A stretch of 64,000 nt of DNA, taken from positions 27,290 through 91,289 of the forward strand of contig CAWCSI010000007.1 of assembly GCA_963798135.1 (NCBI GenBank), read 5' to 3'. This stretch comes from Candidatus Bathyarchaeota archaeon. Its GTDB lineage: Archaea; Thermoproteota; Bathyarchaeia; Bathyarchaeales; Bathycorpusculaceae. Both the position numbers and the translations under genes were made by a program. Below are positions 1-64,000 of the stretch, piece after piece (positions within the stretch are counted from its first letter, which is position 1; each line of letters opens with the position of its first letter). The notes under the pieces are model-generated. The model was not told the DNA's origin, ran no database searches, and saw only the letters and a program-made list of their open reading frames with translations.

Positions 1-5
1 TAGAA

Positions 6-770
6 ATGATTCAAAACTATATTGCTGGGAGACCTTTAGTTCAAAACAACAGCATTATTAATAATGCGATAGGGATAAATTTCTATAACTCTATTGGCAC
101 TCCTAACATTTTGCAGAATAACATTTACAACAATAGCAACTACAATGTTCTGGTATCAGGCAACCAACCGTACAGTACAAATGAGAATGCCAGCTACAAC
201 TATTGGGGAACAACCGATAGTGTAGCAATAGGCAATTCTATTTATGATTACAACAAAGATTTCTCATTAGGGTTAGTGACATTTAACCCGTTCTTATCTT
301 CGCCAAGCACAGGAGCACCAACCGCCATTATTGCGTCAGCAGGCAATGGCGGGTCTATTACTCCAAGTGGAATTATCAGCACTAATTATGGTGGCAGTCA
401 ATCTTTCACTATAACAGCAAATAACGGTTACCATATCTCTGGTGTCATAGTAAATGGGACTTCTGTTGGTGCTGTTAGCCTTTACACCGTTCAAAACATT
501 AATGGAGTAACAACAGTATCAGCGACCTTTGCATCTAACCCAACTCCAACGCCTACTCCAACCGAAAGCCCAACACAGACCCCTTCTACTAATCCAACGC
601 AACAACCTACAAGTACAACAACCACCCCAACCCCAACAGCGAAAGATCCATCATCACCATCACCAACACCTGCCGTTCCAGAGTTTCCTTCGTTACCAGT
701 AATTCTAACACTACTCGTCGCTGTCTCTCTAAGTATCATGATAACTGTAAGAAAACGAAACTCGAAATAA
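6..770 (+). CDS. Cell-surface protein, probably 5'-partial: beta-helix/NosD-like repeats, InlB-like repeat, PT-rich linker, PEF-CTERM sorting signal
   Basis: Asn-rich repeats, NYWGTT motif, TPTP linker, VPEF + TM helix + basic tail. Confidence 0.8.
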   Translation: MIQNYIAGRPLVQNNSIINNAIGINFYNSIGTPNILQNNIYNNSNYNVLVSGNQPYSTNENASYNYWGTTDSVAIGNSIYDYNKDFSLGLVTFNPFLSSPSTGAPTAIIASAGNGGSITPSGIISTNYGGSQSFTITANNGYHISGVIVNGTSVGAVSLYTVQNINGVTTVSATFASNPTPTPTPTESPTQTPSTNPTQQPTSTTTTPTPTAKDPSSPSPTPAVPEFPSLPVILTLLVAVSLSIMITVRKRNSK

Positions 771-1025
771 GCATCAAGAGCACACCCCTGTTTCCTGAAA
801 ATTTAATCTGGAAACAGCTTTCGGCAACTTTTTCTATTTCAGATTGTATATTTCGCGGCGATTAACTCAGAGTTTTCTTGTTCTTCAAAATGGGATTCAA
901 GAACCTGCTTAGTAAACTGAAAAGTACAATTTTATTGATAACTTATCCATTAATTAATTCAGTTTAAGTGACTCAGATTGCTATTTTGCTGAAGACAAAT
1001 CTTAAAACTCCAAATTAATGATATT

Positions 1026-1523
1026 ATGTGTCACGGGTTTGGTATGGAAGATGAAGTAATAATTATTGAAGTTGAACCCAGGAAGTTTGATATTGTTGAT
1101 GAACCGGGTAAGTATAGTTTTAAGTTAAATTTTTTTAGGGAAGTCTATACTGTCAATCAACCAATTACTTGTAAACCACAGTTTTTAGCAATTAGAGCGC
1201 CGAAAGGCGACCACATTGAGTACATATTCAAGATTGACCCTGTAAGGTCCAATTTTAAGAATGGACAGATATCGCCTCAAGGTGAACCGATTAGAGCAAT
1301 GATACCTCTCAGACTACACAACAGGTCATCAACACAAAAAGTAGTTTGGTATACTTCTTTTCGAACTTTAGTGACGCATAATTCAACCAGTGAGTTTAGT
1401 GAAGAGGTTAAACAAGATGAAAAGGTCCTTTGCAACGGATATTCTTGCATTCATCATGAATACTGTAAATTCTTTAACAAATCACAAAACCTAATCACAA
1501 AAAGTTCAGAGGCAAAAGATTGA
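1026..1523 (+). CDS. Hypothetical protein with C-terminal Cys/His cluster
   Basis: 165-aa ORF ending in CNGYSCIHHEYC; no family recognised. Confidence 0.5.
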   Translation: MCHGFGMEDEVIIIEVEPRKFDIVDEPGKYSFKLNFFREVYTVNQPITCKPQFLAIRAPKGDHIEYIFKIDPVRSNFKNGQISPQGEPIRAMIPLRLHNRSSTQKVVWYTSFRTLVTHNSTSEFSEEVKQDEKVLCNGYSCIHHEYCKFFNKSQNLITKSSEAKD

Positions 1524-1655
1524 AAATACTTCCAAAGATTTCATTGTTCTCTTTTCTGACTAAAATAATCCAGCCAACAGCACACATGAGAAAAGTCTTT
1601 TAATTAATGTCTCAAGTTTACTAAATGAGACATACCCAAGCGGGAGTGGCGACTG

Positions 1656-2434
1656 ATGATATCTGACAAAAAGATACCAACAGTTTTAGCTTTATCGGGT
1701 TCTCTGAGAAGCCCTTCTTTTACCGAGAAAATATTAGACACTTTGCTTAAAGGAATGGGTGAGGTGGAAGTTCACAAGTTTTATCCGCATAAAATGAAGA
1801 TTGGACCCTGCACAAGCTGTTGGGGCTGCTGGCAAGGAAAAAACAAAGGTGAATGTGTCCAGAAAGACGATTTTCAATCAATATACGATGTTTACAAAAA
1901 GTGTGATTACTTTATTATCGCTGCACCAGTGTACGTTTTTGGTTTTCCCGCTACTGTAAAAAACGTGATAGATAGGTTCTTTGTAAACTTGGAACTCTTC
2001 CCAGATTTTAATGGATAATGGGTTAACTAATCACCCTCAGCGGTATGCACCTAAGGCAAAAGGTGTCTTGGTTTCGACTTGTGGTTTTCCAGATATGGAG
2101 AATTTTGCCTTAATGAGTGAACATTTTAAGAAGATTATGATGCACATGGGATTAACTTGGGCAGGCGAAATTCTAATTCCCTCCGCTGGGGCAGCAAACG
2201 TTCCACATTTGCTCGATAACAATATTGAGGCAGTTAGAACAAGCTGGTGCTGAGCTGGTTAATGGAACAATATCTCCTGAAACAATGCGAACTATTAGTG
2301 ATGTCCCAATATCTAAAAACGACTATAGGGAAATGACCAATGCCAGCTTTAAAGGAGGACTAACTGGAAAAGCCAAAACTGTTGCCATTGGCATCAAAGC
2401 AATGAGAAACAAAGGTAAGAAAAAACAGGATTAA
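1656..2434 (+). CDS. Flavodoxin-like / iron-sulfur flavoprotein (NADPH-dependent FMN reductase family), split by two frameshifts
   Basis: GSLR..SFT, CTSCWGC...C, AAPVY, KNVIDR; continues in ORFs 2011-2253 and 2225-2434. Confidence 0.8.
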
Positions 2435-2600
2435 CTTGATCGATTTTAGATGAAATGCAAGAACACAAAGTCCTTTCTACAAAAAATAAGCCAAAAGCTC
2501 TTCCATTTAGCATCAGCCTAGCCTTTGTGGGAAAACGTGCGAAACTACATGTGACGTGCACTCTTTTGATGGGGAAGATAACAAACAGGATTATGGGCCT

Positions 2601-2924
2601 TTAAATAAACCATATAGTTTTGAGGTTTGGGATTCCTTTAAAATGGGCGTCGTCTGAAATGAGTGTGCACCCGTGCATTTGAGATGTAGCTGCAATTATG
2701 CTGTCAGCCATGGGCATATTGCGAGAACTTCTGAGTTCAGCACTGCGCACTGCAATAGCGTAGTCAACACCCACAACCGTGAATTCAGCAACTATAGTGT
2801 GAGTCCGCAGAGAAGCAACTTCTTTTCCGCTATGTTTCATACTAATGTGATGGAGTTCATGTATTGTCAAGACAGAAACCAGTTTCTTCTTAGTTGATTT
2901 TGCATCTTGTTTTAGCTTTTTCAC
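2601..2924 (-). pseudogene. vapC: PIN-domain (VapC-like) toxin, 5'-truncated
   Basis: SVLTIHEL, MADSIIAAT, ISDDAHF; the N-terminal catalytic Asp strand is missing. Confidence 0.7.
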
Positions 2925-2931
2925 AAGCAGC

Positions 2932-2974
2932 AGAAGAAGAAGAAGTGCCCTTCCTTTCAGCTTCTTCTTCTTTC
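2932..2974. repeat. AG-rich/CT-rich palindromic element (REP-like hairpin)
   Basis: AGAAGAAGAAG-15nt-CTTCTTCTTCT inverted repeat. Confidence 0.55.
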
Positions 2975-3029
2975 AGTCAAAAAACCTTTTACTGAAGCTT
3001 TTTATCGCAAACCCTTCACTTGGTTAAGC

Positions 3030-4484
3030 ATGAGACCTCTAAGCAAAAGCTTACCAATACTGCTTTTTCTAATCTTAGCAACCTCAAGTTTATCGACACT
3101 TGTCTCTTTGCCTCTTGGACTAGCTCAAAGTGGCACAAATGTAAGTGGTTTAATTAGCCAAGATACAACTTGGACCCAAGCAGGAAGCCCATACATATTC
3201 ACAGGCAACATGGCTGTAAACCAAGGCGTGACCTTAACGATACAAGCAGGAACAACCGCAAATCTAAGTAATTATTACCTTAGAGTAAACGGCACATTGA
3301 GTGCAGTAGGAAGCGCAAACTCAAAAATCACTTTAAACGGTGGGCAAATTACGTTTACAACCATTAGCAACGGCTGGAATGAACAAAGCGAAACTGGCTG
3401 CATAATCGAAAACTCAATTATCAATCAAGTTTCAATCTCATGTATCAACACCATAAAAATTGATAATTGTATAATAAACAGCCAAAACGGCCAAATCACA
3501 CTCACTTCATCAATAATTTCAAATAACGTTGTAACTGGCAACATTAACAGCCAGTCCTCAATGCCATCGCTTGGTCAGAGTAATGCTCCTTTAGATACAT
3601 CGGTAATTTCTGGAAATACCGTCAAAGGTAATATCGTTCTTGGGTCGGTCTCTTTAGGTGCCGTAACAGCGCCTTCAGAAGCATGTACAGTTTCCAACAA
3701 TACCGTTTACGGTTCAATCATATCGGGCAGTCCCCAAGGTACGCCTCAAATATTCAATAACACGGTTAGTCAGGGGGGAATTGCGTGTGATGGTTATGGT
3801 TCAATTTTTAACAACATTATTTATGGGTGTCAAACTGGAATCAGCCTGTACACCATGAGAGTTTTCGGTGGAAATCTCCCATGCTATGCGACAGTTGAAA
3901 ACAACATTGTCACGGGAAACTCATATGGTATCGGTATTAGCCTTACTGATGTTAATGGAGGGCTAGGTCAACAGTACTGCCCAACAATATTAAACAACAC
4001 AGTTTCAGGGAATTCCGTCGGAATATATTTAAATGGTTTTGGTTATACCGCAACTCCAATAATTAAATATAACAATTTGTTAAGCAGCTCTAACTACTCT
4101 TTTGATTTGCAAGAATCTAATAACGCAGATTTAAGCAATAATTGGTGGGGAACAACCAACCAACAGGCGATTAATCAATCAATTTATGATTTCAAAAACG
4201 ACTTCAATTTGGGTGTCGTAACATTCACACCATTTTTGACAGCGTTTAACCCTGAGGCGCCAAGCGTAATTAACCCGATTGTAACATCAAGCCCAAGCTC
4301 GGCTACTTCAACACCGACCCAAAATTCCAATTCAACACCAACTTCCACTTCGACTTTATCAGAAACATCTACCTCAACTTCAACTCCAACCGTTCCAGAG
4401 TTTCCAACATTGATAATTCCATTCTTGATAGTCGTATTAGTGACTGCAGGTTCGTTGGTTTACTTCAAGAAACACAAACGCTAA
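3030..4484 (+). CDS. Secreted right-handed beta-helix surface protein with PEF-CTERM
   Basis: Signal peptide, DTTWT.AGSPY, NN repeats, NNWWGTT, ST-rich linker, VPEF-TM-KKHKR. Confidence 0.85.
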   Translation: MRPLSKSLPILLFLILATSSLSTLVSLPLGLAQSGTNVSGLISQDTTWTQAGSPYIFTGNMAVNQGVTLTIQAGTTANLSNYYLRVNGTLSAVGSANSKITLNGGQITFTTISNGWNEQSETGCIIENSIINQVSISCINTIKIDNCIINSQNGQITLTSSIISNNVVTGNINSQSSMPSLGQSNAPLDTSVISGNTVKGNIVLGSVSLGAVTAPSEACTVSNNTVYGSIISGSPQGTPQIFNNTVSQGGIACDGYGSIFNNIIYGCQTGISLYTMRVFGGNLPCYATVENNIVTGNSYGIGISLTDVNGGLGQQYCPTILNNTVSGNSVGIYLNGFGYTATPIIKYNNLLSSSNYSFDLQESNNADLSNNWWGTTNQQAINQSIYDFKNDFNLGVVTFTPFLTAFNPEAPSVINPIVTSSPSSATSTPTQNSNSTPTSTSTLSETSTSTSTPTVPEFPTLIIPFLIVVLVTAGSLVYFKKHKR

Positions 4485-4654
4485 AAATAATTGGCTTGTA
4501 AAATATTGCAAACTTATAAAATTGTGGCCTCTAAAAAAAATTCCGCGTATTCTGCGAAGACCAAGATCAATTAAAAAATAGTTAAGTTGTGTGTTTCCTT
4601 ATGTTTCTCGCTTCTTCATAGAAGCGCAGAACTTTTGTTCAGTTATAACTAAAT

Positions 4655-5036
4655 TCATTCTTTGGAAAAAACTAGCTCATTAAGAATTTTTTTGAATTGT
4701 TCTTGCAAATGAGGTAAATCAGTTATTGCCGTGTTCCATATAGAAGGCCAATCTGCACTAAAGTATTCATGCGTAAGCTCATGTCTCATTCCGCATAGTT
4801 TTTCATAAGGTATATGATAGTAATAGAATAGCTCCTTCACTTTTTTGTTCTTTGAAACTGCCCAGACAGCTTCAGCAATGTCGCGCAAAACATCCTTCAA
4901 TGCATGCATTCTTATTTTTTGTTGAATAAACGACTCATATGTTAATCCTAATGTTATTTCTTTTAGGTCATCGATATACTCTATAATTTCTTTAAACGTA
5001 AAGTTTAGGGTCTCGGTGCTCCAGATTTTTAGTCAT
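4655..5036 (-). CDS. hepT: HEPN/DUF86 ribonuclease toxin (HepT-like), one frameshift near 4997
   Basis: ATG at 5036 reads MTKNLEHRDPKLY, then shifts to FKEIIEYIDDL; Rx4H motif MRHELTHEY; overlaps the MNT stop. Confidence 0.75.
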
Positions 5037-5449
5037 ACGGCGACAGCTTCATTTAACACCTGATCTTTGATGTGCTTATTTAGAAACTCTTTTGAAATTA
5101 CATCTACTTTCATGTGTAACTTTCGCTTAAGATATTGTTTTAAATCATAAATTTTGAAAAGGCTAACAGCTGCTGAATAGGTTACCAAAATATCCAAGTC
5201 ACTCTTCTCCGTTTGTTCTTCTCTGGCAAAAGAACCAAAAATATCAATAGTTTCAACGTTGAACCGTTTCTTCAATGTAGGCTTCAGCGATTGCAGTTGC
5301 AATTTGACTTCTTCTAGTGACTTTACGTCAAAACTTTTTTGAACCAATCTTTTCTTCGCCTTTTCAGTTGAATTATGTTCTATTTTTGCTAATAAGGATT
5401 TTCCGCTTAGCAATGATTTCAAATTCCCATTGAACTTTTGTCGCCTCAA
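5033..5449 (-). CDS. mntA: Minimal nucleotidyltransferase antitoxin (MNT); true start probably near 5329
   Basis: FGSFAREEQTEKSDLDILV (GSx10DxD) and KVDVI. Confidence 0.85.
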   Translation of the reverse strand: MRRQKFNGNLKSLLSGKSLLAKIEHNSTEKAKKRLVQKSFDVKSLEEVKLQLQSLKPTLKKRFNVETIDIFGSFAREEQTEKSDLDILVTYSAAVSLFKIYDLKQYLKRKLHMKVDVISKEFLNKHIKDQVLNEAVAV

Positions 5450-5850
5450 TTAGGTAGCAAGCAACTCTTGTTTCGTTTTTAATGATTTTGAGAACCATGA
5501 GAATAGTCAGTAAACTGTTAACAAATAACCTTTTATCGATCTTATTTCTCAGCAATTTATGGAAGAGATGGCTGGAGAACAAACGTTTGGCTGTAGTACT
5601 TGCTTTTGCTCTCTTCCTATCGTTGGCTACGGTAAACATTTCTGCTAGGCATAAACAACTACTGCCGTAGCCTTGTCAAACCCTAATTTGAAAAGCGTTT
5701 CTTGAAGAAACTATACCAATTTAGAACAAAGCCATACTTACGGTAATTTGGAAATCCAGAGCTATGCAAATAGTTAATCTGATTTTAGCAGCAGTTCCAA
5801 ACCGGCAGTATTAAGAAAAAAAAGTTTCATAGTGGGGTTTGAAATCACCC

Positions 5851-7666
5851 TTAGGCTGGCAGTTCGATAATGAACTTTGTTCCTTTGCCTAACTCACTTT
5901 CTACGCTGATAGAACCTTTGAGTGCTTCAATTAAACGCTTTGAAACTGCTAGGCCAAATCCTTGACCTTTGGCTTTTGTTGTCATCATGGGCGTAAACAG
6001 TTTGGGCTTTATTTCTATCGGTATACCAACGCCTGTATCAGCGACAGAAATGATTATCCTGCCATCTTTTCTTTGCCCCTTTATTTCTAAATTACCACCG
6101 TTTGGCATGGCTTGGATTGCATTGGTTACAAGATTGGTAAGGGCTCTTTGAAGTAGCAGTGGGTCTGTGCTAACCTTTTCTAAGTCGTGAATATTGATCG
6201 AAAGTCTAACTGCGTCTGGGAGGCTGACTGTCTTAAAAATACTTGCAAACACATTAGACAAATTCATCTCTGAATACTCAGGAGTTATTGCTCTAGAGTA
6301 GTCTTGTAAGTCCTGCACAATCTTGTTTATGTAAGCAATATTTTTCTCAATGCTTTCAATGCTTTCAGTTACTCCTTCTTTTGTTTTGGAATCAGGTATG
6401 GCACCTAACTCATCTTTGAGCAGGTAGGTTTCGCTCAAAATGGCTTGTAGTGGATTGCGAATATCATGACCAACCATGCCTGCTGTAGTGCCTATGACTG
6501 ATAATCTCTTTGTTTCTTCTTGCTCAGTTTTGTCTTCAACGATGATTGTAATGCCTAAGTCTGATGGATAGGTTGAAATCTCAAAAACTGATGCCTTTTT
6601 GGTCTGTCTGCTGACTACGTTCATCATGAAACGGGCAGGCTTTTTTTCTTTCAGTGATTCAAAGTAAGGCGTCACATCTACAGACTAGCATTTCTGGTAA
6701 GACACTATAGACTTTTTTACCTAACGCTTCCTTCGCTGGTATTGTTGTTACTCTTTCAGCTGCTTTATTCCAATTTTTAACATTAAACTCCCAATCTGTA
6801 ACTATGAAAGCTTCATCAAAACTCTCATATAACTCACGATAGCTCTGCTCACTTTTCCTAAGTGTTTCTTCAGTTCTCTTGCGCTCAGTAATGTCTTCAG
6901 TTAAAACAACGATGTTTGTTCCAGATTCATGGTTTATTGGATAAGCAGTTATGCTTAACCATCTCTTTCTGCCAAAACCTTGAGCTTGAGGCTCTGTTGA
7001 TGCGTCAAACTCAAGTTCAGAAGACTTTATTGTTTCTCCATCATATACTCTTTGGACATCGGGAAGCACGCCAATATTGGCAATTTGTTTGCTTTGCAGA
7101 ATGTTGTACTTGCCTATGACGAGGTCACGTGGTATTTGCCATTGTTTGTCCCAAGCATCGTTTACTTGGATGAGAAAACCGTTTTTATCAAAGAGGGCAA
7201 AAGCGATGGGCGATTGTTGTATTATGTTTTCTAGATTTTTTGTGGTTTGTGTCAGTGCATCCTCAGTGTTCTTGCGCTCTGTTATATCCTTGAAAAGTAC
7301 GGCTATTTGGTTTGGCGGTAAAGGTATGAATTGGATATCGAAGTATCCGTTAACTTTGTCGTTGTAATATTCATAACAGAGTATTTGGGAAGTTTTGAGG
7401 GCTTTTACAGCATAGTCGTGCCATCTTTTCTCTGATGCTGCTGCAACTTCTTTTTTGCTTTTTCCCAACAAATTAATGCCTTTGAGTCCTGTTTGTTTCT
7501 CGTAAGAAGGATTAACTGCCAAAAACACAAAATCAACAACGTTGCTTTGGTTGTCATAAATTACTTCAAGCAGTTCAAAACCATCATCAAGGCTATTGAT
7601 AAATTTGAAGAGGTTGTCTGTGTTTTTCAATAAAGAACCGTTACCGGAAAAGTTAGAAGTAGACAA
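5851..7666 (-). CDS. Multi-PAS sensor histidine kinase, split by a frameshift near 6670
   Basis: PAS/PAC (DITERK) repeats; H-box GHDIRNPL, N-box NAIQA, DTGVG, GQGFGL. Confidence 0.88.
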
Positions 7667-7904
7667 GGTTTTGTTCTCATTTAAAGTTGTTTGTTTGTTA
7701 ACTTAACGGTTTGTGATTGTATGATTGAGGTTACATTTGCTACATCGTAAGATGTTTGATATCATACAGTCAATTAAAATCAAACCAAAGCAAAACGAAT
7801 AGATCAATAAACTTCAAATTAATCAATCAAAAATGGATGTGCTGACCATGCCTCCATCGGAGGAGCCTTCCAGCACTATTTCAAAATGAGTTAAAATCAC
7901 AAAA

Positions 7905-8219
7905 ATGAAATTTCTGCACAAATTCTTATTAGACCATCCACCTTTTTCCTTAAGAACCAGGAAAATAAATCTTATGATTGCTCACGCGAAGCTAATTGTC
8001 TTTAAGGTTTGTGGAGAACTCCTTTTCTTATTTGGATTATTGGCTTGGATTTATGGTGTGCTCATTCAACTTATTCATCCAGAATTCCTGCCAATGGGGC
8101 TTTCACATATTGTGCCGTGGATTCGTGTAGACACTTTTACAATCGCATGCTTCTTTGTTTCGGCATTAGGATTCCTCATATGGAGATTAACAAAAGAATT
8201 ATTCGAGCATCATTGCTAG
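7905..8219 (+). CDS. Small two-TM membrane protein (start possibly 7974)
   Basis: Two hydrophobic helices. Confidence 0.6.
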   Translation: MKFLHKFLLDHPPFSLRTRKINLMIAHAKLIVFKVCGELLFLFGLLAWIYGVLIQLIHPEFLPMGLSHIVPWIRVDTFTIACFFVSALGFLIWRLTKELFEHHC

Positions 8220-8234
8220 ATAAAGATGCAGTAA

Positions 8235-8483
8235 TTATTCCACACTTATCTCTTTGCCAAAAAACTTGAGTATTTTAAAAGCAAGAGGCGCAAGATCATA
8301 AACTTGAGAACCAAGATAATCTTGTTTATCAAGGACTTTTTGACTTAACAAGAACTCTACATGTTCCCCCAAAGATTTGTTGTCTATTAACGTTATTTTT
8401 GAAATTTGGGTTAATTCCATTGGCCCTTTCTTTTGTAGCATTTCAATTATCGCTATGTATGCTTGCAGCTTAGAGGTTTTCAT
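8235..8483 (-). CDS. Small winged-helix DNA-binding protein
   Basis: 82 aa, SKLQAYIAIIEML...LTQISKIT...YDLAPLA wHTH-like pattern. Confidence 0.65.
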   Translation of the reverse strand: MKTSKLQAYIAIIEMLQKKGPMELTQISKITLIDNKSLGEHVEFLLSQKVLDKQDYLGSQVYDLAPLAFKILKFFGKEISVE

Positions 8484-8687
8484 GGGGGAGCTGATAACAT
8501 TATAATGTGCTTTATATTAAGCCTTTACTTGCTTGGTTTGCAAGAGATAACCTTTCTGGCATATAAGCTGTAATTAATTTCAATTTTTTGGTTTAATATT
8601 TATTATTACTATTAAAAATTGTATTTTTGACTGGTTAATCTGTTTGAATTCTCGATTTAATTGCTTAGAAATGAGAAATGATAAGGC

Positions 8688-9515
8688 TTATCGAAGAATC
8701 AAAACCCTTGCCAAGAAAACAATAGGCACCCATTCACCATCAACCAACAATTCAGCATGAAATCTAGGAGCGTTTTCCCTAAGAAACGCCCAAATCATAA
8801 CATATCCATAGATAACTCCGAAAAGAATTGCCGGAATAAAACTCAAGAAAACTCCTTCAACTAAACAATACATTAACCAGATTATCAAAGAACTATTTAC
8901 GATAAAAAGAAGCTTTCGAGTTTTTACTCTACCTAACGCTATGGGAATGGTTTTGACTCCAGAGAAGTGGTCTCCCCTAATATCCACGGCATCAAAAATT
9001 ATAGTATTAACTAGAGTCTGCGCGAAAATGAACAAGAATACAAGAATAATTTTACTATCTGATGTTGACTGCATTGCGGGAAGAAAAGCTCCAGTGATCG
9101 CCCAACTTAGAGCAACTACTATGCTTTTGATTCCAGTAATTTCTTTGAGCCTGGGCACTGATTTTGCAATTTGAAAACTATAGATAAAACCAATAGCTAA
9201 CGGCGCTAAAATAATTAATAGAGTTGACACGCCTGAAAAAATTCCTATTCCTAAACTAACCAGCAAGACGCTTATGGAGAGGATGATATATAATGACCCT
9301 TTTGCCTTGCAATCGGGTCTATTAATTGAATCTTCTTTGAGGTCAGAAACTTTGTTAATGCCGTAAACACCTAAAGTGCTCAGAAAAGCAGCAAGATAGA
9401 TCGGAAAAGAAGATTGATCACCATAAAGATAATTTGCGAAAAAAACGACTAAAGACGCATTAAAAGCCAAAAAGATTGAGTTTGTAGTTAAAAACCTTAA
9501 GGCTTTAGTTATCAA
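8688..9515 (-). CDS. UbiA-family prenyltransferase
   Basis: NKVSDLKEDSINRP and FDAVDIRGD Asp-rich motifs; multi-TM. Confidence 0.85.
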   Translation of the reverse strand: MITKALRFLTTNSIFLAFNASLVVFFANYLYGDQSSFPIYLAAFLSTLGVYGINKVSDLKEDSINRPDCKAKGSLYIILSISVLLVSLGIGIFSGVSTLLIILAPLAIGFIYSFQIAKSVPRLKEITGIKSIVVALSWAITGAFLPAMQSTSDSKIILVFLFIFAQTLVNTIIFDAVDIRGDHFSGVKTIPIALGRVKTRKLLFIVNSSLIIWLMYCLVEGVFLSFIPAILFGVIYGYVMIWAFLRENAPRFHAELLVDGEWVPIVFLARVLILR

Positions 9516-9528
9516 ACTAACTCCCGCA

Positions 9529-10326
9529 TTAAGTTAAGTCCTGCAGGTTAACTTTGCTACTTTGTTTGAGATAATCTTGGAAAATGTCTTCTCCCCATTG
9601 GAGAGCTTTTGGACTCATCGACATTAGGTCTGTGTTGTAGTCATATTCCCCGTTTAAATTGAAAAGCCCCAACGAAAAAATATTATCTGTTACAGTCAAT
9701 GCGACTTTTATGTCTTCAATCAAGTAAACTTTTAGATGTTCCTCGAGTATGAATTTTTGAATAAGTTCTGCTTCATTGGTTGAAGATGCACTTTCAAGAG
9801 TTTTTTTAAGTACTTTGCCAGTACAAATTAGCTCAACAGTTCCCCCTTGATTAAGAAGTTTTTTCATAGCAACTACATAATCGGGGTGAAAGATAGGGGA
9901 AGTTCCTTTCAGTTTTTTAGAATTAAGTAAGAGCTGCAAGAAAGTTTCATGCACTTTTCCTAGTTCGCTACTCTCGGTTTTGACTATTGTTGAGTCTTTG
10001 AGAGCGCCCAATCTGAGCATGAAATTTGAAGGTATTTCACTGACGTTGTGATTTAACCAGAAGTCTTTATATTTTCCTAAAACTTCTGTCGCGCCGTTAA
10101 AATCCTCACAGATTGAAGCTTCAATAAAACCCAGCGAATTTAAACTATAAACACCTGCTTCTTTGGTGGTTAAATCAAGGTTTTCAAACTCTTTTAACAC
10201 GTGGAGGATCGTAGTTTCTGTTGATTCCATTTCAGCCTTAAGTTCTGAAAGTTTTTTGTTGCCCTTCAGAAGGCTGAGCAGGATGTTTTGCTTAAGTTCA
10301 GACCGGATAATTGCTCGGTAGTCCAT
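9529..10326 (-). CDS. wHTH transcriptional regulator with DUF1724 (FilR1-like) C-terminal domain
   Basis: N-terminal ArsR-like HTH; FWLNH, TVTD..SLGLF..G.YD, ALQWGE.F. Confidence 0.8.
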   Translation of the reverse strand: MDYRAIIRSELKQNILLSLLKGNKKLSELKAEMESTETTILHVLKEFENLDLTTKEAGVYSLNSLGFIEASICEDFNGATEVLGKYKDFWLNHNVSEIPSNFMLRLGALKDSTIVKTESSELGKVHETFLQLLLNSKKLKGTSPIFHPDYVVAMKKLLNQGGTVELICTGKVLKKTLESASSTNEAELIQKFILEEHLKVYLIEDIKVALTVTDNIFSLGLFNLNGEYDYNTDLMSMSPKALQWGEDIFQDYLKQSSKVNLQDLT

Positions 10327-10517
10327 TGACAGCCCTTACAAGTACTCGACACTATGAATATTTAAGTCTTGAGACAATCAAAGATTAAATAATATAATTA
10401 AAATTCTAAGCCTAAACCCCTGAAAAGCATTTTCACAATTGACTTATCCAGACAATTTTGGCAATTGCTCGTACTATAATATATACAATAATATGTATCG
10501 AAGAAATTGCCTAAAAA

Positions 10518-10554
10518 AAGCAATTTTGCTTGACTTCGACAAAGACTTATATGT
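10518..10554 (+). promoter_or_regulatory. Palindromic TF site (AAGCAATTTTGCTTGA) 13 bp upstream of a TATA box
   Basis: TTGCTTGA 10526-33, N13, TTATATGT; same geometry at 37619, 39266 and 56403. Confidence 0.6.
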
Positions 10555-10591
10555 TTAGTCCGTAAATAAAAACGGTTACAGGCGAAAAAAG

Positions 10592-10834
10592 TTGGGTAAT
10601 TATATAAAAGACTTTTCAGTATCCAACAAAGATAACTCGATTATCAAATGTGAATGTGGGTTGGAAATTCCAGTGATTGCTGATCCTGGTGAAATGGGCG
10701 CAGCTATCGACGATCATATTGAGGAACATAAAAAAAATTGCAAAAACAATGTTGAATGTGAGTTAGTTGCGAAACGGATCCAAAATACGTTGTTCAGTCA
10801 ACTCTTCACAATAATAGCTCTCAAGTCTTTTTGA
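10592..10834 (+). CDS. Small putative C2H2-like zinc-binding protein
   Basis: CECG...HIEEH. Confidence 0.65.
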   Translation: MGNYIKDFSVSNKDNSIIKCECGLEIPVIADPGEMGAAIDDHIEEHKKNCKNNVECELVAKRIQNTLFSQLFTIIALKSF

Positions 10835-10947
10835 AACAACATCTGGCCTCCTAAACATAGAGGCTTACATTTTGGCAAAATTCGTACGGATTAAGCGTGT
10901 TACCCTATAATTAAGCCAAGGTTTTGGATCAACAGTTACAACAAAAT

Positions 10948-11400
10948 CTAATTAACAATTTTTTCTATATCTTCAAAACCAAGTTCTGTTCGATTCCCAT
11001 TTACTATAATAAACGGTTGATTCTCTTCAAAATCTTTCTGCTGCGATAGTTTTCTTTGTAAGTAGCCTTCATTGAATTCAACTTTGTTCTTAAGACGATG
11101 GTTGGGGTTAACTTGTTTGAGTCTGTTTGTTCTTTCGTTTCTTGTTCGATAAAAAATTATTAAAGCGAATGCAAGCAAACAAACTCCAATACCTATCCCC
11201 ACATAAGACAAAACATTTGCCACAGTGTTACTTACAATAAAGAAGACATGAAATAATGGATTAGACCAAAGATGTGTAAAAGTGCCTAAGCCCCATATCA
11301 AAAAAACGATTCCGCTTAGACCTAATAGTTGTGTTGCTTTGTTCATTGACCGATTTGCGCTCCATTTATTTGAATTACCGCTTTTTAGTTGCAGTATCAA
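10948..11400 (-). CDS. Membrane-anchored hypothetical protein (start probably 11346)
   Basis: Two TM helices; FFIVSN motif shared with 26151-26921. Confidence 0.6.
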   Translation of the reverse strand: MILQLKSGNSNKWSANRSMNKATQLLGLSGIVFLIWGLGTFTHLWSNPLFHVFFIVSNTVANVLSYVGIGIGVCLLAFALIIFYRTRNERTNRLKQVNPNHRLKNKVEFNEGYLQRKLSQQKDFEENQPFIIVNGNRTELGFEDIEKIVN

Positions 11401-11722
11401 CGTGTTTCTATCTGTGAAGTATGCTTAAGAAAGTTTGGAAATGCCGCACTTGGCTTTAAATGGAGAAATTTACAGCTAAATTTGATTGTGAAACAAATGA
11501 AATTATCTTTAGATTTTGGTTATCTGTCGCTTTTTGCTCAAACTGCGGAAAACAACTACCTGCCACAAAAAGCTTCCCTCCATTCTGCGACGAAAACGTA
11601 GCATAGAATTTGGCACAGCTTTTATTTCTTTCAGGAATCTTTGCTAAGTTCAATTAAAAACATTTGCCAAAATACAAAGTAATGCTTATTAGTAATACTG
11701 TTCAACTATACCTGAGATATAT

Positions 11723-11953
11723 ATGGAAAATCCGAACGTAATCACGATCAAAGTTCCCGGCGAATTGAAAAAAAAGATGAAACGAGTCAAAGTCAATTGG
11801 AGCCAATATATTCGAGAATGTGTCCAAAACAAGATTGAACAGCAAGATATGATAGAGGCTTCTGAAAAGCTCGATAATATTAGAAAACGAACTAAGCCGA
11901 CTTCAACAGAGGAAATTGTGTCTTGGATCCGAGAAGACAGGGATAGTAATTAA
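11723..11953 (+). CDS. vapB: VapB-type RHH antitoxin
   Basis: VITIKVPGELKKKM..VNWS.YIR...IREDR; directly upstream of a PIN gene. Confidence 0.85.
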   Translation: MENPNVITIKVPGELKKKMKRVKVNWSQYIRECVQNKIEQQDMIEASEKLDNIRKRTKPTSTEEIVSWIREDRDSN

Positions 11954-12385
11954 ATGCGTAACTACGTGGTTGATGCAAGCATAGTTGTTAAATGGGTTTT
12001 GTCAGGGGAACCTTGTGAGCAAAACTCAGTTAGACTCAAGAAGGATTATCTTTCAGGAATCGTCAACTTAAATGCGCCTTCCTTTGTAGTGCAAGAAGTT
12101 GCCAATTCACTTTGGAAAGCCACTATACGCCAAAGAATTCTTCAAGAAGACGCGCGAGAAGCCCTGAAAGTTCTACAGGGCATGCGAATAAATTTACATG
12201 AGTTCAACTGGGTAGAAATCTCTGAAGCATTAGATATCGCGGGAAAACTGAATTTACCAATTTACGATGCTTCATATATTTTGCTTTCCGAAAACCTAAA
12301 TACAGAACTGGTTACAGCTGACGATGAACAATATCAAAAAGCAAAAGCATTCTTCAAAGTCCTGCACATTAAGGATTATCAGTAA
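11954..12385 (+). CDS. vapC: VapC PIN-domain toxin
   Basis: VVDASIVVKW, EVANSLWK, YDASY, LVTAD. Confidence 0.9.
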   Translation: MRNYVVDASIVVKWVLSGEPCEQNSVRLKKDYLSGIVNLNAPSFVVQEVANSLWKATIRQRILQEDAREALKVLQGMRINLHEFNWVEISEALDIAGKLNLPIYDASYILLSENLNTELVTADDEQYQKAKAFFKVLHIKDYQ

Positions 12386-12609
12386 GCTTCTAAAAAAGCA
12401 AAAATATCCGTACCAAACATTTCCACTTATTCGATCTATTCTTTATGTTATTGTTAGATTAAGACGGGAACAGCAGTTGCTCCTACGTTTTTACTACAAT
12501 CTCATCGCAGTGATTTTCGACATTGATTACATATCGCCTATGAATAGAAATTAGACAATAAGAGATGACCCTTTTCGGCATTCTTGCCTAATTTTTATAA
12601 ATGCGGTGA

Positions 12610-13365
12610 TTGTTCCAAAAGCCGAGAGTAAAGGAAGAATATGGGCATGCATATTTGGGCAAATGTGGACTCCAAATTTTTTGGGGAGGAACGTATTTGG
12701 CAATTTTAGTAGCGAAAGACGTTTGGAAGACTTACGTTAATGATCAATTTGTTCTAAAGAACGCTCAGCTTTCTTTGGACAAAGGTGATTTTGCTTCAAT
12801 ACAGGGACGTTCTGGAGCTGGAAAATCTACCATTCTAAGAATCGTCGGTCTTCTGGAGAAGATGGATCGAGGAGAACTGGCTCTTTTTGGTCAAATAACA
12901 AACGATTTGAGCGAGAAGCAACGTGCGAAGCTAAGGCTTGAGAAAATTGGGTTTGTTTTTCAGTCGCTCAATTTGATTCCTCACATAACTGCAACGGAGA
13001 ACATTGAGGTACCTTTGTGGCTAAAAAAAGTGAATGCTGCCAAGAGAAAAGAGAGGGCTTTGGAACTGCTCAATAAGTTTGGTTTGGTGAGCTTGGCGGA
13101 TAGGTTTCCTCATCAAATGAGTCTTGGCGAGCAGCAAAGAGTCGCTGTGCTTCGAGCCTTGGCGAATGAGCCTCCTTTAATATTAGCTGATGAACCTACG
13201 GCGCATCTTGACGAAGATAACGCAGAGATCTTATTCGACCTCTTGAGACGGCTAAACAAGGAGTTCGGAACATCTATCTTGATGACTACGACAAGTGTTG
13301 AGGAGTCGGCGGTGGCTAAAACTCGATATCATCTTTTGCATGGAACCCTCGAACTCAAAGCATAG
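12610..13365 (+). CDS. ABC transporter ATP-binding protein, LolD/MacB type (start probably ~12697)
   Basis: Walker A GRSGAGKST, FVFQ, LILADEPT; degenerate signature MSLGEQQR. Confidence 0.88.
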   Translation: MFQKPRVKEEYGHAYLGKCGLQIFWGGTYLAILVAKDVWKTYVNDQFVLKNAQLSLDKGDFASIQGRSGAGKSTILRIVGLLEKMDRGELALFGQITNDLSEKQRAKLRLEKIGFVFQSLNLIPHITATENIEVPLWLKKVNAAKRKERALELLNKFGLVSLADRFPHQMSLGEQQRVAVLRALANEPPLILADEPTAHLDEDNAEILFDLLRRLNKEFGTSILMTTTSVEESAVAKTRYHLLHGTLELKA

Positions 13366-13388
13366 CTTTATTTGAAAAAATTGCTGCT

Positions 13389-14573
13389 TTAAGAATTGGT
13401 TTCCTCGTGTACTTCGTCGAATTTGATTTTCCAAACGCTAACCAATACTGTCGAAGTAATAAGGGCAACAGAAAATAGTAGAACTAACGGGTTAAAGGTG
13501 ACAACCATTGTGTGAAACAGAACCTGCAAGCCACCATTATTTGCAAATACCATTAACATCGCATTCGCTAACGCATAACCCAAAATGCTAAAAACAAAAG
13601 CGAGCGCTGCAGAGAATGCCGAGAACAGACCAACCTGTCCTCGCCTGGTCATGCCAAGAGCGGAGAGAACCGAAAAGAGACTAACATTCTCTTTGATACC
13701 CCAAGCTAAACTGTAATAAAGCGAAAGAACAGATGTTGTGAAGACAACTAAAAATAGCGCCCAAAGTGCGGTCTCCGATAAGCCGATGCTTCTTGAAAGT
13801 ATTTGCCCCATAGCGTCAAGGGGGTTTCCTACCAAGTACTGGCCGATATTTGTTATGCTTGTTATGGGAAGATTCTGTAGCGCGGTGTTCGTATTTGATG
13901 TGCTGTTTGTTTCGCTTCCACCTAGAAGGTTTTGGACGGAGCTGAAATGGAAAACTGTGGGGTCAACCTCCATTCTTATGATAGACACATAATATTCGGT
14001 AGAGTCACGCATGATTTGACCAATTGGAAGCTGAGTGATCAATTCGTCATTGAGCGCGTCATTTGTGCTAAAAACTCCCGACAGTGTTAGAATGCTGGAA
14101 AAGTTTCCAAATGAGGATTGTATTGTGATGTTATCTCCTGGCGTAAGGTGGAGACGGTTTGCTAACTGCTGACCTGCCATGACACTGGCGTTTAATTCTT
14201 GATTAGACCATGCTCCTGAAACCAACTTCGCGATGTCTAAATCCTTCAAAAGGGTCATATTCATGCCTCTAAGATAGACAATTTGGTTATCAACGGCAAC
14301 TGTAGCAAGGACTTCAGGGCTAACAACTTGAACCCCGGGTACGCTGCTCAGATTTGTTGCAAGCTGGATTGGGATTAAACTTGTTTGGGGCAGTTGTGAG
14401 CTGTTTGAATATAATGCGATCACGTTATCGCGTTCACCAATTGAATAAGGCACAGTTGACAAAGCTCCCATCAGAAGAAGGCCTGTTGTCGAGGTTACGG
14501 CGGAGACGGTGAGAACACAGATTAAAAACGGAATCAGAGCACGTTTTGACAATAACCGAAGGAAAAAACGCAT
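13389..14573 (-). CDS. FtsX/MacB-like ABC permease
   Basis: N-terminal TM, extracytoplasmic domain (VSPEVL, LRG), LSALGM followed by three TMs. Confidence 0.75.
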   Translation of the reverse strand: MRFFLRLLSKRALIPFLICVLTVSAVTSTTGLLLMGALSTVPYSIGERDNVIALYSNSSQLPQTSLIPIQLATNLSSVPGVQVVSPEVLATVAVDNQIVYLRGMNMTLLKDLDIAKLVSGAWSNQELNASVMAGQQLANRLHLTPGDNITIQSSFGNFSSILTLSGVFSTNDALNDELITQLPIGQIMRDSTEYYVSIIRMEVDPTVFHFSSVQNLLGGSETNSTSNTNTALQNLPITSITNIGQYLVGNPLDAMGQILSRSIGLSETALWALFLVVFTTSVLSLYYSLAWGIKENVSLFSVLSALGMTRRGQVGLFSAFSAALAFVFSILGYALANAMLMVFANNGGLQVLFHTMVVTFNPLVLLFSVALITSTVLVSVWKIKFDEVHEETNS

Positions 14574-15162
14574 TATGCTCTATTTGTCTCCTTTCGTATC
14601 GATTTGTCTGAGTTTTTATTACGAAGTATGAACCACCTGCTAAGACGGCTGTGAACGTTAGTGCGAAAAGATTCAAAAGATCCGTGAGTTGGAGAGTTGG
14701 GATTGCATAGGGCGCTTTTATTGCGTATGCGGCAAGTCTGTAGAACATTTGAGATGCGACAAGTCCGCCGACCCATCCGAAAAGCCAGCTTAATGTGGCT
14801 AGAAGTAGCAAACGAAGTGAAATCATTGATTGATACATTTTCCTTGATGACCCTGTTTGGCAAAGGATGGTTATTGTTGGAATCATGGAACGAACCGATT
14901 GAAGGCCAATTACGTATGAAGAAACAGCAAGAAGAGACCAAGCTGCCAAGAGCCAAACCCAAAAGATGCCTGATAATTCAGATAGAAGACTAAGAGTCAC
15001 GACGGCAAATCTTGTGGCAGTTCCAGTGTTAAAGAAGCCATATGCCATGTTGCTTATGGATAAGCCGCTTGTGATTAACCCGACGATTGTGGCTAGGGTT
15101 AGAACTTGCATTATGAACTCGTTGGTTTTGCCGATGCATAAGCGGAATGCAAGCGAAGACAA
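14573..15162 (-). CDS. Small FtsX-like permease subunit (4 TM); the 3' end probably shifts into the ..RKETNRA* frame
   Basis: Hydrophobic helices, ILCQTG motif; the alternative-frame stop overlaps the ATG of the next permease. Confidence 0.6.
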
Positions 15163-15314
15163 GGCTATTTCACTTTCTTGGTCGACTTATGCATCTTTTT
15201 AGCTTATTAGCTGTTGCCTTTGTAAGGACATAACGCTAAAACCATCACAAAAGACAGGTTTTGAAAGCCAAAGAAAAAAAGCGCTTTTTCAGGCTTCTTC
15301 TTTTAAGAAAATCT

Positions 15315-15404
15315 GGTAGAAGTAGGACGCAGTGCTACCACCATCCTTCCTTCTTCTATCAAAGAAGAACAACACCCGGTGCCACCACCAACTGTTGTTC
15401 TACC
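15315..15404 (-). repeat. Tandem hairpins sharing loop TGGTGGTRGCAC (candidate cis-regulatory RNA or REP-like element)
   Basis: Stems GGTAGAAG/CTTCTATC and AGAACAACA/TGTTGTTCT; loops GTGCTACCACCA and GTGCCACCACCA. Confidence 0.55.
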
Positions 15405-15416
15405 CAATAACTAAAA

Positions 15417-17030
15417 CTACCTAACCCAAAGTTTATCGTTACCATTTGAGTAAACAAGCGACATATCATTAGTCAGTTTAGCAGACCAATCTGCAGGTAA
15501 GGGTTCACCATAAAGAGCAAGGTCGTAACCGTTCTTGGACATAAGCGAATATGTAAAAAGCGGTTCACCATTCCAAGCTGAAACCCCAATTAAGTAAGCA
15601 TATCCAGAATCTATGTTTGATTTGAGGCCGAAGTAACGGAAAAGCCCCCAAACATGAGAATCCCCCAAAAACGTTGCGTTCAAGGGAAGAGATGCATTAA
15701 CCCAACTAGACGCCGACAAATCCGACAGTTTAAAACCCCACTCTCCGCCTAAAAAGTTGTTATTTTCAACAACTGCAGAGTAACTTTGGAAACAAAGAGC
15801 AAAAACAATCACAAACATAAATCCAATTGCCAAAGAAACCTTTGCAACGTGACCAACTTTGCCTCCACCCCTTACGAATCTTATCAAGCCAAACGCTGCA
15901 AACACTCCAAGCGGCATAAAAAGAAAAGTAAACAGCCTATAGACTAAACCTATTCCTTGACCTGCTCCGAAGACAGAAAAAGCCACCAGCGCCAAAGGGA
16001 CACCGATCCAAAGCGACAGAAAAGCGTATGATCGGTTTTCGGATTTATTGAATAACAAATATCCGGCAACTGCAACCATTGCAACAGCAAAGTAGGGTGC
16101 CGCTTCAATCACTAAATCGGCAGTAAGTGTCGGAGCAATTGGCAAAATAGCGGTCTTGGTTCCGACAAAAAGCAAAGCAAAAGCAACAGCTAAGGCAACG
16201 ATCGGAAATGCCCAACGTTTAGATGAATTATTTCGTCCAGAACGCAATCCAAACCCCACTTGAAAACCAGCTAACAGAGTAAGGAAAGCAAACAAAGATA
16301 AGCCATCGGCAAGCGTAAAAGATATGCCTACAGGGGCTGCGTTTAGGTAGAGGAAGAAGTAGGCAAGACCAACAAGTCCCATTATTGTTGGATAAAGAAG
16401 TTTTTGGGGTTGAATCGATTCACCTTTGGTTCGCATAAAAAAAGGAACGATGGAAACTTCAGCTGCCAAAAGAAAAAGAATGAATGCTAAAGCAAAATGA
16501 GCCATAATAAGGCCCAGCGAAACAAACGCAAAAGCAATTAAGGTGGGTTTTTTCGCTTTTTTTAGAAGCAACAATACGCCGACCATAAAGAGGGGCAGTG
16601 CAAAGGTCTCTTTGGTTATGGACGCGGTAAATATTGCATCAAACGAGGCTGCGGCAAAAATGGTCGCTGCCACAGAGGCAAGAAGGAAATTACCCGACAA
16701 CTTTCTAACCACCACAAAAAGAAAAAACGTAGTTAACGAGCCAATAAGCGGAATTAAAATCGGCATCAGCTTAAAAGGTACAACACCGAAAACTAGGGAG
16801 GACACGGCTCCAAAGATGCTAACTGCGGGCCAGCAAATGTTGTAGGTGTCAAAGATTTGGTTGCCTGCGAGCGGTGTTGGCGAATTAGATAGCAGAAGGT
16901 TTGAGTTCCTTATTAGAGTCCAGCTGTCAACTCCCCATGGTGCACCAGTTAATAGGTAAGGATAGATTCTTAGTGTCACTGCTATTATACAGGGAATGAG
17001 GATTAAGAGCAGTTTCCATCCAAGACGCAC
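15417..17030 (-). CDS. Polytopic membrane protein, GT-C glycosyltransferase-like
   Basis: About 12-13 TMs, first-loop GVDSW, WP motif, KETFAL, MAH, YRLF, C-terminal VYSNG. Confidence 0.6.
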   Translation of the reverse strand: MRLGWKLLLILIPCIIAVTLRIYPYLLTGAPWGVDSWTLIRNSNLLLSNSPTPLAGNQIFDTYNICWPAVSIFGAVSSLVFGVVPFKLMPILIPLIGSLTTFFLFVVVRKLSGNFLLASVAATIFAAASFDAIFTASITKETFALPLFMVGVLLLLKKAKKPTLIAFAFVSLGLIMAHFALAFILFLLAAEVSIVPFFMRTKGESIQPQKLLYPTIMGLVGLAYFFLYLNAAPVGISFTLADGLSLFAFLTLLAGFQVGFGLRSGRNNSSKRWAFPIVALAVAFALLFVGTKTAILPIAPTLTADLVIEAAPYFAVAMVAVAGYLLFNKSENRSYAFLSLWIGVPLALVAFSVFGAGQGIGLVYRLFTFLFMPLGVFAAFGLIRFVRGGGKVGHVAKVSLAIGFMFVIVFALCFQSYSAVVENNNFLGGEWGFKLSDLSASSWVNASLPLNATFLGDSHVWGLFRYFGLKSNIDSGYAYLIGVSAWNGEPLFTYSLMSKNGYDLALYGEPLPADWSAKLTNDMSLVYSNGNDKLWVR

Positions 17031-17206
17031 GTTTGGTACCTACACAGATGGATTCCATCTACAAGCTAACTAACTACAAAAGCTTTGTTGAAAACAGGCT
17101 AAGCATGTTATACTAAAAACTTAATCGGCACAAAATCTTGACTAATATTAAGCTTAGAATTCACAAGAGATTAAAGTTGCAGAACAATAGTTTCTGAAGG
17201 TTTAGA

Positions 17207-17881
17207 ATGGTCGCATCAGTTTGGATAATCACTAAAAAAATATTTAGTATATCCTTGATTCTTAATTCACTCATAACTTTGGCAGCCATCGCACAAATTA
17301 TATTTAATCATTATCATTCTTTTCCATATTGGCAGCCATATTCCCCATTTATAATTAATGGGAGCGTTTTCTTTCTGGTGATTGTTGGGGCGATATTGAA
17401 TATTTATCCAAGTGCAAGTTTAGGTAGAACTTTGCACACGGGGCGATTCTTATTCCACCACTACGTTTACGGATTTCTTGTTTTGATATTTTCTGCTATT
17501 TTTGTGATGCTGTTTACATCTGTTCCCCTAATTGATCTGTTTATTGTGTACAATGAAAGCGTAACTGTTAATGCGGCAAAACTTCTTTTTTTAGCCGGCT
17601 TTTCATTGCTTTTGGATGATCTTCCGGATGTTTCAAGAAAAATGGATTCAAACTTGAAAACATTAAAAACCAAGTTTTACCGGCGAAGAAAAATAATTCA
17701 TATACTTCAATTTATTACCGGAATATTTTCTTTTTACGTTTTTCTAGCAATAAGCCTCTGGGCCACCCAAAATCCCACCATAGCGGTTCCCGCTGCTTTC
17801 ACATGCGGCACTTTTCTAATAACTAGTCTCACTTCTTTTGCATTTGTAAAAAGAAAAGCATGGCTCAAAATCAGTCGATGA
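17207..17881 (+). CDS. Membrane protein with FHHYVYG motif
   Basis: About 6 TMs, GRFLFHHYVYG and LLDDLPDV. Confidence 0.7.
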   Translation: MVASVWIITKKIFSISLILNSLITLAAIAQIIFNHYHSFPYWQPYSPFIINGSVFFLVIVGAILNIYPSASLGRTLHTGRFLFHHYVYGFLVLIFSAIFVMLFTSVPLIDLFIVYNESVTVNAAKLLFLAGFSLLLDDLPDVSRKMDSNLKTLKTKFYRRRKIIHILQFITGIFSFYVFLAISLWATQNPTIAVPAAFTCGTFLITSLTSFAFVKRKAWLKISR

Positions 17882-17948
17882 AAAATAACTAGAAACCTTG
17901 TTTTCCAAAATTAATTTCTTTTCTTATTTTCGTTTAGAAATCGGGAGA

Positions 17949-18917
17949 TCAAGTTGCTGGAGCTGTCACGTTAAGCCAAACTTGACCATATCTCTCATTA
18001 TACTGCATCTGATTTAATGTTTGATTGTATATCCATAGTTCAAATAGGATTCTTTGATTCAACCCAGTCTGCGTTAAAGTTACGTTCACAGGAAAAGTCC
18101 AAGTCCCATTGTATGGAACAACACTGCTAAACTCCTGGATCGGCGCTATTGGGGATGGATCTACAGAAGTGTTATTGTCACCAAGTTTAATCATAACATT
18201 GTAATACATCGGCTGGCTCATCTGATTACCAACATAAACAAAGAGACTTATCGGTTGGCCTGCAACCACTTGCGTTGGATAATCACCAAGTTTCATGTTA
18301 GGACCTAAAATACCTAATTCCGAAAACTGCTCCGATGAACTTTTTGGAAGAAAATATGGCACGGTAGCAATCAAAGCAATTATGACTGTTAAACCCAAAA
18401 TTACCGCGCAGACTTCCTCCCATGTGATTGTCAGACCCTTGCTTTTTCCTGAGGCATTCTGGGATTTAACATGATAATTCTTTCGAAGATTAAACCAACC
18501 CTTCCACAAAAACTTAGGTCCAAAGAAGTAAACTAGACAACCGCAAATCACCAGTACCACAGCAGATATAGCCACTACAATTGGGCTTATTGCTGGCCCG
18601 TTTAGTTTAGCTGCTAAGGCTTGGGCAGTAACGTTTTGAGCTATAATTTGAGCTTGTGATACTAAGATTTGCGCTTGTTGAGAATCAGAGCTCGCTAAGA
18701 TCTGAGCTTGAGAAGCCAAATTTATCGCTTGATTTAACGTGACTATTAATTTGCTTACATCTGCACCAGAATTGTATGCATCAACAATTGATTTGTAAGC
18801 ATTATCTAAAGAGTTTTGATTATCGCTAATAGATACGGGTTGAGCAAATGTTATGGCAATTGCCGAAAACAAGAGGGTTAATAGCAAAGCTATTACTAAC
18901 TTTGATGAAACTTTCAA
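17949..18917 (-). CDS. Secreted/membrane protein carrying the DUF1616 C-terminal (extracellular) domain
   Basis: TTG 18917 after an SD-like GAGGGG; signal peptide; EQFSELGILGP..GDYP..V.N..Y, FELW, WLNVT. Confidence 0.75.
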   Translation of the reverse strand: MKVSSKLVIALLLTLLFSAIAITFAQPVSISDNQNSLDNAYKSIVDAYNSGADVSKLIVTLNQAINLASQAQILASSDSQQAQILVSQAQIIAQNVTAQALAAKLNGPAISPIVVAISAVVLVICGCLVYFFGPKFLWKGWFNLRKNYHVKSQNASGKSKGLTITWEEVCAVILGLTVIIALIATVPYFLPKSSSEQFSELGILGPNMKLGDYPTQVVAGQPISLFVYVGNQMSQPMYYNVMIKLGDNNTSVDPSPIAPIQEFSSVVPYNGTWTFPVNVTLTQTGLNQRILFELWIYNQTLNQMQYNERYGQVWLNVTAPAT

Positions 18918-19011
18918 CCCCTCATTCTCCCCTAAACTATCGTTGTTTAAGCGCAAGGCATATATAAAAATTGACGGAATAACTGGCGATGAAGGGGTCG
19001 GTAAGAGAGAG

Positions 19012-19596
19012 ATGATAAGTGCATATTTAGAGAAGGCAGTTAAGGAAACGGCACTCTCTTTGGGCAACCCTACGCTATCAGAACTGGTTAATACTCTTGT
19101 AAAAGATAAAGGCTTAAAGTTCAAAGATGCAGCCAAAACAGTTTATGTAATGTGGAAGCGAGGTGAGCTGGAACTCTCAGAAGCAAACCCGCCATCTAAC
19201 CTCACAACTTATGTTTTTCATCTTGAAAACCTTTGGTTCTGGGTGCTTACAGCGTTGGTGGTTTTCACGCTTTCAGCAGTTTTCCTCATTAATACTTCAT
19301 CATTACTCTATGTCAGGTATGCTCTAGGCGGAATCTTTATTCTATTTCTTCCTGGAGCAACTCTGATATCTGCGTTGTATCCAAGAGGCGGAGAAATAGA
19401 TGAGCTTGAACGATTAGCTCTATCAATTGGCTTAAGCCTTGCAATTGTACCCCTTGTCGGTTTAGCGCTAAATTACACACCTTGGGGAATAACATTAGCA
19501 CCCATAATGATTTCATTGGCGCTTTTCTCCGAAGTCATGGGTGTAGCAGCATTTGTGAGAAAATTCAGCTACTTCAAATTAAGTAAAATAAAATAA
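19012..19596 (+). CDS. Membrane protein carrying the DUF1616 N-terminal TM domain
   Basis: LFLPGATLISALYP...ERLALSIGLSLAIVPLVGLALNYTPWGI. Confidence 0.8.
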   Translation: MISAYLEKAVKETALSLGNPTLSELVNTLVKDKGLKFKDAAKTVYVMWKRGELELSEANPPSNLTTYVFHLENLWFWVLTALVVFTLSAVFLINTSSLLYVRYALGGIFILFLPGATLISALYPRGGEIDELERLALSIGLSLAIVPLVGLALNYTPWGITLAPIMISLALFSEVMGVAAFVRKFSYFKLSKIK

Positions 19597-19743
19597 TCAA
19601 TTTAGATATATCGTAGGCTTAATTTTTCTTGCCAGTTAAGATTTATTAAAAGCTTCAATGAACATTATGGTCATATAGGGTTTAGCCGATTGGGGAACAG
19701 GCTATCTCTAAGTTAAGAAGCAAAGGGAGAGGGAAAGGCAAAA

Positions 19744-20487
19744 ATGAATACGTACAAAATGCTAGGCTTATGCTTGGCGTTAACAGGATTGTTGCTATCC
19801 TTAGCCTCTTACTTTGTTTTGAATTCAATCCCTTTTACGGCATTGGGCATGTCAACGTTAATTTTGGCAAGCATATCCTTGGCCATAGCCGCTGGCCAAC
19901 CTAAAATTCCGCCTGAAGTCAGCGCCATTTTGCTTCAATCAGGAACAGAAAACATTTCAGCCCTAGTGGAAGAACTTGGACTGAAATCTAAGGCAATTTA
20001 CCTGCCCTCTTCAATGACAAGTGGCAAACCTCAAGCGCTAATCCCATTACATTCAAATCCGCATCCTTCAAACCTTGGAAAAATTGTTTTCCCTAAACGT
20101 CTGATTGTTAAACATGGACTCAACCCAGACGATATGGGCTTGCTAATTACAACTCCTGGCTCAACAGTATCAGAAAACATAGCAGCTAATCCCGACTCGA
20201 CAGATGCTGACCTTGAATCAACTCTTACAAGCATTTTGGCTGGCACTGTAAATTTAGCAGACAGCGCCAAGATTAACATAAAAGAAGATGTTATTGATGT
20301 TGAGATTTCAAACCCACGTTTGGAAAATCGAAAAATGTGGATCTATGAGAGTTTAGGAACCCCATTAGCTTCTATTGTGGCTTCAGTTGTGGCTCAAGTC
20401 ATTGACAAGCCTGTATTCGTATGTGATGAGCAAACTTTCAAGGGCAAATCAATTCTCAAGCTAAAAGTGTTGAGGCGAAACCTCTGA
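19744..20487 (+). CDS. Membrane-anchored hypothetical protein (2 TM + soluble domain)
   Basis: AIYLP, TTPG, LGTPLAS; first gene of the MoxR operon. Confidence 0.75.
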   Translation: MNTYKMLGLCLALTGLLLSLASYFVLNSIPFTALGMSTLILASISLAIAAGQPKIPPEVSAILLQSGTENISALVEELGLKSKAIYLPSSMTSGKPQALIPLHSNPHPSNLGKIVFPKRLIVKHGLNPDDMGLLITTPGSTVSENIAANPDSTDADLESTLTSILAGTVNLADSAKINIKEDVIDVEISNPRLENRKMWIYESLGTPLASIVASVVAQVIDKPVFVCDEQTFKGKSILKLKVLRRNL

Positions 20488-20747
20488 GATTAACCGAACG
20501 ATACATGTTGTCATTAACTCTTACATACACGTTAACAACTTTTATTCTGTCATTTTATTCCGCAAGCGGACTTGACCTGTTTGTATCAATTTACATTGTT
20601 GAATTTTTTATTCTAACCCTTTTACATTCGCCTCTGAATGCAAAGACACAGAAGATCATCAATTTTGTAGGTTATGGGCTCTTCATAGTTTTTGCACTTA
20701 TCGTTGCTTTAAAAGTGTTTCAGATTTTGGCGGGAAGTCTAATATGA
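20484..20747 (+). CDS. Small three-TM membrane protein (possible CTG start at 20484; first ATG at 20505)
   Basis: CTGA overlap with the upstream stop, in frame; ATGA overlap downstream. Confidence 0.7.
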   Translation: MRLTERYMLSLTLTYTLTTFILSFYSASGLDLFVSIYIVEFFILTLLHSPLNAKTQKIINFVGYGLFIVFALIVALKVFQILAGSLI

Positions 20748-22693
20748 AGCGCATTGCAACGCTGTTACTCTTTATTTTTATTACATCCCTAATACTACCT
20801 TGCCTAACAGTCGAAGCTAGGACACGACTTATCCCCCATGAAGACCCTTCAACTACCCAAAGCAGCATTGACTCCTTCTCATTCCTTAGTCAATATGCGC
20901 AAGTATTCACCCTTATCTCATCAGAACAATATGCCAACGCAAGCAAGCTATCGCAGCAGTTAAGCCAAATTTCCGTTCCCGCAGATTTAACCTACATCTT
21001 AAACCGATATAACAATCTCACACAACAATTCATCAGTATTCTCGATGAACTACATTTAACATTGGACAATGCTTCTTTGCTTCTAGGTCAAAACCGCCTA
21101 GATGAAGCCTTAACAAATCTTAACATAGCAGGTGTTCTTGTTTCTCAAGCCCAGATTCTTCTATCCAGCTTACAAGACGCAACAACCACTCTAAGCCAGC
21201 AATTGGGTGTTTTAGCGGCTCCTGCGGAGAGCAAAGTAGCCCAAGCTTACAATTCACTTCAAAGCATACTTCAAAGACTCACAGACCTTATCAATCAATA
21301 CCATACATTGATGGAAAATATCAATTCTTACAGACAAACTAAAGCGCAACAACTTCAACCAACGACTCTAAAACTAAGCCTTAGCACTGAAAATATCGCT
21401 GTCGGAGGAAGTGTCTATGCTTCAGGTACTTTGACATCAAATGGTCAAGTTCTAGCTTACAAACAAATATCCTTACTTTTGAGCAGCGCACAAGTTGCCA
21501 GCACCACAACTGATTCAAAAGGATCATTCATGACCCTGGTTACTGTTTCTTACAATTATGTCCATGTTATGACCGCGCAAGCGCTCTATACTCCATCAGG
21601 CAGCGACGTAAACAATTTAGAATCTTCTCTTAGTCAGCCTTTAACTATTAACGTAACATTTTTTGATACCTATCTTAATGTTTCTCTCCCTACCGTCGCG
21701 TACCCTGGTTTGACTTTAAGTGTTAGCGGCTCAGTTATTTCGCAGACCGGCACTCCTCTAAGTGGAAGAACAATCAATATTCTACTTGATGACAACATAA
21801 TTAATCAAGAGCAAAGTAACTCAAACGGCATTTTTTCAATTCAAACTATCATAAACTCTCAAGAGGCTATTGGTTCACATAACATAACAATCGCTGCTGA
21901 TCCAAGCGGTATCTACGCTGGAGTTTTTCAGCAAAAAACAATTAGCATTAGACAAATGGATTCAAACGTAAATGTTCAAGTGCCATCTCTTGTATTTTTG
22001 CCATCTCAAATTCAAGTTAAAGGTACAGTACAAACTGTTTCAGGTCCTCTAAACAATGCTAACATAACCGTAGAGTTTGATTCGGCTAGTGCGGTTACGC
22101 AATCTTTGGAAAATGGAAGTTTTAACGTTAATTTCAATTTACCTTTCAATATTGGATTAGGCGGATTTCAAAACCTCAAAATAACCGTTGTGCCCCAAGA
22201 ACCATGGCAAAGCTTAGCAAAAAAGCAAACAAGCGTTTTGGCGTTAAATACTGTAGGCTTAGCCGTTGCATTAGTGTCATCAGTTTCGGTGATAGGTATT
22301 GCCTTTACGAAATTTACAAAGACCAAATCTAAAAAGGAATCAGAAATTATTATTCAAGAAAGATCCATGTCCTCAATCACAAATAACGCGAAACCTACAC
22401 CCACTTCTAACTTCCAGATTAACATTGAAGAACCCAAAGGCAAGATTTTGGAATTTTATTCGAAATCATTACAAATGGTTGAAACGGCAACAGGAATCTC
22501 ATCAAAACTGGATATGACTTTACGCGAGTTCTTGCAAGAATCTCAGCAAAAGCTCGATCCTGTTGCTTCTCAATTTAACGAGCTGACAGGACTTGCTGAA
22601 AGAGCTCTGTATTCACCTCGTATTCCAGAAGAGTCGGATGTGACGAAAGCAGAAGCATTATTGAACGAAATCAAGAAGGGGATAGAGAAATGA
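20744..22693 (+). CDS. Large membrane-anchored protein with helical and Ig-like domains and C-terminal DUF4129
   Basis: Signal peptide, PHEDP, beta-rich repeats, TM, TLREF...LTGLAERALYS. Confidence 0.75.
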   Translation: MKRIATLLLFIFITSLILPCLTVEARTRLIPHEDPSTTQSSIDSFSFLSQYAQVFTLISSEQYANASKLSQQLSQISVPADLTYILNRYNNLTQQFISILDELHLTLDNASLLLGQNRLDEALTNLNIAGVLVSQAQILLSSLQDATTTLSQQLGVLAAPAESKVAQAYNSLQSILQRLTDLINQYHTLMENINSYRQTKAQQLQPTTLKLSLSTENIAVGGSVYASGTLTSNGQVLAYKQISLLLSSAQVASTTTDSKGSFMTLVTVSYNYVHVMTAQALYTPSGSDVNNLESSLSQPLTINVTFFDTYLNVSLPTVAYPGLTLSVSGSVISQTGTPLSGRTINILLDDNIINQEQSNSNGIFSIQTIINSQEAIGSHNITIAADPSGIYAGVFQQKTISIRQMDSNVNVQVPSLVFLPSQIQVKGTVQTVSGPLNNANITVEFDSASAVTQSLENGSFNVNFNLPFNIGLGGFQNLKITVVPQEPWQSLAKKQTSVLALNTVGLAVALVSSVSVIGIAFTKFTKTKSKKESEIIIQERSMSSITNNAKPTPTSNFQINIEEPKGKILEFYSKSLQMVETATGISSKLDMTLREFLQESQQKLDPVASQFNELTGLAERALYSPRIPEESDVTKAEALLNEIKKGIEK

Positions 22694-23592
22694 AAACAAG
22701 CAAACTCTTGTTTGCCTTAACCCTAATTCTCATACTTTCGTTGACCATAATAATATGGTTCTACCCACCCAATGGCGATTTCAGGGTTGAAAATCCTTTT
22801 TGGAATGGCTTTTCCACAATAGATGCAAAAATGAAAGCTACGACAATAGAGAGTTTTAACACTCTACCAACCAATCCTTCAGGAACAACGCTTCTTCTTG
22901 TGTCCTATGAACCCTTTTCTCCTACCGAATTACACCAACTAAATAATTTTATCACAAATGGCGGAACTTTAGTTGTTCTCGACGACTATGGCTATGGTAA
23001 CCAAGTCCTAAACGCAATCCAAACAAAAATGACCTTTAGCGGCACACCGATGCTTGATCCTTTGTTTAATTATAAAAATGAACAATTTCCTTTAATAACC
23101 AACTTTGCAACAAGCCCTTTAACGGCAAACGTTGGCGAAGTTGTACTTGATCATCCAACAATCTTAACCAACACTTCAAACGCAACCGTAATTGCTTCAA
23201 CGTCAAGCTTTAGTTTTCTTGATATCAACGGTACCGGCGTCTCAACAAGCAGTGATCCAAACGGTCCATTCCCGTATGCAGCTTACCAAAAAATAGGCCA
23301 AGGCTATATTGTGGCTGTAGCTGACCCGAGCATACTGATTAATAGCATGTTAAACATGGGAAACAATTTGCAGTTCATCACTAACATAGTCAAAATAAAT
23401 GGATCCGCTCAAGTTTTCATCGACCAAGGACATTTACCCACAACTGCATTAGACACTGCAAAGGCAGGTCTTGAAATTGTCTACGTAGCTGTTTCGTCTC
23501 CAGCTGGAACGTTAAGCTTAATAGCGCTGATAATTGTGTTATCATTAATCTCCATATATCGGAAGGGTGAAGGAATTGCCAAGAAACGTTAA
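22690..23592 (+). CDS. DUF4350 / GldG-like domain protein
   Basis: NPFWNGFS, FITNGGTLVVLDDYG.GN, ADPSILINSM, IDQGH. Confidence 0.78.
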   Translation: MKTSKLLFALTLILILSLTIIIWFYPPNGDFRVENPFWNGFSTIDAKMKATTIESFNTLPTNPSGTTLLLVSYEPFSPTELHQLNNFITNGGTLVVLDDYGYGNQVLNAIQTKMTFSGTPMLDPLFNYKNEQFPLITNFATSPLTANVGEVVLDHPTILTNTSNATVIASTSSFSFLDINGTGVSTSSDPNGPFPYAAYQKIGQGYIVAVADPSILINSMLNMGNNLQFITNIVKINGSAQVFIDQGHLPTTALDTAKAGLEIVYVAVSSPAGTLSLIALIIVLSLISIYRKGEGIAKKR

Positions 23593-24520
23593 TACAGAAG
23601 AGGATATTCCTAGCAAAATCTTGGATGAATTAAACAAGGTTGTTATAGGCAAAGAAGACATAAAACAGATGCTCCTTGTAGCTTTGTTAAGCGAAGGGCA
23701 CGTTTTAATTGAAGGTTTACCCGGAACCGCCAAAACTTTGCTAGCTAAAACCTTTGCTCTAACATTAGGTGGAGAATTCAAAAGAATTCAATTTACACCA
23801 GATATGCTCCCCTCAGATGTTACTGGCTTTAACGTTTATTCACCAGACGGCCGATCACGTTTTGTAACCGGATCTATCTTCTCAAACGTAGTATTAGCTG
23901 ATGAGTTAAACCGAACAACACCTCGTACACAAGCCGCTTTACTTGAAGCAATGCAGGAAAAACAGGTTACAATTGAAGGCGCCTCTCATCCGCTACCTGA
24001 GACATTCATGGTTATTGCAAGCCAATTGCCCTATGGGTCTGAAGGCACTTATCCTTTAACTGAAGTGCAAGCCGACCGATTCATGTTTAGAGTTTGGAGC
24101 AGCTACTTAAGTAAAGAAGATGAACAACGAGTTATCTCAAAAATAGACTACATAGATAACCCTAATCTTAACGCAGTTGCCACACTTGAACAAATCGTTG
24201 AACTTCAACAGAGAGTAAAAAAAATCCATATTTCTGAGGAAGTTTCAAGCTACATAGTATCTATCATTCAACGAACACGCGAAGATCCTGATATTGCGTC
24301 AGGTCCAAGCACCCGTGCAACAGTTTCTTTATTCAAGGGCTCTCGAGCCTTAGCGTTTTTGGAAAAAAGAGATTACGTTCTTCCCGACGACGTTAAAAAG
24401 CTAGCTTTCCCAGCCCTTATCCACAGAATCCATATTAAGTCTGAAGCGGAAATGGAAAACATTACCCCTAAAATGATAGTTGATAGAGTCATTGGTGAGG
24501 TTCCGGTTCCAAAAATTTAG
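23567..24520 (+). CDS. moxR: MoxR-family AAA+ ATPase
   Basis: GHVLIEGLPGTAKT, RIQFTPDMLPSD, LADELNR, ALLEAMQE, EGTYPL.E.Q.DRF. Confidence 0.95.
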   Translation: MKELPRNVNTEEDIPSKILDELNKVVIGKEDIKQMLLVALLSEGHVLIEGLPGTAKTLLAKTFALTLGGEFKRIQFTPDMLPSDVTGFNVYSPDGRSRFVTGSIFSNVVLADELNRTTPRTQAALLEAMQEKQVTIEGASHPLPETFMVIASQLPYGSEGTYPLTEVQADRFMFRVWSSYLSKEDEQRVISKIDYIDNPNLNAVATLEQIVELQQRVKKIHISEEVSSYIVSIIQRTREDPDIASGPSTRATVSLFKGSRALAFLEKRDYVLPDDVKKLAFPALIHRIHIKSEAEMENITPKMIVDRVIGEVPVPKI

Positions 24521-24536
24521 ATGCGGATAGATGTAA

Positions 24537-26087
24537 ATGGGGCTTTTGAATGTTGGCACAATTGCCAGAATATACCTGATAATAGCCCTATTATTCACCG
24601 TTTTATTTTCTCCATTGCTTCAACTTGGGATAGCGTTAACGCTTTTGATCATTCAGCTAAACTGCAGTTACAAACCGCCAAGAGCATCTTTGAATCTTGT
24701 AGTTGTTGTTGCCACTTTAATTTTTGCACCATTAGCGTTTCAAGCTTTGGTTGGTGAAGTTTTTGGAGTGTTGCTTATAATTCCTGCTTTATTGTTGTTT
24801 GATTCAAGCCTCAAGCAGTATGCTTCCACGCAATCTTTTTCTTTTTCAAAAGTTGGAAGAACCACTACAACTGTTCTTAAAAGCTTAGCCCCTTGTTTTG
24901 GCGCTATTTTGATAGCTTCACTTATTCTATTTAATTTAACTTTAATGTTGACCGCTACTACTTTATTCATCTATCTTGCAACAGCTCTCCTTTACACTTT
25001 CAGAAAAGTGCCCCTGAATGCTTTGGACGAAAGCAAAACTTGGAGCAGAATATTGGCAGGCGAATCAGATTCTAAAACAATTAAAATAAAAAATAACAGT
25101 CAAACCCCCACCAAACTCTTCTTACAATCGACAGATTTATGGGTCAAGATAGAACCAACTATTTTAACCCCAAGTGAAAAAAGTGCAGAGATCAATCTAC
25201 AGTTTACTCCTCCTCTAGCAGGTCCATCAAAAATCTCAGTTCAAGCATCCATTGTTGACTCTCGCGGCTTAATGGTAACAAACCAACTTCTACAACCTAT
25301 GGATTTGAATATAATTCCAAGAGCCAAATACGCTAAATGGCTTGCCAACAAGTTTTTGGAACAAACATCTCAAGGAGCGGGAACGGCGACTGGTATCCCC
25401 AGATTATCCTCGAAGGCAGGCAATTTTGGCGTTGAATTTCAAGGCACTCGCCCATACCAGCCTGGTGACAGCTGGAAATCTTTTGATTGGAAACACACCT
25501 ACATGCTCAACGAGTATATTGTGAAAGAGTTTTCTGAATCCCAAGGGCATGTTGGCATAATTGTTGCTGATTTAACTGCCAAGAATGCACGAGACGCTGA
25601 TAAGCTTGCTTACAATTTAGTCATGTCAGCCTTAACGCTGGCATCCGAAGCTTTGCCTACTGCCTTGGCGGTCTATAACAGTCATGAAGTACTTGCAGCT
25701 ACCGCTCCGATAAGCCCACGGGAAGCTCTTAAGAAAACGCTTGAAGTAACCGAGAAAATTACAATCGAGGCGCCCAAAGAAAGGGTTTTGCAGCCTCTTG
25801 AAATGCGAAGACTCAAACGATCGATAAGCCAACTTCAATTGTCAAAAACTGAAACTTCTCACAAACTGAAAAGTATATTGGAGTTTGAGTCAGTGGCTAA
25901 CTTGCAAGCTGCGAAAAAAAATCCTGCAATGCAGGCATTAATGAAAACTGCTAAACTTACGCGGTCACCAGCAATAATAACGGTTGCTTCCCAAATTGGT
26001 TATGACTCAGATGCTTTACTTCTTGGTTTGGAGCAATTACATGAAAAAGGTTTTAGAACAATATTTCTAGAGAAACCCGGCTTTTAA
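24537..26087 (+). CDS. DUF58 (vWA-like) membrane protein
   Basis: GVEFQGTRPYQPGDSWKSFDWKHT...VKEF. Confidence 0.85.
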   Translation: MGLLNVGTIARIYLIIALLFTVLFSPLLQLGIALTLLIIQLNCSYKPPRASLNLVVVVATLIFAPLAFQALVGEVFGVLLIIPALLLFDSSLKQYASTQSFSFSKVGRTTTTVLKSLAPCFGAILIASLILFNLTLMLTATTLFIYLATALLYTFRKVPLNALDESKTWSRILAGESDSKTIKIKNNSQTPTKLFLQSTDLWVKIEPTILTPSEKSAEINLQFTPPLAGPSKISVQASIVDSRGLMVTNQLLQPMDLNIIPRAKYAKWLANKFLEQTSQGAGTATGIPRLSSKAGNFGVEFQGTRPYQPGDSWKSFDWKHTYMLNEYIVKEFSESQGHVGIIVADLTAKNARDADKLAYNLVMSALTLASEALPTALAVYNSHEVLAATAPISPREALKKTLEVTEKITIEAPKERVLQPLEMRRLKRSISQLQLSKTETSHKLKSILEFESVANLQAAKKNPAMQALMKTAKLTRSPAIITVASQIGYDSDALLLGLEQLHEKGFRTIFLEKPGF

Positions 26088-26150
26088 TAAAATAATGCCT
26101 CTGCTACTAATTTTCTACAGATAAGAAAAGAATTAGTGATTGATTTTTTA

Positions 26151-26921
26151 TCAGGGTGTTTTTTTATAGCTTACGGGTTGGAAACAGTAGGGGCAATGGC
26201 TGACTAGTGTTGGGTATGAGGTTGAGTAATCAAGCATCATCATTGGGGTGCTAAATTCTTTTTTGCAATGTTGGCAAATAATTTTGCCTTGGTTTATTGT
26301 CTTACTATCTTCTTTCTTAATTTCCGGCTCAACTTCCGGCTTATTTGGAGTTTTTTGAATTTCTGGAGCCTTGATTTCCGGACTAATTACTTTTTCAACT
26401 TTGGGTTGTGTTGGGGCTATTTGTGGGGCTGGGCTGGAATTAAGTTTCTTTTTTGCAGCAAGATTTGCAGCATACCTCTCCGAGTCGCTTGACATTTTAT
26501 AGGTATATGCTGATGAAGATATTTTGATTGGTATTTGAGGTGTTTTCATTGGAATTTGAATTAGCGGTAGGGTTGCCTTAATTGTTGGTTCAGATTTGAT
26601 AAGTATTTGCATTAACGGGTCGGTGGGTTTGATTGCTGCTTCTGCCGCAAGAGTTTTGGGTTTTCTAAAGTGGATGATTAATGCCAAGATGCTTATCGCA
26701 ACTGCTACCCCAATGGCTAAATAGACAACAAGAGTGTGGGCTGTTTCGTTGCTTACTATGAAAAACATTGAGAACATTGGCTGCCCAAAAAAGTTTGTTA
26801 TGATTCCAACTGCATAAAAAATCATGATGCAGGCAACTACAATTAAAGATATGAATATCTTTTGTTTTGTTGACATATTCATGAATTTTTCTTTGAAGTT
26901 GCCTTCACTCAATATTATCAC
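26151..26921 (-). CDS. Membrane-anchored protein with P/K-rich linker and C-terminal Zn ribbon
   Basis: Two TMs, FFIVSN, CQHC...CPYC. Confidence 0.7.
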   Translation of the reverse strand: MIILSEGNFKEKFMNMSTKQKIFISLIVVACIMIFYAVGIITNFFGQPMFSMFFIVSNETAHTLVVYLAIGVAVAISILALIIHFRKPKTLAAEAAIKPTDPLMQILIKSEPTIKATLPLIQIPMKTPQIPIKISSSAYTYKMSSDSERYAANLAAKKKLNSSPAPQIAPTQPKVEKVISPEIKAPEIQKTPNKPEVEPEIKKEDSKTINQGKIICQHCKKEFSTPMMMLDYSTSYPTLVSHCPYCFQPVSYKKTP

Positions 26922-27077
26922 TGGGTTTTAACTAGAAGCAAAAGTTTATTGTATTTTAGTAAATTAAGAATTATGGATTTAAAAGCAGTATTTATTATTC
27001 AGAAAATGTTTTCTTAGAAAATATTAGTTTTCAAAAAAGAAAAAAGAAAAGGCAAGAAGAATAAACTTTAGGTTGCC

Positions 27078-27731
27078 TTAAGTTTTTGTTGTGTTGGTTG
27101 ATTTGCCAGATGGCATTCCAGGAGGCAAATCTGGGAAGTTTGAGCTAACTCTTTGTTCTGCTACTACTGCTGCTTCAGCCAAGATTTTTGATGCATCTTC
27201 ATTTACATTGTCAAAGTTTAGTGACATTCCGCTGCTTGATCCTGCTTCAAACATTAAGCCGCTTAGCATGTTTCCTATGTCGCCTAGTTCGCCCTCTGCC
27301 TCAGGTAAAACTCCGCCAAGGCCTGTGCTTACACTGCGTAGTACTCCAACGCATGGTCCTAATGCAGCAACGACGTCTCCGAGTTCTGAAACTGTTCTTA
27401 TTCTTAGTGCTACTTGATCAAGTGCAAGGCGTGCATTCATGATTAGCTTTGACATTTTTCTAACTTCAGCTAATTCTGTGGCGTATATGTTGGCGTGTGC
27501 TGAATCATGGTTTGTGTAGGCTTGTACTAGTTTAGCAAACATTGTTTTGTCTTTTTGTGTAAAGCGCTCATTTGCTTGGTCTAGTTTGCTAATTTGCATG
27601 TCAAGTTTTCTGCAAGCCAAATCTAAGGCTGTTTTTAGTGGTGGCGGTGGCTGAATCGTGTCATGTATAGTTTTACCGAATGGTTCTCCTTCTCTTTTTG
27701 CTTCCCATTTTTTAGCAAATCGTTCAGACAT
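27078..27731 (-). CDS. Snf7/ESCRT-III family protein (CdvB paralog)
   Basis: ANIYATELAEVRK, LRIRTVSELGD, EDASKILAEA, C-terminal FPDLP (MIM2-like). Confidence 0.9.
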   Translation of the reverse strand: MSERFAKKWEAKREGEPFGKTIHDTIQPPPPLKTALDLACRKLDMQISKLDQANERFTQKDKTMFAKLVQAYTNHDSAHANIYATELAEVRKMSKLIMNARLALDQVALRIRTVSELGDVVAALGPCVGVLRSVSTGLGGVLPEAEGELGDIGNMLSGLMFEAGSSSGMSLNFDNVNEDASKILAEAAVVAEQRVSSNFPDLPPGMPSGKSTNTTKT

Positions 27732-27821
27732 GTTAACATCCTCTATATGGGTGATTCTGCACTATGGGCTTTTAATGGTTGCTAACATGCTGGTATATAC
27801 GTGAAACGAAAACTCACGTTT

Positions 27822-28673
27822 TTATTTAAAACTGCCAAAAATATAGGCTAACAAACCAAAAATGAACCAGATAAGAACCAGTTTTTTGATTCTTCGCGAA
27901 TTTTCACGCGAATAATTCCTTAGCAAAAGAACCGATGAGGCTACAAGCCCGATATCAGTTACTAAAACAAAGGGAATAAACCAAATTCCTACAAGATGCA
28001 AAAACCATGTTACAGGCGTCAAAGCCACGGCAGAAACATAAAAAACTACAGCAACGATTGCTGCGTTTCTTTCACCAAACCGCACGGCTAATGTCTTGAT
28101 GCCTTCGGCGCTGTCGCCTTTAACATCAACTATGCCTTTTGTGATTTCTCTGCCCGTGTTTGCTAGGAACGCCATTAAGGCGAAAAGCAAGACATTGAGT
28201 TGCAAGGCGCCTGTGACGGCGATGCTTCCGTAAATGAAGGGTATGGCTACGCATGTGCTGACTAAAAAATTTCCAGGTAACCCGCTGCGTTTTCCCACAG
28301 TAACGTAGACCACTGTTATGACCCATGCGGCTGCCGCAACTAAAAGACATAGTGCACTTGATAAGTAAGCTAAAACTAAACCAGCTATTGTAAGAGCGGC
28401 AACAAATGCTAAAGCTTCCTTGACTTTGACTAAGCCGCTTGGAATTGGGCGGGTTGGCTCGTTAACTGCGTCGATGCTTCGATCATAATAATCGTTGATT
28501 GCCATGGCGGCGCCACAAAGCAAAAAGCCTGTGAAGAAGCCAAACACTATGTTTAGCCATGTGCCTTGGAAGGGTTTTGATGATGCTAGCAATGCGCCGA
28601 CAAAAACGGCGAATCCCATCATTGCACAGTTGATTGGTCGCATTAACCTGATAAAGCCGCCAAGCTTGCTCAT
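27822..28673 (-). CDS. Digeranylgeranylglyceryl phosphate synthase (UbiA family)
   Basis: LMRPIN, INDYYDRSIDAVNEPTRPIPSG, REITKGIVDVKGD. Confidence 0.9.
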   Translation of the reverse strand: MSKLGGFIRLMRPINCAMMGFAVFVGALLASSKPFQGTWLNIVFGFFTGFLLCGAAMAINDYYDRSIDAVNEPTRPIPSGLVKVKEALAFVAALTIAGLVLAYLSSALCLLVAAAAWVITVVYVTVGKRSGLPGNFLVSTCVAIPFIYGSIAVTGALQLNVLLFALMAFLANTGREITKGIVDVKGDSAEGIKTLAVRFGERNAAIVAVVFYVSAVALTPVTWFLHLVGIWFIPFVLVTDIGLVASSVLLLRNYSRENSRRIKKLVLIWFIFGLLAYIFGSFK

Positions 28674-28829
28674 ATTATCTAACCGTTTTGCTTAAGTTGC
28701 ATCGACATATCCTATAAAAGCTTCTACTAGCTCCACAAATCGCTCAGGAACCGTTATTTCTTTCAGATTTCACCTGTGGATTTTTGGTGTGTTTCAGAAC
28801 TTTCTCAACTTTTCATTTCTTTACTCGAA

Positions 28830-28903
28830 TGACATTTTGACGTTTTTTGACGAATTAAGACCAATATTGACGGATAGTGACGTTTATTGACGGATAATGA
28901 CGT
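28830..28903. repeat. 10-bp-phased TGACG array including a 20-bp tandem repeat
   Basis: TGACG at 28838, 28848, 28868, 28878, 28888, 28898; TATTGACGGATARTGACGT twice. Confidence 0.75.
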
Positions 28904-29153
28904 ACCCTGCAAACAAATCAAGTCTCCAAACCTAAAAAGTGACGCAAAATAAACTGAACAAGAAATAGTTGTTAAGCATCAGCTTTTTTAGCATTTTCTT
29001 GTAGATTCTTGCGTTTTCTTGGGAATCCTTGCAAATTATTCCGTTATCTGCAAAGATATTAAGCTCTATATAAAAAAATCAACCCAAAACTCGAAGAAAA
29101 AAACTGCACAAGAAACACCAGTAGATCCATCTTATCTAAGCAATACTAAAAAG

Positions 29154-30008
29154 TTACAGAAGCGGAAGGATCAGAAAGCCTGTAATTAAACCGCCAGCCA
29201 ACCCCAACATGATTGGGAAGGGCAAACCTGGAAAGATGCCTTTTCGTTCAAGCATAAAGAAAGTTATAATCGAACCTGCTAAGATGCCAAAGATCGCAAC
29301 TATTGTGGGCAGAATGCTTGAGAAACTAAAGAACATAACGCCCGTTAGCATCGAGTAGAAAACTAAGTCGCCAAGTCCCATCTGGATGTCTTTAAATGAG
29401 AAACTTAGACCTTGAAGCTCATCAAGCCCTGATGACTGCGCAATTTTCCCCACTGGACCCCGATAAACCGCAATAACATCATAAATCGCAAGAAACGCCA
29501 AAATTACGACTGCACTGTATAGGGGAATAAATTTCCCAAAGAAAACGCCTAAAGCTCCTCCAATCGCTACGACCGCTATGTTTCTTGGAAGGCTGCCGAA
29601 ACGGAAAACGGCAAGGTCAAAAAGTACCGCAATAAAAATTGACAGAGGAATTAGCAGAATGCTTAAGCTTGGATAAAACGAAAATACTGTTGACAGATAA
29701 ACCAGCGCCAACAGCAAAGACGCAGTCGTCATAGCAACAACGATTAAGGTTTTGATGATTTTCTTGCTTTTTCGCTTAAGCAAAATGTAAAACAACGTCG
29801 CGCTAATAGCTACCAGAACGACAAAGTACAAGGCGTTGCCAAAGGGTCCTGCAGGCGTGTTATCTGGAATCGGAGTGATTGGCACACTATTACTGGCTTG
29901 TGGCACCAGCAAGTAAGCGCAGCCTAAACCGAAAATTAAGCTTGCCAGTATCGGAACCAAATAAATTATTTGAAACTTGAAACTATCTTCCTTAGGTTGC
30001 TCAGTCAC
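29154..30008 (-). CDS. Presenilin/SPP-family GxGD intramembrane aspartyl protease
   Basis: AIYDVIAV, MGLGDLVFYS, PGLP. Confidence 0.92.
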   Translation of the reverse strand: MTEQPKEDSFKFQIIYLVPILASLIFGLGCAYLLVPQASNSVPITPIPDNTPAGPFGNALYFVVLVAISATLFYILLKRKSKKIIKTLIVVAMTTASLLLALVYLSTVFSFYPSLSILLIPLSIFIAVLFDLAVFRFGSLPRNIAVVAIGGALGVFFGKFIPLYSAVVILAFLAIYDVIAVYRGPVGKIAQSSGLDELQGLSFSFKDIQMGLGDLVFYSMLTGVMFFSFSSILPTIVAIFGILAGSIITFFMLERKGIFPGLPFPIMLGLAGGLITGFLILPLL

Positions 30009-30013
30009 GTTGC

Positions 30014-30562
30014 TTACCCTAAATTGCTAATAGCTAACGACGCTTGCAAATAACATTGGTCGCACAATAAGCTTTGCTTTTTATCAGTGTCAAAAATAGA
30101 ATTCGAAAAATGCATAGCACAAAAATTCCTCGGGCAATGCACCACACCCAACGTGTGCCCTAACTCATGAACCGCTTCCTTCAAGGTTCTCAACTTAAAG
30201 ACAGCTGGAGCAGCATTTTCATGGTAAAACCCGGGTCTAAGCCTCCACAAAGAAACCAAACCAACCCTTCCCCCAACATCTGCTTCACCAAAAACATAAT
30301 TCAAACCAGACAAAAAAACATCAACATCAACCAAACCCAAAACCCGATGAAACCTCTCGTTAGCCGCAAAAAATCTCAAATCACTAAGAATTACACTTGA
30401 ATTGTATTGATTACGTTTCTTATCAAAAGCCTGTTTAGAAAGGCTCAAAGGATCTTTAACTACTGAGCACTTGGTATCTGGATAGATCTTTTCTATGCCT
30501 TGCCCAAGCTCAACTAAGACATCTGGCGCTATTTCACCAACAGGCAAGATTCCTACTTTCAT
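30014..30562 (-). CDS. amzA: Archaemetzincin Zn-dependent protease
   Basis: HELGHTLGVVHCP..CAMHFSN...D.K...C..C. Confidence 0.92.
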   Translation of the reverse strand: MKVGILPVGEIAPDVLVELGQGIEKIYPDTKCSVVKDPLSLSKQAFDKKRNQYNSSVILSDLRFFAANERFHRVLGLVDVDVFLSGLNYVFGEADVGGRVGLVSLWRLRPGFYHENAAPAVFKLRTLKEAVHELGHTLGVVHCPRNFCAMHFSNSIFDTDKKQSLLCDQCYLQASLAISNLG

Positions 30563-30571
30563 GGCAAAAGC

Positions 30572-31832
30572 CTAAATTTCGTATGTTTCCCCAGTTCTTG
30601 GCGCTACAGCATCCAAGCCAAGCTCAGTTTTAGCCCAGTTCGCAAACAATTCACAATTACCTTCAGCACCATGAACACAGAAAACTTTGGGTTTCCCTCC
30701 CAAACGACGTAATCCCTCCTTTAGCTGGCTTGCTCCACAATGAGAAGAGAAATCAAAGTGCTTATACTGCTGCCTTAACTTTACGTACTTTCCCATCAAT
30801 CAAAGTTACACCCTTATCCAATCAATTGTTTCCCTGGGGTTCCTGGAATCTGATAACTGACAAGGAAAATTGCGTTAGTTGCTTTTTTGGCTATTTTGGA
30901 AACATAAAACTGAGAAGGTCCACCTTTTAACATGCCTGCAGGCGAAATAACCACGCCTGGCTCCTTAGCTGCTCTTCGTCGATCTCGCCATCCATCAACC
31001 CAATCCAGCGAGTGCATAGCATTCATAAAAAGTTTAGGATCTCTAAGAAATTCTTTGTAATTCATCATTATTCGGCTTGCTTCACGAGCCATCCCATCCA
31101 AAACTATTGGGTACTCAAAATGATTTGCTGATAAAACGCAAGCAATCTCCTGAGCGCGTCCAACACCGAACGCAGGAACCAACACAGTTCCGCCTCGCTC
31201 AACAACTTCGGTTGCTGCTTCAACAAAACTTTTCTCAAGTTCAGGACGCAAAGTATGATCTTCACTTGCATAAGTGCTCTCAGTTATAACAGCATCAAAA
31301 TCGCCATAATCCATTGTTGCGCCCTTCAACATTTTGCTATCTTCCATGTTGTAGTCGCCGGTGAAGAGAATCTTTTTGCCATCCGCTTCAACTTGCACCT
31401 GAGCACTTCCAGGTGTATGACCTGCATCGAAACAGTTTAACTTTCATGTCGCCGACGGTTTCTTCTACGCCAAAATCTATGTGCTTGCTGTTATGCATCA
31501 TAGTGTTAAGTTCAAGATACTCAAAGGGCAAATAGTAACTTGATAAATGAATAAAATCTTGAATTAGAACCTGAGTTAATTCCAAATTAAGTTTGTTTGT
31601 GATTAATGGTTTTCTTATCGTTGATGTAAAAGATTGGTATGGCGCCTGAATGATCAAGGTGACTGTGAGTTAAAATCACTGCGTCTAACTCTTTGGGTGG
31701 AACATGCATTGGAAAACCTGGTTCACGATCAAGCATGACACCGTAATCTAACACAACCTTGCTTTTCTGTGACTTAACAGTTATACCAATTCTGCCAACT
31801 TCTCTGGCTCCACCTAAAAATCCGACCTGCAA
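30572..31832 (-). CDS. MBL-fold beta-CASP ribonuclease (aCPSF2-like), split by several frameshifts
   Basis: GGAREVGR, THSHLDHSG, TGD, ESTY, GRAQE, GML.GG, FSSHCG, VHG. Confidence 0.88.
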
Positions 31833-31885
31833 TCAGACCAATCCTTGTAGTTAACAGTTAACGATTAAAAATTAACTAAGCTGTT

Positions 31886-32543
31886 TTAAAAATGTATTGA
31901 CCCTCTTGAGGCTTGAGCAGATACAGAACCCTTCTTAATCGCCTTCAAAACAGAATCAACATTCAATGAAGCATCAATTCTTCGTACACATTGTAAACAA
32001 CTCTGATACTTGATGTGCGTCGCTTCCGCCTGTACCTGGCAAACCCATACTTTTAGCAAGCTCCTTAGCCTCATTATTTGCCGCTGCAGAAGATCCTCCA
32101 TTTAACACCTCAATCGCGTCAACTTTGTAGTTTCTCGCAAAATCACCCATCCCATACTCACGGAAAGGATGCGCCACAATAGAAACAGCACCTATGCTTT
32201 TTGCGTAATCAACCACAACTTCAGGAGTCCAAGGTTTAGGAGGCAACTCTTCAGTTCCCAAAACCAACATATCACCTTTCGGCGTGCTAATTTCTACGCC
32301 TGGAATAATCAAAATGTCAGGGTAAGCTGAAGCCAACTCAACTGTGGCTTTGCACCCGCGAACGCTGTCATGATCTGTAACGGCAGCAACTTTGATGAAA
32401 CTGTGTGTAGCAAGCATGTCAACGAGTGTTTTGGGTTGAATAAGGGAGTCAGCGGAGTAAATTGTGTGAATATGAAAGTCGCCAAATATGGGAAGAATAG
32501 TTTCTGTTTCATTGGTGTTGGGAGGTTGCTTTGCTGTGACCAT
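31886..32543 (-). CDS. PHP-domain protein, frameshifted near the C-terminus
   Basis: DFHIHT, VTDHD, PGVEIST, AHPF, GGSDAH. Confidence 0.88.
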
Positions 32544-32663
32544 ATGAAGGGTTTAGGCTGTCGGTAGTAAAAAAGTTTCGTGAGCCCGCATCAAGTTATT
32601 GCTGAATGAGAGGTAAATTAGTTGAACGATGCGTCTTACTTAAAACAGCCGAAGTCAACATTA

Positions 32664-34295
32664 CTAAACTTCACACTCTATCTGTTTTCGCAAAATAGCC
32701 TCTAAATCAGTCAAAATCTCTTTTGTACCTTTAACATTTGTATCAACACAATCAAACGATACACCCTTCGCTTTACACGTTGACTTGCAAGCTTTTTCAA
32801 CGGTATCCTGCCAAAGTTTAGCATCATTAAGCAAAACAACGCCTTCATAGGCGGTGCGTTTGATGTACTCTCGGGTCTGGTTTGCAACATAATCCACCGT
32901 TTCTAAGTCAAGGGGCACAGCCGTTTCATGCTGGCTAAGCGGGTAAACCTCATCAAGCTCTAATGGAACAACGCCGAATGGCGCACAGTAAACGCAGATA
33001 TGAATTTTTGATGCTATCTCTTCGCCCAAGCCTCGAAGAAGTTGACGGATTTTCTTAAATTCAGGGGCTTTATGGAACGGTTTATTTCGAGTTTGGGGAA
33101 CAAGAAAGAGAACCTTCGCGTTGGCCGGAGGGTCATATCGTTGGGTTAATCGGTTGCGATAATGAGTGATTTCGGGCCTTGCAAGTCCAACCGAATCAAA
33201 ATAGAAGAAACCGCTGCATTTTACTGATGGACTGAACTTTTCCAGGAAATCCTCGTGGTTGCGAAGTTTTTTGAGAGCGGACAGAAGTGCTGGATGATTA
33301 TGAACCCGCATTTCCGTGTGTTCCCATAATCTGCCATCTCGAATAGCTTGCTTAATTCGTCGCATCTCTGCAACACAAACGTAAAGATTATGCTCAGCCA
33401 AGAAAACCTCTTGTTCTCTCTTGGGTTTCAGTTCAAGCGTTCTTGGCGTTTCCGAAGCACATCTGGGACAGGAACACGGGAAATAATCAAGCTCATTTAG
33501 CCGCCATGTCCCATTTTCAGTCATATAACGGTTTTCTCGAGCATATAACACGTAGGCAGCTGAATCGAAAAGGTCGCAGCCCAATGCAACCGCCAAAGAG
33601 AACATCGCAGGGTGCCCAGCGCCGAATAGATGCAGGGGACGTTCGATGGGTAACCCTTTTTTAGCGGTTAATATCATTTCGGCTAAAACGTCATAACGAT
33701 AGTTTTCCATAACTTCAGTTGGGCTTCCCAAAGCATGAATTTGGAATGGCAACTTTCCCATTTCTATTGCTGAGCTAGCGACAAGGTCTAGATGTCTTCC
33801 GCCTTGTACTGGTCCAACCCACAAAATGTCGTCACGAGTTTTTAAATTGAAAAAATCTTTAGCTCTGCGTAAAGTTTCAGCAACGGTTTCTTGAGCTTGT
33901 TCTTTAGTTACTTTCCATCCTGTAGGAATATCAAGCATGGTTGCGACGTCGCTGCCTATGCCTTCCTGGTAAGCAACGATTTCTTTTTGGCTGACGTCAA
34001 CTTCGCCGTAAACAAGAATTTGGTAGGCTCCTGAATCAGTCATTATCGCCCCGTCAAAATCCAGAAGTTTATGCAAGCCCTCTTTGAACACTTTGTCGCC
34101 AAACCGTTTTTTGAGTATGTACGCGTTTGTTATTACTGCTTCAAAACCAAAAGTTTCTTGGAGTTTTCTTGGCGTAACAAGTTGGATGCTTGGATTAATT
34201 ACTGGGTAAAGAAGTGGGGTTTCCACTGTTCCGTTTTTAGTTTTTAGTTTTCCTATTCTTCCAAGCAAGTCTTTTTCTTTAATTTCAAAGCTCAA
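32664..34295 (-). CDS. tgtA: Archaeosine tRNA-guanine(15) transglycosylase
   Basis: ETP..PVINP, MTDSGAYQ, LDIPT, HLFGAGHP, DLFDSAAY, CSCPRC. Confidence 0.95.
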   Translation of the reverse strand: MSFEIKEKDLLGRIGKLKTKNGTVETPLLYPVINPSIQLVTPRKLQETFGFEAVITNAYILKKRFGDKVFKEGLHKLLDFDGAIMTDSGAYQILVYGEVDVSQKEIVAYQEGIGSDVATMLDIPTGWKVTKEQAQETVAETLRRAKDFFNLKTRDDILWVGPVQGGRHLDLVASSAIEMGKLPFQIHALGSPTEVMENYRYDVLAEMILTAKKGLPIERPLHLFGAGHPAMFSLAVALGCDLFDSAAYVLYARENRYMTENGTWRLNELDYFPCSCPRCASETPRTLELKPKREQEVFLAEHNLYVCVAEMRRIKQAIRDGRLWEHTEMRVHNHPALLSALKKLRNHEDFLEKFSPSVKCSGFFYFDSVGLARPEITHYRNRLTQRYDPPANAKVLFLVPQTRNKPFHKAPEFKKIRQLLRGLGEEIASKIHICVYCAPFGVVPLELDEVYPLSQHETAVPLDLETVDYVANQTREYIKRTAYEGVVLLNDAKLWQDTVEKACKSTCKAKGVSFDCVDTNVKGTKEILTDLEAILRKQIECEV

Positions 34296-34530
34296 ATCTG
34301 AAGCCTAAACATGATGGGCTGCTCGGTTATAAAAAACATTAGCTTCAAAAAACTGGAAGATAGGCGATAGATCGAACTTTCTGCAAACACTGTTTTTGAT
34401 TGTAGCCTAGTCGTAAATCTAATTTATCCGAAACCTCAAACTCCTAAATCATTTCCTTTTAAGGAAAGATTCGCTACTTCCAAATTAGGCACACTTATAT
34501 CAACCATGATTTGTCTAATACCAAAGAGAG

Positions 34531-35292
34531 ATGCTTACCGTGGTTTGCTCAATAGACATAATTGAAAAACCAAAATTAAACAATCCAATCCTTATCGAAG
34601 GCTTACCTGGCATAGGCTTTGTAGCCAACATCACAACATTACACATGATAAAAGAGCTGAAAGCCAAAAAATTTATACAAATATTCTCTTCCTCATTCCA
34701 AGATTTTGCAGTAACCACTGGCGATGGTCGAGCACTCACGCCCATAAATGAACTCTACTACGTTAAACGAGAGAAAGGTCAACGTGACTTGATTATTTGG
34801 TTTGGCAATACTCAGGCACTTACAACTGTTGGACAATATGAGTTGGTTGGTAAAATTCTCGATTTAGCGCAACAATTTGGCTGCCACTTCGTTATCTCCA
34901 TTGGAGGCTTCAAAAAAGAAGAGACTCAACCCGTACCCGAAATTTATAGCACGGCAACGGATTTAGAAACAATGCAGGTTGCCCTGGATTTGGGAACCAA
35001 GGTGATGGTGGGGCACGTTTTTGGAATTGCTGGTTTATCAATTGGTTTAGCAGGGATCAGAGATATGAAAGGTTTCTCACTGCTAGTAGATACGCCTGGT
35101 ATGAATCCAGACGTAAACGCTGCAAGATCCGCGTTGAACATGCTTGGAAAATACCTGAACCTAAATTTAGACCAGACCACGCTTGAAGAAACAGGCGTTG
35201 AAATCAAAAGAACTTTAGAATCATTTGGCATTATCCGAAGCATAACAGAAGAAAAGAAGAAAGAAGAGCAACAACTGCGCTGGTTTATTTAG
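34531..35292 (+). CDS. PAC2-family proteasome assembly chaperone
   Basis: LIEGLPGIGFVA, ISIGG, C-terminal HbYX-like WFI. Confidence 0.88.
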   Translation: MLTVVCSIDIIEKPKLNNPILIEGLPGIGFVANITTLHMIKELKAKKFIQIFSSSFQDFAVTTGDGRALTPINELYYVKREKGQRDLIIWFGNTQALTTVGQYELVGKILDLAQQFGCHFVISIGGFKKEETQPVPEIYSTATDLETMQVALDLGTKVMVGHVFGIAGLSIGLAGIRDMKGFSLLVDTPGMNPDVNAARSALNMLGKYLNLNLDQTTLEETGVEIKRTLESFGIIRSITEEKKKEEQQLRWFI

Positions 35293-35711
35293 ACTTTAGT
35301 TTCGCTCATGAATGCTTCGTAAACTCTTTGCACTCTGTCAGCGGCTGGACCTGAACCTTCAATTACGCCTTTTTCGGTTAGTTTCACTTTGTCCATTACC
35401 CAGATAAATCCCTGGTCATCATAAAGTTTAACCATCGTTGGAAAAACTTTTTCAAGTCTTGAGGCCAAGGATTTTAAGTCAAAGGGTTTTTCTGCGCTTG
35501 ATATTTGAGCGACAACATTTCCGTTTATGAATATTTTATGAACTACCTTGCCCGATTCGTCTTTGGCATCACTTATGCTAAGACTCATATTGTCAGGGTT
35601 AATACCGACTAATGTGCCGGTGAATGTTTTACCATTAGTAGTCACAACAGAAACGGTTTTATCTGCCAACGCTGCGATTTCTGTTTGATATTTTCTTTGC
35701 GCTACAGACAA
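35289..35711 (-). CDS. Lsm family RNA-binding protein with C-terminal extension (SmAP3-like)
   Basis: Sm fold GKTFTGTL.G.N...ING plus FDL..LA..LEKVFP domain. Confidence 0.88.
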   Translation of the reverse strand: MSVAQRKYQTEIAALADKTVSVVTTNGKTFTGTLVGINPDNMSLSISDAKDESGKVVHKIFINGNVVAQISSAEKPFDLKSLASRLEKVFPTMVKLYDDQGFIWVMDKVKLTEKGVIEGSGPAADRVQRVYEAFMSETKV

Positions 35712-36329
35712 CTTTTATTTCTCCAATAACGTAACGAAATTGCACTACCACTATTTATCTTTAATACCCTTGCCCGATACCACTAATAAATTACAAGGGC
35801 TTGCTTGTTCAAGCCACTTTGATTGCAAAAGTCTTTTAGTGCCGGGAGGTGTGCTTTTTTGAGTAAGATGACTGACAGCATAGACTCTTGGCTATTGAGC
35901 TTTGAATCTGGAAGAACATGGTAATGCGTACCACGATATGATGACTGCAAAATAGGGTACAAGAAAAAGAGAAGAGAAGGAAAATAATTTTAAACGAAAT
36001 TTACAAATTTTTTCAATTTGTAGACTTTTTAATTGTACATTGCTTCTATTTGCTGTAGTCTTTTGTAGTCCTCTTCAAGAGTTTCTTCGGTAACTGGGTT
36101 AACATTATTTAGCGTCATTATTTTACTCTGTATAATCTAATTGCTTGCAGTTTTAAGCATTTTCTGATGGCTTTCAGTGAACCCTCTTCTATTGCGCAGT
36201 GTCGTTTCTGCGGCTTGCCTCTTAAAGCTCTGTTACCTCTGCGATTGATAAAGTTAAATTTTCTCAACAGGTTACCTTTCGGTTGATAGAGTACAAATCT
36301 TTTAAGTTGTTAGGTATTATTTAGATTTA

Positions 36330-37087
36330 ATGAAAGTCATGGTAAAATCTGAAGAGAAATGGATTTTTCCCAAAGAATGGCTGGAAATGCTGAAAAAAGA
36401 GTTTCATTATCAATTGCCGAATAGAAAGATTTGGTTAATTATTGATAACAAACCCAAGATGATTATGTTATTAAGATTAATGGGGCAACAGGTAAAGTTA
36501 CCGTTCACGTAAGTGTCTTCACCAAATCAGAAATAATCAAAATTTTTAAAAAAGACTATTTAAAATCAGTTGTTGCGCATGAGATTAAGCATTTACAGCC
36601 AAACGTTAATTTTTTGGTTGAAAGAATTATTCCTTCTAAATCGGTTTTAGGTGATATGAGCGCAGAGGATTACAATGCATTGTCTGAGAAATTCAGTTCA
36701 AAGTTTTAGGACTTTTTAATTGATATTTATGCTAATTCCGCTATGACACATGAGGGTCTGAAAAAGTACCTCGGTTTTGAAACAGATAAATTATTGGAGA
36801 TATGGAATTCTGTCAAAGAAGGATCCTTTAGAACACCTTTTATGTTGTTCATAGGCTATGTTGAGGCTTGTTATGTAGCAATGGGCGAGACTCCTTCAAA
36901 AGACTTGCTTTCGATTGCAAATATTATCAACGATGATGAAGAAAACACGGATATTTACACGTTAATAGTTAAAACGTATCTTACAATGTGGAATTCCGTA
37001 ATTTCTGGACAACTTGAAGTTGACTTAGTTAAAGAAACTTGCGCTTTGAATGAGCTTCTCAAACATCAACAAAGACCATTTCTATGA
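36330..37087 (+). pseudogene. Zincin-like (HExxH) protein interrupted by a frameshift (~36455) and an in-frame TAG (36707)
   Basis: The reconstructed frame reads KSVVAHEIKHL and joins ORF 36743-37087 across the TAG. Confidence 0.5.
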
Positions 37088-37195
37088 AAAAAGATTAACT
37101 GTTCCCTTCAAACATCATTTTAACCGATCTCTCCACTCTGTTGGAAACTCTTTTCAACAGTTGCCTTTTAAGTTGAAGATTCTTCACTGCCAACT

Positions 37196-37366
37196 ATGTT
37201 TGACCTAACAAGACCTTGTGATACTTGTGGCAGAATGATTGGTGGAGCAAGCTACTGTTGCCCTAAATGCCAACTTTACATCTGCCACTTATGCGCAATA
37301 AATTTGATGAATGTTACAAACAAATATCCAATAGAATGCCACATGTGCGATAAAGAATTTTCATAA
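37196..37366 (+). CDS. 56-aa C4C4 RING-like zinc-finger microprotein (not in ORF track)
   Basis: MFDLTRPCDTCGRMIGGASYCCPKCQLYICHLCAINLMNVTNKYPIECHMCDKEFS. Confidence 0.75.
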   Translation: MFDLTRPCDTCGRMIGGASYCCPKCQLYICHLCAINLMNVTNKYPIECHMCDKEFS

Positions 37367-37403
37367 AGACAAATCTTAAATCTCATATCGTGGTTTACAG
37401 CCT

Positions 37404-37547
37404 ATGAAAAGTTTGAATAACGTTTTAGATCAAAAGTGTTCTCATTGTGGTAGTATGCGTCTTGAAGAAAATGAAGATTCTGTTAAGTGCCTTGATTGTG
37501 GCGTGGGGTTGTATAAGGAAGGCAAGATTAAGAGATATTCTAAATAA
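37404..37547 (+). CDS. 47-aa TFIIB-type Zn-ribbon microprotein (not in ORF track)
   Basis: KCSHCGS...VKCLDCG. Confidence 0.65.
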   Translation: MKSLNNVLDQKCSHCGSMRLEENEDSVKCLDCGVGLYKEGKIKRYSK

Positions 37548-37575
37548 AATTGCTTAAGTAATGTTATTTCTTTTT

Positions 37576-37677
37576 TTCAAGCCTTTTCTTAATCCTGTTT
37601 TGCTTGAATATTGTGATATTGCTTGAACGTGGCAAAGGGTTATTAGTGTTGTACGTTCTCAAAACCTTTAGGGAACA
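37576..37677 (+). promoter_or_regulatory. Conserved promoter block of paralog A: TTGCTTGA sites, TATA, downstream palindrome
   Basis: Aligns with 39223-39327; TTGCTTGAA at 37600 and 37619; TTATTAG at 37640. Confidence 0.65.
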
Positions 37678-37682
37678 ACCTT

Positions 37683-37901
37683 TTGGATAGGGTAGAGGCG
37701 ATGTGTCTTCTTAAGGAACTAGTTGCACTTGACTTGGTAGAATATTCTTTTGTCCATGTTTTAGAAAGAACTCCTAATCGTTTTCATCTTCAAATAAAGA
37801 GTGATTATTATCGCCCAAAAATAGAATTATATGCAAAACAATATGGCTTTACAATTGAAGAAAATAAAGAACAAAAATACATATCCATCTATAAGCCATA
37901 A
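37683..37901 (+). CDS. Small hypothetical protein, paralog A of the DRxxA..LLKEL...IYKP family
   Basis: Similar to 38316, 38626 and 39328 ORFs. Confidence 0.8.
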   Translation: MDRVEAMCLLKELVALDLVEYSFVHVLERTPNRFHLQIKSDYYRPKIELYAKQYGFTIEENKEQKYISIYKP

Positions 37902-37976
37902 GAAAAATGTCAAATAATTACGGTTCAATCAGTACCCAATAACCTCGTTCAAAAGTAACGATAGGGTAATTTACAA

Positions 37977-38108
37977 TCAATAATCCCTTTTTGAGGTAAA
38001 CGCAATTCCGCATCTATCACACTTGTAGGATTCAAGGCAAAAGATGTGGTTTTCTAACTTTTTTGTTGGTTTAGTTAGCTCTTTGCCACATTTTGGACAG
38101 ACAGCCAT
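37977..38108 (-). CDS. 43-aa Zn-ribbon microprotein, Cren7-like layout (not in ORF track)
   Basis: MAVCPKCGKELTKPTKKLENHIFCLESYKCDRCGIAFTSKRDY. Confidence 0.7.
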   Translation of the reverse strand: MAVCPKCGKELTKPTKKLENHIFCLESYKCDRCGIAFTSKRDY

Positions 38109-38315
38109 GCAGTGTCACGTTTGAGGTATATTACCACTTACACAAGTAACAACCGCTATAAGAAAGAATGTTGGCACACTCAAGCAACAACAAATAGATG
38201 TTTTGGGTATTTTATTATTTCAGCTAAATCCGTTTCAAGCCCGTTTTGTTTGAATATGTCTGTGAACGGAATAAAGTTATTATCTTTGTTAGTTCCCAGG
38301 GGTTTTGGGAAGTTT

Positions 38316-38531
38316 ATGAAACGAGGGGACGCATTAATTTTACTGACAGACTTGACTTTAAAAGAGAAGTTAGTGAAACCCTCGCTTGTTTGTATGGAAC
38401 AGAGAAAACCTGCTAGGTTTCAACTGAAAATTAAAGGGGATTTTGACATCGAACAAGTTGAAATTCTTCTAAAAAATAGAGGTCTCAATTATACACAGCT
38501 TGAGGGTTACCTCATTATTTTCAAGCCCTAA
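38316..38531 (+). CDS. Small hypothetical protein, paralog B
   Basis: MKRGDALILLTDL...PSLV..EQRKP.RFQLKIKGDFD...LIIFKP. Confidence 0.78.
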   Translation: MKRGDALILLTDLTLKEKLVKPSLVCMEQRKPARFQLKIKGDFDIEQVEILLKNRGLNYTQLEGYLIIFKP

Positions 38532-38625
38532 TTACGCTTTCGTTAACTTTGCTGATGTGCGATATAGTGCCTATCGGCAAGTATTATATAATATGAGAAC
38601 CGTAAGAGATTTAGTGAGCGTACAC

Positions 38626-38883
38626 TTGAATCGACAAGAAGCAACAAGCTTACTCAAAGAAGTTTCTGAAGCTTGTGAAATTTTAAGTGTCGATGGCATT
38701 ATGATCATGCCTCCTAACGGAAATAATGTTTTATCTCACGGCTACCAGTTGCATGTTAAGGCTGATTTTGAGGATGAACATTTAGAGTCTGCTAAGCTGA
38801 TTGTACGAAAATACAAACTTTAAATGAACTATGAACCAGAACATCAATTACTTATTATTTATAGACCTAAGTTAAAAAAGTAG
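38626..38883 (+). pseudogene. Small hypothetical protein, paralog C, with an in-frame TAA at 38821
   Basis: LNRQEATSLLKEV...YQLHVKAD...KYKL*MNYEPEHQLLIIYRP; the family C-terminal motif lies after the stop. Confidence 0.65.
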
Positions 38884-39222
38884 TTATTGCTTTTTGCGGG
38901 TTTACAGACCGCCTTATTTTGTTGAGGGCTATGTGTTCAGAATCTGCTTTTGCTCCAAATTAAGATTCTAACTAAAAACTTTTCATCACGTATAGTTTTT
39001 TTGATTAGGTTTGCTGAGGCTCTGGGCCAATGGTGAGGAGAAAAACGAAGTAAAATGCAAATATCTATAACCTTCGTCAATATAACCAAAGCCTCAGCGT
39101 TTGCTCTATTGTCACTCTTTTCTTTATAAAACTTGCTTGATTTGATCCATTTTTAGCTATCCTATATTAATAAAGTTGTTATTTGAAGCAAAATTTCAGA
39201 AAAATATTTTTGTCTATTTTTG

Positions 39223-39327
39223 TCAAACCCTTCCTTAAGTCTTGTTTTGCTTTAACATGGCAATATTGCTTGAACGTAGCAAATCATATTAATGTTGTAA
39301 TCCCCAAAGGATTTGGGGGTAAACATT
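39223..39327 (+). promoter_or_regulatory. Conserved promoter block of paralog D
   Basis: GCAATATTGCTTGA-N13-TATTAAT; CCCCAAA-GGA-TTTGGGG palindrome. Confidence 0.65.
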
Positions 39328-39543
39328 TTGGATAGGAAACAAGCGGTAGCACTTCTCAAGGAATTGAGTGCTGGACATTTAATTCGACCATCTTTGGTGC
39401 TTATCGAACAGAGGAAGCTTGACAGGTATCAGCTATGCGTTAAAGGTGAGTATGACCGCTTGGGGATTGAGTTATTTCTTGAAAAATACAATTTTTCAAT
39501 TGAAGAAGACACAAGAAAAGGTTTATGCATTTTCAAGCCATAG
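39328..39543 (+). CDS. Small hypothetical protein, paralog D
   Basis: LDRKQAVALLKEL...PSLVLIEQRKLDRYQLCVKGEYD...IEE...CIFKP. Confidence 0.8.
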   Translation: MDRKQAVALLKELSAGHLIRPSLVLIEQRKLDRYQLCVKGEYDRLGIELFLEKYNFSIEEDTRKGLCIFKP

Positions 39544-39922
39544 CAACGTTCAAAACTGCTTTCGTATTTCCACTTTTCAAAAGCGAATAATCTGAAGTAT
39601 TAACAAAAATTAGCGTTAAACGGATTTAGCCTCGTGCTAATATCCATAAAGTGTCAAAAAGAGAGAGGGGCGACACTTTAAGGCATTAGCAGCCAGACCC
39701 GCCAAACATGTGGTATGTAACTTTCCCGCTTATCACTCCATGTTTAAAAAGAATATAAAACGATGTTGTCACAAATTGAAATCAGAATTTGTTACAATTT
39801 TTGCTCTTGAATAATTTCAAGGTTGCAAACTAATTTTTGGCTTATAGATCAGAAATTGCTTAACAAACCAATAATGTTGTTAGCGGTTTATTCGTTGAGC
39901 TAAAGATATTAACTGGACAGTC

Positions 39923-40285
39923 TTGTTCAGTTCAAGGTTTACTAACTTGGATGTTATGCTGCTAGTTTTCAAGTATGATACTTACGACCATAATTATTTG
40001 CGCAAAAGCTTTCGTTTCGCAGTAATTAACTCTAATAAATCTAAGAGTTATCCTCAAAATTTTGTTTGCATGCTACCTGCAAATTTAGGAACAGTGAAAA
40101 CAGATAGTGTTTTCGTTCAGGTTTTCAAAGAAAATAGCTTAGAGCAGGCCAAAGCTTTGTTGATTGCTGCATTGAAAAAAGAGACTGACTCTGAAGTAAA
40201 AACCGAGATTAAGAGAAGGCTCATGCTGCTTGAACCTAAAGAGGTTAATCAAGTAAAGATTCAAAGGCGGCAATATTGGTTTTGA
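39923..40285 (+). CDS. Hypothetical protein, probably 3'-truncated by a rearrangement
   Basis: FRFAVI..KSKSYPQNFVCMLP; its end runs into a histidine-kinase remnant. Confidence 0.6.
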   Translation: MFSSRFTNLDVMLLVFKYDTYDHNYLRKSFRFAVINSNKSKSYPQNFVCMLPANLGTVKTDSVFVQVFKENSLEQAKALLIAALKKETDSEVKTEIKRRLMLLEPKEVNQVKIQRRQYWF

Positions 40286-40337
40286 GAGTCAAGTAGGCAG
40301 AGGAACAAAATTCAAAGTAGAAATGCCTCTTTACTGA
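40260..40337 (+). pseudogene. Orphan C-terminal remnant of a histidine kinase HATPase_c domain
   Basis: FKGGNIGFESQVGRGTKFKVEMPLY*, compare LKGSISVESELGKGTKFIIELPA* at 5851. Confidence 0.65.
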
Positions 40338-40518
40338 CATAAACTAAGTACCATTAAGCTGTTTTAAAAAGCGCCAAAACCTGACACCAACAAAGCCTTT
40401 TTGCTTTTTCTCACGAGAATTAAAGGAAAACAGAAACAAGCCGACAGCACGCTCAAAGAGCGAAAGAACATAGCGAAGACTTATTTACTGTTGACTTTTC
40501 AGTTTTTGATGAAAATAT

Positions 40519-40695
40519 ATGAAAGATTTTAAATGTCCAAAATGTGGCGGATCAACTGAAAAGGTTTGGGAAAATGAAACAAAAACAAGATATGGAATGA
40601 GATGCACGAAAGGTCACAAAAAAACAGGTGGCACATCAGGTGATTCAATGGAGTACCCAACATTTCTTGTTTCAAGTGAAGAACTGAATAGTTGA
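40519..40695 (+). CDS. 58-aa Zn-ribbon microprotein (not in ORF track)
   Basis: FKCPKCGG...RCTKGH (CxxC...CxxxH). Confidence 0.65.
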   Translation: MKDFKCPKCGGSTEKVWENETKTRYGMRCTKGHKKTGGTSGDSMEYPTFLVSSEELNS

Positions 40696-40951
40696 AGTTA
40701 ACTTGTAAAAGCCTATGATAAAGGCTTAATTTACAATCGAAGAGTTCTTGAGGGATTAACTTCATAGAGTAGAGGGGAGAAAAACCAAATGAAAAAGCAA
40801 ATTAGTCCACTCGGTGGAACAAGCTATTTATCTTTGATTTAAGTGTGAAGCAAAAAATACGGCAATAAGTCGCTTGAATTAAGAAATTGGCTTTTTTTTA
40901 TTACAAAAACATTTGCTAAATAAAAAAGTAAATAAAATTTTGGAGACTATT

Positions 40952-42100
40952 TTATGTGGGTGGGGCGGGTCTTTCTCCGAGAACAACAATTACTTGGGTT
41001 TGCGAGTTTCCTCGAACTACTGTTAAAGTTAAACCGTCGCCTGGTAAAGTATGCTGCTCTAAATAGCTTGCTAAGTCATCGTTGTTTCTAATTGTTTGGT
41101 TATTTAGAGCAATCACGATGTCGCCGACTTGCAACTTGCCATCTGATGGTCCTCCGCTAACTACTTGAGCTATTCGCCAGCCATAAGTAACGCTTGCGTG
41201 GATTTGCTGCGCGGACGAATAATCCATGTCAATTCCTTGAACGCCAAGATAAGAGTGTCCACTGTAAGAACCCGTAGTTATCAAAGCGGAAACTTCACGC
41301 AGTATAGTGTCTGAGGGAATCGCGAAACCTAATCCCTGCGAGTCAGAAACTATAGCCGCTGTAATACCGACAACGTTTCCAGCCTCATTTAGCAAGGGTC
41401 CTCCTGAGTTCCCAGGGTTTATGGGCGTGCTCGTTTGGATAATGTTAGCAATTGCATACGCTCCTGCTGTATCTGGTTCAGTGATTGTTCTTCCCAATGC
41501 GCTTACCAATCCTGTTGTCAATGACCCTACTAGTCCATAGGGATTTCCAATGGCAATAACAGGTTCACCCACACTCAACGATGAGGAACTGACAATAGTT
41601 AGAGGTTTAAACTCTGACGCAGGAGCATTATTTACAGAGAGAACAGCTAAGTCAGAGTATGGGTCTGTACCTAGAACAGAGGCTGAGTAGCCGTTCCCGT
41701 CAGGAAAAGTGACACTTAGATTAGATGTCCCTTTAACAACATGGTCGTTAGTTAAAATCACAGTTTTGTCTGTAAATGTGTAAACAAAACCTGAACCTTG
41801 AACACCTCCACTACTAGTGTCCCCCTGGATTAATACTACCGAGTTAATGACATTTTTATATAAGCTTTCAAATGACGTGCCATTCTGCACAATATGTGAT
41901 GTTTTGATAGGTCACATTTTGGAACCCTCTTAGACCTGAAACTTGGCTTTGAAGATTCGAAACCTGAGTGCTTAAACTATTAATTTGCATAAAAGTTACA
42001 TAATAAATGCCTACTCCTCCAACAAGCAACCCTACAAGCAAAAAGAAGAATTAGCAAGCTGGCAGAAGCTTGAGTAAAACGCTTGGACGCTATCATACAT
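40952..42100 (-). CDS. htrA: HtrA/DegP-like serine protease with PDZ domain; the N-terminal anchor region is frameshifted
   Basis: GSGF, TNDHVV, DLAVL, AIGNPYG, INPGNSGGPL, PDZ. Confidence 0.9.
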
Positions 42101-42142
42101 TACGCCTCGAAAGAGCATTTGCTTGTTAGGAAATAAAAGTTG

Positions 42143-43148
42143 CTATTTTCGGCGGTCAATTATATCCATTGCTTCAGGTCCAGTACCGATCAAAGTGATT
42201 GGTACTCCTGTTTTGTTTCCACTTCTTTTATGAATTCTTTTGCTTCTTTGGGCAAGTCATTGTATTTTCTGGCGCTTCTGCAGCTTGGGTAAATGCAGTC
42301 GAGCTTCGTCATGGCAGCTTGTGTGGCACCGTTTATTTTGGCGGTTTTCTTTGCTAAGTCAAAATCAAAGGGTGCTGAACGTCGATCGCGGCCTGTTCCA
42401 GCAGCAACTTCAAACCAGCCTCGTTTCTGGGCTTCTTCTTTGGTTATTTCGCCAGGTAAAGGTCCAGCGCCCACTCGGGTTATGAATGACTTGTAAACTA
42501 TAATGACGTCGTCGACTCTTGTGGGTCCAACGCCTGCTTCTGAAGCGATGGCTGATGCACCTGTGTCTCTCCCAGTAACATATGGGTAGCCGCCGCCTAA
42601 GAAAAGCGATAACATGAAGCCCTGTGTACCTTCAAGAAGCACACTTTTGCCAGCGTCTAAACCATCGTTAACTTCTTCTACTTGGTCAGCGAGATAAGGT
42701 TTGAGTTCAGGAATGTCTTTGGCAAGCTTTGCTGTGCGTCTAACACGTTCTTCCAAGGCAGGTCCAACACCCCGCCCAGTAGTTCCGATGCCTTTGTTGA
42801 CAGCGCTTGCCTTGTCTTGTTCGCTGTGTTTCTGCTCAATTATGGAGGCGTTCTGGTCTATGCCAATTCGTTTGCCAGTTAACTTGGTTAAGTGTCCATT
42901 TCATCAAAGAAGGTTTTAACATCAACGTTTGCGCCTGCAGCAATCAGCAAACGGGTTTTCGGATTTATGAATGCAGCTGGAACCATGTGTAAGGCATATT
43001 TTTTGCCTTCATACCAAACTGTGTGGGCTGCATTTACTGAGCCTGTTCGAACACAGAAATCAAGGTTATCTTTTAGGGCTAAATACGAGATTATTTTTCC
43101 TTTGCCTTCGTCTCCCCAGAAGGCGCCAACAATTACTGAGCAAGGCAT
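42143..43148 (-). CDS. purA: Adenylosuccinate synthetase (short archaeal type), frameshifted
   Basis: GAFWGDEGKGK, NAAHTV, EGTQG, YPYVT, TRVGAGP, GTGR.RR, TKLD. Confidence 0.93.
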
Positions 43149-43185
43149 AGTAATTTCACCGTTGCTAAGTCAGTTCAAGAATTAT

Positions 43186-43395
43186 TTAAAGTTGTAGGAG
43201 TTTTAGCACGGTTTTATTCGTTGCTGATTTTTTGTCTTCGTTTATCAGTTGGGCTAAGCGGTAGGTGATGTAGGCTGAGAAGCTGTGGATGCCTTTTTTT
43301 ATGGCGTATTCGTCTTTGACTTTGAGCCATTCGTTGAAAAAATAATCGTAGACCTCAGTCTTAACAGTGATGCTTTTGTAGCCTTTTTTCGGCGT
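43186..43395 (-). CDS. RHH-like DNA-binding protein with apparent ACG start (not in ORF track)
   Basis: (M)PKKGYKSITVKTEVYD...GIHSFSAYITYRL; SD-like GAGAGGGA; in-frame TGA 7 codons upstream and no ATG/GTG/TTG. Confidence 0.7.
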   Translation of the reverse strand, partial: TPKKGYKSITVKTEVYDYFFNEWLKVKDEYAIKKGIHSFSAYITYRLAQLINEDKKSATNKTVLKLLQL

Positions 43396-43534
43396 TTGTG
43401 TTCCCTCTCTGAATCATAGTTAACCGAACGTACATTTATTTAAGGTTTAAGAATAGCAGCACAGTTAGCGGCTGATTTACCGTTAATTATATATTACCAG
43501 AGTACTGTAAAGTACGGAAGGAGATTGAATACTT

Positions 43535-43681
43535 TTGCCACGAAAAGGATACAAATGCATAACAGTGACAGAAAAGCTTCATGAAGACATCAAAAAAAGA
43601 GCAAAAGAAACAAACCGCACCATGAAAGAATACATCGAATACCTAATGGCAAAGGAAAAAGCTACCAAAGCAGGAAAATAA
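43535..43681 (+). CDS. 48-aa RHH DNA-binding protein (not in ORF track)
   Basis: TTG start after AAGGAG; MPRKGYKCITVTEKLHEDIKKRAKETNRTMKEYIEYLM. Confidence 0.75.
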   Translation: MPRKGYKCITVTEKLHEDIKKRAKETNRTMKEYIEYLMAKEKATKAGK

Positions 43682-43684
43682 ATT

Positions 43685-43879
43685 TTGCCCCTAAAAATTC
43701 TCCAAAACAACGAACGCGTTGCTGAAGTACAGTTTGTCTGTGATTCCTGTGGCAAACTGGTAAGAACAAGCCTAATTCCAAGCAAAGAAATTGAAGCCCA
43801 AAAAAACACAAAAGTAATATGCTGGCAATGCAAACAGAGCAAACTCAACAAAGAAATAAATCTTATAATAACACTTTAG
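43685..43879 (+). CDS. Small Zn-ribbon protein
   Basis: CDSC...CWQC, 3 bp after the RHH stop. Confidence 0.65.
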   Translation: MPLKILQNNERVAEVQFVCDSCGKLVRTSLIPSKEIEAQKNTKVICWQCKQSKLNKEINLIITL

Positions 43880-44262
43880 AATGCGTCTTTCTACTGCTTC
43901 AGCATCAATTATTTCTAGAAGCTTAATCACTCGTTTACCCTTTAACGTTTTTTTCTTCCTGAGTAATCGACTGTCTCTTGACTCACAAATATCATCTAAG
44001 AATTATTCCTTTTTCTTCATCCACAATAACAGGGTAAACTCTGCAACCTGACAGGTCGATCAACATAAACGCTGCATTGGCGATTTTTGAGGTCATAGAA
44101 GACGCAGTAGCCATCGCGATTTTTTAGAACAGCATAGCCTTGCTTGTCAAATTTGACGAATTGGTTTTGGCTAAAACCTTTCTTTTCTAAGCGTTTGATG
44201 TCTTTTTTGGAGAGCAACATTTCAGTTTCTGTACAGCATACTCCGCAGTTTGAGCAATGCAT
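43876..44262 (-). CDS. YkgJ-family cysteine-cluster protein, frameshifted (3' end approximate)
   Basis: CSNCGVCC...CVFYD....CSVY.DRP. Confidence 0.8.
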
Positions 44263-44318
44263 AAACGATGAAATGTTGCGGCTGGTATTTGTGTTTTTAT
44301 CCTTTCATTAAGAGCTTT

Positions 44319-44569
44319 TCAGGCGGAATTTTGCATCAAGTTCATGTTAAGCATTTCTGCCCAAGCAACATTTCTTAAGCGGTACACGGGTGGCTTTGCG
44401 GTTGCCTGAATGTAGAGTACTCTATTAGGTTGTTGTTTTTTCCTACACCTTTGTGAATCTTTGTCAATTGAACGTTTACTATTACTGCTCCATCTTTTAG
44501 GTGCAGGTTAACGTTTCTTCCAATGAATGATCTTGCACTGTTGGCGCTAAAATTCTCCATTTTTACCAT
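44319..44569 (-). CDS. Small Sm/Hfq-like beta-barrel protein, frameshifted
   Basis: FIGRNVNLHLKDGAVIVNV...RVPL..VAWAEML. Confidence 0.55.
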
Positions 44570-44827
44570 TCCTCTTCTTGATCTGCGATTTTGCTCCAGC
44601 ATTGTTGGCAAATGGGCAGGTTTTCGCCTTTTATTTGGATGTAGAGTTTGATGTTTTCGCTATTGCAGGTGTCTTTCCAGGGGTTTTTACAATGTTCCAT
44701 TTTTTTTCCTCAGAAACACCTTTTGGCTGTTTTTGCTTTTAAGGCGGTTGCAGAAACTGATTTTTGGTGCAGGGGAGGGGTGAGTGAAAGTGAATCATAC
44801 GTTGTTTCGACTTTTTGATAATGGAAA

Positions 44828-45240
44828 ATGGTGTACCCAGGTTATAGTGCGATTATAATATTCATATTATATTTAGCGTTTCAAATTTTATTTTGTTTCC
44901 GCTTTTTTATGTTTACCAAGTTTCCCCGTCACGGAAAAATCATGGCTGTAGCCTTGGTTTTGTATTTCGCAACGATATTTGTGATCATGGTTCCTTCTTT
45001 TGTTATAGTAATTCCCAAATATGCTGTAACGCCACACTTCGTCTGAATCTCTGAGTTGTAACTTTTTGGCGTAATTGCGTTTTTGTTGGCGTTTGCATTG
45101 TCATTTCTTGGCTTTCACAGGCGTGAAAGGCTGATTTGATAGGGAAAAATTTATGCTGTCAACAATGACCAATTGGCGGCATCTTTACTTTTTGGAATAA
45201 CACTATAACTTATCTTTAACTGGGCTATTTTGGCAGGTTA
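44828..45240 (+). pseudogene. Degraded DUF420-like membrane protein
   Basis: RHGKIMAVALVL...IMVPSF followed by broken hydrophobic frames. Confidence 0.4.
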
Positions 45241-45780
45241 AAGATTTATTATTTGTGGAGTTATGCTGTCTTTTGTTATTTTCAGCAGCGCAACTGATGG
45301 CTTGTTAAGGATTGATGCTGGGTCAGTTGGGCTTCCAGGGTTTATGTAGAGGGTTTCTTCTTCCCATTTGATTTTAGAAACATGCGTATGACCAGAAACC
45401 AAAACGTTGAAGCCGTTTTCTTTGGCTATATCCCCTATTTTTCCTGGTCCATAAACGCTTTCGGCATCGTGGATGACGCCTATTTTCCAATTAAAAATCT
45501 TTAGGGAATTAATCTTGGGCAAAGCATTTGTGACTTCCAAACAATCCATGTTGCCTTGAACTGCCAAAACGGGCGCTGCTTGCTCCAACTCATCGATAAC
45601 TGCTAATTCCACTAAGTCGCCAGCATGAATAACAAAGTCAACCTCTGCAAAAACTTCAAAAACTCTTTTTGGAACACACATTGCTCTCTTGGGAACATGA
45701 GTATCTGATATTAAGCCAACAATTTTGGCGGCTTCATATTTTTTCAGTTCGCTCTTAATTATCGTTTGTTCACTAGTCAT
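45238..45780 (-). CDS. YfcE/Vps29-like metallophosphoesterase
   Basis: ISDTH, HAGD, GNMD, GHTH, INPGSP. Confidence 0.92.
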   Translation of the reverse strand: MTSEQTIIKSELKKYEAAKIVGLISDTHVPKRAMCVPKRVFEVFAEVDFVIHAGDLVELAVIDELEQAAPVLAVQGNMDCLEVTNALPKINSLKIFNWKIGVIHDAESVYGPGKIGDIAKENGFNVLVSGHTHVSKIKWEEETLYINPGSPTDPASILNKPSVALLKITKDSITPQIINL

Positions 45781-46274
45781 TTTGGTTAGCCACCAACATA
45801 GTCATATCTTGTTTTTTAAATGGGCGATGTTACTATAAAAAACTATATTTTGTTTTTTCAGTATTTAACGGAAATTTAAGATGAAGAGCAACAAACTATT
45901 CCAATTGTTTCTGTTATTTTGGCAAACAATTAGGAAAAGAACAGCTAAAAATGAAAATTAGACGTTGACGTGTGTTTTCTTCCAGGTTTCTTTTCTTTTG
46001 ATAAAAATAAGGTACCGCTGTTTGAGGTGGTCTGACAACTTATGCTTCTTTAATGCTGGGTTCGTAAACTCTAAGAAGACAAAGATTGATAATGGAATAG
46101 CTGATGCCGTCAGAAGCAAGGACGGCTGAGTTTCCACGGAAAAGCGGTGACAAATTCATTGCAATAAAATCGATTTAAGCATTATTTAAAAATTGAGAAG
46201 TTAAAAGAAACATTTGTTCACATTGATGGTCGTTAAATTGCCCGTAATTCTTAAATCGCTCTTGTAAAGAGCTT

Positions 46275-47660
46275 ATGTTGATTCAGGTAATGCAAGGCAC
46301 TCGCGAAGGAAACTATAAGCTAAAAGCGTTAAAGATTACAGCAGTTGCAATTTTCAGCGTTGTAATAGTTGAAGTTTCAATCGGCTTAATAGTTAATAGT
46401 TTAGCAATCCTCAGTGACGGCCTACATTGTCTACTAGATGCAATATCAACTATAATGTTGTTCTTTGCTGTTCGAGCGTCAATGGAGCCGCCGGATGAAG
46501 AACACACTTACGGTCACGAAAAATTCGAGGACATAGGTGGACTCATTGGTGGAATCACGTTGATTGCAGTGGCATTCCTGATTTTCTATGAAGCAGCAAT
46601 CAGAATAATGGAAGGGAGCAGAATCTCGACAGGTGTGGCATACGCGGGTTTTATCGCCATCGGTTACGCCATATTCATCGCGGCGCTGAGGGTCACGGTT
46701 TTTAAAAGAAGCCAGCACATAGAAAGCCCATCAATGCGCGTGGGATTGTATGATGCAATTTCAGATCTAAGTTCAACTATGCTTGCATTGTTAGGTTTCG
46801 GGTTAGCTACATTGGGCTTCTACTATGGAGACTCCATAGCATCAATAATACTTGGTGTTTTGCTTAGCTATCTAAGCATTAAACTAGTGCGGTTTAGTAT
46901 CATGGAACTCAGTGATACTGCATCAAAGGAAGTAGTTGGAAAAACACGCAAAACGATATCGCGTAACGTGTGTGTAGAAAAAATAGTTAGCTTGAAAGTT
47001 CGCAAAGTAAGTTCAAAAATCTTTGTTGATGCATCAATACAAGTTTCCAGTCACATGCCTCTTGAGGAAGCACATTCTTTAGCTTCTAAAATTGAATTTG
47101 ACCTCAAGGAAGCTTTTGGAAACGTTGACGCCACCATTCATATTGAACCCTCTGAAAAAGATGCAAAAATGGACGAGTTAGTTCAGAGGCTTGCAATGGT
47201 GGATGGAGTGAAGGAAGTTCATGAAATCTCAACGATTTACACTGGCGGAAAATTCTACATAACTTTACATGCTTACGTTAACCCTGAAATATCAGTTGAA
47301 GAAGCACACAAAATAGCCGAAACTATCGAACAAAGAATATATGCTGAAATTAAACCACTTGAAAACATAACTGTTCATGTTGAGCCTTCAAGCATAGCAG
47401 GCCCAGTAACTGACATCAATGAAGTTCAACTCAAAAATGTTGTTAACGAAGTTACCAAAGGCATTGGAGTTCACATACGAATCAAGAGAGTAGTAACATA
47501 TGTGGCCGAAGGGAAACGCTATATCAACATTGACTGCTGTTTCACCAAGCAAATTCAAATAAAAAAGGCGCATGAAATCGCCTCACAAGTTGAAAAGGAT
47601 ACCAAAGAGCGTTTTGCAAACTCAGTTGTTACTGTTCATATTGAACCAGAGTGCACATAA
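46275..47660 (+). CDS. Cation diffusion facilitator (FieF-like) with three tandem C-terminal dimerisation domains
   Basis: SDGLHCLLD, PPDEEHTYGH.K.E; HIEP/HVEP/HIEP each preceded by EEAH/KKAH. Confidence 0.9.
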   Translation: MLIQVMQGTREGNYKLKALKITAVAIFSVVIVEVSIGLIVNSLAILSDGLHCLLDAISTIMLFFAVRASMEPPDEEHTYGHEKFEDIGGLIGGITLIAVAFLIFYEAAIRIMEGSRISTGVAYAGFIAIGYAIFIAALRVTVFKRSQHIESPSMRVGLYDAISDLSSTMLALLGFGLATLGFYYGDSIASIILGVLLSYLSIKLVRFSIMELSDTASKEVVGKTRKTISRNVCVEKIVSLKVRKVSSKIFVDASIQVSSHMPLEEAHSLASKIEFDLKEAFGNVDATIHIEPSEKDAKMDELVQRLAMVDGVKEVHEISTIYTGGKFYITLHAYVNPEISVEEAHKIAETIEQRIYAEIKPLENITVHVEPSSIAGPVTDINEVQLKNVVNEVTKGIGVHIRIKRVVTYVAEGKRYINIDCCFTKQIQIKKAHEIASQVEKDTKERFANSVVTVHIEPECT

Positions 47661-47742
47661 AACTGAAAACAAAAATTGAATTCGTTATTATCAAAATTAA
47701 AGTACGAAGTTTTAATATAAAAAAATAAAAAGGGAATTTTAT

Positions 47743-48507
47743 TTACTTTGTTTTTCGTTTGATTGCATATGTTCCGAATGCCACAGCTACTAAAGCTAAA
47801 GCCACAATTATGGCTGCTGCACCTGAAAATTCAGGGACTGTTGGAGATGTTGTTGAGCTGGTTGGCTTGAAGACTGGTTGATATGTGTAAGTGTTTCCGT
47901 AACCGTGATTAACATTGTACGGGTTGTCTGTGGGGGTGTCTGTAAATGAATATGCTCCGTGGTTCATTGGCTCGCCGCCTATTACCCAGTGATCAAATGT
48001 AAAGCCGCTCGCTGCATTTGCTTGTAGATTAAGTGATGTAGCATCAGCTAAAGCATAAGTTCCTGCGGCTGGTGTTGTGGTTCCTCCAACTGCAGCTAAT
48101 ACTACTACAATTGCAGCAGTAGCAAAATTCGTTACAGGTACAGTAGGTGCAGCTTGTTGAATTGGTGTGAATACTGGTTGGACCGCATAGGTTGCTCCTG
48201 AGTCTACAGTGAGGGTCGTGGGATTGTTAAGATCTACAGTTCCACCTGAGGCACTTACAATGTCCCATTCCTGGAAAATAAAACCAGTTCCAGCGGTTGC
48301 TGTTAACGTAACCGCTGTGCCAGCAGGATAATTATTTGTGGATCCCATTGCTGGATCTGTTGTTCCGCCTGCTGAAGTTAACATTGTAATGGAGCCTTGG
48401 GCTTGTGCTTTTACGCTTGCGATGTTCGGAGCTGCTGTTGCAATAACAAATGCAGACAAAATGAAAATCAAAGCAAAAGTTTTAAGATTTTTTTTAGAAT
48501 TAAGCAA
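47743..48507 (-). CDS. Surface protein with two InlB-B/Flg_new-like repeats and PEF-CTERM
   Basis: Signal peptide, GGTT.PA..TLTA...GF.F..W twice, VPEF-TM-KRKTK. Confidence 0.8.
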   Translation of the reverse strand: MLNSKKNLKTFALIFILSAFVIATAAPNIASVKAQAQGSITMLTSAGGTTDPAMGSTNNYPAGTAVTLTATAGTGFIFQEWDIVSASGGTVDLNNPTTLTVDSGATYAVQPVFTPIQQAAPTVPVTNFATAAIVVVLAAVGGTTTPAAGTYALADATSLNLQANAASGFTFDHWVIGGEPMNHGAYSFTDTPTDNPYNVNHGYGNTYTYQPVFKPTSSTTSPTVPEFSGAAAIIVALALVAVAFGTYAIKRKTK

Positions 48508-48886
48508 TTTTGTTTTCTCCTGATTTAGTTGCTTGCTTCATTACAACTGAGTAAATTGCTGAATATATTTAATTATGTGACTGTGGTGCAACAACAACAA
48601 GTTAACGCTTGAAAAAATTTTGAAACCAAGTAGACGCTGCAAAGTTAAAGTTAATTAAACTATGAACGGATTACTTATCAGATCACATTTTTATGTAATG
48701 ACTGGTTTTCAAGATGTTAAACCTCAAATCCATTTGCGAAAGATAGCTTTCATTTATCGTTTGAATAGTTTTTGAATATTAAAGAATTGATTTCTTCCAA
48801 GAAATAGACTAAGTCCCCAAAAAATTGGTTTGGGATAATGTTTAATTGCCATTGACTACCTTATACAATCAATTTGAGAGGAAGCA

Positions 48887-51124
48887 ATGATGCTCTCTAG
48901 ATCAGCAGTAGTTAAACTAAAAGCAATTTTCATAATTGACCTCATTATTGTAGGCGCTGCAGTCGGCGTCTTTTTTTACCTTCAAAACGATGGCTTATTA
49001 GCACAGGGAACTAAACCAGCAAAGTTTACCCTTAAAGATCTAACTATCAGCTCACCAAATGCAACTCTTGGTGATTCAGTATTGGTTTCAGTTAATGTAA
49101 CCAACGTAGGTGATTTTGAAGGAAATGACACAGTCAATTTTCTAATAAACGGTTCAGTTAGGGATATTGAAAATCTAACCCTTGCAGCTGGCGACTCTGT
49201 AATAGCTCAATTTAATGATGTCGAATTAAAAGAAGGCAACTATACTGTTAAAGTTGGTGATCTGACTGGTGCTTTTACAATTAATCCAGCGCTTCCAGAG
49301 TCAAGCAAAATTATCTTATCCAACCTTGTAAATGACCCGATTGAGATTTGGGCAAATGATACGGTTACCGTAACTGCATCTGCACAAAACCCCAGCGCAC
49401 AAGATGACAAACTTAGAGTAACATTAACAGTTGACGGCACAGTTGTGCAAACTTCAGAAATCTCAGTTGCTGCTGGCGAAACTCAAACTGTGGCGCTCAA
49501 CGCGACGGCAACAACTGAGGGACAACATAAAGTAAAATTGAACACATTGGTTGGATCTTTCTCAGTTGTCAAGACGGGTTTTCACACTATAGAAATTGCC
49601 CGTTCAGGCGGTGGCTCCAAATCTTTACCTTTTACTTTTGACAATCAACCAGTAGGCACAACATACACTGCGCTAGTGTCAGTAGGAGTGCACAGTATAT
49701 CTGTGCCATCGCCATATGATGTTGGAACAGGTGTAGTTGCGTTTTCAAGTTGGAGCGACGGTGTAAATAATCCAACAAGAACAGTCGACGTGGAAAAATG
49801 GACACTTCTGGTTGTAACTTACAACGTAATCAGCGGATATGCATCATGCCCCTCATTGTACACTTGGAATGGAACAGGATACTCTTATGTTACAGATGTG
49901 GCTAACTCGGGATGGCTTGGCTATTTAGGAACAATAAGTAACAACGGAGCGATAACAAATACAGGAGGAAACCCGTGGGATTACGTAAAACTTGACGAGA
50001 GCACAATGTCTACAAAAACAATCAATGGCAACAATTACTTTGATATGATTCTCTCCCAAGAATGGGACGAACTTTTCTATTTAGATTCAGCTACTTTGGT
50101 TGCTGTTGATCACCCTGCAGGAACAGACGCGTACACATCCATGACCAATTATCTAAACAAAGGTTCAACAGGACAAATCTACACTGTAAACTCAAATAGC
50201 CTCTTATCACCCATTGCAGCAACCAATGAAAAAGGACAAAATGTTCTTCCAGACATATTGAAACAGGACGGAGTTTTCACCCCAGGCACCTATGGCACTC
50301 AAAATCCAGCATGGAATAATATAACATTAAACCAGTTAACAGTTGACTTGGGAAATCTATCTGCCGCTCAGCAAATAAAGCTTGTATTTACTGGAATTGT
50401 AGATTGGGGACCATACCAATCCTATTACAATTGGATCGACATGTTCAAAACTGCTGCTGCCCAAGGACTCGTACCAAATGGCACAGCAATTACACCTGAT
50501 TCATATATGGAGTATAAAGCTGCAAATGGCACTTGGGTACGACTTTCACAAGACAAACAAATACCTATACCTGCAGATTCCAATCCTAGAACTTTCGTGG
50601 TGGACTTAACCGGAGTGTTTCCAAAAGGCATAACTGATTATCAAATTCGAATAAGCAACTTTTGGAATGTAACCTATGACTATATTGGAATAGATACTAG
50701 TACTCAACAAAACATAACTGTACAAAAAATCAATCCTATCGCAACTCTTAGCCAATTCTGCAGTACTAATTCTACTTCTTCTGGAAACTTTACAAAATAT
50801 GGCGATGTGTCAGCGTTGGTTCAAAATGCCGATGATATGTTTGTAATAGGCAGACAAGGTGACCAAGTTGAGCTTGAATTTCCAACCGCTAACCTTACAG
50901 CACCTGCGCCCGGTATGGTGAGAGATTATTTCCTATTCGTCTCTGCCTGGTTTAAGGATCCTCCAGGACAATGGGGATATGGGTTTAATTTCACAACTGA
51001 CCCAATGCCGTTTATGGCTATGAGCGGATATCCATATCCATCCACTGAAAGCTACCCATACGACGCAGCACACTTGGCATATCTCCAACAATACAACACC
51101 CGAGTAATTCCACCAGCAAACTGA
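48887..51124 (+). CDS. Large membrane-anchored extracellular protein: two CARDB-like Ig domains plus a conserved C-terminal domain
   Basis: N-terminal TM; VNVTNVGDFEG; SCPSLYTWNG, YLD..LVAVDHP, TKYGDV, DDMFVI, RDYFL, MSGYPYP, YNTR. Confidence 0.8.
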   Translation: MMLSRSAVVKLKAIFIIDLIIVGAAVGVFFYLQNDGLLAQGTKPAKFTLKDLTISSPNATLGDSVLVSVNVTNVGDFEGNDTVNFLINGSVRDIENLTLAAGDSVIAQFNDVELKEGNYTVKVGDLTGAFTINPALPESSKIILSNLVNDPIEIWANDTVTVTASAQNPSAQDDKLRVTLTVDGTVVQTSEISVAAGETQTVALNATATTEGQHKVKLNTLVGSFSVVKTGFHTIEIARSGGGSKSLPFTFDNQPVGTTYTALVSVGVHSISVPSPYDVGTGVVAFSSWSDGVNNPTRTVDVEKWTLLVVTYNVISGYASCPSLYTWNGTGYSYVTDVANSGWLGYLGTISNNGAITNTGGNPWDYVKLDESTMSTKTINGNNYFDMILSQEWDELFYLDSATLVAVDHPAGTDAYTSMTNYLNKGSTGQIYTVNSNSLLSPIAATNEKGQNVLPDILKQDGVFTPGTYGTQNPAWNNITLNQLTVDLGNLSAAQQIKLVFTGIVDWGPYQSYYNWIDMFKTAAAQGLVPNGTAITPDSYMEYKAANGTWVRLSQDKQIPIPADSNPRTFVVDLTGVFPKGITDYQIRISNFWNVTYDYIGIDTSTQQNITVQKINPIATLSQFCSTNSTSSGNFTKYGDVSALVQNADDMFVIGRQGDQVELEFPTANLTAPAPGMVRDYFLFVSAWFKDPPGQWGYGFNFTTDPMPFMAMSGYPYPSTESYPYDAAHLAYLQQYNTRVIPPAN

Positions 51125-51237
51125 GGATTAACGTCAAACCTGCCCTAAAAAACTAAAACACCCTAAATCCAAAATTCGCTAAACCTTTAAATCACTATTT
51201 TCTTATTTGCATAACTAAAACTTACAAGAGTACTATC

Positions 51238-51936
51238 ATGTCTTTAATTCCCCAGATCTCTAATCCGTATCTTGGAGCGCTTATTGGCGGTTTAACATAT
51301 GGATTCGCGGTTTGCACTGCAACGTGCCTCCCATACGTAGCAAGCTACATTGCAGGTACCGGCGCAGATTTTCGTAAGGGAGTAGGCATAACCTTAACTT
51401 TCAATTCTGGGCGAATAGCAGCTTACGCTTTAATCGGAGGCTTAGTAGGCATATTTAGCGGTTTATTTAGATTATTTGTTTCCGCCTCAACGATTTCTCC
51501 ATTTCAAATGTACTCATCAATTGCCTTTGGAATAGTGACGATACTAATAGGCGGCTATATTCTACTCACATTAAAAACGAAGAAAACCTGCAGTGCCCAA
51601 CAAACCCAAAACTTTGGTTTGAATGGAAAAACAGGTAGATTTGGATTCGATTATGGCGCTTTTTCCCTCGGCTTAAGTAGAGGATTAATCATTTGTCCAC
51701 CTTTAATAGCGCTCTTGATTTATTCGTTACCTTTTGCAAGCCCACTTGGAAGCGTAGGTTTAGCCGTATTGTTCGGGCTAGGAACAACTATTTCTCCAAT
51801 ACTTTTACTTGGAGGACTTACCGGGTGGCTTCTCAATAAAGCACCTTTGTTTCGAAAATGGCTTTCAATTGCTGGTGCGGGAATACTAATACTGCTTGGA
51901 GCTGTCACATTAATAACTGCAATAATTCAACTTTAA
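51238..51936 (+). CDS. DsbD_2/UreH-like (TauE/SafE-like) Cys-bearing membrane protein
   Basis: CTATCLPY, FNSGRI.AY, GLIICPP, LFGLGT; 6-7 TMs. Confidence 0.8.
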   Translation: MSLIPQISNPYLGALIGGLTYGFAVCTATCLPYVASYIAGTGADFRKGVGITLTFNSGRIAAYALIGGLVGIFSGLFRLFVSASTISPFQMYSSIAFGIVTILIGGYILLTLKTKKTCSAQQTQNFGLNGKTGRFGFDYGAFSLGLSRGLIICPPLIALLIYSLPFASPLGSVGLAVLFGLGTTISPILLLGGLTGWLLNKAPLFRKWLSIAGAGILILLGAVTLITAIIQL

Positions 51937-51960
51937 AAATAATTAAAAACGTGAAAAACA

Positions 51961-52944
51961 ATGAACTGGGACATAATAGGCAATATGCTATTAATCATAG
52001 TATTAGCAGGACTCGCAGTAGGCGGAGTCCTCGCTGTTTTAATTTGGAAGAAAAACTTGGCGACAAAAGTAACCTACATAAGATTAGTTATTCAAAGTAT
52101 TGCTTTTGCAGCGCTCTTCTACTTTTTCACCTTCACTATCCCACTTCTTTATGTGTTTATAGCTATTTTCGCGGTCACCATTGTTTTAGGTCGATTCTAT
52201 TGTGGATGGTTGTGCCCATTGGGCTTGGTTATGGACCTGACCGTTTTTGCTCGAAAAGCGTTGAAAATAAGTTATCACCTTATTCCTGATAGTTTAAACA
52301 AGATTTTGCATAAATCAAGATACGTGATATTTTTGTTCTTTTTATTTGTGCCAATTGCTTTATGGTTAATTCAGCCTCCTCCAAGCACAAATGTGGCTAT
52401 TTTGGAAGCTCAGCTTTTAGCTGGACCATTTCGTCCTTACAGTGTTTTAATTGACCCCTTGATACCGTTTGTGGTACCCTGGACAAATGCTGCTGTACCT
52501 GTTTTCCAAATTAATTTGACATTTCCTTACGTTCAAGAATTTTTCAGTTATTTAGGAAAAAATATTAATTTAGTATTCGCTATCGCTTTTGTTGGTATAA
52601 CGCTAGTTGGATCATTTTTCTTTAGACGGTTTTGGTGCCGATTCTGCCCTACAGGCGTTTCATTAAGTGTTATTAACAGGTTCAACGGATTTAAGTGGGT
52701 GCCTTTGCTCCACCTTGAAAAAGATGAAGAAAAATGCACCAAGTGTGGCGTTTGCAAGAGAGTCTGTCAATCGCAAGTAACAGAGGTGTACGAGCAGAAA
52801 GGTGGAACAATCGAAACCTCCATGTGTTTGTTATGCTTGCGTTGTGCGGAAATGTGTCCGTATGAAGATACGCTAAAATTGAAGTTTGGTAATAAGACTT
52901 TATTTAAATCAAGAAACTGGCTGGAGCCATCTACAAGCGAGTGA
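51961..52944 (+). CDS. NapH/MauN-like membrane 4Fe-4S protein
   Basis: GRFYCGWLCPLG, RFWCRFCPTG, CTKCGVCKRVC, CLLCLRCAEMCP. Confidence 0.9.
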   Translation: MNWDIIGNMLLIIVLAGLAVGGVLAVLIWKKNLATKVTYIRLVIQSIAFAALFYFFTFTIPLLYVFIAIFAVTIVLGRFYCGWLCPLGLVMDLTVFARKALKISYHLIPDSLNKILHKSRYVIFLFFLFVPIALWLIQPPPSTNVAILEAQLLAGPFRPYSVLIDPLIPFVVPWTNAAVPVFQINLTFPYVQEFFSYLGKNINLVFAIAFVGITLVGSFFFRRFWCRFCPTGVSLSVINRFNGFKWVPLLHLEKDEEKCTKCGVCKRVCQSQVTEVYEQKGGTIETSMCLLCLRCAEMCPYEDTLKLKFGNKTLFKSRNWLEPSTSE

Positions 52945-54284
52945 ATAAAATAATGAATACCGAAAAAACTGAAAAGAAATACATGCCTGAAATTCCCGCA
53001 AAAGAAATGGAAGAACTCAGAAACAGCATAAAAGCTGCCTCCCAAAAAATAATTGCTGAGAACATTGAGCGCATGAAGAAGGCTGATCCTAAAAGACCCC
53101 AAGCTATGAACTATTTTGACGAGATGGCCGACTTATTTGGTCAACGCCAAAAAGAGATTTCTTCCGAGAAACAGAAAGGCAAGAAAGTTATAGGTTACAC
53201 ATGCTTATTTGCTCCAATCGAATTGATTTCAGCAGCGGACGCCATCCCTGTACGAGTAAATTCAGGTTGGTATGACACTTCCAAAATTGGGGACAGAGTT
53301 GTACCCGTTGAAGTTTGCCCAGTTATCCGTTCAACCATAGGCGCAAAAATGATTGAACTTTCACCATTCCTTGAGCAAAGCGACGCACTTATAAGTGTTT
53401 TAACGTGCGATGGAATGACAAAAATGGGTGAGATTTTAAGCGATTACAAAACTATTTGGGAAATGAACATTCCAAGAGTTAAAGATGCAGAGCACTCGCG
53501 ACGCTTTTGGAATGATGAATTATGGCATATGAAAGGACAGCTCGAAAAGTTTACTGGCAACAAAATTACGCGAAAAAACCTCAAAGAAGCTATCGAGCAA
53601 AGTCAGAGAGCTACCCGAGCTTTTCGTCGCTTACAGGATTTACGCAAAGGTTCACCTGTTATTATGGGTAGAGATGCTATGCTTGTGAACCAATCGTACT
53701 TGTGGGATGATAAGAAGCGTTGGACCGAAAAAACTGAAGCATTATGTGATGAGCTTGATAAGAAAGTTCAGAGGAAAGAATGGGTTTGCTCACCTGAAAC
53801 TCCACGTGTACTGGTAACAGGTACTCCAATGTTTTGGCCAGATAACTGGAAGTTGCCAACTCTTGTTGAAGAATCAAATCCTCAGGGCATTATTGTTGCC
53901 GATGAACTTTGTTCAGGTGAAAGAATTCTAAATGACCCCGTAGGTGTGGATGAATGGAACATGGATGATATGATTAACGCTATTGGCGACAGGTATTTGA
54001 TGGCTTCCACGTGCCCATGCTTCACTTCAAAAGATGGCAATGAAGACAGGATTAACTGGCTTTTAAACAAAGTTAAGGAATCCAATATTCAAGGCGTCAT
54101 TTATTATGTGGTGCGCGGCTGTATGCTTTACGCCATGGAATATACCCGAATAAAAAAGGCTCTTGACAAAGTAAACATACCAGTTTACTACCTTGACACC
54201 GATTATACCCGAGAAGACGTCGGGCAAATGAAAACGCGGGTTGAAGCATTCCTTGAAATGTTAACCGCAAGAGTTGAAATCTAA
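52941..54284 (+). CDS. 2-hydroxyacyl-CoA dehydratase superfamily protein, double-cubane-cluster protein (DCCP)-like
   Basis: RP.AM.YFD N-terminus; GYTC, EVCP.IRS, LTCDG, DELCSG.R, TCPCF, RGC..Y; TDY..D.GQ..TRVEAF.E. Confidence 0.8.
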   Translation: MNKIMNTEKTEKKYMPEIPAKEMEELRNSIKAASQKIIAENIERMKKADPKRPQAMNYFDEMADLFGQRQKEISSEKQKGKKVIGYTCLFAPIELISAADAIPVRVNSGWYDTSKIGDRVVPVEVCPVIRSTIGAKMIELSPFLEQSDALISVLTCDGMTKMGEILSDYKTIWEMNIPRVKDAEHSRRFWNDELWHMKGQLEKFTGNKITRKNLKEAIEQSQRATRAFRRLQDLRKGSPVIMGRDAMLVNQSYLWDDKKRWTEKTEALCDELDKKVQRKEWVCSPETPRVLVTGTPMFWPDNWKLPTLVEESNPQGIIVADELCSGERILNDPVGVDEWNMDDMINAIGDRYLMASTCPCFTSKDGNEDRINWLLNKVKESNIQGVIYYVVRGCMLYAMEYTRIKKALDKVNIPVYYLDTDYTREDVGQMKTRVEAFLEMLTARVEI

Positions 54285-54296
54285 ACAAGTGATTTC

Positions 54297-55082
54297 ATGA
54301 TTACTGTCGGAATGGATTTAGGTACACAATCCGTCAAAACGGTCGTGTTAAAAGATGACGCTGTTTTGTCAAGGAAACAAGCGTTCTCAGGTTTTGATCC
54401 AACAAAAGCCGCCGAGCAAACCGTGGACGAAGCTCTAAATCAAGCGGGTCTGGCAAAATCTGACGTTAGTTTATTTGTCGCAACCGGTTCAGGCATGAAC
54501 TTGGCGCCTTACGCGAACAGCACAATAAGTATGATGGGTGCTGACGCCAAAGCTGCTATTTACCTTTTTCCAAAAGCTAGAACTATTATCGATGTTGGTG
54601 CTGAAGAAGCTAGAGCAGTTAAGTGCGATGAGAAAGGGGTTATGGCTGATTTTGTTGTTAACGAGCGGTGTGCCGCCGGTGCGGGTGCATTTATTGAGGC
54701 AATGGCGCGTGCTTTAGAAGTAAAATTGGAGGATATGGGTCCGTTGTCGCTTAAGGCGGAGCGGGCTAGCCCCATTAATGCTTCATGCGTAATCTTCGGT
54801 GAATCAGACGTAGTTTCACTGATTCATCGCCAAGAATCTAAACCTGAAATAGCAAGAGCAGTTTTCGACGCAATGGCTGATCGTATTTCGTCGATGGTTC
54901 ATAGATTGGGAGTAAACCCGGATGTGGTTCTGGTTGGCGGAGTAGCTAAGGATGTCGGTTTTGTTGCAGCATTAAATCGAAAATTAGGAGTCAAAGTTTT
55001 GATACCTGAATATCCTGACTATGTTGGCGCACTTGGAGCGGCTTTAATAGCTGCTCACAGATCTAAGGAGACGCAAAAGTGA
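54297..55082 (+). CDS. bzdP: ASKHA ATPase/activase, Bzd-type benzoyl-CoA reductase subunit P-like
   Basis: GMDLGTQ, DVGAEEARA, NERCAAGAG.F.E, NASCVIFGES. Confidence 0.72.
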   Translation: MITVGMDLGTQSVKTVVLKDDAVLSRKQAFSGFDPTKAAEQTVDEALNQAGLAKSDVSLFVATGSGMNLAPYANSTISMMGADAKAAIYLFPKARTIIDVGAEEARAVKCDEKGVMADFVVNERCAAGAGAFIEAMARALEVKLEDMGPLSLKAERASPINASCVIFGESDVVSLIHRQESKPEIARAVFDAMADRISSMVHRLGVNPDVVLVGGVAKDVGFVAALNRKLGVKVLIPEYPDYVGALGAALIAAHRSKETQK

Positions 55083-55990
55083 GCGAACCAATTACCGTTA
55101 AAGAAGACGTAGAATTCTGGCGTTGGAAAGAATATCAGCGTATAATGCCAGGGATAAAATGGACAAACAAAGACACTATAACGGCTGGTGTTGATGTAGG
55201 GTCGGTTGGTTCAAAGGCTGCTATAATGGTTAACGGAGAAGCATATTCATGGGGTATTACTCGAACTGGTTCTAATAGTCCTGAAAGTGCAACTAAGGCT
55301 TTAGATTGGGCTCTTAAAGGTACGGGTCTTAAGGCAAGTGACATCAAATACATAGTCGGTACAGGTTATGGGAGGGTCAATGTTCCTATGGCAAACAAAG
55401 CTATAACAGAAATTGCATGCCATGCAAAAGGAGCCAATTATATTTGGGGACCAAGCGTTCGAACAGTTCTTGACGTTGGAGGACAAGACATCAAAGCCAT
55501 TCGAATAGATGAAACAGGTAGAGTAGTTTCGTTTTTGATGAATGACAAATGTGCAGCTGGAACTGGCAGAGGAATGGAAGTCTTCGCTGATCTCCTGAAG
55601 ATTCCGATTGAGAAGATCGGGGAAATGTCACTTCAAGTAGATGAGGAACCGCCCCCAGTAAGTTGTACATGTGTTGCTTTTGCAAAAACCGAAGCCATGG
55701 GGCTTCTACGTAAAAGCTGGTCTAAAGAGAAGGTTTTGGCAGCGTACACGAGAGCAATGGCTGTTCGTATGGCTAATCTGATCAATAGAGTTGGTCTAGA
55801 AAAAGAATTAGTTATAACGGGTGGGCAATCAAAGAATATTGGAATTGTTAGCAGGATAGAGGTTGTTTTGGGGACAAAATGTTTGCCTATGCCCAATTGG
55901 AGAGAAAACGGCTTAGATCCTATGGTTGCAGGCGCGTTAGGCGCAGCGATTTTCGGCAAGGCACTTTATGAGAAAGGACAAAAAACTTAG
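55079..55990 (+). CDS. bzdQ: ASKHA ATPase/activase, Bzd-type benzoyl-CoA reductase subunit Q-like
   Basis: EFWRW.E N-extension, ITAGVDVGSV, TGYGRVNVP, TEIACHA, DVGGQD, MNDKCAAGTGRGMEV, CVAFAK. Confidence 0.78.
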   Translation: MSEPITVKEDVEFWRWKEYQRIMPGIKWTNKDTITAGVDVGSVGSKAAIMVNGEAYSWGITRTGSNSPESATKALDWALKGTGLKASDIKYIVGTGYGRVNVPMANKAITEIACHAKGANYIWGPSVRTVLDVGGQDIKAIRIDETGRVVSFLMNDKCAAGTGRGMEVFADLLKIPIEKIGEMSLQVDEEPPPVSCTCVAFAKTEAMGLLRKSWSKEKVLAAYTRAMAVRMANLINRVGLEKELVITGGQSKNIGIVSRIEVVLGTKCLPMPNWRENGLDPMVAGALGAAIFGKALYEKGQKT

Positions 55991-56001
55991 AGGACAAGTT
56001 A

Positions 56002-56289
56002 TTGATTACGAATTATGGCTATAGCGACGGATCAGGTGAATACTATATAACAATTGATACTGACAAATGCATTGGCTGTGGCAAGTGCGTGAAAAAGTGT
56101 CCACAATCAGCACTTCAGCTCGAAACCATGTTTATAGACCTTGAGGATAAGATTGTTGCTTCAGCTACAGAAGAGCATAGAAAGAAAATAAAGTATACAT
56201 GTGCACCTTGTAGGCCCGAAACTAATAGAACTCCATGTATGCTATCGTGTGATTCAAAAGCAATTAACTGTACATGGAAGATTCTGTAA
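56002..56289 (+). CDS. 2x[4Fe-4S] ferredoxin, BzdM-like
   Basis: NYGYSDGSGEYYITIDTDKCIGCGKCV..CP ... KIKYTCAPC....PC...C. Confidence 0.8.
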   Translation: MITNYGYSDGSGEYYITIDTDKCIGCGKCVKKCPQSALQLETMFIDLEDKIVASATEEHRKKIKYTCAPCRPETNRTPCMLSCDSKAINCTWKIL

Positions 56290-56402
56290 GATGTTACTTG
56301 GGTATTTTTTGCACATCAGCAGAGTCTAATTTTATTTAGCTATTTAGCGCGGCCTATTACATGTCTTGAATCGTCATATATTAGAAAACGTTATCTGAGA
56401 TA

Positions 56403-56430
56403 TTGCTTGAGGATTCGTTAGCTTTATTTA
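56403..56430 (+). promoter_or_regulatory. TTGCTTGA-N13-TATA promoter motif
   Basis: TTGCTTGA GGATTCGTTAGCT TTATTTA upstream of the 56469 ORF. Confidence 0.55.
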
Positions 56431-56468
56431 TCGTTCCGCATACAGAAGGTTGTTAGCGGGGTAATAAA

Positions 56469-57020
56469 TTGGCAAGGAATCCTCAGTCAAAAGATGAAGC
56501 ATTAGAAGCTGTAGACTTTATCGTGAACGTCTTGAAAGAACACGAAAAAGATCTGGATAAGCTGATTAATGAGCTAGCAACCGTGACCGAACAACTTGGA
56601 GACAACGGACAAATAAACGGCAAAGTAGAAAAAGTCGAAGAAAAAATTAATGGCTTACAAAAAGAAGTAACAAATTTAATTTCATCCTTATCAATCGCAC
56701 CAAAAGAACCTCTTCCTTTAGCGGTAGCGGAAAGGAGTGTTCAATTTGCACCTGCTCTGTCGATTCAAAATGGGCCATCGGTGATTTTTAAGTGTAAACA
56801 ATGGGAGGATTTTCAGACGTTAGCATTTCAAGCTCAAACTTTGACTTTTAGCTATAGAGAAGAAGAGAAGCTTTTCCAGGCTGACGCTCTAAAAGGAAAT
56901 CAAATTATTTCTTATAGCGGTGCTGTTCCAAAGCTATCTGCTATTCTGAAGTCATTTTTATCTAGGCAACTGGATGTTCCTGAAAGGAGCATTCTTGAAG
57001 GCGTTTTAGCGATAAACTAA
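56469..57020 (+). CDS. Hypothetical protein with N-terminal coiled coil
   Basis: EAVDFIVNVLKEHEKDLDKLI heptads; CKQWEDF C-terminal domain. Confidence 0.75.
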   Translation: MARNPQSKDEALEAVDFIVNVLKEHEKDLDKLINELATVTEQLGDNGQINGKVEKVEEKINGLQKEVTNLISSLSIAPKEPLPLAVAERSVQFAPALSIQNGPSVIFKCKQWEDFQTLAFQAQTLTFSYREEEKLFQADALKGNQIISYSGAVPKLSAILKSFLSRQLDVPERSILEGVLAIN

Positions 57021-57682
57021 ATCAATATTTCTATTCTTTATTTTGAGTTCATAAGGCTTATAATATTTTATTGTATTTTGAATCTTGTTCGTGATTGGAG
57101 GACTAGTTAAGGTTGAAGGAAAACCAAATAGCCGATTACATTTTCCGTTTTCGAAGCCTTCTCCTTTCTCCTCGATGACGGATGGCACTGGTTTGCCAAC
57201 AAACAACAACCAGTCCTCCAACACAACATTTTTATTAATTCTCAACAAAACAAAGTCTTTTTCGGGATCAGCACACTTAATATGTCTAATTGAAACAAGA
57301 TTAAATAGTTATACCAAATCTTAAATGCAATTAACAACTAGTATATTTTCGGTAGATTGTTTTGGCAGTAGATGTGGAGCGAACAAAAAAGCCAAAGCTT
57401 CCGAAAAAACGGTTGCTAAAAAAAACAAACATAAGATAAGAATAGTTGCTTTCGTTCTGTTCGATTTTTTCAATTTGGTAGGGAGAAAAATGTTTGTAAG
57501 TTGTCATAAACAAAAAATCCATCAACCTGAAATAAGAGTTCTTTAGGTATTGAAAAATGGATTAACCGCAAATAACGAAGCTATTTTGAAGATAAACTGA
57601 AAATATTTAGGAAAAATATTTTAAAAAAAGTAAAATATTGAATGCATTTTACTTACTAAAGAAGTTTTTTTTGGGGTTCAAT

Positions 57683-58207
57683 CTATTTTGGCGCTGTCAA
57701 ATATTTGAGGTGGAATGGCTTTATTATGATTCCAGCTTTTAGATCAGCATGGAACGTTTGGCTTTCCACTACCCACTCAGAAAGTTCTGAATCATGCGCC
57801 CTTATGAATTCAGCGAAGTTTGCAAAGTTTTCATGCAGTGAAATGCAGGCTGCATCCCAGCCCATTCCTCTTCCATCTAAAACTAAAATTACGTTGGGTT
57901 GCTTCATGTACCATTCTTTCATTTTGTGTAAGGCTTTGGTTTTTTCTTCTCCTGTTGCTGATTTCAGTTTGCTTTTTATTAGCGTGAATGCAGCTATTTC
58001 AAACCCGATTTGCCCAAATTTGGGAATAACTGTGTATCCTTCAATAAAGTTTTCTTCAAGCATTGCTCTTCTTCTTGTTACAGTAGGTTGGGAAACCCCG
58101 AGGGACTTTGCAAGCTGCCTATCGCTTCTGTGCGAATCCTTCATTAATTCAAAAAGTATTTTGTAGTCTATGGGTTTCAATTCTTTCATTGCAATCATCT
58201 TGTACAT
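57683..58207 (-). CDS. Lrp/AsnC-family transcriptional regulator
   Basis: DYKILFELMKDSHRSDRQLAKSLGVSQPTVTRRR...IEGYT..P. Confidence 0.88.
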   Translation of the reverse strand: MYKMIAMKELKPIDYKILFELMKDSHRSDRQLAKSLGVSQPTVTRRRAMLEENFIEGYTVIPKFGQIGFEIAAFTLIKSKLKSATGEEKTKALHKMKEWYMKQPNVILVLDGRGMGWDAACISLHENFANFAEFIRAHDSELSEWVVESQTFHADLKAGIIIKPFHLKYLTAPK

Positions 58208-58350
58208 TCAATAGCGTTTTTTCCATCATATATAAAGTCATTGTTGAATAAATGAAAAAATTGTTCCAGTCTAACACGGCAACAGTAACATGGTGACAGA
58301 TACTTTTAAGAGAAAAAACCGCTTAGTCACCATGTGGAGCGCTAAAAGTC

Positions 58351-59712
58351 TTGTCACATGAAATCTTAAGGGATATAGAGCAAGAAATAACAAATTTACT
58401 ATCTGATTTGATCCAAATAAACACCACTAACCCTCCAGGTAATGAAACACATGCAGCAACATACATAGCAAAGTACCTTGCGAAGGAAGGGTTCACATCT
58501 GAAATTATTGAGTCAGCGCCTGGACGAGGCAGTTTAATCACTCGATTGAAAGGATCAGGAGAAAAACCAAACTTACTTCTATTATCACATTTGGATGTGG
58601 TTGCAGCTAATCCCAAAGAATGGAGTGTACCCCCATTTGAAGGCAAAGTAGTAGATGGCTATGTCTTTGGCAGAGGCGCCTACGATATGAAATGCATGAC
58701 GGCGATCGAAATATTAGTCATGAAACTTTTAAAGAAAAACAATGTTCAGCTAAAAGGCGATGTGGTTTTGGCCGCTACGGCTGATGAGGAACAAGGCGGC
58801 GAAGAAGGCGTAGGCTATTTGTTGAGAAATCACAAAGAAAAAGTTTGGTGCCCCTACGTTATCAATGAAGGCGGCGGCTTAGCTTTCCCTTCAAAAAGTG
58901 GTTACGTGTTTCCTGTGCAGACTGCTGAAAAAGGAATTCTGTGGCTCAAAATAAAAGCAAAAGGAACCCCAGGGCACGGATCGAAACCTCACATGGCAGA
59001 CAACGCCGTAATGCGCATGAATAAAGTCGTTGATGTACTGGGAAACTATCAAGCAGAAACCTCATACGTGCCAACCCTAAAGCAGTTCCTTGCCGAAATG
59101 GGAAAGCATGACCCAGAACTCAACGCGGTTTTTACACGTTTGCTTGCTAATCCCTTGAAAAGTGAGCAAATTCTTGACGAGTTAGCAAAAAAAGATAGCG
59201 CATTGGCAGAAGAAATTAGGCCAAGAACCAAAATGACCATCGCTCCGACCATGATTCATGGCGGTGTCAAAGAGAACATTATTCCCTCAGATTGCGAAGC
59301 GGTGTTTGACTGCCGTATTCTTCCAGGGCAAGATGTGAACGAAACATTTAATTTAATAAAAGATTTGCTCAAAGAGGTTGGCCTAGAAAAGCTAAGCTTT
59401 GAGTTTATCCAAAAACATGATGGTTCAGAATCAACCACCCAAACAACACTTTACAAGACAATCACAAGTGTTCTACAAGAATTTGAGCCGAACTGTGGAA
59501 TCACACCAACCATGACAACTGGCGGCACAGACTCTCGCTTTTTCAGAGAGGCTGGCAGCGTATGTTACGGGTATCAACCTATGATTCCAGATGAACCAAA
59601 TGATCAATTAGAAAAACGAATGCACGGAATTGACGAGCGAATAACAATTGAAAACCTTGTTTACGGAACAAGCATACTTTATGAAACCGTGAAAAGATTC
59701 ATGACGATTTGA
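58351..59712 (+). CDS. M20 family metallopeptidase/deacylase
   Basis: TTNPPGNE, SHLDVV, GRGAYDMK, ADEE, NEGG, GHGS, GGTD, MHGIDE. Confidence 0.93.
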   Translation: MSHEILRDIEQEITNLLSDLIQINTTNPPGNETHAATYIAKYLAKEGFTSEIIESAPGRGSLITRLKGSGEKPNLLLLSHLDVVAANPKEWSVPPFEGKVVDGYVFGRGAYDMKCMTAIEILVMKLLKKNNVQLKGDVVLAATADEEQGGEEGVGYLLRNHKEKVWCPYVINEGGGLAFPSKSGYVFPVQTAEKGILWLKIKAKGTPGHGSKPHMADNAVMRMNKVVDVLGNYQAETSYVPTLKQFLAEMGKHDPELNAVFTRLLANPLKSEQILDELAKKDSALAEEIRPRTKMTIAPTMIHGGVKENIIPSDCEAVFDCRILPGQDVNETFNLIKDLLKEVGLEKLSFEFIQKHDGSESTTQTTLYKTITSVLQEFEPNCGITPTMTTGGTDSRFFREAGSVCYGYQPMIPDEPNDQLEKRMHGIDERITIENLVYGTSILYETVKRFMTI

Positions 59713-59914
59713 AGAAACATCATTATCAAAGAAGAAGGTTGAAAGTTTCTCCCTCTTCGATGATCTCAAGCTAATTGGTCAAAATAAGTTCAAAAAAACG
59801 TTTGCTGAATCAAAACAAAATTGTAATGCCTACATTTGGGTAGGTTTGTTTCTTCTGTGGGAACTAAATCGATAGGCATTTAGGGTTGAAAATAAGTATT
59901 ATTGGAAACGGTCG

Positions 59915-61204
59915 ATGTTTATGGTGCTACAAAAAATAAGCAAAGTATTAGAAGGATGCTGCCCTGACCAAAAAGTAACAGTTCGCGGCTGGGTTTACCG
60001 TAAACGTGAAGGAAAAGAGCTTATTTTCCTAGTCATCCGAGATTCAACAGGATTTATCCAATGTACAGTAAAAAAAGTCAGCCTAGCCTGGACTGATGCT
60101 CAGCGTTTAACAATTGAATCCTCGCTAACGCTTGAAGGCGTAGCTAAGGAAGACAAACGTGCACCTGGCGGCTACGAAATCAGCACAGAAAACATCACAA
60201 TTATAGGTTTAGCGGAAACCTTCCCAATTGCGAAAGATAAGAGTGAAGAATTCATTCGTGATATGCGTCATCTATGGCTTCGAAGCCGCAAAATGAACTT
60301 AATGATGAAGGTTCGAGCTGACGTGCTCGAAGCATCACGCCAATACTTCAAACAGCAAGAGTATACTGAAGTTTCGCCGCCAATGTTTATTTCAGCGGCT
60401 GTTGAAGGTGGGTCAACACTTTTCGGCTTGAAATATTTCGACCAAGACCTATACCTAACGCAGAGCAGCCAGCTTTACCTTGAAATCCTAATTTACTCGC
60501 TAGAAAACGTCTATTGCATTGCACCCTCGTTCCGGGCTGAGAAAAGCAGAACAATCAGGCACTTAACCGAATACTGGCACATGGAGGGCGAATGGCCCTT
60601 TGCCGATATGAATGACCTCATGAAGTTTGAAGAAGGCTTAATGACCCATGTTTGCCAAACCATTGGCAACACCTGCCAAAAAGAATTCTCTGAACTTGGT
60701 GCCGACATTAACAAGCTCAAAACGGTGCAGACTCCGTTTCCACGCATAACCTACGCTGAAGCCATCGACAGGTTAAAGCTGAAAAATCCAGCCTTAAGCT
60801 GGGGATCAGATTTGGGTTATGAGGACGAGAAGGTTTTGGCTGAAGACTTCGGCAAACCCTTCTTCGTTTATGATTACCCAACAGCAATTAAAGCGTTTTA
60901 CTGTAAAACTTACAAAGAGCATCCAGAAATTGCAATGTCAGTTGACATGATGGTTCCACGCATTGGCGAAATCAGTACGGGCGGCGCAAGAGAAGAAAGC
61001 AAAGATATGCTTATTGAACGTATGAAAGCACAAGGTTTGAAGCCTGAAGAGTATGAATGGTATCTTGACCTAAGACGTTATGGAACCGTACCGCATGTTG
61101 GCTTTGGCATGGGCGTAGAAAGACTGCTCACATGGATGCTGGACTTAGACAACATCCTAGACGCCATACCTTTCCCAAGAACTACCCGCAGATTCTATCC
61201 ATAA
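59915..61204 (+). CDS. asnS: Asparagine--tRNA ligase
   Basis: OB fold VRGWV; RHLWLRS; EGGSTLF; FRAEKSRT.RHLTEYWH.E; YLDLRRYGTVPH.GFG.G.ER. Confidence 0.93.
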   Translation: MFMVLQKISKVLEGCCPDQKVTVRGWVYRKREGKELIFLVIRDSTGFIQCTVKKVSLAWTDAQRLTIESSLTLEGVAKEDKRAPGGYEISTENITIIGLAETFPIAKDKSEEFIRDMRHLWLRSRKMNLMMKVRADVLEASRQYFKQQEYTEVSPPMFISAAVEGGSTLFGLKYFDQDLYLTQSSQLYLEILIYSLENVYCIAPSFRAEKSRTIRHLTEYWHMEGEWPFADMNDLMKFEEGLMTHVCQTIGNTCQKEFSELGADINKLKTVQTPFPRITYAEAIDRLKLKNPALSWGSDLGYEDEKVLAEDFGKPFFVYDYPTAIKAFYCKTYKEHPEIAMSVDMMVPRIGEISTGGAREESKDMLIERMKAQGLKPEEYEWYLDLRRYGTVPHVGFGMGVERLLTWMLDLDNILDAIPFPRTTRRFYP

Positions 61205-61332
61205 CTTTCTTTTTCTCTCTTCACGCAGGTTCATCTTTTTGTTGACTGTTTTAGTTAATTAACTTAGACCTTTCCGCACTCATAGGTAGCCATATTCTTA
61301 GCGATCTAAATTGCAAGCTATATTCAAGGCGA

Positions 61333-62043
61333 TTATGGGTAACCTGTAAAATACTCCTTTTTCAACTGAGTATTCGGCAATCCCAAGCTTTCAATGATAT
61401 TTTCCATTGCTTTAACCATAGGCGGGGGACCACATGTAAAGAATATCGTTTCTTTGTAGTCGGGCAACGTTTTCTTAATCATGTCTCCAGTGATTATGCC
61501 AATTTCCCCTTTCCATTCATTTGAAGGCTGGTTGATAATGCAAACCATTTTTAAATTTTTGTTTTCATTTTGCATGCTTTCAAATTCTTCTCTGAATGCA
61601 ATATCTCCTTCAGTACGGCATCCGTAGAAAAGCGTAATTTTTGCATCCAGCTGTTTGTCGGTGGCATTTTTGCATATGCTCACGAACGGAGTTATTCCTA
61701 TCCCTCCAGCAAGCAAAGCGATTTTGGGGTATTCTCCTTCAAAGGTGAATTGTCCATAAGGAGCATCTATAAGTGCCCAATCGCTGACCTTCGCTGCTTT
61801 TAGGGCCAAGGAATATTCGTGGTCTGTAAATTTTTTGGTAAATTCAATATGTTCTTTTTCTGTTGGGCTGCTGCTGAAGCTGAAATGATGTGTCAACTCT
61901 TTGTTTTCCTGTTTTATGGTTATCATAAAATATTGGCCTGGTTTGTAAGTTAATTCTGAAGGTCTGGGAAATCGGTAGCTAGTTACGTCGGTAGTTCGTG
62001 GTATAATCTCTGTGATTTTTGTTTCAAACTTCATAAATATCAA
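61333..62043 (-). CDS. FNR-like FAD/NAD(P)-binding oxidoreductase
   Basis: YKPGQY, FSFSSSP, APYGQF, AGGIGITPF, CGPPPM. Confidence 0.92.
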   Translation of the reverse strand: MIFMKFETKITEIIPRTTDVTSYRFPRPSELTYKPGQYFMITIKQENKELTHHFSFSSSPTEKEHIEFTKKFTDHEYSLALKAAKVSDWALIDAPYGQFTFEGEYPKIALLAGGIGITPFVSICKNATDKQLDAKITLFYGCRTEGDIAFREEFESMQNENKNLKMVCIINQPSNEWKGEIGIITGDMIKKTLPDYKETIFFTCGPPPMVKAMENIIESLGLPNTQLKKEYFTGYP

Positions 62044-62209
62044 ATCGCTCTTAAGAAAATGTAGGTTCTAGTATAATTTATTCGTTACAATAAACTTTAC
62101 GCTGAAAGTGTCAAATATATATTAGGTAAACATGGGAAGGCACCGTAAAGCTTTAAAATAAAACGATGTCATTGAAGGGATAAAACATTAATCGGAGCAA
62201 CAAAAACAA

Positions 62210-62812
62210 ATGAGTAATGATAATCTATTAGCAAAATTGGCAAACCCCGCACCACTAGGACTTCTTGGCTTTGGCTTAACAACTGTTCTTCTTAACTTGG
62301 TAAACGCAGGCGTTATCCCATTGGATACCGTGGTTTTAGCTATGGGCATCGCATACGGCGGAATTGCACAAATTATCGTTGGCGCAATGGAATTCAGAAA
62401 AGGCAACACTTTCGGCACTGTAGCTTTCTTATCCTATGGCTTATTCTGGTGGAGTCTCGTTATGATATTACTTTTACCAAAGATACCTGAATTCTCTGCT
62501 TTCGCGCCTTCTTCATCTTCACTTGCAGCTTACTTCATAATGTGGGGCATCTTTACCTTCGGCATGTTCTTTGGAACATTAAAAGCTAATCGCGCTTTAC
62601 AATTCGTATTCGGCAGCTTAACTCTCCTGTTCTTCATGTTAGCATTAAGAGAAATAACTAACAACTTTGGTCAAACAGGGTCCATCACATTCAACACATT
62701 CGTAGGCATCGAAGGCGTCATAGTTGGCTTAAGTGCAGTGTATCTTGGTATTGCTGAAGTTCTAAATGAAACGCACCACAAAACCATCTTGCCAATTTAT
62801 CCAGTAAGCTAA
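62210..62812 (+). CDS. satP: Acetate uptake transporter (SatP/YaaH/Gpr1 family)
   Basis: [30 protein letters not shown]. Confidence 0.93.
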
Positions 62813-62907
62813 AAAACAACTATTTTCTTTTTTTATTTTCTGTTAAATCAAGTGAAAAACTTATATGCTCTACGCCTTATGATTTCGAACAGTTTAGGTT
62901 GAGGAAA

Positions 62908-64000
62908 ATGACAGAAGCTAGTTTACCCTTCAACGAAAGGTATTATCCAAGTATTGCCAAGATTTCTAACGGCGAAAAAAGAAAAGAAGAATCCGAAAAA
63001 GCCCTAAAGAACCCGCAAGAATACTGGTCTGAAAAAGCAAAAGCCATTGATTGGTATAAGCCATTCAGTAAAGCCCTTGACGATTCAAACCCGCCATTTT
63101 ACAAGTGGTTCCCCGATGGAGAACTAAACATCTGCTACAACGCCATAGACAGACACATAAAAGGCCCACGAAAAAACAAGCTTGCCTACATATGGGAAGG
63201 CGAAATGGGCGAAGTAAAAACTTACACTTACTATCAATTATACCGAGAAGTAAACAAACTTGCAAAAGCCCTAAAAGACTTCGGCGTCAAAAAAGGCGAC
63301 CGTGTAGCAGTTTTCCTTCCAGTTATTCCAGAGTTGCCAATCACATTGCTTGCAACTGCAAGAATAGGTGGAATCCACACTGTTGTCTTTTCAGGTTTTA
63401 GCGCAGAAGCATTAGCTGACAGAGTAAATGACTGTGGAGCAAAAATATTAGTTACCGCAGATGGTTCTTTCCGAAGAGGAAAACCAGTTGGCATCAAAGA
63501 CAATGCAGATCGTGCAACACCACTTATGCCAAACATCGAAAAAGTAATTGTTGTTAAACGTACAGGTCAAGCTGTTCAGATGAAAGAGGGCAGAGACGTT
63601 TGGTATCATGACGCTCTTGCAAACGCCGGTGCAAATGCCTATGTAGAACCAGAAAGCATGAAATCCACCGACCCATTGTTCATTCTGTACACTTCAGGAA
63701 CCACTGGCAAACCAAAAGGTGTTCAGCACGGCATAGGCGGATATCTTGTTTGGGCTTATTGGACTATGAAATGGGCTTTTAACCCAACAGAGGAGGACAT
63801 TTACTGGTGCGTTGCAGACATAGGCTGGATTACTGGACACACATACAACGTTTATGCACCATTAAGCCACGGAATGACCGCTTTTCTATTTGAAGGCACA
63901 CCAGACTACCCAGGACAAGACCGCTGGTGGCAAATGATCGAAACCCACGGCGTAACCATCCTTTACGGAACACCAACCGCTGTCCGCATGTTCATGAAAT
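62908..64000 (+). CDS. acs: Acetyl-CoA synthetase (AMP-forming), 3'-partial at the window edge
   Basis: ATG 62908; KWFPDGELN.CYNAIDRH, ARIGG.H.VVFSGFS, LYTSGTTGKPKG, DIGWITGH. Confidence 0.92.
   Translation, partial: MTEASLPFNERYYPSIAKISNGEKRKEESEKALKNPQEYWSEKAKAIDWYKPFSKALDDSNPPFYKWFPDGELNICYNAIDRHIKGPRKNKLAYIWEGEMGEVKTYTYYQLYREVNKLAKALKDFGVKKGDRVAVFLPVIPELPITLLATARIGGIHTVVFSGFSAEALADRVNDCGAKILVTADGSFRRGKPVGIKDNADRATPLMPNIEKVIVVKRTGQAVQMKEGRDVWYHDALANAGANAYVEPESMKSTDPLFILYTSGTTGKPKGVQHGIGGYLVWAYWTMKWAFNPTEEDIYWCVADIGWITGHTYNVYAPLSHGMTAFLFEGTPDYPGQDRWWQMIETHGVTILYGTPTAVRMFMK

Follow-up and report, generated by a model that had tools for sequence, protein, structure and literature searches.

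The window analysed here is a 64,000-nt stretch of a Candidatus Bathyarchaeota contig, and between positions 51238 and 56289 it carries six tightly packed, co-directional genes on the + strand. In order, they encode a DsbD_2/CcdA-like polytopic membrane protein (232 aa; 51238..51936), a NapH-like membrane polyferredoxin (327 aa; 51961..52944), an HGD-D-family protein resembling the double-cubane protein DCCP (52941..54284), two ASKHA ATPases of BzdP type (ATPase A, 261 aa; 54297..55082) and BzdQ type (ATPase B, 303 aa; 55079..55990), and a BzdM-like 2[4Fe-4S] ferredoxin (95 aa; 56002..56289). An earlier note had described this set of genes together with several characteristic motifs (EFWRW, NYGY.DGSGEYYI and a six-Cys pattern), and we found all six ORFs, their Pfam families, their spacing and the motifs to be as it described them. 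The genes are separated by 24, −4, 12, −4 and 11 bp, with both 4-bp overlaps hinging on GTG starts, and the median gaps at orthologous loci are 13, −4, 9, −4 and 3 bp. Two elements read from the sequence flank the unit on both sides: a TATA-box-like TTTAAAT (51186..51192, + strand), a candidate archaeal operon promoter 46 nt 5′ of the first ATG, and a T6 run (56305..56310, + strand), a candidate archaeal terminator 16 nt past the ferredoxin stop codon. The next ORF begins 180 bp downstream, and its position differs between relatives. The TTTAAAT element sits in a 113-bp gap 3′ of a gene for a CARDB surface protein with a membrane anchor (745 aa; Pfam CARDB, one N-terminal TM segment; 48887..51124, + strand). 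This gene lies directly upstream in about 50–56 of 80 loci, at a median of 124 bp from the DsbD_2 gene (36 loci with both adjacent), and may be linked to the operon. Surface proteins adjoin loci of the sister clade as well; those are beta-propellers, and no sequence likeness was found between them and the CARDB protein.

The core formed by the DCCP-like protein, ATPases A and B and the ferredoxin is present at all 80 loci, from 80 Bathyarchaeia species, and the NapH-like and DsbD_2 genes accompany it at most of them. A synteny check in other Bathyarchaeia thus returned a conserved gene order, and this conservation in 80 species rules out chance. Because the NapH-like and DsbD_2 genes have each been lost in some lineages, neither is strictly required. 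The hosts of the operon are soil and peat Bathyarchaeia.

The product of the single catalytic gene (Pfam HGD-D, E 1.4e-97) had been proposed to be of DCCP type. Its best PDB matches are 7YYL/6ENO (E 1e-81), as compared with only 4e-23 for BzdN, and its AF2 model (pLDDT 91.9) has the fold of 6ENO (TM 0.87/0.93, vs 0.73 to BzdN). Local identity to the DCCP of the Carboxydothermus hydrogenoformans DCCP/DCCP-R pair (CHY_0487/0488; PDB 6ENO, 7YYL and 7YZM) is about 45%. C88, C126, C156, C324, C358 and C394 align with all six [8Fe-9S] ligands of DCCP and are invariant in 80/80 orthologues, and the long N-terminal helix of the long (“class I”) DCCPs is present. The NCBIfam double_cubane model (NF040772) gives 343.2 bits, 7 bits short of its cut-off of 350; other NCBIfam models give 95 (BzdN), 102 (HadC), 23 (BzdO) and 29 bits (HadB). 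The published DCCP signature is a seven-Cys motif, and in catalytic DCCPs the seventh Cys adjoins the cluster opening (PMC7317905). That residue, Cys94 in Carboxydothermus, is Asn107 here, and the position is occupied by N in 75, S in 5 and C in none of the 80 orthologues. The assignment stands for the six ligands but falls short of the curated cut-off and the seventh motif Cys, so the cluster chemistry may differ from that of the Carboxydothermus enzyme. E. coli YjiM, one of the short (“class II”) DCCPs, is adjacent to its only activator, the archerase ATPase YjiL, and also has the six ligand Cys. Unlike the operon's protein, it lacks the N-terminal helices, retains the seventh Cys and is without membrane partners; YjiL is only 29–35% identical to A and B. 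The single catalytic protein is thus DCCP-type and scores with neither BzdN/O nor HadB/C, and BzdN falls in a different subclade of the tree.

The rest of the core resembles a different system, the Bzd-type class I benzoyl-CoA reductase of Aromatoleum/Azoarcus (BzdNOPQ plus BzdM; PDB 8S02, with the related MbdONPQ as 9GAI). The P-Q-M gene order is shared, and both ATPases match the BcrAD_BadFG family (E 4e-48 for A and 9e-49 for B). ATPase A is 44–46% identical to Aromatoleum BzdP and 33–37% identical to other activases, and the two form one clade (support 100/99), a join marked by the tree program as a meeting of long branches. Its NCBIfam profile (TIGR00241 206, BcrD 164, BzdQ 139) is like that of true BzdP (194, 139 and 125, respectively). 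Its best PDB match is HadI (186 bits), the solved MbdP scoring lower (113 bits), and 79/79 orthologues retain its candidate cluster Cys, C125 and C164. ATPase B, whose gene is better conserved than any other in the operon (mean identity 87%), is 54% identical to Aromatoleum BzdQ (clade support 100/100), scores 347 bits against TIGR03192 bzdQ (cut-off 380) over model positions 5–292, and carries EFWRW in a 34-aa N-terminal extension that aligns with the BzdQ extension. The Aromatoleum reference operon was itself checked with curated HMMs (BzdN 855–884, BzdO 955–971 and BzdQ 660–685 bits), and its BzdQ shares 98% identity with the A. evansii KB740 protein. The ATPases are thus Bzd-like as had been claimed, each being sister to its Aromatoleum counterpart, and are not generic HgdC-type, bona fide HgdC, HadI, DCCP-R and BcrA/D being compared by PDB scores only; the solved DCCP-R chain gives no more than 123 bits with A and 130 bits with B. 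The ferredoxin (Pfam Fer4) likewise bears out its description as BzdM-like: it matches over its full length (45% identity, E 1e-22) a 94-aa ORF at the bzdM position directly downstream of bzdQ in Aromatoleum (L180:3577-3861:-), shares with it the motif MI.NYGY.DGSGEYYI.IDTDKC, and has eight Cys that are invariant in 58 orthologues. We presume that A and B are the two halves of a heterodimeric [4Fe-4S] “archerase” and that the ferredoxin donates electrons to it. Carboxydothermus, in contrast, has one homodimeric DCCP-R, and we know of no solved precedent for a heterodimeric ATPase acting on a symmetric homodimer.

The two membrane proteins set the operon apart from the Carboxydothermus and Bzd systems. 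The DsbD_2-like protein (PF13386, E 4.6e-21, 76 bits vs cut-off 24.9) has about 5–6 hydrophobic segments, with C26-x3-C30 in TM1 and C153 in a CPP motif; these three Cys are kept in 56–57 of 57 orthologues. The NapH-like protein (two Fer4_5 and Fer4 families) has CX3CP (C81, C85) and CX2CP (C226, C229) motifs beside TM helices; its C-terminal 2x[4Fe-4S] domain lies at C259–C299, and all 12 of its Cys show no or almost no variation across 61 orthologues. The NapH, NosH and CcoG polyferredoxins share this layout of paired Cys-x(2-3)-Cys-Pro motifs by TM helices with a 2x[4Fe-4S] domain at the C-terminus, but the NCBIfam NapH/MauN score of 64.7 bits is so far below the cut-off of 213 that the likeness is one of architecture only and not orthology; the second motif, CX2CP, also sets it apart from those polyferredoxins. 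Unlike in those systems, its partner here is a cytoplasmic ATP-driven reductase, and the genes annotated around the operon include no Nap, Nos or cbb3 genes. The NapH-like gene overlaps the DCCP gene (median gap −4 bp, 67 loci), and its translational coupling is to this gene rather than to those of the ATPases. A NapH-like homologue with 29% identity (E 4e-36) lies directly 5′ of a DCCP gene just 42% identical to the operon's. Complex prediction for the DCCP dimer with NapH residues 222–327 gave a score of 0.53 (runs 0.40–0.59; best control 0.00), in a range (≤0.60) where, unless there is a good prior, predictions are wrong more often than right; contact agreement was at least 91% and partner pLDDT at least 67, and 58 of 80 solved complexes reached the score mark in calibration, as did 2 of 110 mismatches. 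The Fe-S domain may thus dock on the DCCP dimer, a weak prediction. The membrane coupling suggested in the earlier note is supported by the conserved adjacency and, weakly, by the complex prediction; the lineages in which the genes are missing count against it.

In our view, the product of the operon is probably a very-low-potential, ATP-driven reductase that is associated with the membrane and assembled from parts of two known systems. The ferredoxin would pass electrons to a [4Fe-4S] cluster bridging the BzdP/BzdQ-type heterodimer, and ATP hydrolysis would push each electron uphill to the [8Fe-9S] double-cubane cluster of the DCCP-like protein, presumably a homodimer. Carboxydothermus DCCP also has ASKHA [4Fe-4S] ATPase partners and presumably the same ATP-driven uphill transfer; what differs is that the operon here includes a dedicated BzdM-like ferredoxin and two membrane proteins. 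The electron would then be spent on a hard-to-reduce substrate, not benzoyl-CoA but more likely some small molecule or the redox centre of a partner. The NapH-like and DsbD_2-like proteins would connect the enzyme with the membrane, serving either as a conduit for electrons or thiols or as an anchor. Such a hybrid operon is undescribed in the searchable literature, as had been supposed, although its parts come from known systems.

The double-cubane cluster might instead be an electron store or relay and not the active site, as in BzdN, whose [8Fe-9S] cluster is used to transfer or store electrons (PMC11971306); ATP-energised electrons would then leave through the NapH-like polyferredoxin, and through or with the DsbD_2-like protein, to reduce a target that lies in the membrane or outside it, for example a disulfide, a surface protein, or a metal or metalloid. 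The coupling of the NapH-like gene to the DCCP gene, their adjacency in distant relatives, the weakly predicted docking of the Fe-S domain (best control 0.00), and the surface proteins beside the module here and in sister loci are consistent with such a route, as is the loss of the seventh Cys in 80/80 orthologues, which BzdN also lacks. However, sister-clade proteins with a NapH-like neighbour still have that Cys, some orthologous loci are without the NapH-like or DsbD_2 gene, the complex score lies in an unreliable range, and the surface proteins of the different lineages are not homologous. We therefore regard this relay as unlikely.

Databases and papers favour an aromatic-ring reductase. 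JGI's name for the orthologues of ATPase B is “bzd-type benzoyl-CoA reductase Q subunit”, class I bcr genes have been attributed to Bathyarchaeota (PMC6472368, PMC10477458), and lignin-derived aromatics support growth of Bathyarchaeia (PMC12694404). With the orthology of the BzdP, BzdQ and BzdM counterparts, one might picture a minimal class I aryl-CoA reductase in which one subunit does the work of both BzdN and BzdO. Yet both the active site, with its aqua-[4Fe-4S] cluster, and the pocket for the CoA ester lie in the BzdO/BcrB-type subunit (PMC11971306), and the operon has neither such a subunit (note the BzdO and HadB scores above) nor a BzdN orthologue. In the archaeal genome (73% complete), the HGD-D genes number just two, each of DCCP type, and there are no activase-type ATPases besides A and B; a search of it found no BzdN/BzdO, and no benzoate-CoA ligase, Oah or Dch (dienoyl-CoA hydratase) above cut-off. 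Five congeners (96–100% complete) have 1–2 HGD-D genes each, DCCP-type only, with no second HGD-D subunit or dienoyl-CoA hydratase. A nearby AMP-ligase is an acetyl-CoA synthetase. Moreover, the cultivated Bathyarchaeon described as having “BcrACD without BcrB” was inhibited by benzoate (PMC10477458). A true aryl-CoA reductase is thus highly improbable, and the ring-reductase reading is very probably wrong; the JGI name and the “BcrACD” description are instances of the misannotation that had been foreseen. It is scarcely credible that the operon encodes a radical enzyme of the 2-hydroxyacyl-CoA dehydratase type together with an activator, performing a non-redox dehydration with only catalytic electron injection, although the NCBI label on the ATPases is “acyl-CoA dehydratase activase”, the Pfam family is HGD-D and HadI is the top PDB match of ATPase A. 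Dehydratases of this kind require two different subunits with a three-Cys cluster in each, whereas the operon has one subunit with six invariant ligand Cys that scores far below the equivalog cut-offs for HadB (750) and HadC (700), and its own ferredoxin and two ATPases suggest a stoichiometric electron supply.

Relatives at 42–43% identity also have a NapH-like gene directly upstream, and in one of them the DCCP is fused to an ATPase and followed by a second ATPase. A 45%-identical relative, the sister four-gene cluster L092, has the same DCCP-ATPase-ATPase-ferredoxin core and ends in a ferredoxin 36% identical to that of the operon.

The operon (51238-56289, +) consists of six plus-strand ORFs, to which Pfam assigns, from 5' to 3', a DsbD_2 domain (51238-51936), two Fer4_5 motifs plus a dicluster domain in a NapH-like protein (51961-52944), HGD-D (52941-54284), BcrAD_BadFG in each of two ATPases, here called A (54297-55082; 261 aa) and B (55079-55990; 303 aa), and a small Fer4 ferredoxin (56002-56289). 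Successive gaps are 24, -4, 12, -4, and 11 bp, and the tight co-directional packing first described for these genes is borne out by ORF coordinates, gaps, and domain assignments alike. A TTTAAAT box lies 46 nt 5' of the initial ATG, and past the final stop codon comes a T6 run; a scan for sigma-70 promoters and intrinsic terminators, inapplicable to archaea, yielded fewer sites than shuffled sequences and was discarded. The genome carrying the operon is a member of Bathyarchaeia (2.8 Mb, 73% complete) whose nearest relatives are MAGs from peat, bog, and soil.

The single catalytic gene encodes a protein of the double-cubane cluster protein (DCCP) type. Against all PDB sequences, its best match was Carboxydothermus DCCP (7YYL/6ENO, E 1e-81), with BzdN (4e-23), HadC (8e-18), and MbdN (6e-15) trailing by a wide margin. 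It scored 343.2 bits on NF040772, the NCBIfam double-cubane equivalog, 7 under the cut-off of 350, while the DCCP of a sister cluster (L092) scored 375 bits and a second DCCP gene on contig 6 of the same genome 494 bits. Other NCBIfam models gave 95 bits for BzdN (cut-off 454), 60 for BcrC, and 23 for BzdO (cut-off 449), and a 2-hydroxyacyl-CoA dehydratase (HadBC/HgdAB) was rejected on scores of 102 bits for HadC against a cut-off of 700 and 29 for HadB against 750, together with the presence of only one subunit gene. The AlphaFold (AF2) model of the protein (pLDDT 91.9) superposed on 6ENO with TM 0.87/0.93 as compared to 0.73 on BzdN, its top PDB structure matches were 6ENO, 7YZM, and 7YYL (TMq 0.86-0.88, TMt 0.91-0.93), and the protein is accordingly predicted to adopt the DCCP fold. 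Long N-terminal helices like those of the Carboxydothermus-type DCCP are retained, whereas the short E. coli YjiM lacks them. Relatives are few: at E 1e-30 or better, only 239 clusters (50% identity) were found among 1.8 billion representatives, and the closest full-length ones are 42-47% identical.

The DCCP family is defined by a seven-Cys motif: six residues are ligands of the [8Fe-9S] cluster, and one more, Cys94 of DCCP_Ch, which is found in both class I and class II, is positioned beside it (PMC7317905). C88, C126, C156, C324, C358, and C394 align to the ligand positions and show no variation across all 80 orthologues; the last spacing is three residues longer than in the published motif (PMC7317905). 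The DCCP-type Cys pattern claimed in an earlier note therefore holds for the six ligands, and the seventh Cys is missing: its position is Asn107 in this protein and N (75/80) or S (5/80) among orthologues, never Cys, as against Cys in 73 of 107 family representatives. BzdN likewise lacks the seventh Cys.

Where the Carboxydothermus system has one cognate homodimeric reductase, DCCP-R, the gene studied here is followed by two different ATPases, and these resemble the P and Q subunits of the Bzd-type class I benzoyl-CoA reductase. Our Bzd references came from Aromatoleum toluclasticum genomes, in which the N (855-884 bits), O (955-971), and Q (660-685) products of two bzd operons all exceed the equivalog cut-offs; the BzdQ used shares 98% identity with its A. 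evansii KB740 counterpart. Identity of A to BzdP is 44-46%, versus 33-37% to every other activase compared, and B is 54% identical to BzdQ versus 35-41% to the others, except for an L092 sister-cluster ATPase at 48%. A and B share ∼32% identity and fall into different lineages, P and Q. An IQ-TREE phylogeny of 28 ATPases, with HgdC, HadI, DCCP-R, and BcrA/D compared through PDB scores only, placed A and its orthologues as sister to BzdP (100/99, with a long-branch join flagged by the program in the P clade) and B and its orthologues as sister to BzdQ (100/100); in the ATPase pairs of L092 and of a four-subunit Rhizobium system, one member branched more deeply on the P side and the other on the Q side. 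B scores 347 bits on TIGR03192 (bzdQ), short of the cut-off of 380, and its 34-residue N-terminal extension aligns with that of BzdQ, EFWRW included. A is classed as BzdP-type by tree and identity, no curated BzdP model being among its matches, and it scores lower to solved MbdP than to HadI. From end to end, the ferredoxin matches the 94-aa ORF directly after bzdQ at 45% identity (E 1e-22), in the same operon position, and both carry the N-terminal signature NYGY.DGSGEYYI.IDTDKC. The Bzd-like character proposed for both ATPases and the ferredoxin is supported by the sister groupings, the extension, the signature, and the post-bzdQ match.

In the Aromatoleum genomes examined, bzdNOPQ is present twice per genome (L179 and L180; contigs 2 and 13 of A. 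toluclasticum), and a BzdM-like ferredoxin resembling the archaeal one follows only one of them. When Aromatoleum BzdQ was used as query in a homologue scan, all matches came from Betaproteobacteria, at identities of at least 77%. Matches in Azoarcus KH32C and on a Rhizobium plasmid were considered as Bzd references and rejected, as they belong to other HGD-D systems; they were kept as outgroups. The Rhizobium leguminosarum system (L087:2442-7870, plasmid NZ_CP030763.1) has four subunits, two of them HGD-D proteins and two ATPases, one P-like and one Q-like, that branch basally in their respective lineages; it adjoins rhodanese genes and a sulfate permease.

Judged by its sequences, the operon is a mosaic and very probably not a benzoyl-CoA reductase. 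In a tree (LG+G4) of DCCP-family representatives with BzdN and BzdO, BzdN fell in a different subclade (99) from the operon protein, which occupies a small clade of its own (96), so the catalytic and ATPase trees are incongruent. Nor was a BzdN-BzdO pair found: the operon has a single HGD-D gene, and every HGD-D gene in the genome and in five congeners is of DCCP type. At 73% completeness, the genome has two HGD-D genes in all and no such ATPases besides the operon's own; in the congeners (96-100% complete), HGD-D genes number one or two each, of the same two kinds, and four of the five have only the operon's ATPase pair, the fifth also carrying a fused double-ATPase gene elsewhere. The search for bzdN/O and benzoate-CoA ligase recommended earlier found the BzdN and BzdO models matching the operon protein far below their cut-offs, and benzoate-CoA ligase, Oah, and hydratase models gave nothing above cut-off in the 73% complete genome (TIGR02262 at best 264 bits against 375, TIGR03200 22 bits, TIGR03189 no match). 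No dienoyl-CoA hydratase was found in the five near-complete congeners. The sub-threshold ligase match is an acetate--CoA ligase (acetyl-CoA synthetase; 943 bits) lying ∼7 kb downstream of the operon at the window's end (63124-64000, +) and continuing in L185:389-2359. The predicted misannotation does occur, as JGI calls B orthologues "bzd-type benzoyl-CoA reductase Q subunit". Class I reductase genes have been cited for Bathyarchaeia (PMC6472368, PMC12694404), not necessarily the genes of this operon, and cultivated Bathyarchaeum tardum was described as having a "BcrACD cluster without BcrB", with benzoate inhibiting its growth (PMC10477458). Benzoyl-CoA reductase names on such genes are cited for anaerobic aromatic-ring reduction by Bathyarchaeia, a capacity that the sequence evidence does not support for this gene set.

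The module is well conserved. A DCCP-A-B-ferredoxin core was present in all 80 species-level loci returned, confirming synteny in other Bathyarchaeia, and median intergenic distances across orthologous loci are 13, -4, 9, -4, and 3 bp. The NapH-like and DsbD_2 genes lie 5' of the core in most of these loci, each being absent from some, and orthologues keep the Fe-S ligand Cys of the ferredoxin and the ATPases without exception and those of the NapH-like protein without exception or nearly so. A BzdQ-like gene was found in 99 of 401 sampled Bathyarchaeia genomes, mostly within the family of this genome (69 of 103) and a neighbouring one (17 of 18). The same four-gene core occurs at L092; in another near relative, a NapH-like gene precedes a DCCP::ATPase fusion, itself followed by a second ATPase, and a further one has a weakly DsbD_2-like membrane protein and a NapH-like protein (29% identical, E 4e-36) ahead of its DCCP. 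A relative just outside the clade has the canonical single ATPase.

The earlier note also proposed coupling to membrane electron or thiol transfer, and what stands of this is the conserved adjacency, together with a complex prediction of low score. The NapH-like protein has domain architecture alone in common with NapH/MauN (64.7 bits on TIGR02163; cut-off 213), and the DsbD_2-like protein (76.1 bits on PF13386, cut-off 24.9; C26, C30, and C153 conserved) belongs by sequence to that thiol-disulfide membrane family. A DCCP dimer modelled with the C-terminal Fe-S domain of the NapH-like protein scored 0.53 (runs 0.40-0.59), as compared to 0.00 for the best control, with contact agreement of at least 91% and partner pLDDT of at least 67. 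In calibration, 58 of the 80 solved complexes reached the mark, as did 2 of the 110 pairs that were mismatched, and a pass at 0.60 or less is wrong more often than not unless a good prior backs it. Here, a prior is provided by the conserved 4-bp gene overlap, and the model hints that the DCCP dimer docks on the Fe-S domain; the docking at the membrane itself we infer.

With the parts and cluster ligands identified, the most likely working of the system, by homology with the solved DCCP:DCCP-R and MbdONPQ, is a three-step path. The ferredoxin would reduce a [4Fe-4S] cluster held between A and B, which would pair as a heterodimer; ATP hydrolysis would push the electron into the [8Fe-9S] cluster of what is presumably a DCCP homodimer; and the electron would then pass to a substrate. 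The main rival employs the same machinery with the double-cubane cluster as a relay into the NapH-like protein, and two features are reasons to take it seriously: the missing seventh Cys and the coupling of the NapH and DCCP genes. In its full form, ATP-raised electrons would go via two membrane proteins, the polyferredoxin and the Cys-lined DsbD_2-like one, to an acceptor within the membrane or on its far side, and the [8Fe-9S] cluster would serve as a relay as in BzdN rather than as the active site; we consider this improbable as against the path ending at a substrate. Were it true, the operon would perform ATP-driven export of super-reducing power and would represent a present-day case of the DCCP-plus-PQM state, the proposed origin of class I benzoyl-CoA reductases.

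DCCPs, BzdPQM, and NapH-like proteins are each already known, and our literature search found no description of their combination, of a heterodimeric activase on a single-gene DCCP, or of the conserved membrane partners, in keeping with the proposal of an undescribed hybrid. Two branches of the family are joined here, a complete Bzd electron-activating module (P, Q, and M) standing beside a DCCP-type partner, and this pairing bears on the proposed derivation of BzdNO from a DCCP-like ancestor (PMC11971306). It also suggests that a heterodimeric archerase can pair with a single-gene, presumably homodimeric, catalytic partner. Because the physiological role of DCCPs has been an open question since 2018, this subfamily, conserved in an abundant archaeal class with a dedicated ferredoxin and, in most loci, a NapH-like membrane protein, gives a concrete system for a substrate search.

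The canonical DCCP paralogue on contig 6 (164313-165356, -; locus L005:8293-9594, -) has all seven Cys and is 37% identical to the operon protein. It adjoins selD (TIGR00476, 228 bits), a DsrE-family gene, and a divergent LysR regulator, its listed neighbours lying at L005:7358-8209 (-) and L005:9903-10268 (-), and it may take part in selenium or sulfur chemistry. The paralogue has no ATPase of its own, and since the three near-complete congeners that carry it have no archerase ATPases apart from the P/Q pair of the operon, it may borrow these.

Cell-surface proteins beside the module are a recurring theme. A membrane-anchored CARDB protein of 745 aa with a large C-terminal region lacking an assigned domain is encoded at 48887-51124 (+), and its gene is immediately 5' of the operon in about 50-56 of 80 orthologous loci, typically ∼124 bp from the DsbD_2 gene; it is set off by its own TATA-containing spacer, and its membership of the operon is only possible. 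In the sister clade (L090:1001-15386; 44-kb contig of P0132), NapH-like and DCCP genes lie among large beta-propeller surface proteins with PQQ_2, WD40-like, FG-GAP, and Kelch domains. The CARDB protein is not homologous to these and does not resemble the propeller or FG-GAP proteins in sequence, so a shared surface partner is unsupported. Two genes 5' of the operon, and kept in many relatives, is a CDF cation-efflux transporter (46275-47660, +) with three ZT_dimer matches.
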